A DNA stretch of 64,000 nt from Eledone cirrhosa. Taxonomy: Eukaryota. Position 1 is the stretch's first letter. Each line of letters starts with the position of its first letter. Positions 1 to 64,000 of the stretch are shown in pieces. The position numbers and the translations under genes are program-made. Under the pieces are notes generated by a model. That model worked only from the letters and a program-made list of their open reading frames with translations. It had not been told where the DNA came from and made no database searches. The stretch spans positions 375,224,001 through 375,288,000 of the forward strand of contig OZ024743.1 of NCBI GenBank assembly GCA_964016885.1, in the 5' to 3' direction.

Positions 1-408
1 TTGAGATCCAATCCGGCCACACGGTTTCGATTGCCACAGTAGTATTCACTGCACTTAGAATGTAATGTCACTATATTCTCTGGAAATATAAAATAATGTA
101 GTTATGCTGAACATGCCATCGCAGCAGTCTGTGATAATGTCTTTTAAAAGAAAAAAAAAGAAGAACAACAACAAAGAAACTATGTAATATTTTGTGATAC
201 TTTTTATCGAAATATGTGTTATTTATTGTGTTGGATTTTTTCGTTTGTTGTTGTTACTGTTGTTGTTGTTGTTGTTGTTTAACCCCAGGTCAGGCCTACC
301 TGCTCCAGATATCCAATTAGGAAACAATCTCCAGCCAGCTGTCATATCCGGCTTTGCTGTGCATCTCATTTTTACAGTCACGTACACACGCACGCATACA
401 CACACACG

Positions 409-440
<32 letters not shown>

Positions 441-756
441 TACAGACACACACACACACATATACATATATATATATATATATATAGATAGATAGATATA
501 TAGATACATATATATATATATAGATACATATATATATAGAGAGATAGAGAGATATATAGATATATATACATATATATACATATAGATATATAGATATATA
601 TACATATATATACATACATATATATATATATGCGATGAAATACCTATGATCGTTTGGTAAATCACTGATGAGGGACTCATTTTATAACATGATATCCATC
701 TGCAACCATGCAGTATTCTTCTCACCCATATTTTTCATATATATATATATATATAT

Positions 757-923
757 AACGGAGGAAATGTGGTAAGGAACCAGGTGGACCATAAAGCACC
801 AAAGTACTCAATACTTAGGGTAGTAGAGTGGGTAGAGTATTTGAAATACCAGGATAAAAATTTTCATTTAGTCCAGAATTAGCCGTCGAAACGGCTTGAG
901 CTCAGCCGTCGGGGTCCTACTCG

Positions 924-926
<3 letters not shown>
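757..926. mobile_element. Family A short inverted-structure element (3' half of U3-A8 hammerhead) in (TA)n
   Basis: 757-835 matches the family A tail (AACGGAGGAAATGTGGTAAGGAACC) in minus orientation. 841-926 carries TAGCCGTC-GAAA-CGGCTTGAGCTCAGCCG-TC-GGGGT on plus. (TA)n lies on both sides. Confidence 0.8.
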
Positions 927-979
<53 letters not shown>

Positions 980-1076
980 TTATCTTTGAATATTTACTCC
1001 AGTAACTTGTTGAGTGCTCTATATTAGTTATAAACATTTATGTTTGTCGGAATTCCAACAAATTAAATACAACTCT

Positions 1077-1123
<47 letters not shown>

Positions 1124-1169
1124 GTATATGTAAATGAAATAATTATCTTATAATTATCTTATAATTATC

Positions 1170-1239
<70 letters not shown>

Positions 1240-1282
1240 CTCTTATATCTGTTTTCCTTTTTCTCATCCACTTACATTTTAC

Positions 1283-1347
<65 letters not shown>

Positions 1348-2344
1348 ATATATATATATATATCTGTGTGTGTGAACGCGCGCCCGCGTGTATGTGTGTG
1401 AAAGTGTGTGTCTGCATGTGTATTTGGAAATAGAATTAGAAGCTTTCGCCGTACTTTTCACAATAGGAAATAGTCTATTAACAGGGCATATAATCCCCCA
1501 GAACGGAAACAAATGGACATCAGCCCGTGTGGGGTTCAAAGTCACACCTCGTGTTAACCGGACAAGCGGGCTACTGATTACACCAATATATATATATATA
1601 TTTTTTTTTTGCTATTTCAAATTGACCTATTTTGTTACGTTTTGAGACAAACCCCGTATTTTATTTTGGTTCTTTTTAGAACATCCACTACCTAGGTCTG
1701 ATTTAACTCTTGCGGGGCACGGGGCACTTTAGTTTTGTGGAGCTGTTCATACACACAAAAAGGGTAGAATACACAGCAAACCCACCAATTTTACATATCA
1801 AAGTCAGCTTGGTACAAGTAATTGGAATTGAAAAGTTAGACATACAAGTATCAAATTCAAAAATTCTACCCATCCTTAAAATAAAATACCATCAGAGGGC
1901 ACAAATAAATTGCTACGGCCGTCGCTTGTCGGGACCTCCACGGCAAGGGGTCCGAGGCAAATCCCCCCCCCCCCCTGCTCCCTCCACCCCTATTAAATCC
2001 GTCCCTGGTCACTACTGACCCTGCGTTCCTTGTTCAAAGTATCTCATCCGTGTGTTTCATTCCATCAGCTTCACTATTCCATAAGCTATCACATTCTTGT
2101 CGTTCTGATATTTGATCTAGAGTTTCACGTGTCATAGTTTTTGAGATTTCTCTTCTATATTATTTTGTATTCTTTGCTCCGGAGTTCGTAAGTTACGACG
2201 GATGGATCACACCTCCATAGGACATTTCCTTTCCGTTGGGTAAGGAGCATATTAAACTATCTATTCCCTACCTTTACGTTCACACTCTTTAGTACTCAAT
2301 TGTTTTCATTACTTCATTTTTCCGTTCGTCTCTCTTTTCTACCC

Positions 2345-2417
<73 letters not shown>

Positions 2418-2472
2418 TCTCGCTTTATTTCTTTCCCCTCTTCTCTCTCACTCTTCATCTGTCTATTTAACA

Positions 2473-2562
<90 letters not shown>

Positions 2563-2618
2563 AAGAACACAAGAGCGTCTACAACATCAAAAGGTTTTTA
2601 TTGGCTAACAAAATATAT

Positions 2619-3028
<410 letters not shown>

Positions 3029-3079
3029 TTATATATATGTCTGTCTATCTATCTATCTATATCTATCTATCTATCTATT

Positions 3080-3630
3080 TAACGATAAAGCCGCCTCCCC
3101 TCTTCAAAAACGAAGGAGAGGCGGTGTTTCTGTGCGTAATAGCCATGGCGAAAGAGGTTGTATGGTGGACGCGTCTGAAAGGACTGAGGTCAGACACCTT
3201 TCTCTCTGGCCAACAACTGGTCCGTTTCTTCCGATATCATTTCGGAAGAAGGATCAGGATGGAAAGAGAGGTGCTGCACCCCAGCTGTTTTCATGAAAGA
3301 TGGGTGAAAGTGGCGAGAATGGCCCGTGTGAATGGGCCTTCACTCTACATCAGATTATAGGTGAGGAAGATGAAAGATCAAGGGAGCACCCCCTCTCTGT
3401 GCTCCTGAGGAGAAGGGCTGCACGCTTTTTTCGGGGGGGGGGGGGCGACCCCCCAAGGCGCCTCCTCCCTATTGAGGATTGTGTTATTAAATTAGTTTTT
3501 GTTATATTTTATATATTATTTTTTATATCTTGTTATTGCCTCCTCCTTATTGAGGATGCCTTTTTATGTAAACTCCCTCCATTGTACATGTCCCACTTTT
3601 TGATGCCCTGGTGGCAAATAAAAAGAAAGT
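3080..3630 (+). mobile_element. Tx1/L1-clade non-LTR retrotransposon 3' end, copy 1
   Basis: ORF2 C-terminus (KPPPLFKNEGEAVFLCVIAMAKEVVWWTR...ERWVKV) is nearly identical to copy 2. 3' UTR ends in AATAAA. Flanked by (TCTA)n. Confidence 0.7.
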
Positions 3631-3704
3631 TATCTATTTATATATATCTATCTATCTATTTATATATATCTATATATCTATCTCTCTATCTAACTATATC
3701 TATA

Positions 3705-4575
3705 GAGGGTTGATCCGCAGCAAGTGCGACGACGCGCTCGGTGAAACTCTAGGCGTAGAGGAAATAAACTGGCCAGTCTGTTCGGTAGGACCTTCCGCCC
3801 GGGACCGATGGACAACTTCCAAAAGTCCCTGGCCTGACAGTGCTACTGAGGAGCTCTACCAGTTCGAAGCAAGCTCTACAGACATGGGCGCCCGGGCAGG
3901 GAACCTGCAAAAAAGATCTGTCCGAGGTGCGTGCGTAACGAAGAAACCGTCGCGCACGAATTCATACACTGCCCGGGCGTCACTGACCTGTGGGGCTATG
4001 TAGAACGACTATTGTCGATGGTGGGACCAATCCGGTTGACCACCGAGTCCATTGTCATGATCAAACCGCCACCCTCCTTCAAAAACGAAGGAGAGGCGGT
4101 TTTCCTTTGTGTGATAGCTATGGCGAAAGAGGTTGTATGGTGGACAAGGTTGAAAGGGCTGAGGTCAGACACCTTTCTCTCCGGCCAACAACTGATTTTT
4201 TTTTTCAAATACCACTTTGGAAGAAGAATCAGGATGGAGAGAGAGATTCTGTACCCCAGCAAGTTTTATGAAAGGTGGGTGAAAGTGGCGAGAATGGCTC
4301 GAGTGAATAGGCCTTCTCTCTATATCAGCCTGTAGGTTGAGGAAAAGGAGGAGGAGAGGAAAGGAGTACAAACTCTTCGTACTCCTGGAGATGAGGGTTG
4401 CGCATTTTTTCGGGGGTATGTGTTACCCATATGAACTGTCTCCCTCTATTGGGGAAAATCGACTAATTTTTTTAATTGCATTTGTGATAACATTTTACAT
4501 GTTTTTATTCTATGTAAATTTCCCCCTTTGTATTTGTCCCCTTCTTTTGTGCCCCTGTGGCTAATAAAGAAACAT
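3705..4575 (+). mobile_element. Tx1/L1-clade non-LTR retrotransposon 3' end, copy 2 (frameshifted)
   Basis: CCHC knuckle CPRC..NEETVAHEFIHC..LW, typical of the L1/Tx1 ORF2 C-terminus. Ends with AATAAA then (TCTA)n. Confidence 0.75.
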
Positions 4576-4639
4576 ATCTATCTAACTATATCTATCTATC
4601 TCTTCCTATCTTTCTTGTTTTCTACTTCAGTCATGTGAT

Positions 4640-4930
4640 GACGTATGGAATGATAGAATGTTTTGCTCTTACGATCGTGAGTTCAATTACTGATAGCGCG
4701 TTGTGTCCTTAAGCAAGACACTTTATTTCACGTTTCTCCAGTCCACTCAACTGACAAAAATGTGTTGTGCATGTAAATTCAAAGGGCTAGCCTTGTCACA
4801 CATTGTGTCACGATAAATCACCCTGAGAAGTGCGTTAAGGGTACACGTGTCTGTGGATTGCTCAGAAAATTCCACGTTAATCTCATAAAGCCTGTTGTTC
4901 TGTTCTTCAAACAACTAGTAAATTCTTCGT
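4640..4930 (+). mobile_element. CORE-type tRNA SINE, diverged
   Basis: B-box-like GAGTTCAATT followed by GTGTCCTTAAGCAAGACACTTTATTTCAC, shared with 5915-6030 and 41065-41200. Confidence 0.65.
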
Positions 4931-5287
4931 CAAAAGTGACGGAGATCCAACACATAATTTCAGTCATTCTGTATCTCGTCTGCTATGTAGACGTCTATTC
5001 ATATTTACTCCTACGTAAACTGTGTTATAAACTTCCTTTACGGTATTATAAATAAAAATGTGTGAAGAAAAAGAAAAGTTTAAAAGGAAATTTAGAAAAT
5101 TGAATACAACCTCGATGTCTTTATTTTCCGTTTCCGTCTAAGAAATCTGACATATCTTCTATATACTACACAAGATTAAATATTTGCTATTCGTTCGACT
5201 ACCGGTTATATATATATATATATATATATATGTTTGTGTGCGCGTATGTGTACACACACATGCACACACACACACATGCACACACAT

Positions 5288-5352
<65 letters not shown>

Positions 5353-5914
5353 AAGAGAAAGAGAAAGAGAGAAAGAGAGAGAGATTAAGAAGAATCGCAG
5401 TCAGTGTTGCAGTATATGTACACACTTTAACATTTATATATATACATATATATATATAGCGAAAGAGAGAGAGAGAGACTGACAGACCGACAGACAGACC
5501 AACATATAGACAGAAATACAGAGATATCAGTATTTCCAAACTAACGTTATGTTTATACCAAGTTATTTTGTTACGTAACACAGTTTTACTTAAAATTAAG
5601 ATCGATAAAATAAATGAGACACAGAAATATATATTGGGTTCGATACGATCGATTAATTCCTTGAAGCGTGTATCCCAGCATGACATGACTCCTGTCCAAT
5701 CACTGAAACGTGAAATAAGAGTAAATGTAATCGATATGAGTTGATAGAACATTGGCTATTTGTTCCGGGTCTCTGAGTTCAAATTCTGCCGAGGCCCATT
5801 TTGTTTTTTCAACCTTTCGGGTTGGAAAAGGAAAGTTCCAAGCGGATGCAGCCTTCTCCTTCTCCATTTGTCACATGGGGTAGTAGAGTATGGTTATATT
5901 ATAAAGAAGAGAAT

Positions 5915-6030
5915 GCGTGTGGCTGATTGGTTAGAGAACTGGATTCGCAATCGTGAGGTTGTCAGTTCGATTCCTGGACCAGGCGATGCGTTATGTCCTT
6001 GAGCAAGACACTTTATTTCACATTGCTCCT
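5915..6030 (+). mobile_element. CORE-type tRNA SINE (5' part)
   Basis: A box TGGCTGATTGG, B box GTTCGATTCC, then ATGTCCTTGAGCAAGACACTT. Confidence 0.75.
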
Positions 6031-6602
6031 TCTACCTGGAATTGCGTCCGATAGATAGTATTAGCAATTGGAAAGACCAACGGAAACATTGTTTCCTCGG
6101 TCCGATTTGACGAAAGTCGATCGACAAATATATAATAAAGAGTCGGGACCAGACGGCTGAGCTCTTGCCGTTTCAATAACCAGTTCCAGACTATCCAAAA
6201 CTATTATGCGCGCACACAGACACATGTATATTGTGTGATTTTACGCCGTATGTAATAACATCGAAATATTTCTGTTATTATCAGTCATGATATATATCTT
6301 ATAACATATGATCACAGTTCCTGTGATCTCTAAAACCAAACTTCAGTGTAAATAGATAGTTACTGTAGTAAGACAAACAATGTCCTTCTTTATGGCTATA
6401 TCATCTTACCACAGTTTTTTATCGAGTACTATTTCATATCTTGTATGTTTTAGGAGCAGGATATTATACAGTTGTGGTCCTTAGACCCCCTCCTCCGCCT
6501 CATAGGCCAAGACATTTAACCCCTTTGCCACTATGCAGTGGCGCCTACTTCGAGGAATTTCTTCATATATATACTCATACACACCTATATACACACACAC
6601 AG

Positions 6603-6652
<50 letters not shown>

Positions 6653-7076
6653 TGTGTGTGAAACAAGTGAAACTAGGTATTGAAGCAGATATTGTTATAT
6701 TTTGGGAGAGACATGCTACCAATATAACTGATACACGTGTTTTTATAGGCAATACGACTCTTCCAATGAGAGAGAGTGGTGGGAGCAGAGAGAGGGAGAG
6801 AGAGGCATATAGAAAGAGAAGCATGCACAGAGAGCGAGTGAGAGTGAGAGAGAGAGAGAAGTGCAGAGAGCGCGACGCATCTATGATTGAAGAAGAGCCC
6901 TATCGCATGTTGTAGCATTCGGGAAGTATTTTGACTATAACTTTGAGTCAAGCCAATTCTCCATCTGATAACAATTCCCTACCAGATAAGGATAAATAAA
7001 TAAATAAGTAAATAAGTGTTGATATTCTCTCTCTTTCACTCATTGCCCTCGTCTCTCTTGTACTCCCCATCTCTCA

Positions 7077-7260
7077 TTGGCAGTATCGGTAGAGAGTCGG
7101 ACACCATGCTTTGAAGCATAGAGTTACGTCCCTTTATGATCTGAGTTCAAATCCCGCCGAGGTTAACTTTGCCTTTCATCCTTACGGGGTCGATAAAATA
7201 AAGTACCAGTAATGTACTGGGTATTTGCTGGCCTTGTGCCTAAAATAGAAACAATTATTA
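7077..7260 (+). mobile_element. tRNA-derived SINE (abundant family S1)
   Basis: TGGCAGTATCGGTAGAG, B box GAGTTCAAATCCC, central TTTGCCTTTCATCCTTACGGGGTCGATAAAAT and tail GGCCTTGTGCC...AGAAACAATTATT. More than 10 copies in the window. Confidence 0.9.
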
Positions 7261-7261
7261 T

Positions 7262-7525
7262 ATGCAAATAGGGGCCCACGCGCTGGCTGCCCCGACGGAC
7301 AGAATAGAGAAGGCGTTTCCCCAGAGTATGGTGAGGGAAACGCATTGAAAGAGCAATTCCAGCTCACGAGGCTCTACACCTGCGGGTAGCCATCTCTGCG
7401 CCGATGGTGGCAGTAGAGAGGCGGTCTTAGGGCCAAGGATACCGATATTTGCAAAGTTTACACTCCTCGGCCCGAAACGCAGCAGAGCCTGGATTAGTCG
7501 CTGACTGCAACAGGTTGCCGAAATC
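7262..7525 (-). mobile_element. CRE-like non-LTR retrotransposon 3' fragment (RLE C-terminus)
   Basis: Minus translation gives NLLQSATNPGSAAFRAEECKLCKY and GILGPKTASLL...PRELELLFQCVSLTILWGNAFSIL, resembling the CRE-clade C-terminus (QR.S.AIQRGNA). Homologous to 38453-38635. Confidence 0.65.
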
Positions 7526-7785
7526 AGTTAAATGGACGTCTGACCTTTTGAATTACAAATACAGTTCATCATTCGTCAGGTTTACGATCTCCGTCCGACC
7601 AATTTCGCTGAAAAGGCTGCAGTAAACCCGAGACTATATTCAAAGATGATTGGTCAAAATACCGTGGAGTTGGATTGAACAAGGAACATCATGGTACAAC
7701 AACAAACATTAGGCAATCTGTAATTCTGTGTTTATGTGAGTGTGCTTGGATGTGTGTTTGTTTGTGTGTATGTGTGTGTGTGTGT

Positions 7786-7873
<88 letters not shown>

Positions 7874-8558
7874 ATGTGTGTGAGTGTGTTTGTGTGTGTA
7901 TGAGTGTCTACGTGTTTGTGAACGTGTATTTGTGTATCGGTGTATGTGTTTTCGTGTGTATCTGAGTGCCTGTGCGTTTTTTTGTGTGTGTATGTATACC
8001 TATGTTTGTGTGTCCCTGTGTACGCATGTTTGTGTATGTGTGTGTGTGTGCGTATGTGTCAGTGTGTATGCCTGTGTATGTGTCTATGCCTGTGTGCATG
8101 TATATTTGTGTCTATATGTGTGTGTGTGTCTATATATATATATATATATGTCTATATATTTATGTCTATATGTGTGTGTGTGTCTATATATATATATATG
8201 TCTATATATTTATGTCTATATGTGTGAGTGTGTCTATATATATATATATGTCTATATATTTATGTCTATATGTGTGTGTGTCTATATATGTAAGTGTGTC
8301 TATATATATGTATATCTATATGTGTGTGTGTGTGAGCGTGTCTATTTATATGTCTATATATGTGAGTGTGTCTATATATATATGTATATCCATATGTGTG
8401 TGTGTCTATGTGTTTATGTGTGTGTGTATCTAAGAGACGGCACGTTACACACCAACAGAGGGGGAAAAGAGAAGTATATGTGATCCTATGTACATACAAT
8501 TGACTTTCTATAAATACATACATAAGTTTTATCATGACCAGCTAGTTAGATTGTCACT

Positions 8559-8640
<82 letters not shown>

Positions 8641-8645
<5 letters not shown>

Positions 8646-9176
8646 AGAGTATTGAAGTTTGCTTGAAGCACTGTGGAATAATAAGATATATTTTCTTTAG
8701 GTCGTTTTGGAAGCCTCAACAATGCAGAGGGGTAAATCTCCGGGTAACAAGATCCGGTGGTGGAGAGAGAGATGTAAGTGGGTGTACGTTGAGATGCGTG
8801 GTGTGTATAAGACGTGTAGAGGAATGAAGGAAAGAGTATAAAGGATAAAATAAAAATAACAACACGAGAGAGAGTTACCTTGGGAGAGATTTAATTGTCC
8901 CTATATATTTCGGATTCCCATCCATCAACTGGGGTTTTTTTCCGGAGGGGGGGATTGTCTGTCGGAAAGGTGCGAAACGCGTCCTCCGCTGTTTGTTGTT
9001 TTGAATATCTCAGATATTCAAAACAACGAACAGCGGAGGACACGTTCCTCTCTCCCCCACCGGATCTTGTTACCCGGAGATTTACCCCTCTGCATTGTTG
9101 AGGCTTCCAAAACGACCTAAAGAAAATATATCTTATTATTCCACAGTGCTTCAAGCAAACTTCAATACTCTCTTAT
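8641..9176. mobile_element. Family B inverted-repeat element in (TA)n
   Basis: About 130-bp terminal inverted arms (8641-8770 vs 9047-9176) and an internal palindrome at about 8980-9045. Related to 37340-37600 and 46013-46467. Confidence 0.8.
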
Positions 9177-9283
9177 ATATATATATATATATAACCAAAA
9201 GTTAAACAAGGTTTATTGATTAATCAATGGATATAGTTTTACAATAGATTAGAAGCACTCAACAAAGAGCTTTTGGGAGTTAT

Positions 9284-9525
9284 TAATATTAATTCAAAAT
9301 ATTAATAAATGTAGACATTCACGTAATCAAAATATATTTTATTATATATATACTGCCAAGACTGGAATTGAACCATCACCACAGTCGAGGTATGTCATAC
9401 ATCAATTTATGTATTTTATCTAATGAGGACGTACTGAAAAAACAGCACAGTACCTCCGAAATATATATAAAATATATTTTGATTACGTGAATGTCTACAT
9501 TTATTAATATTTTCAATTAATATTA
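9284..9525 (+). mobile_element. Short PLE-type element with inverted end and decayed minimal hammerhead
   Basis: Arms 9284-9351 and 9461-9525 are inverted. HHR fold at 9412-9474 with core CTAATGA. Second copy at 42626-42803. Confidence 0.75.
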
Positions 9526-9534
9526 TATATATAA

Positions 9535-9726
9535 GGCGGTGGATTGGCAGTATCGGTAGAGGGTTGGACGCCATGCTTTGACACATAGAGTTACGGCCCT
9601 TGCCATTCTGAGTTCAAATCCCGCCAAGGTTAACTTTGCCTTTCATCCTTACGGGGGCGATAAAATAAAGTACCAGTAATACACTGGGTAATTGCTGGCC
9701 TTGTGCCAAAAGTAGAAACAATTATA
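9535..9726 (+). mobile_element. SINE family S1, full length
   Basis: Same A/B boxes, central domain and tail as 7077-7260. Confidence 0.9.
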
Positions 9727-9761
<35 letters not shown>

Positions 9762-10244
9762 GGAAAAAATGAAATTTCATTTCTCACTCTAAGTACGGCT
9801 GATACTTAAATATAAGTATGTATACGTACATACATATATGTATACAGACGTACAGTAGTATGTATATACATACATGCACATATATATATATGTACGTATG
9901 GGTTTACCGAACATTTATTATAATGTTCGGTTTGTTTGTAAACAAACAGCCCGAAATATTTATTAGCCGTACAGTGTTCGGCAAACATCGTTGCCCTCTT
10001 GTTCAACACTGACAAAGGAACGATGAACTAGTTTCTAGCTTATTAGCTGTTATCAGCACTGTATAGCTTCCTGTCAGTCGATTGAACGTTTGAAAGTATA
10101 TACTTTCCTTATGCATATATATATAATAAAAATGGAGTGCTGCGTGGTTGCACATGGGTTACACATGAATAAATTAGTCCGTCATCAGTGATCTTCCAAC
10201 CTTCATTGGTATTTCATCAAATGCTATATATATATAAATGATAT

Positions 10245-10285
<41 letters not shown>

Positions 10286-10589
10286 GTGTGTGTGTGTCTC
10301 TGTATGTAAGTATGTATACATATGTAGAGAAAGGTACAGAAAGAGAGGTTGGGAACAAACAATCGATATCGTAATACAGCTTTTCAAAGTTAATTTACGT
10401 TCGATCTGTTTCAAATAACCGATCATGTATTCTGTTTTCTATGAATATTTGATATTTCACATTTGGCTTCCATTCATGTATGTGACTGGAGAATTACTGG
10501 TGGTAGGTCATGGTTGGGTAGCTAGGGAGGTGGGTGGGGAGGTAGGTGGGTAGGTAGATGGGTGGGTAGGTAGGGAGGGAGGTGGGGCG

Positions 10590-13115
10590 GGATACCTAGT
10601 ACATCGTGGTAGGTAGGTAGACATGGAAGTAAGGAGGGGGAGGGAGTTTGGTAGGTAGGTGGGTAGGTAGGTAGGGAGGTATACCTAGTATATCGTGGTA
10701 GGTAGGTGGGTAGGGAGGTATACCTAGTATATCGTGGTAGGTAGGTGGGTAGGGAGGTAGGTAGATATAGAGGTAGGTAGATATACCTAGTATGTTGTGG
10801 TAGGGAGGGAGGTAGGTATACCTAGTATATCGTGGTAGGGAGGGAGGTAGGTATACCTAGTATATCGTGGTAGGGAGGGAGGTAGGTATACCTAGTATGT
10901 CGTGGTAGGGAGGGAGGTAGGTATACCTAGTATGTCGTGGTAGGGAGGGAGGTAGGTATACCTAGTATATCGTGGTAGGGAGGGAGGTAGGTATACCTAG
11001 TATATCGTGGTAGGGAGGGAGGCAGGTATACCTAGTATGTCGTGGTAGGTAAGTAGGTAGGTATACCTAGTATGTCGTGGTAGGGAGGGAGGTAGGTATA
11101 CCTAGTATGTCGTGGTAGGGAGGGAGGTAGGTATACCTAGTATATCGTGGTAGGGAGGGAGGTAGGTATACCTAGTATGTCGTGGTAGGGAGGGAGGCAG
11201 GTATACCTAGTATATCGTTGTAGATAGGGAGGTAGGTATACCTAGTATATCGTGGTAGGGAGGGAGGTAGGTATACGTAGTATGTCGTGGTAGGGAGGGA
11301 GGTAGGTATACCTAGTATATCGTGGTAGGGAGGGAGGTAGGTATACCTAGTATATCGTGGTAGGGAGGGAGGTAGGTATACCTAGTATATCGTGGTAGGG
11401 AGGGAGGTAGGTATACCTAGTATGTCGTGGTAGGGAGGGAGGCAGGTATACCTAGTATGTCGTGGTAGGTAGGTGGGTAGGGAGGTAGGTAGATATAGAG
11501 GTAGGTAGGTATACCTAGTATATCGTGGTAGGGAGGGAGGTAGGTATACCTAGTATATCGTGGTAGGTAGGGAGCGAGGTAGGTATACCTAGTATATCGT
11601 GGTAGGTAGGGAGGTAGGTATACCTAGTATATCGTGGTAGGTAGGGAGGTAGGTATACCTAGTATATCGTGGTAGGGAGGGAGGTAGGTATACGTAGTAT
11701 GTCGTGGTAGGGAGGGAGGTAGGTATACCTAGTATATCGTGGTAGGGAGGGAGGTAGGTATACGTAGTATGTCGTGGTAGGGAGGGAGGTAGGTATACCT
11801 AGTATATCGTGGTAGGGAGGGAGGGAGGTAGGTATACCTAGTATATCGTGGTAGGTAGGGAGGGAGGTAGGTATACCTAGTATATCGTGGTAGGTAGGGA
11901 GGGAGGTAGGTATACCTAGTATATCGTGGTAGGGAGGGAGGTAGGTATACCTAGTATATCGTGGTAGGTAGGGAGGGAGGTAGGTATACCTAGTATATCG
12001 TGGTAGGGAGGGAGGTAGGTATACCTAGTATATCGTGGTAGGTAGGGAGGGAGGTAGGTATAACTAGTATATCGTGGTAGGTAGGGAGGGAGGTAGGTAT
12101 ACCTAGTATATCGTGGTAGGGAGGGAGGTAGGTATACCTAGTATATCGTGGTAGGGAGGGAGGTAGGTATACCTAGTATATCGTGGTAGGGAGGGGGGTA
12201 GGTATACGTAGTATGTCGTGGTAGGGAGGGAGGTAGGTATACCTAGTATATCGTGGTAGGGAGGGAGGTAGGTATACCTAGTATATCGTGGTAGGGAGGG
12301 AGGTAGGTATACCTAGTATGTCGTGGTAGGGAGGGAGGTAGGTATACCTAGTATATCGTGGTAGGGAGGGAGGTAGGTATACCTAGTATATCGTGGTAGG
12401 GAGGGAGGTAGGTATACGTAGTATATCGTGGTAGGGAGGGAGGTAGGTATACCTAGTATATCGTGGTAGGTAGGGAGGTAGGTATACCTAGTATATCGTG
12501 GTAGGTAGGGAGGTAGGTATACCTAGTATATCGTGGTAGGTAGGGAGGTAGGTATACCTAGTATATCGTGGTAGGGAGGGAGGTAGGTATACCTAGTATA
12601 TCGTGGTAGGGAGGGAGGTAGGTATACCTAGTATATCGTGGTAGGGAGGGAGGTAGGTATACCTAGTATATCGTGGTAGGGAGGGAGGTAGGTATACCTA
12701 GTATGTCGTGGTAGGGAGGGAGGTAGGTATACCTAGTATGTCGTGGTAGGTAGGGAGGTAGGTATACCTAGTATGTCGTGGTAGGGAGGGAGGTAGGTAT
12801 ACCTAGTATGTCGTGGTAGGTAGGGAGGGAGGTAGGTATACCTAGTATATCGTGGTAGGGAGGGAGGTAGGTATACCTAGTATATCGTGGTAGGGAGGGA
12901 GGTAGGTATACCTAGTATGTCGTGGTAGGGAGGGAGGTAGGTATACCTAGTATGTCGTGGTAGGTAGGGAGGTAGGTATACCTAGTATGTCGTGGTAGGG
13001 AGGGAGGTAGGTATACCTAGTATGTCGTGGTAGGTAGGGAGGGAGGTAGGTATACCTAGTATGTCGTGGTAGGGAGGGAGGTAGGTATACCTAGTATGTC
13101 GTGGTAGGTAGGTAT
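10590..13115 (+). repeat. 35-bp G-rich minisatellite (roughly 70 copies)
   Basis: Unit TAGGGAGGGAGGTAGGTATACCTAGTATATCGTGG, with 39-bp variants carrying an extra TAGG. Confidence 0.95.
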
Positions 13116-13149
13116 ACAAGGTGATAGACTAAGACATGTATGTAAACAA

Positions 13150-13355
13150 TGGTTGTGGTTCTGTTTGTGGTAATGGTGGTGGTAGTTGTGGTGGTTGTGT
13201 TGGTGGTGGTGGTGGTGGTGGTGGTTTTAATGGTGGTGGTGGTAGTTGTGGTGGTAGTTGTGGTTGTGGAAGTGGTGGTTGTGTTGGTGGTGTTGGTGGT
13301 GGTGGTGGTGGTGGTGGTGGTGGTGGTGGTGGTGGTGGTGGTGGTGGTGGTAGTT
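13150..13355 (+). repeat. (GGT)n microsatellite
   Basis: Degenerate GGT/TGT triplet run; explains the poly-G and poly-V ORFs. Confidence 0.95.
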
Positions 13356-13651
13356 GAGCTTTTGGGAGTGATGGAGCTATGGAATATATCGTGGTATTTG
13401 TTTAAATCCCAACTTATCTACTCTGGTCCTGTACGTTCTTAGATTCTGACGGTGGCCATTGCGGAGAAGTTTGTGCCCGAGGGTGGCATTATCTGTTTTT
13501 CTACACTTATGATTGGTCGTGTGAGTCTCGGGACAATATGTGAAGACAGTTAAGATATTGATGTCACAGTTATTGTTATAGAGTTTGTGTCCCAGGATAA
13601 TATTTGGAGCCATTAACATTTTTGATGTTCCATTTATTGCTAGTGGTGTGT

Positions 13652-13693
<42 letters not shown>

Positions 13694-13719
13694 GCGTGTG
13701 CGTGTGTGTGTGTGTGTGT

Positions 13720-13940
13720 CAGGACAATATTTGGTGACGGGCAGATATTGTTGGTTGTCTCAGGATAGTATTTGGTGACAGACATTGTTGGTGTGTGTCC
13801 CAGGATAGTATTTGGTGACAGATATGGTTGATGTGTGTCCCAGGATAGTATTTGGTGACAGATATTGTTGGTGTGTGTCCCAGGATAGTATTTAGTGATA
13901 GTTATTGTTGGTGTGTGTGTCCCAGGATAGTATTTGGTGA
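13720..13940 (+). repeat. About 40-bp tandem repeat
   Basis: CAGGATAGTATTTGGTGACAGATATTGTTGGTGTGTGTCC repeated 5-6 times. Confidence 0.9.
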
Positions 13941-15207
13941 GAACGAAGCTATTGGTATCACAGTTATTTCTGTGATGGTGTAGGAAACATGTCTATTAGC
14001 TATAAAGACCAAGCTCGCAACAATCCACGTTATCTATAATGACCAAACAATGTAGATCAACTAATACTTTTGGAATTATTTCCCTTACATTTTGTTTCAA
14101 AATTTTAACCGCGTCTAGCGAACTTTCCCCGTCTCCTTGTTAATTCCTTTGAACATCTCAAACGTTTGCTGCTATATTTGGCGTTACATAAGCAGCGCAA
14201 CTGGTTAACTGCCTAAATCATCTCTCAGTCTCGCCAACAGACGAGAATAGGTCTTACTGATGAGACAAATATTACCGAAACGTACCCATTCCTTTCACGT
14301 AGTGGCTTTATAAACCAGATTCACTCCAATCTCTCTGGCTTGTATTGTCCGAAACTTTCGGCCAACTAAGTTATTTTCTTTGTGTAGTTTTAGATTTTAA
14401 ACAACGCTACGAGTTTTGTTTATTAATTCCTCGGAAAATGTTAGTTAATTGAGGTTTTAAATTAACTATATATTTAAGATGTGGCACATTGCATTGAAGT
14501 ATGTTTAGGATATATGGCCTTATAATGTATATTTGTTTGGGTCTTTCAGAGTGTTTATTATGAAGTGTCAGAGAGTTTAGGGCTTGAAGCCCTAAAAACA
14601 AACTGTAAAAACAAACTGGAACTTTCGCACGTCTAAGCGATCTCTCATTTTTTGTCCATTTTCTTGTTTCGCTGCGTAAGATGTTTTTTTTTTGTGTGGC
14701 TTTCAAACAAACCGTTATCGACGTCTCTATTGTTCCGTTTCTTAGAACTATGTCCTTTGTTCTGTTGCGTTTACGTATCCATATGTATAATTCCCAAGCT
14801 ACGTTTGAAACTAGATTTCAGCACTGTTGACACCGACAGATGGATGTGGTTTATGTAGAAAAGAACCGAAGCCATACTGAAACTCATCTAATAGCTACCG
14901 ATTCTTTCTAGTTTATGACGCTTTTGTTTGTTATCATCTATCAGTTTTCCAGAGTCCCTGTGTGTATTTCACCGTCTTTGTGCTATTTTTTTAAATATTC
15001 AATATTTACTTATTTGATTAATGCTATCCAACGTTATACTGTTATACACACACATACACACACACAAACATATATATATATATATATATATACATACATA
15101 CATATATATTATGTGCGTGTGGTGGTGGGGGTTTATGTGTATGTAAACATACGCACGTACACACATATGCATGCACATACATACATACACACACATATAT
15201 ATATATG

Positions 15208-15256
<49 letters not shown>

Positions 15257-15551
15257 ATATATATATATAGCACACTCGTTCTCGAAGTCACGTTTAGGTG
15301 TGATTTATTACGTACGTTCCTTTGAAATGTTTAAAATACAAAAGTCGACCGGAAGTACAAACCAATATGTTTAGCATAGAATGAAGATCAACGGATTCCT
15401 ACGTATTCAGGGAATGTATGTATGTGTATGAGTATTTGTATGTGTGTATGTGTGTGATTGTGTGTGTGTGTGTGTGTGTGCTGCCTGTGTGTGTATGCGT
15501 TTTTATGTGAGTGAATGTATTTGTATGTGTGTTTCTGTGTGTGCACGCGTA

Positions 15552-15714
<163 letters not shown>

Positions 15715-15857
15715 GGAGAGAGAGAGAGAGAAGTGCTTACACAACAGTTAGTTCACCATACCGAGAACAATTGTTTCACCTTTTGTAACCACTCCTACCA
15801 AACTCGTCCCATGGACTGAGTGCTCTACTACTACAGGTATTACCTTCCAGTGTACTA

Positions 15858-15965
<108 letters not shown>

Positions 15966-16349
15966 AAGTGTTAAAACGATCAAATTTTAGTTTAGAATAT
16001 TTATTAGCTGACAAATGTTTCTTCCAGGGGGAAGTCTGGGATCATCGGAGCATAAGGAATGTCGAGAACGTGTAACTAGAATCCTAGTCATTTAGAACAT
16101 TTAGGGTACATAGTTGTTATTAGTGTCAAAGGCATGATGTGGATATTCAAGAGTTACAAAGATTTTCCGCTTGAAATAACACAATTACAGGCAGCACCGG
16201 TTGGAAGTGTAATAGGTATAAGTAAAAGTAAAAAGCACAAGCAAAAAAAAAACACAAGAAAAAAAATATATAAATGAAGAATTAGAAATAGAAGCCAGGT
16301 CTATTCGTCATCATCAGTGGTCTACTATCCATCATAGGTATTTCTTCGC

Positions 16350-16385
<36 letters not shown>

Positions 16386-16953
16386 AAAGGTAAACAGAAA
16401 TAATAATACTATACATATATATATATATTTGTATGTGTGTGTGTGTATGTACGTGCATGGATATATATATGTGGGTGTGTTTGAATGTGCATGTGTGTGT
16501 GTTTGTATGTGTATTTCTGTGTATAAGTGTGTGCATGTGTAGGAATATGTGTGTGTGAGTGAGTGTGTGTGTGTGTGTATTTCTGTGTATGCTTGTGCAT
16601 GCATATTATATATATGTGTGTGTGTCTGTGAGTGAGTGCGTATTTGTGTGTGAGTATGTGTCCATGTGAGAGACCAAGAGCGTGTTTACTAATATATGCA
16701 GCTATACACATCGATGTTTCAATGTTTCTAGATGTGTTCCTGTTTGTATATTACTACAGTATATTTTATATAGAGTTTGTATTAACCTTTCATAAACTGT
16801 TCATTGAAAAGCGCAAGGGTTGTAGCATCTACCTCTCGGCATTGATCCCTCATCTTGTACTGAACTCTGTTAATGCAACCAGGGAGTATCTCGATTCCTT
16901 TGACATTAACTATAAAATATATATGTATACAAACATAGTATATGTATACAAAC

Positions 16954-17013
<60 letters not shown>

Positions 17014-17015
<2 letters not shown>

Positions 17016-17640
17016 AGCCGAATTACACGTGCCTTGCTGCGTTTCACACATTTTTTTTTTTTTTTTGTAAGAAAAGGATGATTGATTTTAAATCAGTGAT
17101 ACAATTTAAGGAGAAAAACTCCGCATTTCAATATTACTCAATGTAAAATGTAATGCATGAAAAGTTAGAAAACATTATTTTTTGTAATATATCAAATCAA
17201 AATTACATTATTAAATCTTATTCTTATTTTGTTTCTTGTAAATAATTTTTTTTAAAATATCAATTCAAAACTTGATCATTTCATTTTTGTGTAAAGCATT
17301 ATTTTATTTGGGCTTCCGAAATGTTCACTATATGGGGGTTTAACCCCCATTAGAATGTCTTAATATTATTAAAATGTGCTGAAATTTTGTGAATAGGCGT
17401 AATATCTTGTCATTTACCTATGGTTTAAATTTCATATAAATCGAAGGGAAAACATTATCAGCGGGGGTTTGTGCCCCCGGGGAACCCTTTGATTAAAATG
17501 AAATATACTTATCGAAGTATCCTGGGCAATGTAATTTCAGAATATATATGTTTATGGGGGGGTCTATCTCCCAAACCATAGGTGGAGTTCGTGAACAAAC
17601 AAACAAACAAACAGACAGGAACTACAACTTTATATATATA
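17014..17640 (-). mobile_element. Non-autonomous Helitron-like element
   Basis: Minus 5' end TATATATAAAGTTGTAGTTCCTGTCTGTTTGTTTGTTTG. 3' end ACGCAGCAAGGCACGT hairpin then CTAT (degenerate CTAG). Confidence 0.55.
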
Positions 17641-17670
17641 TCATGTTTGTATCTTTTATAGTTAATTATA

Positions 17671-17702
<32 letters not shown>

Positions 17703-17707
<5 letters not shown>

Positions 17708-18440
17708 CTCTAAAACTTTTATTTATACATATTCTAAGTAATATAGAAGAATAAAAGAAATAACAAATTACTTAAAGATAACAAATTAATACTAACTTGA
17801 AGGTATACTACTGGAAAAAACCGAGATAGAGGAAATGGCTAATGTAATAATATAATAATAATACAAATGTAATAGAATAGAATAAATAAATGGCTAAATG
17901 TGATGGAGTAGTTATAATAAATTGTAATCAAATACGAGTAGAAGTGATCAGAATAGGGATGTAAGCATATAATGATATTAATATTACTAAAAAATATATA
18001 GATAAATCTACATTGGTATAAATTAGTTACTAGGTTTAAAGTAATGAAAAGAATGGTGATTGATATGTTGACAAGTGGAAAAAATCTCAGATCTCCTATT
18101 TAAAAAAATTAATTTAGAGAAGATAATATGGGATTCAAGAAGGCAATCGTTACAGAAATTATTGCTTTTGCAATCACATTCCAGGTTAGGGTGTAAGGTG
18201 TATTATTACACTTCAGAAATGATACGAAATTTAATAAAGGGGTTGCATGTTTAAGCTTAGAGTTTTTAAAAGTATTCATATTGGGAATTGTACCTCGTCT
18301 TGAAATTATTCGATGTAGAACCGATATAGGTTTTGGAGTTGGTAGAAGTTATGATAGTGCAGGAATAAATAATATTCTTAACAAGGCAGTTTCCATTAAG
18401 AGGGCATACATTATTAGGCCTACAATTACAATTATATATA
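17703..18440 (-). pseudogene. Penelope-like element GIY-YIG fragment plus probable 3' UTR
   Basis: CNCRPNNVCPLNGNCLVKNIIYSC...TYIGSTSNNFKTRYNS, homologous to the C-terminus of ORF 26307-27893. Disrupted downstream. Confidence 0.8.
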
Positions 18441-18642
18441 TTGATGATTAAGTGGTTTTTGAGGATAAAAGTGTGAAAAATCATTAGTTACACGTATTAT
18501 AAAGTATTTCGGTTCTGTATTATATTTGTTATTTTACATTGAACTATACTCATACTTGTAATTGGATAATATTTAATATTACCCACATTTTTATATATAT
18601 ATGTATATATTACATATATGTATATATATATATTAATACAAT

Positions 18643-18711
<69 letters not shown>

Positions 18712-18847
18712 CAGACATACAACATTTACTTGACTTTTCTTTGTAGCCCAGAGACATTAACTAAATAAATAATCAATTAATCTGAGTTAAATGTAAATTA
18801 TAAGTATGAAGAAAAATAGAGAAATGTATACCGAATAATTCTTCTTC

Positions 18848-18944
18848 GTCCCGACTGCTGGCAGTTTCGCTTGTGCTGGGTAGGAAACGTGCTAGATCGT
18901 TGCACTTACACCTTCTCCATGAGGCTCAAAGCTTTTCAAGGGAC
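18848..18944 (-). ncRNA. Type I hammerhead ribozyme, U3-A8 core variant (family C)
   Basis: Minus strand reads GTCCC-TTGAAAA-GC(T)TTGAGC...GCACAA-GC-GAAA-CTGCCAGCAG-TC-GGGAC. Confidence 0.75.
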
Positions 18945-18963
18945 TCCCTTAATTAGGACTAAC

Positions 18964-19049
<86 letters not shown>

Positions 19050-19060
19050 TATATATATAT

Positions 19061-19112
<52 letters not shown>

Positions 19113-19114
19113 GT

Positions 19115-19161
<47 letters not shown>

Positions 19162-19196
19162 CTGTATATATATATAGATGTATATATATATATATA

Positions 19197-19512
<316 letters not shown>

Positions 19513-19772
19513 CATATAATATATTTCAGGTCTCTTCCCGACTGAGCAGTTTCAGTTTTCTTTTTTCACACCTACGGATATTACTATATATATACATATA
19601 TCGAATCGATCGACAAAACTCCAGACCTCGCTTTCCATTGCTGATAGTGTGTATATATATATATATATATTTATTTATATGTATATGCATATATGTGTGT
19701 GTATGCATGGATATATATATATATACATATATACATATATACATATATATATGGATACATATAAACACATAT

Positions 19773-19822
<50 letters not shown>

Positions 19823-20615
19823 GTTGTGTGTGTGTGTCTTTGTGTGTGTGTGTATATGCGCGTGTGTGTGCAGGTGTAACCACACCAACCTTGACACAAC
19901 TCTTCTAGCTTGTTACTTACTGGAAGTTGGCTGTTTGCTTCCTACAATGGTAGGAGGATGTAGTCTTCAGAGTCTTGTAATGGTAGGAGTCTACAATGGT
20001 AGGAGGATGTAGTCTTCAGAGAAGCCTACAAATTGCCAACCACTTTCTTGGTGGTGCAGGATACCAGAACGCTCCAAAATTTATTTTCTTCTAATGATGT
20101 GCCATAAAGCATCCTATAATCTTTAAAGACATAATTCTGTACAATTTCACACACACACACAGCTTGGGTTGACCCGGGGTTATGACAAAAGACACTTCCT
20201 GGATATAACAAGAACTTTACTGGCGAACCTTACACTTTATGATGGCGAATCAAATTGCTAATCGTTCGGCCAACTGTGTCCCCTTCAGACATATTAGCTA
20301 GTGAAACATAGGTAAAGTATCATAAATTGGGTGGTGGGTGATGGTGTGGTGGGGTAGGGGTGCTGTTGTAAAGAACTCCATTATTCTATGGAGATTTTCC
20401 AACTGAATCGACCATCTCGATTCTGAAGAATTCAAACAGAATTCTTCTCTGCTGAGATTCTAGAAATTAATTAACCGTTATTTATTGCTACTTTTCATTT
20501 GGACAAGGGCACACGCTGCACATAAACACAGACAGACTAAATAATATTATATTCAAATGGCTACTAAAATACACACACTGAACCAATAATATGCGTTCAT
20601 ATTTCTACATATAAG

Positions 20616-20775
20616 GGCGGTGAGATGGCAGTATCGGTAGAGCGACGGATAACCAGCTTTGCGATAAATAGTTACGTTCCTTTAGGGATCGATAAAATAA
20701 TGTACCAGTAATGCACTGGGGACGAATTAACTATCCCCAGAAGTGTTGGCTTTGTACCTAAATCAGAAACCATTG
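20616..20775 (+). mobile_element. SINE family S1, internally deleted
   Basis: GGCGGTGAGATGGCAGTATCGGTAGAG...GATCGATAAAAT...tail. Confidence 0.75.
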
Positions 20776-22884
20776 CTAAACTGGTTTGAACTAGAAGGTT
20801 ATTTTCTAGGCTGGGATGAAACCAAATTACATAACCGGTTATATAACGAGGCTGGTTCACCAAAGCGTATTCATACGCGGTGATAAAATTCGCTTTGTTG
20901 TATCCAGTGTGAAAAAAAATACGTATCATTTCCTTCATTTTCATTTTTTTTTTTTTTAGGGTGAAGGAATGTTTCTTTTATTTTCATATATATTTACCTT
21001 GGTGTTCTGAAAATAAACTAATTTCGTATTTTGTTTGAGTCTTTCAGCATTTCTTAATTACATTTGCCTCTACAAGAACAAGGATTTATTTTTTAACACA
21101 CAACATTCTCATTGAATATTCAGTTTTACACGGATCTTTGACGTTGACACTGTAATGACATCTCTGTCTCTTTTATTTCTTCATTTTTAGTCGTTATCTA
21201 ATGTACTCCCAGTGGGTTAGTTGGGTGTAGCTGAATGTGTAGTTCTGGCATTCTGAGATATGATGAAACAATAATGAGATAGGCTAGAGACAGGGGAGAG
21301 CTAGGGGAGGGACGAAGAGACGATGTAGAAGAGAGAAAGCAGGTAACTGACATCTTATCTTACCAAGATTGCTGTTATTAACAGAAATATAGAGATGGGT
21401 AGGTTCTAGACATATTTACATGTCGATTCTGTTTCTCACACATCCACAGTCAGTAATACCCAACAACAACAAAAATATGCACCTTGAAACCTAATTCCTC
21501 ACACCTTCTGCCCAGAATAATACTTTGCCTGCAACAACACTTCAATATACAATTAACAATCCAATGGGAGCCAATGGGAGAAATACTAGTTAATGAGGTA
21601 AATATCTGTACGCCCTCGACATTCTAGACATAGTAGTCAAATCTTCCCCAAATATGACCCTCTCCTCTTAAAAACAAGGACACAGCACACACACACTTGA
21701 TAAAACAACAATAGGGTGTTATATTCAGTGTATTTTCACTAATAGATTACCAACAAATTACAACGTCTAACAGTCTTATTGGTTATTCAATGTGAGATTA
21801 GTTGAATCGGTAGCGCATCCACGTGTAAAATTTTGTGACATTTATCTATCCTCTTTTATGTTCTGGAGTTCATTCTTTCGCAATCGATAACGTAAAGTAC
21901 CAATCATGTACAGACATCGATTTAATCATACACACACTCACCCCAAAAATTGATAGTGTAGTTCTTAATATATTGCATCAGAGAAAAGCATGGTATGGCC
22001 ACGATGGGAACGCTTTGATCATCTATATGATCTATCACAACTGTCTTGGGGCTAAACAAAATCAACAACAACAATGTGGTTTTGTTTCTTCGAGTATGTA
22101 ACTAGCTCCGTATGTAGGTATCACACTCGCTACGTAGGTCTCTCTCTCTCTTTCTCTCCTTCTCTTCCCCTCTCTCCCTCTCCCCCTCTTTCTCCCCTTC
22201 TCTTCCCCTCTCCCCCTCTCCCCCTCTTTCTCCCCCTCCCTCTCTTTCCTCTACTCGGCCTCTGTCTCTCTCCTAATACGATTCATTCTAATCGTTTTAT
22301 GAATTTCTCTGAGAGACAAACGAATTCTTAGAAGAGGAAACAGAACTAGTCCTGTAAAAGTCATTGTTTAAATTATTCATGAATATATTCATTCAATCTC
22401 AGATCCACCTCGTGATCCCACCGTTTTCTATGATAGCCAAAGCTTGAGCAGCAGTAACTTGTGAATGCAATTTGTTAGACGGAAACTACGCAAAGCCTGC
22501 CATGTCTGTATATGCGTGTGTGTGTGTGCGTCTGGGTGTGTGTGTGTGTCTGTGTGTGTGTGTGTATGTGGGTGTGTATCAGTGTATGTGTGCGTATGTG
22601 TGTGTGTCTGCCTGTGTCTGTGTATGTGTGTGTGTGTAAGTGTGTAAGTATGTATGTGTGTCTGCGTGTGTGTGTGTAAGTGTGTAAGTATATATGTGTA
22701 TGTATGTGTGTGTGTATGTGTGTATATATGTGTGTAAGGTCTGAAGCATGCCATCTTCCAATCGATGTTGACTTGAGTCTTGTTCGATGTTGATGACGTC
22801 ATGACTGGTGCCTTGTCAAGCCGCCATTGATCCTTCTTCACCGTGTACTAGCTTGGCACATGACACACACACAACTTCCCCCCA

Positions 22885-22947
22885 CATATATATATATATA
22901 CATACATACATACATATATATATACATATATATATACATATATATAT

Positions 22948-22981
<34 letters not shown>

Positions 22982-23259
22982 CCATATATATCCATACATA
23001 CATATATATATACACATACATACATATATATATATATATATACATACATATATATATATATACATACATATATATATACATACATATATATATATATACA
23101 TATATATATACATACATATATATATATACATACATACATACATACATATATATATATAAACATATATATATATAAACATATATATATATATACATATATA
23201 TATATACATATATATACATATATATGTATACATATATATATATACATATATATATATAC

Positions 23260-23298
<39 letters not shown>

Positions 23299-23429
23299 AA
23301 CATATATATATATATACATATATATATATACATATATATACATATATATATATATACATATATATATATACATATATATATACATATATATATATACACA
23401 TATATATATATATATACATATATATATAC

Positions 23430-23472
<43 letters not shown>

Positions 23473-23594
23473 GATATATATATATATATATATACATATA
23501 TATATACATATATATATATGTATACACACATATATATATATATATATACATATATATATACATATATATACATATATATATATGTATACACACA

Positions 23595-23626
<32 letters not shown>

Positions 23627-23655
23627 CATATATAATTATATATAAACATATATAT

Positions 23656-23702
<47 letters not shown>

Positions 23703-23725
23703 TAATTATATATATATACATATAT
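22885..23725. repeat. Long (TA)n/(TACA) compound microsatellite
   Basis: About 840 bp of TA interrupted by CA; source of the YI-repeat ORFs. Confidence 0.95.
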
Positions 23726-23922
23726 GTGGATATACATACATTCACAAACACATACATATATGTGCATATGGATATATAATTGCGTGTGGGTCTATGTATA
23801 TATATATAGAGAGAGAGGGGGGGGGAGAGAGAGAGAGATACCTGGTCGGGTCGTCGGCGAGGAGACATATATATATATATATATATATACATGCATATAT
23901 ATATGTGTGCGTATATATAAAG

Positions 23923-23962
<40 letters not shown>

Positions 23963-24938
23963 GGAGAGAGAGGGAGAGAGATGGAGGGGGGAGGGGAAAA
24001 GGAGAGAGAGAGAAGGGGACCCTGGAGATAAGGTTATTTTCGAAAATAATTAGCCCATAACAAGGAACTTACTTTCCAAACACACAAAAGACCTCATCTA
24101 CTTTATATTTACATACTTGTTCGGATAGAATATAATTCATTGCATTTATTTAAATTGCTGTAACAAAGATAATCGCTAAATGTATAAAACTAAATTGCTC
24201 CTTGCTGGAATCGTCATATTTCTGTTTTTATTTTATAGATACGAGTATATTTTACCAAAATCAATAGATAGTTAGCGTCACTTGTCCAGCTACATTTTTT
24301 TTTTTTTTTATTATGATAATTATTATTAGTATTATTATTATTCCTATTATTTTACATTATTTGTCCTTTTCGTTATTCTAGAGTTGTTTTTTGTTTTTGT
24401 TTTTTGTTATCTAGTTGAACGCTATATGTATAGTTTCATGAATTGGATGCCGCTGTTAGAAGGAGTTTGTGATGACGTTGAGATCGGCTATCAAGTTTAT
24501 TTACATCGAAGCAGTAAAATATCTTGAAACTTGACTCAATGAAATTTTTCGCCGGATTTCTCACACAGTTAGTTCATCGTTGAGACACGTGTATGTAATG
24601 TAGATATTTGTCGGTGTGTACTTGTCTGTTTGAACATGTGTGTGCGCGTGCGTGCAGTTTCTTCACTTCCTCTCTTTTTCTCCCCTTCTCCCTCTCACTC
24701 CTTCTCTCTTTCCTATTCGCTCTCCGTCTCCCAATTTCTCCCCATCTCCCTCTCCCCCTTTCCCTTTCTTTCGTTGCTTGATTCTTCGTTCCTTTACTTT
24801 TTCTCCTTTTCATTTTCTTACTTTTCTGTTCTCTTTAATAGTGTTGTTTTTTGTTTTGTTTTGTTTTTGTTTTTTTTTCTTCGATTCAGCTCAATATATA
24901 ATTAGTAGATGAATAAAATACTCTTAATAAATAGAGAA

Positions 24939-25126
24939 ATAATTGTTTCTACTTTTGGCACAAGGCCAGCAATTACCCAGTGCATTTCTGGTACTTTATT
25001 TTATCGACCCCGTAAGGATGAAAGGCAAAGTTAACCTCGGCGGGATTTGAACTCAGAATGGCAAGGGCCGTATCTCTATGCGTCAAAGAATGGCGTCCGA
25101 CCCTCTACCGATACTGCCAATCCACC
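24939..25126 (-). mobile_element. SINE family S1, full length
   Basis: Reverse complement of 9535-9726. Confidence 0.9.
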
Positions 25127-25848
25127 TAAATAGAGAAATAATGAATGAAAGTGAGAGTATTAACATGAGAGTAAGTGGTTAGAGTAAGAGGTTAGAGTAA
25201 GAGGTTAGCTGTATGATTGTTTAAGCTGTGTAAGACAGAGAAACAGTCTCCATACTTGTTGATAAAGATGGAAATCAAGGATATTTTTTATGGAAATCGC
25301 ATTTTCTATGAATATTGTGATAAAATGGACTTCTGGAATAATGATAATTGCATGGAAATCTCCCCATGCTTTGTAGTCCTTTCTAATGTTGCTTTCTTTT
25401 TCTGTATATTTGACCAATTTATAGTTATATCAACAATAAATCTTCGCTATCTAATATTAAAAAAATATATAAACAAATACGAGTTTTAATTTTAAAAAAA
25501 AGATGGTTAATATGATGTAGAATGGTGGACTGGCAGAATTGGTAGAGCGTCATATAAAATGCCATTGTGCTATTTGTTTTGACTCATCACATTCTGAGTT
25601 CAATTTTCTCCTTAAAAATTGCTGACTATGTGACTAAATTAGAATGGACCTCCGTCGGTTTCGATGACCAGTGTTCCAGTTGTTCCTGCTCATGAAATTA
25701 ATGTGTAAGTGGCTGAGCATTCCAAAGACATTGTATCCTGAAAGTAATTACACACAGTGGGATCGAACTTGTGACGTTTGATTGCGATGCGAACTCCTTA
25801 ACCACTTGGCTATGCTACGTCCACACTGCCTAAATTAGAAACCATGGC

Positions 25849-26030
25849 TTAGCAGTATCGGTAGAGGGTCGGACGCCATGCTTTCCAGCATAGTTACGTC
25901 CCTTAACAATCTGAGTTCAAATCCCGCCGAGGTTGACTTTGCCTTTCATCCTTACGGGGTCGATAAAATAAAATACCAGTAATGCACTGGGTAATTGCTG
26001 GCCTTGTGCTAAAAGTAGAAACAATTATTA
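25849..26030 (+). mobile_element. SINE family S1
   Basis: B box, central domain and tail as above. Confidence 0.9.
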
Positions 26031-26306
26031 AGGGTGATTGAAGGGGGTAGATTGGCAGTATTGGTAAAGAGTCGGACAACATGCAAAGAATCGCTGCTTT
26101 CACCCTTAACGGGATCTTCTGAAATTAAAAAAAAATCAATCTGTGAACGCAGAAGTAAATATTTCGAAAAACGTTACACGCACTATATATATATATATAT
26201 GTAGGAGGTGAGTTTTATTGTAGTACAATAAAGCAATGCAGATATCGGATAAGAAGCACTCTACAGTTTGTAGGACTGGAGTATACATAATATATAAGAT
26301 CAAAAG

Positions 26307-28042
26307 ATGGTTAAAAGAGTTCGTTCTAATTGCTCTTCTTTGAACTTAAATTTATGGTTTGGTACTTCTGAAGTAATTGGCTGGTTCAACAAATTGAATA
26401 ATAAAAACAAACTAAAATTTGTTCAATTTGATATTGCCAGCTACTATTCTTCTATTTCGCCTTCACTTCTCAACAATGCTCTATCTTTCGCATTTAAATA
26501 TTCTGACATCACCACAGATGAACTTCACATCATTCTCACCGCACGTAAAACCATCCTTGAGTTCAACAATGAATATTGGACCAGAGCTGATACCTCTAAC
26601 AACTTCGACATCACAATGGGAGCATCTGATTCATCCCAATTGACAGATTTAATTGGTATCTTTATTTTGAACTCTTTGAGTCGGAAAATTCCTCAATTTC
26701 GCGGTGGAATTTATCGTAATGATGGACTCTTTACTATCTTAAATTGCAACATAGTTAACCTCAATATTATTAAGAACAATATACGTAATCTCTTTAACCA
26801 ACATAACCTAAAAATTGAATTTGATAACAGCATCAAACTAGCTAATTTCTTGGATGTATCTCTTAATCTTGACACTGGCCTATATTACCCTTACCATAAA
26901 AACAATGAGAACCTAAATTATGTTAATTTTAAATCTAACCACCCTACTAATATTAAGAATGCTATAGTTAGTAATATTGGAAAAAGAATATCTAACTTAT
27001 CTTCTAATAAAAATATCTTTGATGCTAACGCTAATTACTATAATAACGCACTTTCTAAAGCGGGCTATCCTGATAAAATCAAATATAGTAAAGAAACAAA
27101 TTCTAGAAAATCTTACAGTAGAATAATTAATCATGATCATTCCAATAACTTTAATAAAAGACCTAGATACAAAAACATAATCTGGTATAATGCTCCTTTC
27201 TCCATCTCTATTAATAATAATATTCCTAAATTATTCTTTAGTGCCTTAAATAAATGCTTCCCTCTCTCACATATCTATAGTAAAATATTTAACAAATACA
27301 CTATAAAATTTTCCTATTCGACATCCTCCAACATTTCCAACATTATCTCTAAATACAACAATAAAATACTAAATACTAAATCTCTTCCTTCCAACACTGA
27401 ATATCATAATAATAGTAATAGTACTCCCGATGTCATTGTAAACTCTAGGCTAATTTCTGCAAACCCAAATACAACGTCAAACACAACTTCGCTAAATGTT
27501 CTTAATCCCATTCTAAATCAAGAAACTATTATTCCTATCGCAAATAACTTCTCCAATCCAATTCCTTCTATAGATAACACTAGGTCACTCGTTAATAATC
27601 TCTCTAATCGCAATTGCAATTGCCCTGCTAAAAATAAATGTCCTCTCAACAACCATTGTCTTGATAAAAACTTAATCTACGAATGTAAAGTTATAACTGA
27701 CACCAATTCCTTCACCTATTTTGGCTCCACTTCCACCTCCTTTAAAGCTCGTCTTTATAATCATCATTCGTCTTTTAAATACCAACTTAAAAGAACCAAC
27801 ACGGCTCTCTCAAAACTCATATGGTCCTTGAAAGACAAAAATATTAAATATAACATCTCTTGGAAAAAGGTTTCTTCTGCTTCTCTATCTTGAACAGTTC
27901 TCTATCCAAGACTTGCAATCTCTGTCTAAATGAAAAATTTACCATTATATCTAATTTAGATTCTATAATAAATAGACGCACTGACTTGTTTTCTCTCTGC
28001 TTGCATAAATTCCACAGAACATTCCATAAAGTATACAGCTAA
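26307..28042 (+). pseudogene. PLE reverse transcriptase / GIY-YIG endonuclease ORF (truncated, frameshifted)
   Basis: FDIASYYSSI, MGASDSSQL, IYRNDGL (YRDD motif changed to YRND), FLDVSL, YVNFKSNHP, CNCPAKNKCPLNNHC, LIY..YFGST..R..H. After a frameshift at about 27890: CNLCLNEK...CLH. Confidence 0.9.
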
Positions 28043-28953
28043 TATCCTAAACTTTATCAATTCAGAATCCTTTTCTCAAAGGCACACATATATATATATA
28101 TACTTCTTTAAAAATATACCCACCTTTCTACCTTATTTCAAAGTTATTTATTATACATTATATAATACTTGTTACTCATTCTATATCACTCCTATTTATC
28201 ACTTCCCTTTCTTCCTTTTTCTTTTCTTTTCTTTTCTTTTCTTTTTCTTTTAATTTCTAACCCCTAATCTGTACCTTTTCTCACTGTGCCTAACATAGAA
28301 ACAATTATTACACAATACAATATATTCTTACTTTATATCACCTTGAAAAAATCCTTCGTAAACATAAACATTTTTTTTTGACGTTGATTATTCATCCTCT
28401 ATTCATTATTTTTTTCTCACTTTCATCTAACTTATTCATGCTCATCTCACAATATATCCTTACTTACATTACTTTTGTTTTTTTTAATAATACATATCAA
28501 CATTTTCTTTCCATCGCACATATTATTAAACCCTTAAATATTATTCTTAATACATATTAACATTTTCTTTTCATCGCACATATTATTAAACCCTTCAATA
28601 TACAAACCTTAACTTTACATTATTTTTCTCTTCGTTAATTTTCAAATTCTTTTAATTTATACATTATCTTCCAACGGTTTTTCAACCTCTCTATGTAAAA
28701 CAATATATCTTTCTCAGTTATAAAAGCTATCTCTCTCTATCACCCATCTCTCCTCCTATCTCATCCTTCCTCATTATACTCCTCCCCCTCCACTTTTTAC
28801 TCTCATCTCCTCCTCTTTTTCATCCTTTCCAACCCCCCCCCCCTCAAACATTTTTTTTACCCAATATCACACATCAATCTAAAACTACTTTTCATATGTT
28901 GATTTAAAACTGCACTATCCACAAGTGTTTTTAACCTTCATATCATGTCTTCC

Positions 28954-29024
28954 TATTTTATCTGATGAAAACACAAATGTTATTGCATGATGATATTTGT
29001 TTTTGAAATGCGCATAATAAAATA
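28954..29024 (+). ncRNA. Minimal type I hammerhead ribozyme (PLE 3' end)
   Basis: TATTTTAT-CTGATGA-AAA(C)ACAAATGTTATT gcat GATGATATTTGT(T)TTT-GAAA-TGCGCA-TA-ATAAAATA. Intact core, 8-bp stem I, palindromic stem III. Confidence 0.9.
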
Positions 29025-29054
29025 CATGGAACTCTTTTAACCATCTTTTGATCT

Positions 29055-29132
<78 letters not shown>

Positions 29133-29169
29133 TATATATATACATACACACACACACACACACACATAC

Positions 29170-29414
29170 ACACACCGTCATAATGTCGTAATGCAGACAG
29201 CCAGACATACAGACAGATATTATAAAGGCGCAACGTTATATCTATGTATCTATCTATGCGGTCCCTAGGGCATTGAAAATTTGAAATTTTGTTTTCTCAA
29301 AACACTCACAGGACCATAAGTATTACATGTGTAATGTTTGAAAACAATAGGTTGCGTGGTTCTCGAGTTTTATGGAGTCAGACAGACAGACATTCTCTGT
29401 TTTAGATATGTAGA
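29170..29414 (-). mobile_element. Non-autonomous Helitron 5' part (continues at 26083-26190)
   Basis: Homologous to 56755-57020. Minus strand starts TCTACATATCTAAAACAGAGAATGTCTGTCTG. Confidence 0.7.
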
Positions 29415-30669
29415 TTGTGTATATCTTATGTTCGTCAACATTCTTTCGTCACACACTATGATCTTATTGATGACTCTATTCTCTCGTGCATTTCCTCCAG
29501 TATTCACTTATGTCATACTTTGTTCACCTTTCAGAACTTTATTTCGTATTTTACGCTATTTATATTTCTGTTATGCTGTATGGTGTGCGCCTGTGTGCGC
29601 CTGTGCATAGGTATGTGTTTTATTAAGCTATATTTATGACCCTTCCAAATTACAATATCTATTTTAACAGACGCTTTTTCATCAAGGAACTTGCAAAACA
29701 AATGCAGAAAGGAAATTTTATATTAGTTTCAGAAATTTCTGGAATCAGTATTAAAGATAATATATATTATGATGAAGGAATCTCCTTTTAAATCATAGCT
29801 ACGTGTTTAAGAAATCCTCTTTGCAACCCCGTGGTTTCGTGTTCAGTCCCACTGCTTGGAGCCTTGAGCAAATGTCTTCTATAGATACAGATTAACCAAT
29901 GCCTTGAGGAAATTTAGGCGTGCTTTGGTTTCGGTTCTTTCTTTTTGTTGTCATGTTGTATATTTTAAATATTACCCCTCCTTTATCTCCAGTTATAGGG
30001 TTTCCTTTCCTGTTTCATTTAAAATTGGGAACCCTTTTCTGTTACTGTCTTATGTGTTTACCATGTTTCTTTTGGCTTCGTTATTCCTATCTTTATAGAT
30101 CTAATGTTGTATACACTTTATTTATATAGATCTAATGATGTACACATAATATATGCTGTTGTATATATTATGTCACTTTGTCCTTTGGTAGAAATGTTTA
30201 TGTTTGTGTTAAGTCAATGATGGCCAGGATAGCGATTTTTATAGTAGTTGATATTTTATCGTGGAGTTTTATACCTTTGGAAGATACTTTTGTTGGTTTA
30301 TAGGAAGATCTATTCTTTGTAATTCTTAGATTATTTCCATCTTTATACTAATGTGGTCGTGATCTCCAGTGGTACTTTCCTTTTTGGAGGAAGAAGTGGT
30401 ACTTTTATTTTAAATGCCTTCATTTTCATTGTGTATCGGTTTGTTTTTATCTCTGTAAAGGCTTCGTACGTTTTATTCGTTACATTCAAAATCACATACT
30501 TTTGTATTCTTCTCAGCTATGGGCTGAAAGGTATAGTGTTTATTTCAGTACTTTCTCGCGTCTGCCGTGTCTGTGGTAGTATTGTATTTCTCTCCATAGC
30601 TCACTATACATATTGTATATAGGTTATTCGAGTAAAGTGAACCCTTCTAATACAACAATTATTAGTTGT

Positions 30670-31125
30670 AATAATTGTTTCTACTTTAGGCAAAAGGCCA
30701 TCAATTGTTTGGGAGGGGAAAGTCGCTTAAATCAACCCAAGTGCATTACTGGTACTTTTATCGACCCCGTAAGGATGAAAGGGAAAGTTAACCTCGGCTG
30801 GATTTGAACTCAGATCGTAAAGGGGCGTCACCCTATACCATAAAGCATATTTTCCGATGCTTTACCGATAGTGCCAATCTACCACCCTTGAGTTGTAATA
30901 ATGATTTCTAGTATAGACACAAGGCCAGTCATTTTGGATGGATTTGAACTCAGGCCGTAAAGGACCGTAACTCTATGCTTGCAAAGCATGGTGTCCCTTG
31001 AGTTGTAATAATCGTTTCTACTTTAGGCACAAGGCCAGCAATTTGGAGGGGAGAGGAAAGTCGATTAAATCGAATGCCGCAAAGCATGTTGTCCGTCGCT
31101 CTACCGATACTGCCAATCTGCTGCA
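30670..31125 (-). mobile_element. Tandem array of three SINE S1 copies (two deleted)
   Basis: Repeated tails TTTCTACTTTAGGCACAAGGCCAG and heads TACCGATA.TGCCAATC. Confidence 0.8.
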
Positions 31126-32849
31126 CTATTGAGTTGTAATAATGAATATTTTATATGTTTATTACTTACATGCTTCTGTTTGTTATTAGTAACTATCCGT
31201 TTAATTGATGATTTCAAATCCCGCCAGAGTCAATTTTGTCTTTCATCCTTTCGGGGTCGAAAAAATAAATACCAGTCCAGTACTGGGGTCGATTCTTACT
31301 CTATATCTCTTTCTCACTTCCTCTCTTTCACCTCTCTTTCTCTCCTTCTTTGGAAGAAATCGTTGGTGTTCAGACCAGGGAAAAGATAGGTTTCATCAAG
31401 AGTTACGAGTGCAAACATACATGCATACATATATACATACATGATGGCTGCCCCCTCGTCATCGAGTATGGCCATTGCACGATATACCATTATTAATAAT
31501 TATTAATTAATTCTATCGTGCAATGCCTGTGCGTGAAGATATTTTTTAAAGTGAGGAAAGACTGTGCACTGAGCCAATCCCACTCTCTGAGCGACAGTAG
31601 CTATAACCCGAAAAGAAGAAAAGATCAACATCATCCGTAACTCCTGAGTCGCAGGTTTTATGTCGGAGTTATCCCAGTTTCCTGAGTTGTCTTCTCCTAG
31701 AAGAATGCCCTGACAAAGGCTAGGGGTCCTTCACTCCCAGTGGTTTAACCGCGCGATCAGGTGTCCAGCCCGATTATTTTTATGTCCCCGCGCATATACA
31801 TACACATGCACCCATGTATATACACATATATATATACATACATATGTACATGTGTATATACATATTTACACACCTTTGGATGGCCGTTGACTCTTATGAG
31901 TTCTTCCGCCCTTTGTCAGGTTTTGATTTTGTCCTGCAGGGTGTCCAAAATCACCCTCCTCACCAAGTTAACTTGGTGTGGTTGCCGACAGGCTGTACTG
32001 GGTTACATGTTACCAGTAGCACTCAAGAGTGACTCGACATGCATACATACATACACATTCCAAAAATTCTGTATCTAATAATTGCATGTACACATGAAGA
32101 TACAAAGCATATGCACAAAACATACACATCCACAGACAATAACATCCATAACTGCACACATACATGCACACATACATGCATACATATCTACCTAGTTGAT
32201 GTTGTGTAAATTCTTGTATCTATGTTAGAAACCGACTCCCTCTCTATTGGTAAAAATTTATAAAATTATAAAACTAAAAGAACATATATACATGGATACA
32301 TACATACATACATTACATACATACATATAAACACACATATACAAACAGATGCGCACACACACACACACATACACACACACACACATACACATACACACAC
32401 AAGCACACATACATGCATGCAAACACATTCAATCAAACACACAAACACATACATACATACATACATACATACATACATACATACATACATACATACATAC
32501 ATACATACATACATACATACATACATACATACATACATACATACATACATACATACATACATACATACAGCAGTAGGTTTCATTTGTTGTAATTGTTATT
32601 CTTCTATTTCATTCACTGATCGTACTTTAAAGACACCTAGTGCCAACAAAGTCTGTAATATGGTATACACGAGTCGTACATAAAATATGCTTTCCACTAG
32701 GTTTGTTGGTTCCTCTCTAACATATCATTGTTTTGGGGTTAAATTTGCTTTTCCTCTTGGTGATGTTAAGAGATTTATTTTCAAATGATGCGGAGAGCCA
32801 TATTATAGACGTCCATGATGTTATTCTACCTGATCCCATTATTATTGTG

Positions 32850-33300
32850 TGCGGTGGATTGGCAGTATCGGTAGAGGGTCGGACACCATGCTTTGTAGCA
32901 TAGAGTTATGCCCCTTTACGGTCTGAATTCAAATCCCGTCGAGGTTAACTTTGCCTTTCATCCTTACAGGATCGATAAAATAAAGCACCAGTAACGTACT
33001 GGGGTCGATTTAACCCCCCAAATTACTGGCCTTGTGCCTATATTATAAATCATAATTATTAAGCTTACCTCGGCGGGATTTGAACTCTTTACATTCTGAG
33101 TTAAAATACCCTCGAGGTTAGCTTTACCTTTCACCCTTACCGGGTCAATAGGGTACCAGTGATACACTAGAGTCGATTTAATACACTTTCCCCTCCCCTT
33201 AAAATTGTCGGTAGAACGTCGGATACCATGCTTCACAGCATATAGTTACGATCCTTTAAGTTCTGAGTTCAAACCCCGTCGAGATTAGCTTTGTTTTAGG
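32850..33300 (+). mobile_element. Cluster of SINE S1 copies and fragments
   Basis: Full head at 32850 and further B-box/central-domain copies at about 33095 and 33262. Confidence 0.8.
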
Positions 33301-34420
33301 GGTATTGAGTCCAAAGCTCCAATAACAACTGGAATTATTTAATGTTGTAATGTGGTATTGAGCACTTTCGTGTAATTTCCATATTCAAGTCAGTATATTT
33401 GGTTATTTCTTTCAAGACTATGTTGTGGTCTCCTGGAATGGTAACATCAATAATCTGGTATTCACAAATATTTCTGTGAATAACAATAACATCAGGTCTG
33501 TTGTGTTCAAGTCAGCGGGCCGTTTGAAAAGTGATGTCCCAAAGTATTTTGAATTTGTCTCAGTCATCAAGGACACTTTGGGTCATGCTGGTGCCACTTA
33601 TCGGGCATCTGATATCCATATTTTGCAACTAACCAATGAAGGTATATACAAGCCTATCATATCTTCTTGTAAATTCTTTTAAGCTGGCATTTTGCACCAG
33701 CTCATTATGTGGGTGACACCTTCTGTATTAATTCCACATAGACGCCACTTCACACTTTCACACAGATAATATATTCCTTGGTCACCAATTAGAACTTAAA
33801 GTTTGGTCTTGAACTGATATCAGCAGTGCTTCAGTTTACCATTTTAGATCACTATGGGAGAACCCATCCATGACAGTTCACTCTTTAACTCAGCCATTTG
33901 TATTCAAATTAGCCATGCAATGTCTTTCCAAGTATTGCTTCTTTTCTCTACTGAGACTCGTCTCTGTAACTCTTCTTTACTTTCCATGTTTCCCTTTTCT
34001 ACGCTATACTATATAAGTCTTTCGGTAATATTTATCAGGTAGTAATTAATGGTCCGCCTCTCATTTGCAATACATTCTGTAACACCTATTATAACCCTTT
34101 TCCTTCAACCGTACCTTTCATGTACAGACAATTTATACTTACTTTCGAATGTAATGCCTTATGCATTTTTCTTGTTCTCATCAACCTCAGCTTTATTCAT
34201 CTTGTTGATCTAGTACTGTACCGTATCACAGATACAACCCAGGTGTTTACTGCAAGAATCAAGTTACTTGTATATTGTTTTAGTATATAATTCTTTTTTT
34301 TTTACATTGCTTTTCATTGGCCCGTGAAATGTTTCATCAATCTCCAGAATTCACCGATATTTGAACCCGTCATCAGTTGAATCACACTCAGCTGTTCTCT
34401 AGATAGTAAAATCGATGACA
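33295..34420 (-). pseudogene. Decayed R4/Dong-like non-LTR retrotransposon
   Basis: Minus-strand remnants AVNTWVVSVIRY, RLCG, KILWD, RPDVIV and IPVVIGALDSIP, with many stops and frameshifts. Confidence 0.65.
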
Positions 34421-34499
34421 AATGTAGCATTTTGCGACCATAACTCGCATGACTGTTTCCTCACTGTACCTTCGGACTACCTGCACTAGCGATTCTAGA

Positions 34500-35693
34500 G
34501 TTAGTCATCATGATGGTATGTTAGTCGTCATGATGGTATGTTAGTCGTCATGATGGTATGTTAGACGTCATGATGGTATGTTAGTCGTCATGATGGTATG
34601 TTAGTCGTCATGATGGTATGTTAGTCGTCATGATGGTATGTTAGTCATCAAGATGGTATGTTAGTCATCATGATGGTATGTTAGTCATCATGATGGTATG
34701 TTAGTCATCAAGATGGTATGTTAGTCATCATGATGGTATCTAGTCGTCATGATGGTATGTTAGTCGTCATGATGGTATGTTAGTCATCATGATCGTATGT
34801 TAGTCGTCATGATGGTATGTTAGTCGTCATGATGGTATGTTAGTCATCATGATGGTATGTTAGTCGTCAAGATGGTATTTAATCATCTTGATGGTATGTT
34901 AGTCGTCAAGATGGTATTTAATCATCTTGATGGTATGTTAGTCGTCAAGATGGTATTTAATCATCTTGATGGTATGTTAGTCGTCATGATGGTATGTTAG
35001 TCGTCATGATGGTATGTTAGTCGTCATGATGGTATGTTAGTCATCATAATGGTATGTTAGTCGTCATGATGGCATGTTAGTCATCATGATGGTATGTTAG
35101 TCATCATGATGGTATGCTATCGTCAAGATGGTATGTTAGTCGTCAAGATGGTATGTTAGTCATCATGATGGTATGTTAGTCATCATGATGGTATGTTAGT
35201 CATCATGATGGTATGTTAGTTGTTACGATGATATTTAGTCGTCATGGTGGTATGTTAGTCATCATGATGGTATTTGGTCAACATGATGGTATGTTAGTCA
35301 TCATGATGGTATTTAGTCATCATGATGGTATGTTAGTCATCATGATGGTATTTAGTCAACATGATGGTATGTTAGTCATCACGATGGTATGTTAGTCGTC
35401 CAGATGGTATGTTAGTCATCACGATGGTATGTTAGTCGTCAAGATGGTATGTTAGTCATCATGATGCTATCTAGTCGTCAAGATGGTATGTTAGTCATCC
35501 CGATGGTATCTAGTCGTCATGATAGTATGTTAGTCATCATGATAGTATGTTAGTCGTCAAGATGACATCTAGTCGTCATGATGGTATGTTAGTCATCATG
35601 ATGGTATCTAGTCGTCATGATAGTATGTTAGTCATCATGGTGGTATGTTAGTCGTCAAAATGGTATGTTAGTCATCACGATGGTATGTTAGTC
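34500..35693 (+). repeat. 20-bp minisatellite (roughly 60 copies)
   Basis: Unit TTAGTC(G/A)TCATGATGGTATG, with 19-bp variants. Confidence 0.95.
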
Positions 35694-36618
35694 TAAGCAC
35701 GTTAGTATCACGCCATCTCCACTCAATCATATCTGATGCACTCGTCCCCAACCCCTCCTATCACTATTATATTCAACATACTGTGCCCTGCACTAACCAC
35801 AACATCCAGTCTTTCCTCCCCCTTAACATATGCTTTCTATATCTCCCTCCTTCTCCATGAACAGTATTGATCTCCCCGGTCTCAGACCTACCACAGATCT
35901 TACACAGAAATTCTGTATCAAGTCCTTCCATGTATTTTATTCCCTCAAAACAGTTTTAATCGTTGTCATAATTGTGTATTCTATTTTCGAGCCACTCTGC
36001 CTAGTATTCCCATTTGGTGGCTGTCGTTATATAAGATGCGTTATAAAAAAGCACCTGATGTTTATTAGTTTACGTTACCTTAGAAAAAAGAAATATATAG
36101 TATTTAGGGCAGAACCTTTGAGAAGAGAATGGAATATATAAAAAGACACGTATTTGTAAATTGATATGGTAAAAAAAACAGTCGTTTAATTCTTCTGCTG
36201 TGATATGAAGACAAAGTAAACGAGAAGCGTATGCTGTTAAAAAAAAAGTAAGTTCGCTTCAAAATAGATATTGCTTCTTACATTCACCCAATTCTTCGGG
36301 CTATGTAGGTGGTAAACAAGCTATAGTAAAAAGTACCCAGGGAATTTAGTATAATACTACACATTCCAAGGTCGTCAGTTCGAATCAACTTAAAGTGTTT
36401 CGTTGTTTCTGGGTAATATACTCAATTCTAAATTGATTTGTTTTGTCTGACTCTAGGCTTTATATACCATAACATCTGGTTATGTTAACTAACTTAGACT
36501 GGAGCCTTAGTCTTAGTTCGTGTAGCTTTCTATCAAGAATCGAGCGAGAAGTTTCTGTAGCAACTTAAGTGTGGAAGACAGTGTTGTTAGCGTTGTGTTA
36601 CATCAATTTGGCTTTTTT

Positions 36619-36746
<128 letters not shown>

Positions 36747-37049
36747 AAAGAATAGAGGTGTAACACACAAGTTATTATATATTGTTAAACGGAATAGAAA
36801 ATGCTGACAAATTGTTCACAGTTGAAAAATGGTTTAATTAGGAATAAAAGAGTATTAGTAAAAATCAATTTTTTACATTCACATGACCTCTACCGACCAA
36901 TCAAAATTGTTTTGACCACAAGAATTTTTGCAACACCAAAGTGTAAATCAGACAAAGTTGGAATTCCTTTTATTAATATAATCTTTTATACACAATCATA
37001 CACACCCGTGTATATTTATTTATATATATATCTATATATATATATATAT

Positions 37050-37173
37050 AGGAAAATGTTTGACCACGACAGCAGAGCTCAATCCGTTTCGACAGCTATT
37101 TCTGAACTCCAGTATTACCCACTCTACTACCCTAAGTATTGAGTACTCTGGTTCCTTACCACACCTCCTTCGT
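37050..37173. mobile_element. Family A element, short copy
   Basis: GGAAAATGTTTGACCACGAC..CCGTTTCGAC plus inverted tail ending CCTTCGTT(AT)n. Confidence 0.7.
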
Positions 37174-37339
37174 TATATATATATATATATATACTTTAAA
37201 TTTTAGATAAAGAAGATTGAAACCCTACCTCCAATCTATACATACATAACGCATGCAAAGATACACCACTATTACCCACACAGCCACCTACAGACCTACA
37301 CAACAAACACCGGACAACAGAGGCCACGTACCGTTCCTC

Positions 37340-37597
37340 TCCGAGAGATACCCCTCTCCCCCCCGCCGCCGGAACCCCCCCCCCCCACAGTTGATGTATG
37401 CGAATCCGAAATTTAGCGACATTTAAATCTCTCCCAAGGTAACTCTATTTCGTGTTATTATTTTTATTCTTTACGTTCTTTCCTACGTTCCTCTACACAC
37501 TACATCCCATTCTACACTTCCTTACATCTCTCTCTTCACCACCGGATTCTGTTACCCGGAGATTTACCCATCTGCATTGTTGAGGCTTCCAAAACGA

Positions 37598-37600
<3 letters not shown>
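37340..37600 (+). mobile_element. Family B element, single arm
   Basis: Reverse-complement homologue of 8700-8950, ending AAAACGACC(AT)n. Confidence 0.75.
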
Positions 37601-37660
<60 letters not shown>

Positions 37661-37662
<2 letters not shown>

Positions 37663-37880
37663 GGAAAATGTTCAAGACCCCGACGGGAGAGCACAAGCCG
37701 TTTCAACGGCTATTTCTGGACGCAGACGGCTATTTCTGGCGTCCAGAAATAGCCATAGAATCGGCTTGAGCTCTGCCATCGGGGTCTTGAACATTTTCCT
37801 ATTACCCACTCTACTATCCTAAGTATTGGGTACTCTGGTGCGTTATGGTCCATCGGGTTCCTTACCACACTTCCTTCGTT
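37661..37880. mobile_element. Family A element with inverted arms
   Basis: 37661-37720 is inverted against 37741-37801; tail runs to CCTTCGTT. Confidence 0.8.
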
Positions 37881-37905
37881 ATATATATATATGTGTGTAT
37901 GTATG

Positions 37906-37936
<31 letters not shown>

Positions 37937-38452
37937 GTATGTATGTATGTATGTATGTATGTATGTATGTATGTATGTATGGACGCATGGATGGATGGGT
38001 AGACGGGTGGTTTTGGTTGTATGGATTCGTAGGGTTACCGTAGTGACATACAGTGTGCCTTTGGCATGTTAAACCTGGCGGAGCTCATCTCTTCTACAGG
38101 TTTGGACACATTTGATTTCTTCTAGAGAGAGAGGTAGAGAGAGAGTGTGTGTGAGTGAAAGAGAGCGAGAAAGGTGGAGAGAGAGTGATCGAGAGGAAGC
38201 GAGAAAGAATCAGCCCCAGTACTGGGCTGGTACATTTTACCTCAAGTATCAGGTAAACTAAAAGGAAAGATTTGCATATAAACAACACGCGCGCGTGTAT
38301 GTGTGTGTGCGTGTGTGTGCATCTATATATACACTGAAACAAAAAATTCCTAACAAAGAATCAAACATAAAAGAATCATAAACATAAAAGAATCAAATTC
38401 CCATTGTCACTGCCTCCGTCTCTCCTGCTCTCATAATCTCTCACTATATTAA

Positions 38453-38635
38453 GCAAATGGAGGCCCACGCATTGAGCGCACCGACATACAGAATATATAA
38501 GGCGTTTCCCCGGAAGATGGCGGGGAAGACACATCAGAAGAGCCATTCCAGCTCGCGATCCACACATTTGCGGGTAGCCAACTCCGTGCCGATGGAGGTG
38601 AGTAGGGAGGTGGTTCTAGGGACAAGGACACCAGA
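38453..38635 (-). mobile_element. CRE-like non-LTR retrotransposon 3' fragment
   Basis: GVLVPRTTSLLTSIGTELATRKCVDRELEWLF*CVFPAIFRGNALYIL; homologous to 7262-7445. Confidence 0.65.
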
Positions 38636-38639
38636 AGTC

Positions 38640-38812
38640 TCTGTAAGGTCGGACACCATGCTTTGCAGAATAGAGTTATGCCCCTTTACGGTCCGAGTTC
38701 AAATCCCGCCGAGGTTAACTTTGCCTTTCATCCTTACGGGGTCAATAAAATAAAGCACCAGTAATGCGCTGGAGTAATTGCTGGCCTTGTGCCAAAAAGT
38801 AGAAACAATTAT
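38640..38812 (+). mobile_element. SINE family S1, 5'-truncated
   Basis: B box, central domain and tail present. Confidence 0.85.
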
Positions 38813-41754
38813 TTATCAACTTCTAAAGGGTGAAAGGTAACGTTGACCTGTGAACTCAAACCTGTGAAACAAATCCCACGAAACATTCTAGCTGACGTTC
38901 TAACGACTCAGCCAATTCGCCTCCTATCTATTTCTTAAGGATATACTAAAAACGTATGATGTTTCTCGAACATTCGAAAACTTGCTTTGAAACGGGAAGT
39001 ACGATAAGCTCTTTTCTCCATAAAATACTAGATATCCGGTTGTTTTACATACTTTAACTCCATGAGAAACTGAATATTGTAGTGAAATATGTTTGGGATC
39101 GAGATTTTTATGGATAACATGGTACGAGTGAGCCAAAATATATGCATAATCATGGCTGTACTTTGGGGTCACATTATACACAACAATGTATTGTATTCAC
39201 ATTTATTTTATTTATCTAGCTTCAGAGATAGGTGTCACATTATACACAAGAATGTAATGTATTCCCGTTTGTTTTATTTATCTAGCTTCAGAGTCAGGTG
39301 TCACATTATACACAAAGATATAGTGTGTTTTTTTGTAAGAAAACAAAAAAAAAATGGATTGTACGAAGAAAACATGAAGTGTTGCCTTATAAATAATCTG
39401 TATGGTTATTTACTGTTAGGTGGAGCGGGTAATGTGATACTTACTCTCAGATCCCAAATAATATGGGGGTGGAGTAAGCGGGTGGGTTGGGCATGTGCTT
39501 TAATTCTTATAAGCGGGAGTGGTGTGGCATAAATGGCGGGGGGAAATCGGTAATTGTATAGTCTACGTTCGGGATTTCTTGTAATGTTTTTTTGTTATAT
39601 ATAATGGGTTTTTTAATGTAAAATGAATTTATTATTAGATTCTCCAGCTGCTGTATTGATATGAGTGACTTACAATAAAAATTCGAGATAGGTTAGCAAA
39701 ATTAATAAACGGGGGATGGGGACGATTATTGAAGACATGAGAGTAAGTACCCTGACTACAGATCAAATGCTGTGTTTCACAACATACGAACTAGATATTT
39801 TAGTTAGTTATTCATAATCCAATTGTTCCTATCACCACCACTACCATATAGTACTATCACTGCCTCCACGAGTACACATACATACTTTCTCATACCTCAC
39901 ACACTTCCACACATACCCCCATCACTGCCATCACATGCACACATACATAATCCTTCACATCTCACACATACCCACACATACCAAATACAATAGATATAAC
40001 AGGAAAATTGAAATCAATTTGCAGGCTCTGTTCGACTGTATGTATACTCTTCTACTGTCTTCAGTCATATGATGACATATACAGGACGGACTTCCGTATA
40101 GAATCTGCCTACGGAATTTCCCTCACAATGCATTGGTCAACCCGAGACTGTCATAGAAGTCATTTACCGATCACACCGGGCAGGACCAGTGGGACTGAAC
40201 CCGGGCATCGTGCTTACTAAACGAACTTCTTATCGACACAATCATGTCTGCTCCGATGTAATAAATAATATTTTTCAATGTTTTGTTGTTATGTCGATTA
40301 TATTAAATGATACAGTTATTTCAACATCAATCGGTAGTAGCAATCAATGGAGAAAACATTAAAATAATTAATAGTCTTCGATATTACACACGGCAATATA
40401 TTGGATAGTTAGTTCACGGGGCTGTGATCAAATCAATTGCGTCATATCAAACTGTTAAGTAACCGATGTAAGGTTCTGATTGAGGCAATCACTTCGTTTA
40501 AAGACGACTACTGAATATGAAAAATTGCTCGGCAGTTGTGGGGAAGAAAAGAGAAAATTTAAAACATTTAAGCTCAAATATAAAGGTCATGACCTCAATC
40601 TGAAAAAATATTGATATGAAATTGCTCGGAAAGAAGAAGAAAAAAAGAAAACAAGGAGGAAAATAATAAAAATGGTAAGAGAAAGAATGTTACAAAAATG
40701 AGATGAGATGAGATGAAAGAAGTCCATCTGACAGACACGTGTTTAAAAGTTGGCAATATGATTTCATGTAATTCATGTTTGTGTCACCCGCACCAATATA
40801 TAAAGCTCTCAATTCAGTCTTCAAAATATACTAAAATCAGCAGCTAAATCTTTCCCTGAATCACACCCTACTGTCTTAAAAACACTATGTTAAAATAAAC
40901 TGGATGGTCATCGCTGGATCGCCTATTATCACAGAAAAACTCTATTACAGCTAAACAACAATAAAAGAAGCCATGATTCAAAATATGCGTAAGTGGAGAC
41001 ATAAGTCTTTCTTTCATATCAATATTTAATCTCTGATATAAGTTCCAGCATACCAAGTGGGCGTGGACGTAAGAGACCTAGTGGTCAGGCTGTTGATCTC
41101 ACATTCATAAGGTCGTGGGTTCGATTCTCGAATAGGGTGAAGTATTCTGTTCCTGAGCAAAACACTTCATTTCACCTCGCACCAGTACACGTAGCTGAAT
41201 ACATTGCGTGTTAGCATTAGCATGTGTTTAAACCTTGAGATGGAGAAGACCGCAGATCAGGGTAGAATTCAATACATTATTAGGTGCAGAATTGGTATGG
41301 CAATTAGTAAAATCCTAACGGAGAGCCTAACGAAGTGGGCTCTCCGTTAGGATAATTAATATATGAGTGTGTGTGTGTGTGTGTGTGCGCGCGCGCGTGT
41401 GTCTATATGCGTGTATAAACATATATACATGACTGCTGCTCATTTAGAATGCACAGCGAAATCTGTTATGATGAAGGCCTACAGCAAAAATCATAACTCT
41501 CATCACTTGATATCGTTGAAATTATTACTTTAGGACTACAACGTTATTGGCCCTACCATAAACAGATTGATAGCAGTATATATATATAAAGCGTCCGTAT
41601 GCGGTAGGCCGTTTGAGCACTCGATGCTCTTACAGAGCAGAGTATAATATCACATGAGAAATTTCGCACCACTGATTCTCCGTTTCTTATGTGATATATA
41701 TATATATATGTATGTATGTATGCATGTATATATATACATGTGTATGTATGTATG

Positions 41755-41799
<45 letters not shown>

Positions 41800-41858
41800 C
41801 AAGGCTCTGATACCATCAACACTATAAACACAGAGCTGGCATATCTAAGAACTGATTA

Positions 41859-41914
41859 ACTGCCTGATGAGGTCATAGCCATTCAATGGCTATCATCGAA
41901 ATATATATAGCAGT
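41859..41914 (+). ncRNA. Minimal type I hammerhead ribozyme
   Basis: ACTGC-CTGATGA-GGT(C)ATAGCCAT tca ATGGCTAT(C)ATC-GAAA-TATATA-TA-GCAGT, followed by AAATAAA. Intact core. Confidence 0.9.
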
Positions 41915-42005
41915 AAATAAAGGATTATGAGTTCATGCAATTGACTTATGTTTCGTCACTATATATATATATATATAATTTCCCTACAATTTATCGAAGC
42001 GCGCT

Positions 42006-42042
<37 letters not shown>

Positions 42043-42525
42043 CATATGTTGGTTAATTTCCTATAACCGTAGAGTGCTCAACTTGTCGGGCTGGAAGATT
42101 CCAGTCACATATGTAAGATGTAGAATTTGCTTCGACCATTCCCCGTGGAGCTGTTTACATGAAGTATTTCCGTATTTCACGAAGACAAACGAGCTCAACA
42201 GAGACGTCTGAAATCGCTCATCAGAATGAAAAAATATATATATATAAGAGAGAGAGAGAGAGAGAGAGAAGCTTTCGCCGTATTTTTTACTAAAGAAACT
42301 TTTGCATTTTTTCCATTTCTTAGAGGGCTCTAAACCCCACTATCTGGCTAAAATTTCTTTAGTCAAAAACACAGCGAGAAGCTTCTATTTCTATTTTCAA
42401 AATCGCTGGCTTTTTCAAAACATACTTACTTGTCGTATAAATACATATGTATATATATATACATATATATAAATATATATACATGTATATACATATACAT
42501 ATATATAAATATATATACATGTATA

Positions 42526-42846
<321 letters not shown>

Positions 42847-42939
42847 CACACACAAATAAAGATGTATATATGTATATATATATATAAACGATATATATAT
42901 AAATATTTATATACATATATACATACATACATCACATCA

Positions 42940-43695
42940 CATCACACCTTGAGGGATTTCTCTATGCAATACAGGAACAAGAACTCCCTACCAAATATAT
43001 GCTGCACAAAAGAGGAGGGCCATCAGCTGACAATAAATGTAGGCTATGTAAAACAAAGATCGAGGATGTAAGCCACATTGTTGCCAGCTGCGAAAGAATG
43101 TCATCTCGCTACTACCTCCCCATGAGACACGATGGGATAGCTAGAACCATCTGGAACGCACTTCGGAAAACAAAATTAACAACAAACGAGGAAGAATATA
43201 TTGAGACAGATGGCACTAAGGAATACTGGTGGAACCTGAAAATAAAAACTGCCACCAAATTAAAGCACAACCGGCCTGATATTGTTGTTTGGGACCACAC
43301 ATTGAAAACGTGTTCTGTTGTGGAGATCAGCTGCCCACTTGATGTAAACGTTGTCATAAAAATACAGAAGAAGGAGGACATCTACGGACCATTGATGAGG
43401 AGTTTACAAATCCAGTATCCAAGATACACCTTTAGCTTCATACCCATCATTATTGGAGCTACGGGTTATATACCAACCCACTTGGACCAAAGTATGACTG
43501 AACTTGGATTTGCGGACAAAGAGCGCAGCTCCCTAATTCATAGTCTACAAATGGCTGCGATAGCTGGCACCTTCAAAATTTGCAAAACATTCTTGCGATT
43601 CAAGGGATGACAATTTCTTTTCTTTTACAACCTTGCCACCGGGAAGGTGGCCGGTCAAAACAATATACTCGAAATTAAGAGAAAGAGATAACATA
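42940..43695 (+). mobile_element. R4/Dong-like non-LTR retrotransposon 3' end (CCHC plus restriction-like endonuclease)
   Basis: ORF 42999-43610: CRLC..EDVSHIVASC, RHD, RPDIVVWD...VEISCP, K...Y, IPIIIGATG. (TACA)n lies near both ends. Confidence 0.85.
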
Positions 43696-44463
43696 TATAT
43701 ATATATATAATACTTACATACATACATACGAGAGTACGTTTGTGAGTGATATTTCCTGTTTCCTTCGATGCGAGAACGTTTTAAATATAATATCCTACAA
43801 AAGCAAAATACTTTCTTTGCATTACTGTGAAGAATTCAATAAATGGAGATAAAATAAAGATTTAAAGTGAACATACCAAATTAAATTCACAACAGTTGAA
43901 TAAGTAAATATAATATATATATATATATATATATATTCTCTATTTTCATTTATATATATGTATATATATATAATAAATATTATATATAAGTATATAAATA
44001 TATAAATGAAAAGAGCATCAATTAATGAAAAAAAATGTTTAGCGGCTTTACGCATATGAAAAGTAGTCATGATATTCTCAACTATATTAATACCGAAAAG
44101 ATTGATATTACGTGATATACTCATTCTATCCGTCTTGTTTAATAACTTCAACTTATGATATTGTTCTTCTAAAATACCACTCAATGAGATTGTGTGTAAA
44201 GAAGTTGCTAAAAGCAAAATGGCTTCTGCTTGTGCTCTCAATATCCGATACGTATAAACATGGCGGCCAGACATACTTTTACAGCCTTTTGACAACAATC
44301 TACTAAACATTAGTGTTTAAATATCTTTTTTAGTACTAAAATAGAAAAACCAAACCAGCCCTTCAGATAGAACAAATGTCATAAAGTTAGTTTCTTTATT
44401 TTATTGCGTATTTATAGAGGAATATCTGTATCTATTTTTAATAATTTAATTTGTAATTTAGTT

Positions 44464-44524
<61 letters not shown>

Positions 44525-44837
44525 TCAACTCTGTTCGCAAATTCTCTTTCATTCCACAATGTGAATGAAGTGTTTTGCGATTTTAAGTTTGAAAGTTTAT
44601 AAAGATTTCCTCAGAAAGTGGTTTCTTTTATTTACACAGACATGTACTATAGGGTATACATTGAATTAATAGAGCAGTTTAGGTGCAGTATTAACGCCTC
44701 GGTATGTGTTCCGGTTCAATGCACACCGAGTTCAAATCCCGCCGAAGTCAACTTTGCTTTGCATCATTTCGAGGTCGATAAATAAAATTCCAATCCAATA
44801 TTGGGATCGATTCTCTCTATATCCCTTTTTATTCTTT

Positions 44838-44916
<79 letters not shown>

Positions 44917-45935
44917 GTTCAGACCTAGAGTGGAATGACTTCCAACAGGTTAAATATGCCCACGCCATGCTGTGTTATGTCGGCGTCCCTATAACTCCAA
45001 CAGGAGTTAATAGTCCTTCATTTTCTCCATAACATTTACTAAATAAATGGACAAATGAGTCATATATAATGGACATTCAAGCCCTCTTATTTACACACTA
45101 CAGCGGGAAGTACAGGTACCGATTTCTAAGTATTTTTAGATAACCCAAAACACGACATTACAGTGGCCGAAATAGCGAAGCACATTCATTAGGATCATCT
45201 GATATTTCAGTAACATTAAACCTGCCAACCTTTAAAAACCCAAACGGGGAGCACCGTGGAAAGAAATGCCCCGAAACGTGGATAAGGGAGGCAAAATAGG
45301 GAGATTTTACATAATGAAAGCTATACCCATTCTCACAAAAGAAGACATCTCTCACTCACCCCAAAGTGGATGGGAGATCCCCCCATCGGACGGGGAGAGA
45401 TGACAGGTCCGGTAACATGAAACATCAACGATGACAAAAAGAAAAAAACATATTTATTGTCAGTGGCACAACTCACTTTAACCGAATTCCACATATTATA
45501 AAATGTAGTTCGCCGACAAATTACGGTATCTCAGTAATAAAATTAGCTACAATAATTGAAAAAATTGGTAAATTTCGTGTTTCGAAGATAAGAATAAAAA
45601 CATTTGGAAAAAAGTTTTAAACTAATTAGATAGATTTTCCTGCAGATTTCTCAAAATACATTGTGAATCAGCAAGATGTATATTTTCACGGCTAAGTTTT
45701 TTGTTTTTTTTTCGATTTGAAGCAGACCGTCATTTCTTCAGTAAAATGTCAAAAATATAGGAAAATATATGATGGGGCATAATTGGGTTGCTATTTTACA
45801 AATTGGAAGAGTTGTTAGAACGTCAGAGTGCTAGGGCTTGTACCATTTATACATGTCATTAAGCGCTTCACTTTACTGCTTCACAGCCGACCGACCACAA
45901 TGTGGTCCGCACATCCCTGGTCGGTTATCCCCATA

Positions 45936-46012
<77 letters not shown>

Positions 46013-46020
<8 letters not shown>

Positions 46021-46463
46021 CGTAGTTAAGAAAGCCACAACAATGCAGAGGGAAATCTCGAGGTAGGAAGTGAATGATAGATAGGAGAAACAGGAGAAAG
46101 TGAAAATTGAGAGAGACAAAGATGAAAACAAAACAAAGGTAGAAGGGTTACCGTAGTGGAGATTTAATCCCAATATTTCGGGCTCACGCCCATCAACGGG
46201 GGAAAGTTCCAAAAGGGGGGGAACAGGCCAAGCGGAGAAAGTTGTGATGTCGTTAAGACAGCAATATTGGGATTAAATCTCCACTACGGTAACCCTTCTA
46301 CCTTTGTTTTGTTTTCATCTTTGTCTCTCTCAATTTTCACTTTCTCCTGTTTCTCCTATCTATCATTCACTTCCTACCTCGAGATTTCCCTCTGCATTGT
46401 TGTGGCTTTCTTAACTACGTATTTTACACATTTCACAATGCTTCAAGCAAACTTTAACACCCT

Positions 46464-46467
<4 letters not shown>
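46013..46467. mobile_element. Family B-related inverted-repeat element
   Basis: Near-perfect inverted arms of about 160 bp (46015-46176 vs 46264-46425). The right arm has an extra tail TGCTTCAAGCAAACTT shared with about 9148-9163. Confidence 0.85.
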
Positions 46468-46505
<38 letters not shown>

Positions 46506-47138
46506 CATTATCGGAGAAAGCTAATAGCGATACTCCGGCCAAATTCCAACTCACTCAACAAACATTAGGAAATAGCTGAGTATATTCCTAATTAAACGTT
46601 CGGGGTGCTAACTAATTGTATTGTGTGGAAAATTGGCTGTATCATTTCATATGAGATATATCAAATATATCAAATATATATATATATCAAATATATCAAA
46701 TATATATATGTATATATATATATATTGTGAAAATAATTGAAGTCAGACTTGCAGCTTGTGTAGAAATAAATTGTTTCAATATCGATCAGCTCTATGTGAT
46801 CAAGGCGATTGAAGCCCGACTCTTCTTCGGCGTATACTCAGATATGTGAGTTTACATGCGAGATCCACATGTTATATATAAACAAATAATTTTAACCTCG
46901 CTGTGAAAACTAAACAAAATGTTTTCTGCACATATTTCATATATGATGAAGGTTTAAGAAATTAATCCGATCTGGCCTCGTTTTTCAGCTCACAAAGTGA
47001 CAAGGCCTGTTGTGGAACCACCATATTTACATTTCACGGGGAGGTTAAAATAGTAAACTAAGTAAAAACGGTGTACCTTACATTTCAACTTATCTAAAAG
47101 ACGCTGTACAGTGTACAATAAATGAATATATATGTATG

Positions 47139-47180
<42 letters not shown>

Positions 47181-47190
47181 AACCAGTAAG

Positions 47191-47284
47191 ACCCCGACAG
47201 CTGAGCTCAAGCCGTTTCGACGGCTAATTCTGGACTAAATGAAAATTTATCCTGGTATTTAAATAGCCGATCTTCTCAAGGGGT
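47191..47284 (-). ncRNA. Type I hammerhead ribozyme, U3-A8 variant
   Basis: ACCCC-TTGAGAA-GA(T)CGGCTA...TAGCCG-TC-GAAA-CGGCT tgagctc AGCTG-TC-GGGGT. Confidence 0.8.
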
Positions 47285-47599
47285 AATTCCATATATGGTC
47301 AAAGTGATTGTCAAAAATCAGTAGTAATTCTGTGGTTGCAAATTAGTAGGGGAGATGGTGGCTAAACCTGCCAGTAGGAGAAAGAGGGGAGGAGGTGGAG
47401 TAGACCCAATCAAGCGTTGGTAGTGCCAGCTACAGCTGGGCATGAGGTCAAAGAAGATACAGGGGAGGGGGTGGGGGAGGAAGTCGGAACGGTAGGTAGA
47501 ACAATGGAGGGTAGAAATAGGAAAGAAAAAATACTGAGAGTGAAGAAAAGCAAATACTGAGAGTGATTTTTGACAATCACTTTGACCATATATGGAATT

Positions 47600-47693
47600 A
47601 CCCCTTGAGAAGATCGGCTATTTAAATACCAGGATAAATTTTCATTTAGTCCAGAATTACCCGTCGAAACGGCTTGAGCTCAGCTGTCGGGGT
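47600..47693 (+). ncRNA. Type I hammerhead ribozyme, U3-A8 variant
   Basis: Stem I 47600-04/47689-93, core TTGAGAA 47605-11, GAAA 47666-69, predicted cleavage after C47688. One mismatch in stem II. Confidence 0.8.
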
Positions 47694-47818
47694 CTTACTG
47701 GTTCCTATTACCCACTCTACTACCTCAAGTATTGAGTACTTTGGTGCGTTATGGTCCACCTGGTTCCTTACCACATTTCCTTCGTTATATATATATATAT
47801 ATATATACATATTTCCAA

Positions 47819-47865
<47 letters not shown>

Positions 47866-47892
47866 CATATATATATATACATATATATATAC

Positions 47893-47923
<31 letters not shown>

Positions 47924-47974
47924 CATATATATACATATATCTATATATATATATATATATACATATATATATAC

Positions 47975-48027
<53 letters not shown>

Positions 48028-48156
48028 CATATATATATACATATATACATATACATATTTATACATATATATATACATATATATACATATATATACACAC
48101 ATATATATACATATATATATATATACATATATATATATTTTTTTTATATATACATA

Positions 48157-48237
<81 letters not shown>

Positions 48238-48387
48238 TATTATCACTGCTGTATCATAGCAGATTGTCGTCAGCTGTGATGCTACATCACTTGCCCACCA
48301 AAACATCTGCTGGCATTACAACATACCATCTGTAAACTCTCGATAAAACAACAAGTTGAAAACATCTTCCCGCTACGCACTCTAGAT

Positions 48388-48885
48388 CCGCGTTTCTCAA
48401 CCTTTTTACCCTTGTGGAACCCATGTCTACATAAAAATTATTATATACCATTATTAGTGAATTGGCAGTATCGGTAGAGGGTCGGACGCCATGCTTTGCC
48501 GTATAGAGTTACGGCCCTTGCCATTCTGAGTTCAAATCCCGCCGAGGTTGACTTTGCCTTTCATCCTTACGGGGTCGATAAAATAAAGTACCAGTAATGC
48601 ACTGGGGTAATTGCTGGCTTTGTGGCTAAAGTAGAAACAATTATTAATATATATGTCTTATATTGACCTAGTTTTAAACAATATAAGAGGTTGCAGCCTT
48701 TCTTAAAATAAACGAGGATCTTCCGACAATATGCCGTAAATGCAGAGTAATAATTACGAATATAAAATTAAACAAAAATTACTTTTAAGAAATACATTAG
48801 TTTATTTATCACTGGTTCTCGCGGAACCCCTAGCGACCTCTTGCGGAATCCTGGGGTTCCGGGTAACACCGGTTGAGAAACGCTG
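48388..48885. mobile_element. hAT (Charlie/Buster-type) MITE
   Basis: TIRs CCGCGTTTCTCAACC / GGTTGAGAAACGCTG and a perfect 8-bp TSD CTCTAGAT (48380-87, 48886-93). Confidence 0.9.
48461..48646 (+). mobile_element. SINE family S1 nested in the hAT MITE
   Basis: Full A/B boxes and tail. Confidence 0.9.
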
Positions 48886-49391
48886 CTCTAGATTATAAAA
48901 AGACTTGCTAACTGAGACGATTTATTTGTCACATACATCTATCATATATCTGTGGGCGTGTGTGTGTAGGTGTGTGTATGTATGTAAGTCTGTGTGTGTG
49001 TGTGTATATGTGTGTGTGAGTGTGAGTGAGTGAATGTGTGTGTATACATATGTGTGTGTATATATATGTGTATGTGTGTATGTGTATGTGCGTGTATGTG
49101 TATGTGCTTGTGTGTAAGTGTGTGTGTGTGTGTACGTGCATGTGTGTGTATGAGTGGGTTCATGTGTGTGTGTGTATGCGCGTGTATGTGTGAGTGTGTG
49201 TTTGTGTGTGTCTGTGAGAGAGAGTGTGAATGTGTGTATATGTGTGTGTCTGTGCGTGTGTGTGTGTGTGTGTGTACGTGTGTGTGTGTGTGTGTGAGTG
49301 TGTGTGTGTGTGTGTGTAGACAGACCAATAGACATATTCGGAGCTATTTCCGGCATTACAACAGTATTATCAGAAGTCAGCCTCTACCTTT

Positions 49392-49568
49392 ATAATTGTT
49401 TCTACTTTTGGCACAAGGCCAGCAATTATCCCAGTACCAACTTTATTTTATTACTGGTATTTTATTTTATCGACCCCGTAAGGATGAAAGGCAAAGTTAA
49501 ACTCGGCGGGATTTGAACTCAGATCATAAAGGGACGTAACTCTTTGCTGCAAAGCATTGCGTCCGACT
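49392..49568 (-). mobile_element. SINE family S1, 5'-truncated
   Basis: Reverse complement of B box, central domain and tail. Confidence 0.85.
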
Positions 49569-49706
49569 ATTCACATATGGCCTTTCCATTATATAATCTA
49601 GATTATCAAATATATATATATATATATATATAAGTGTGTGTGTGTACACATATATATGTGTACATATACATAGACATATACTTAGATGCGGGTGTTTGTG
49701 TGTGTG

Positions 49707-49747
<41 letters not shown>

Positions 49748-49878
49748 GTGTGTGTGTGTGTGTGTGTGTTTGTATATACATATATATGTGCTACATGTAC
49801 ATATATATATATGCATATGTTTGTATATACATATATATGTGCTACATGTACAGATATATATGTATGTGTTTGTGTGTC

Positions 49879-49991
<113 letters not shown>

Positions 49992-50136
49992 AGGCACCGT
50001 TCGAAAGAAATGAGCTTGCACAGTTAGAACCATTTAAGTTACCATGTGCACACTCACATTTACTCTAGGTATCCGGCAGTAAATTTCAAATATTCCATCT
50101 GAACAATGAGGTAAAAATCATACCTGCGTAAATACG

Positions 50137-50173
<37 letters not shown>

Positions 50174-50327
50174 ATAATAATGCATAGAAAAGGCCTTGCG
50201 TGAAATATAATAGCTACGTAGTACAGTAGATATGAGTAATGGATACAAAATACCCCAAGGTCATACCTATAGATCTTTAAATTATGTCCGTATTGACTAA
50301 CGACCAATTGATATACATATATATGGG

Positions 50328-50381
<54 letters not shown>

Positions 50382-51016
50382 CCCCCCCCCGTATATATGT
50401 ATATTAATTATATATATATATATCGAGAAGGAGAGAGTGAGAAAGAGATAGAGAGGGGGGGAGAAAGATGGAGAGAGAGAGCTGGAGACACAGAGAGTGA
50501 TGTGTATATTTGTTGATTTTAGTTGAGCAAAATTGCAAAGTGAACCAAGCTTGAGAGAGAATGTGTGTATTTCTCTGCATATGTTTGTATGTGTGTGAGA
50601 GAGAGACTGTATGTATGTATGAGTGAGAATGAGATATAGTGGAGGGGTGGCTTGATACAAGAGAACTTTTGAACGCCAGAATTTAGGTACGTGAGCAGAC
50701 GGTAAGCTAGAAATAACAACAGAAGAAGATAAATAACAAAATAATAGAGAACCAGATACATTGAAAAGTGGTATGTTAGTGTAGAATGTAGAAACCGGAT
50801 TATATCATTTGTGACGAGCAACAATCCTCTGAAATAGCAGCAATCTAAATATAGCGGCGGCCATTTATATGTGGTGTGCCTGTTCTAGAAACTACCACGC
50901 CTCTCACACAGATCTCTGGCTTAACAAATGCAATAACAGCAAACACATCACAGCTAAGTGAAGCAGAATATTTTATGATGACATAAAAGAATCTGTGATA
51001 TATGTAAGGTAAGGAG

Positions 51017-51111
<95 letters not shown>

Positions 51112-51382
51112 ATAATAATATATATATATATATATAGTAATAATATATATATATATATATATATATAGTAATAATATATATATATATATATATATAGTAA
51201 TAATATATATATATATATATATATATAGTAATAATATATATATATATATATATATATAGTAATAATAATAAATTAGAAGACTAAAATCCAAAGAGGGCTC
51301 GATAAGGATAAATCTATATCAAATATATAAGAACCGTAGAGCAATATTTATTTATATACGCTTATTTAATTATATGTATACA

Positions 51383-51431
<49 letters not shown>

Positions 51432-51454
51432 CTTGCTAAACAAATTCAGAAACG

Positions 51455-51558
<104 letters not shown>

Positions 51559-51794
51559 GTGTATTTGGTGTATACATTCGTAGGCGTGCGGGTACAGGCG
51601 TGGGTTCTGTATGTGCGTGCGGGGTTTTTTTTTTGTGTACGTGCGTGTATTTGTATACCTATGGCGAGTGTTTTCGCGTATGCTTGTGTATGTACGTATA
51701 TGGAAGCGTGTATGTATTTATTTAATTTCAATAACCTCTGTATTTTATTTACTTTATTCTTAACTCTGAAGCCGAGAATCATTTGGTCTCCTAG

Positions 51795-52071
51795 TTAGAA
51801 TTTTAGTCTACGACTTCAGTTATACCATTTACTTGGTTTTGTCTTTGCATGCAATTGTTCTCCCCGCTCCACATAGGACGTATTATCTTCGTTTTTTCCG
51901 TTCATTGCCAGAGAACGTCTCTATGAACCACCTAATAGAATATTAGTCTACGACTTCTTTTATACCATAAACGTGGTTTTGTCTTTACGTGTAATTGTTT
52001 TTCACTGCTCCAAATAATGACGTATTATATTCGTTTTTCCCGTTCTTTGCCAGGGAACGTTTCCACGAACC
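51795..52071 (+). repeat. About 140-bp tandem duplication
   Basis: TAGAAT.TTAGTCTACGACTTC...GAACG..TC.A.GAACCA occurs twice. Confidence 0.8.
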
Positions 52072-52229
52072 AAAGTACCGTCTTCCTGTCTTCCTCCGGT
52101 TGCAACGTTTTTTGAAATTTTCACTTCTGCGTCACAGATTGACTTTGTTAGTTTCAGAAGATCCCGTTAAGGGTGAAAGCAGTGATTCTTTGCTTAAACT
52201 TTAATCTGTTATTTTAATATATATATATA

Positions 52230-55200
52230 TCTATATATATAAAACGGTAGATGTCTGTATGTGTGTGTGTATGATTTGTATGTATTTCCACATTTCTCTA
52301 CCGATTTTGATGAATTTGTTTCCAATGTGCTCCAAATTTACCAGGGCAGGTCAACACGTAATTATTTTTGCCAAAAATGTCCTGCTTCTATGAAAATAAA
52401 ATCGATACAACTAAATACATGCTGTAACCCTCTCTCTTACACGCTTCATTCCTCTCACTACTACCATCAAAAATATATGAAACTACATACATGTTGCAAC
52501 TCTCTTTAAAAGGTTCATATTTTCCTCTACTCCACTCTCAATCTCCTCTGCAACTCTCTTTAAAAGGTTCATCACTCTCTCTACTCCCCCCTCTATCCCC
52601 TCCGTCTACTACCCTATCAACATTACAATTTAGAACGACAAAACTTCTTTTGAAGGAACGCGACACAAACTTTGAAACCTAAGCAACACAACAACCATAG
52701 CTTTACTCTCTCCGTCGCTCTTCCCTCTCTCTACAATAGATTATTCCCCCTCTCTACAGTCATAACGATACTCATACATCAAATATCAAAATTTAAAAAG
52801 CCGATAACACTAAATACATACTGCTCTCTCAACGTTACATTTTACATCAAATAACAAATATTCAAAAGCAACAGATGAATTTATAAAACAACAAACGTAA
52901 CGATAACGACCTCTCTATAATTTAACTGCTTTGCTCTCGCTGTCGCTCTTCACTCCCTATATGACAACACTCCAGAGAAAGAAACAATGTAAATAACAAC
53001 CCGCAAAATAACACTTCATATAACAGATTAATGCTATAGACCTATGAATCGGAATGTAACCCGTGAACCTTTTCCTGGGCAAAATTATTCGAACAGACAT
53101 GACCTCATTGCCAGAGTGTTCAGGCTGAAACTGGCTAAACGCGTGGCTTTAATCAAAAAGGTCAGGTATTTGGGGCTGTAAAATGGGACATGTTCACCGT
53201 CGAATGGCAAAAACGAGGGCTGCCATATGCTCACATTTTGATTTGGTTAGCTGATAAAATCAATTCAAATGCCATAGACAGCTTCATTTCGGCTGAAATC
53301 CCTAACCTAGCAACTGACCAGGAATTACATGCCATCGTCAAAGCTAACATGGTCCGTGTGCGTCGGGTCCTAATGAGCATCACACGTGTCTGAAATGGGG
53401 TTCGTGCAGTAAGGGATACCAAAAAAAATTTGTTGACGAGAATCAGACTGGTGGCAATGGGTACCCCCTGTACAGGTGGAGACGGCCCGAGAACGGTCGC
53501 TTCACCACAACAGTAAAGGGAGGTCAAGTCGACAATAGATTAGTGGTACCTTACTGCCCGCTTCTCTTGAAGATGTTCAACGCCCACATCAACGTTGAGT
53601 TTTGCAACTCCGTCAGGTCTATAAAATACATATGCAAATATGTAAATAAGGGCTCTGATGAGGTCACAGAATACCTGGCGGGGCGGTACATCAGTAGCAA
53701 TGAAGCTTTTTGGCGCCTATTTGGTTTCCCCCTACACCAATGGCACCCCGCCATCGTACAGCTTGCGGTACATTTGGAAAATGGGCAAAGGGTTTACTTT
53801 ACGGACCAAACCGCGGCCAAGCTGGCCGCCGATCCGAAAAAGACCACTCTGACAGGTTTCTTCAAACTTTGCCAGTTCGATACATTTGCGCAAACAATTG
53901 TGTACCCCCAGGTTCCATCCGACTTTATATGGTCGAAAAACACTTGGGTGCTAAGAAAGTCAGGTCAGGCTGTTGAAAGACATCCTGGTGTAAAATTTGA
54001 CAGCTGTCTTGGAAGGGTTTACACTGTGCCCCCAAGTCAGCATGAGTGCTTTCATCTTCACCTTCTTCTGCATGAAGTTGTAGGCCCACAAAGTTTTCAG
54101 GACCTCAAAACTGTTGATGGAGAAATATGTGATACGTACCGGGAAGCCTGCTTTAAGCGTGGTCTTTTGGAAGATGAATCGCAATGGGATTCCACTTTAG
54201 CAGAGGGTGCTTTGTTGAAATCACTTAAAGGTCTACGGGAACTCTTTGCCATTTTGCTTCAAAAGTGTGAATTGGGTGATCCCAAATCTTTATGGGTCAA
54301 GTACAGAGACTTCATGTCTGAGGATTTCCTGCGCCTGGCTCATCTGCAGTATCCTTCAGTGGAAGTTGCTTACAGCGGCATTATCTACAACAGGGCACTC
54401 ATTGATATCGAGGACGCCCTCCCCGACATGGCTGGGAGTGAGTTGGCGACGTATGGCTTGCCGTCAACCGTCACAGATGAAGCTAACACGTTGGCCCCGG
54501 ATTTGTTGCGGGAAACAGCATATGACATCGAATCTCTTTCCCAATACTTAGAGGAAAATGGGCCCAAGCGTCTGTCGGACCAAAGGTTGGCCTATTTAAC
54601 TATCATTGACGCGGTTCAAAATCAGACTGGGGGTATTTACTTTCTCGATGCTCCTGGGGGTACCGGAAAAAACTTTTGTAACAAAATTGATTCCCGCTAA
54701 GATTCGTCAGGAGAAAAAAATTGCGTTGGCCGTTGCATCGTCCGGGATCGCTGCTACTTTGCTGCCGAGAGGCAGGACAGCACTTCAACCTTTAAACTCC
54801 CCTTGGATTTAGTAAAAACTGAGACACCAACATGCAATATCAGCAAGAGCTCACACGAAGCTCTGATTCTCAAAAAATGTTGCCTCATTGTTTGGGATTA
54901 GTGCACAATGGCACACAAGGGTGCCCTTGAGGCATTGGACAGTACCCTGAAAGACATTAGGGATTCTACGGCTCCTATGGGTGGCGTAACCCTTCTGCTA
55001 TCAGGGGATTTTCGGCAAACGCTGCCTGTCATCCCCAAAGGGACAAGAGCTGATGAAGTGCTTGCCTGCCTTAAGTTGTCCACGTTGTAGCCCCAGGTGA
55101 AGACTTTGTACCTGAGCACAAAGTGATAATATGTCTGCAGCATTTGCTCAGAACATTTTAGCACTTGGTGAGGGCAAGGTCCCTGCAGATGACAAGGGCG

Positions 55201-55980
55201 GCATAGCAATTGACTCCCTGTGCAACAGTGTGAGCAGCCCTTCTGACCTTTGGGAGGCAGTTTTTCCTAATGTATCATCTAACTTTAAATACTTAGATTG
55301 GCTCAGCGAAAGAGCCATCCTTGCTCCGAAAAATGCCATGGTTAATTTTATTAACGAGCAGCTGATTGAGAAAATTCCCGGTAAAGAACACATCTTCAAA
55401 TCTATCGACCGGACGTCAGACCCCGACGATATCGTTAATTATCCGGTTGAGTTATTAAATTCCCTTGAGCCTCCGGTGCTCCCACCTCACATTCTTAAGC
55501 TTAGGGTTGGCTGTCTCATTATGCTAATAAGGAACTTGCGCCCACCAAAGCAGTGCAACGGTACTCGCATGGTCATCAAGTCAATGTCGCCCCCACTTGA
55601 TTGAGACAACCATTGTAACGGGGTGCGGGAGAGGGGAGAATGTTTTCATTCCAAGGATGAACCTTTTCCCCTCGGCGTCAGCTATCCCGTTCGATTTCCG
55701 GCGATCCAAATTCCCGATGAGACCATGTTTTGCCATATCCATTAACAAGTCGCAAGGGCAAACATTGTCGGTGGTGGGCATCCATTTGGGGGAGCCATGC
55801 TTCTCCCATGGTCAACTTTATGTTGCCTGTTCCCACGTAGGGAGCAGGAATGCACTTTTTGCTTACACTCCTCAAGGATGACACGCAATATCGTCTACAA
55901 AGAGGTGCTATAGATGTTGGTGCAGGTGTTGGAGGTGTTGGAGCTATGCCGTCTGGAAAACTATTTCCTGCGGTATAGGT
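52230..55980 (+). mobile_element. Helitron, decayed autonomous copy
   Basis: 5' TCTATATATATAAAACGGTAGATGTCTGT terminus followed by the Rep-helicase region. 3' end not identified. Confidence 0.75.
53050..55913 (+). pseudogene. Helitron RepHel (HUH Rep plus Pif1 helicase), multiply frameshifted
   Basis: RHDLIARVFRLK, VEWQKRGLPYAHILIW, IKYICKYVNKG, FLDAPGGTGK, IVWD*CTMAHK, GDFRQTLPV, ILAPKN, CNGTR, INKSQGQTL, SHGQLYVACS. Confidence 0.95.
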
Positions 55981-56342
55981 GCAACAAAAGGGGTCTTAGT
56001 AGAAGTAGCATAGACGTGAGTTTTACGGTGTCAATAACACGGCAACGTACACAGGGCCGGATTTGCGCGTGATGAAAGCACTATGCGTCAATAGGGCGCC
56101 GACAAAAATTTTAAGCTCCTCCTCATTTCCTCAATCACCCGAAAATGGTCCTGCTTAAAAGTAAGTGTTGTGTCCTCTGTTAAATAAACCAAATTTTTAA
56201 CGAAATATCATACGCTACATACGATGTTTAAATAGCGTTTATATTGAAAATGTAAATGGCATGTAATGCCCAAATTTAATTCGTAAATTTCCTCGAGTTT
56301 TAGGGATTTACACAGAGAGACATCCTCTGTTTTATATATATA

Positions 56343-56492
56343 CTAGCAGAATGGCCCGGCGTTGCTCGGGATTTGCTCTAGGGTTCTTATATATTTGACA
56401 TATATTTATCCTTATCGAGCCTCGTGAAATAAATCCGTTTGTTTATATTTTGTTATTGTGTATGCAAAAAAATCTGTTCACGAATATATAAT

Positions 56493-56572
<80 letters not shown>

Positions 56573-56706
56573 CCAGATTAAAGTTTAAGCAAAGAATCGC
56601 TGCTTTCACTCTTAACGGGATCTTCTGAAACTAAAAAAATCAATCTGTTAACGCAGAAGTAAATATTTCGAAAAACGTTACACACTATATATATATATAC
56701 ACACAC

Positions 56707-56742
<36 letters not shown>

Positions 56743-64000: not shown

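Follow-up and report, generated by a model that had tools for sequence, protein, structure and literature searches.

Hammerhead motifs with a U3-A8 pair in Penelope and retrozyme-like repeats of Eledone cirrhosa

Introduction

Hammerhead ribozymes carrying U3 and A8 are known from earlier work. Perreault et al. 2011 (PMC3088659) described the U3-A8 pair as a natural covariation and the U3/A8 form as active in vitro, and Cervera and de la Pena 2014 (PMC4209133) recorded it in hammerheads of Penelope elements (PLEs) of Schistosoma, with ~1,300 hits. The 2'-OH of residue 8 (G8) is the general acid of the reaction and is placed by the 3-8 pair (PMC11300833). Base-paired contacts between stems I and II speed hammerheads (PMC3088659), and a palindromic stem III is taken as a sign of cutting by dimers (PMC4209133). 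What the motif does for PLEs was called unclear by Craig et al. (PMC8557442); in an anole PLE hammerhead, single mutations at position 3 or 8 abolished cutting and left insertion in vitro unaffected (PMC11167929).

We analyzed U3-A8 hammerhead motifs in a 64,000-nucleotide stretch of the E. cirrhosa genome (the window) and their relatives elsewhere in the genome. The original prediction regarded U3-A8 as a conserved class; the pair had already been published for Penelope-element hammerheads, so it does not make a new class. The pair itself being known, the interesting part is the comparative series around the motifs.

Results

Hammerhead Motifs in the Window

Re-reading of the window placed five motifs at the positions and on the strands first proposed for them:

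47600..47693, + strand: type I hammerhead of family A, with U3 at 47605, A8, a long stem II, and a near-palindromic stem III; predicted cut after C47688
47191..47284, - strand: hammerhead of family A inside an inverted arm, with a U3-A8 core
2824..2918, - strand: hammerhead of an older subfamily of family A, with U·U at 10.2-11.2
18848..18944, - strand: hammerhead in an old, truncated copy of family B, with the 5' strand of the pseudoknot mutated; predicted cut at 18853
63432..63519, - strand: hammerhead of family C, with a perfectly palindromic stem III; predicted cut after 63437

In each of the five, UUGA(U/G/A)AA is accompanied by a stem I of five Watson-Crick pairs, by GAAA, by a stem III that can pair, and by GUC; the three predicted cut positions had been placed correctly. 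A strict descriptor gave five matches in the window, and not one of 200 first-order Markov simulations produced a match. The five copies have the core and the 3-8 pair of a type I hammerhead, with three covarying helices and helix I open, and their stem II region spans 54-65 nt. Their description as type I hammerheads of (TA)n-inserting retroelements was supported. U3-A8 cannot be called the rule among TA-resident elements here, however, because the window also holds canonical CUGANGA hammerheads (C3 at 28962 and 41864 on the + strand and at 58304 on the - strand).

The motifs do fall into three families (A at 2824, 47191, and 47600; B; and C), although they are not five independent cases: positions 47176-47320 are 99% identical to 47564-47708, so that the 47191 and 47600 motifs are the two arms of one inverted insertion, and only four insertions are represented. 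Nor did the opening of stem II proposed as common to all, two base pairs and one bulged pyrimidine, hold up, as the bulge is needed solely in the C lineage. In family A the second stem II position is A, C, or U facing a fixed U and is mismatched in most subfamilies, and in most copies of family B five pairs follow one another without a break (GCUUG/CAAGC). A bulged pyrimidine that follows two pairs in every member and is restricted to U3-A8 was thus not found. Stem II of the 47600 copy is interrupted by a C·C mismatch. Across the five motifs, the predicted probability of the G10.1-C11.1 pair was 0.08-0.66, indicating weak closure of stem II, and for stem III of the 63432 motif the predicted pair probability was 0.08 as a monomer.

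A G-to-C change in stem II, at 47664 in the window, recurs in long-tailed family A copies of different subfamilies. This recurrence is probably an effect of query choice, copies obtained by protein search being mostly without the change.

Family A and Its Penelope Element

The family A motif is the hammerhead in the pLTR of a Hydra-like Penelope element that is young and intact, and the insertion near 47 kb consists of two arms:

47564..47787, + strand: direct arm of a 5'-truncated family A insertion, with the pLTR end, the hammerhead, a ~100-nt tail, and then (TA)n
47176..47556, - strand: the other, inverted arm of this insertion, which carries the 47191-47284 hammerhead and ends in (TA)n ~20 nt past the predicted cut

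An inverted, 5'-truncated copy is the usual arrangement of PLEs (PMC8557442), and family A shows the pLTR, the inverted truncated copy, and the (TA)n target. Two end motifs lie ~20 nt and ~100 nt past the predicted cut; 21 of 69 and 34 of 44 occurrences, respectively, run into TA repeats at that point, and the others continue within the element.

GIY-YIG coding pieces were present ~1.2 kb upstream on the same strand in several of the 30 loci listed for the 47600 region. With a 197-residue C-terminal query of family A we obtained 69,668 first-pass candidates, and all 150 that were scored were 98-100% identical. Among 12 loci picked from the protein matches for their long frames, every one had a sense-strand hammerhead match on both sides of the frame. 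The frame has 786-819 codons and covers RT and GIY-YIG, the hammerheads are ~3.55 kb apart and occur once per unit, and a further inverted copy is often present. At one locus (L105), a single frame of 788 codons from stop to stop contains RT and has GIY-YIG at its C-terminal end. Compared with the motif definitions given for Hydra-clade PLEs (PMC8557442), the protein has DKT, CxCX5C, and a late CxxC and CxH, CCHH is absent, and RWR (residue 104) stands in the place of RWK. A Pfam search with partial family A frames returned no match, and it is this motif set that suggests a Hydra-like assignment.

Further stubs of family A or its older sister, truncated or head to head, lie at 738-981, 19184-19437, 37011-37980, and 57014-57257; these are without the 5' half of the hammerhead.

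Families B and C and Their Sisters

Family C is represented in the window by one element:

63356..64000, - strand: family C element, one full 591-nt non-coding unit and part of the next

The element runs past the window as a partial tandem with an inverted copy, flanked by (TA)n, and partial tandems, often with an inverted truncated copy, were seen across the 30 loci listed. The family is very young, all 40 scored genome matches being 99-100% identical. Unit ends led into TA repeats in 30 of 77 cases and into the next unit in 47. As in retrozymes, the repeat is a non-coding tandem with a type I hammerhead in each unit; we file it as retrozyme-like because its 591-nt unit exceeds the ~170-400 nt of retrozymes. 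Single 620-nt contigs in runs X1 and X5 loop back over 591 nt; this is the picture expected from a collapsed DNA tandem, and they were therefore not counted as family C circles.

Family B is old, with copies 75-85% alike over the full query, and U3 and A8 are present in all 27 distinct copies; identity is 0.93 in the core vs. 0.82 elsewhere. It is homologous over hundreds of bases to B2, which has U3-A8, and to G and E, which both have C3-G8; the identity of B2 with G is 80% over 522 nt. Family C is homologous to family D (65% over 302 nt). BLAST among A, B, and C gave no convincing similarity. The families had been called unrelated, which stands at the BLAST level for A against B and C, but B and C have in common the predicted pseudoknot and an upstream motif. 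The latter, UGACC followed after 5-7 nt by a CACGUG-like sequence, is found in B, B2, G, E, D, and C.

Among the frames near related loci, no parent frame for B or C was found. Candidate frames for the B/C/E/G group beside L171/L189, L151/L190, and L176/L191 belonged to other elements or could not be linked, and a GIY-YIG fragment at 18026-18430, considered as a partner of family B, comes after the B copy and an intervening TA/CA run, and has the appearance of an independent insertion. We infer that B and C are non-autonomous, retrozyme-like repeats that borrow a Penelope protein.

Structure Conservation and a Predicted Pseudoknot

Structural conservation was studied in 18 hand-picked family representatives. 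Among their 264 cells, 92.4% were paired, in comparison with 35-50% in slid controls, and none of 500 shuffles was as high, a result that is not a probability since the rows are related. Both sides change in 11 of the 15 pairs. Positions G5, A6, G12, A13, A14, and U16.1 are invariant and N7 varies; the 3-8 pair is C-G in eight representatives, U-A in eight, U·G in one, and C·A in one. Stem III is a perfect palindrome in 13 of the 18.

Outside family A, five bases of the 5' flank (6-7 nt before position 3) match the internal loop of stem II (6-10 nt after A9). The central GAG/CUC (GAG/CTC in the DNA) is paired in 14 of 16 non-A rows. Its inner flanking pair occurs in all four Watson-Crick forms (G-C 6, U-A 4, C-G 2, and A-U 1), and the outer one is U-A in nine rows, U·G in four, and C-G in two. 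In family C the predicted contact is as follows:

63494..63526, - strand: predicted pseudoknot of family C, 5' flank 63522-63526 (UGAGG) with stem II loop 63494-63498 (CCUCG)

On average the match has 4.8 Watson-Crick pairs, vs. 2.0 ± 0.24 in 2,000 shuffles of the flank. When strands were swapped among six lineages, 4 of 720 permutations were as high, a weaker test than the shuffle because GAG/CUC is common to the lineages. In 40 further B2/G copies, scored at a fixed register with the loop strand fixed by the search pattern and the flank free, 180 of 200 cells were paired and 30 of the 40 rows fully so, as against none of the 40 at three control registers. These patterns suggest that stem II is long, stem III palindromic, and the pseudoknot covarying in B, C, and their canonical-core sisters alike.

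One candidate pseudoknot of family A was rejected: the arm (ACCAG) would pair with the 3' tail, and the arm is fixed while the tail varies. A second, a 5' contact GAAU/AUUC, found no support, since stem II of the older sister family takes up these same letters and old A subfamilies pair weakly there.

Changes at the 3-8 Pair

We counted the states of the 3-8 pair across the genome with one pattern in which only positions 3 and 8 were altered, the counts of exact matches being lower bounds. U3-A8 gave 13,984 matches (209 in the reversed control), C3·A8 1,749 (control, 37), C3-G8 681 (reversed control, 25), and U3·G8 187 (control, 75). Families A and C make up most of the U3-A8 total. The long-arm architecture is found with both the U3-A8 and the C3-G8 core, and U3-A8 also occurs in short-stem families. 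Short-stem II motifs with U3-A8 at L112:941 (+), L079:445 (-), L102:7468 (+), and L102:7349 (-) are separate lineages, and the one at L022:2719 (+) is a C3-G8 sister of one such family.

That CUGANGA searches would miss U3-A8 motifs was borne out, and Rfam misses them as well, with none reaching the gathering score in two loci (L105 and L031). For the window, the 150 of 323 Rfam matches that were listed contained no hammerhead family and were mostly microRNA models on simple repeats.

Between the sister families B2 (U3-A8) and G (C3-G8), the proposed compensatory C3U/G8A change is evident. All 90 exact matches of this lineage, counted by hand, comprise U-A 43, C-G 25, U·G 21, and C·A 1. We inferred a tree from 40 of these matches and 11 earlier loci with positions 3 and 8 masked, three B loci having been dropped for pattern mismatch. 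The tree contains a C-G clade that includes the outgroup E (21 rows, two of them not C-G) and a U-A clade that includes family B (8 rows), both 100/99, and between them a grade in which 15 rows have U·G and 7 have U-A. On this tree seven changes are required for the U·G label, and three branches are long. The topology fits a B lineage that moved from C-G through U·G to U-A, with the grade mixed.

Family A departs from this picture. Its older sister has U3-A8 in ~72 of the 79 rows listed, and a side branch has U3·G8 in 16 of 100 listed (hand counts). One diagnostic subfamily of family A has 615 exact matches, and C3·A8 was present in 93 of the 100 listed, indicating that a source element with a mismatched core kept spreading; the 3-8 base pair is thus missing from this subfamily, and the expectation of a conserved pair did not survive. 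A tree of 72 family A copies places a clade of 41 U3-A8 rows (and one unscored) within a C3·A8 grade. The autonomous family A spread with the C3·A8 mismatch before regaining U3 in its youngest clade. Its amplification with C3·A8, along with the U3·G8 side branch, means that cutting may not be needed there.

In a further family (J; L202:2972 (-) and 3498 (+)), all copies seen appear to have U3·G8, and the whole family is perhaps at the wobble state.

Neighboring Features

A second Hydra-like element served as comparator:

26298..29060, + strand: 5'-truncated Hydra-like PLE of another family, with a 531-aa frame containing CxCX5C and GIY-YIG; 38% identical to the family A protein

It has a canonical CUGAUGA hammerhead at its 3' end (C3 at 28962), with A-U as the 10.1-11.1 pair. 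Canonical hammerheads of minimal type, with palindromic UAUAUA or UAUGUA as stem III, lie at 41859-41914 (+) and near 58304 (-), and each belongs to a multicopy family. A hammerhead-like fold with a fixed U4A (CAGAAGA) was seen at ~20 loci, including 26121 (-) and 52155 (+) in the window and L189:3678 (-) and 7244 (+); it bounds a further Hydra-like element (51% protein identity to family A) and is possibly another inactive core that spread.

The window also contains 3' fragments of non-LTR retrotransposons at 2980-4335 (+) and 42903-43610 (+), with longer RT frames of the former kind just left of the window (L032). A dispersed ~185-bp repeat, probably a SINE, occurs at 7076-7263 and about ten other places, and two minisatellite arrays occupy 10523-13112 and 34500-35693. 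Broken frames at 53231-55995 (+) are, judging by their translated motifs, what we take to be a Helitron-like Rep/helicase.

Discussion

We consider it likely that the motifs are type I U3-A8 hammerhead folds in the terminal repeats of PLEs, predicted to yield unit-length RNAs and to act probably as dimers. Tandem transcripts would be cut to unit length, presumably by such dimers, and B and C would use a Penelope protein in trans. The predicted cut does not set the 3' end, because the integrated ends lie 20-105 nt beyond it. If the 2'-OH of residue 8 does the chemistry and U3 positions the residue, A8 would be tolerated. In B, C, and their sisters, the usual loop-loop contact may be replaced by the predicted pseudoknot, whose five pairs would join the 5' flank of stem I to the internal loop of stem II. 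Cutting would then be under firmer selection in the non-autonomous families, which passed from C-G through U·G to U-A, than in the autonomous family A, which tolerated C·A.

The main rival to the cutting model holds that the motifs persist by inheritance while their catalysis is dispensable or lost, the fold being kept for some other role, e.g., as a protein binding site near the start of reverse transcription, and the 3-8 pair drifting. The spread of family A with C·A and U·G is what this explanation expects, as is the U4A core of another abundant Hydra-like family. Published work points the same way, in that insertion in vitro still took place with mutated PLE hammerheads and none of the reads stopped at the cut site (PMC11167929), and minimal PLE hammerheads cut poorly (PMC4209133). 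Drift is hard to reconcile, however, with the non-autonomous B2/G lineage, where C·A accounts for 1 of 90 matches while the three pairing states are common, with the six core positions that stay invariant in the 18 representatives around a variable N7, or with the return of U3 in the youngest clade of family A. On balance we regard a non-catalytic role as unlikely.

Far less probable is that U3-A8 marks one distinct conserved ribozyme class, common to unrelated elements by descent or transfer. Under the pattern used it outnumbers every other state (13,984 vs. 681 for C3-G8), and it prevails in the older sister of family A, but the counts are driven by two young families, the same architecture comes with C3-G8 in E, F, G, H, and I, the short-stem U3-A8 families have C3-G8 sisters, the proposed bulge is not shared, and the variant is known from Schistosoma PLEs (PMC4209133). 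Least probable of all, in our judgment, is a reading of GAG/CUC as a local switch, in which the monomer is kept off by pairing of the 5' GAG with stem I's 5' strand. A short GAG-loop-CUC hairpin between the 5' flank and that strand is indeed possible in C, G, B2, H, and F; families E and I are without the hairpin although their flank still matches the loop of stem II, and covariation of the flanking pair with that loop extends to all four forms.

A broader proposal can be made tentatively, though we hold it somewhat more doubtful than not: that an undescribed long-arm, pseudoknotted, dimer-forming type I subclass exists in ~10 retrozyme-like families and that both routes across the 3-8 pair are preserved, with cutting-dependent non-autonomous repeats going from C-G to U-A via an active U·G and an autonomous Penelope lineage reaching >1,700 copies with a crippled C·A. 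If true, nature would thereby supply in vivo evidence that retrozymes cannot do without cutting and that the Penelope elements bearing the motif can. Because variants in all four 3-8 states occur naturally here, with copy numbers and an order of descent for each, the spread of dead ribozymes becomes testable. At least 14,000 motifs in one animal genome are missed by CUGANGA descriptors and Rfam, and the analysis points to a predicted pseudoknotted form of the hammerhead in animal repeats. In the literature covered, we found no cephalopod survey, long-arm pseudoknotted form, U·G grade, or amplified C·A, and a search on hammerhead ribozymes with U3A8 as a term returned nothing.

Among described systems, the Hydra-clade PLEs (Craig et al. 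2021, PMC8557442) match family A in the C-terminal GIY-YIG without CCHH, the CxCX5C linker, DKT, the (TA)n target, the inverted truncated copies, and a hammerhead near the 3' end. Family A differs in its length (3.55 kb vs. <3 kb) and in RWR vs. RWK, and every hammerhead listed in file S2 of that paper has a CUGA core and a short stem II, unlike family A. Pseudoknot-stabilized hammerheads and natural U3/A8 cores were both reported by Perreault et al. 2011 (PMC3088659), who left highly repetitive type I motifs out of part of their analysis; a contact of the 5' flank with the internal loop of stem II in an animal repeat was not found in the accessible part of that paper.

The hammerheads of Schistosoma Cercyon and other PLEs (PMC4209133) are alike in being type I and present in both pLTRs and in having a long helix II, a 4-5-bp helix I, a palindromic helix III region, the U3-A8 covariation, and opposite-strand pairs 100-700 bp apart. 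As described there, those motifs are minimal and nearly or entirely lack helix III, which here has 2-5 bp; the stem II region here is 40-65 nt, and the predicted pseudoknot of B and C is a further difference. Families C and B2 resemble the animal non-LTR retrozymes of Cervera and de la Pena 2020 (PMC7229834) and equally those of Li et al. 2026 (bioRxiv 10.64898/2026.07.22.740005), all being non-coding tandem units with one type I hammerhead each and a likely dependence on PLEs. Unlike those retrozymes, with units of 170-400 nt, the repeats studied here have units of 591 nt (C) and ~720 nt (B2), are mostly partial tandems with an inverted copy, and carry the U3-A8 core.
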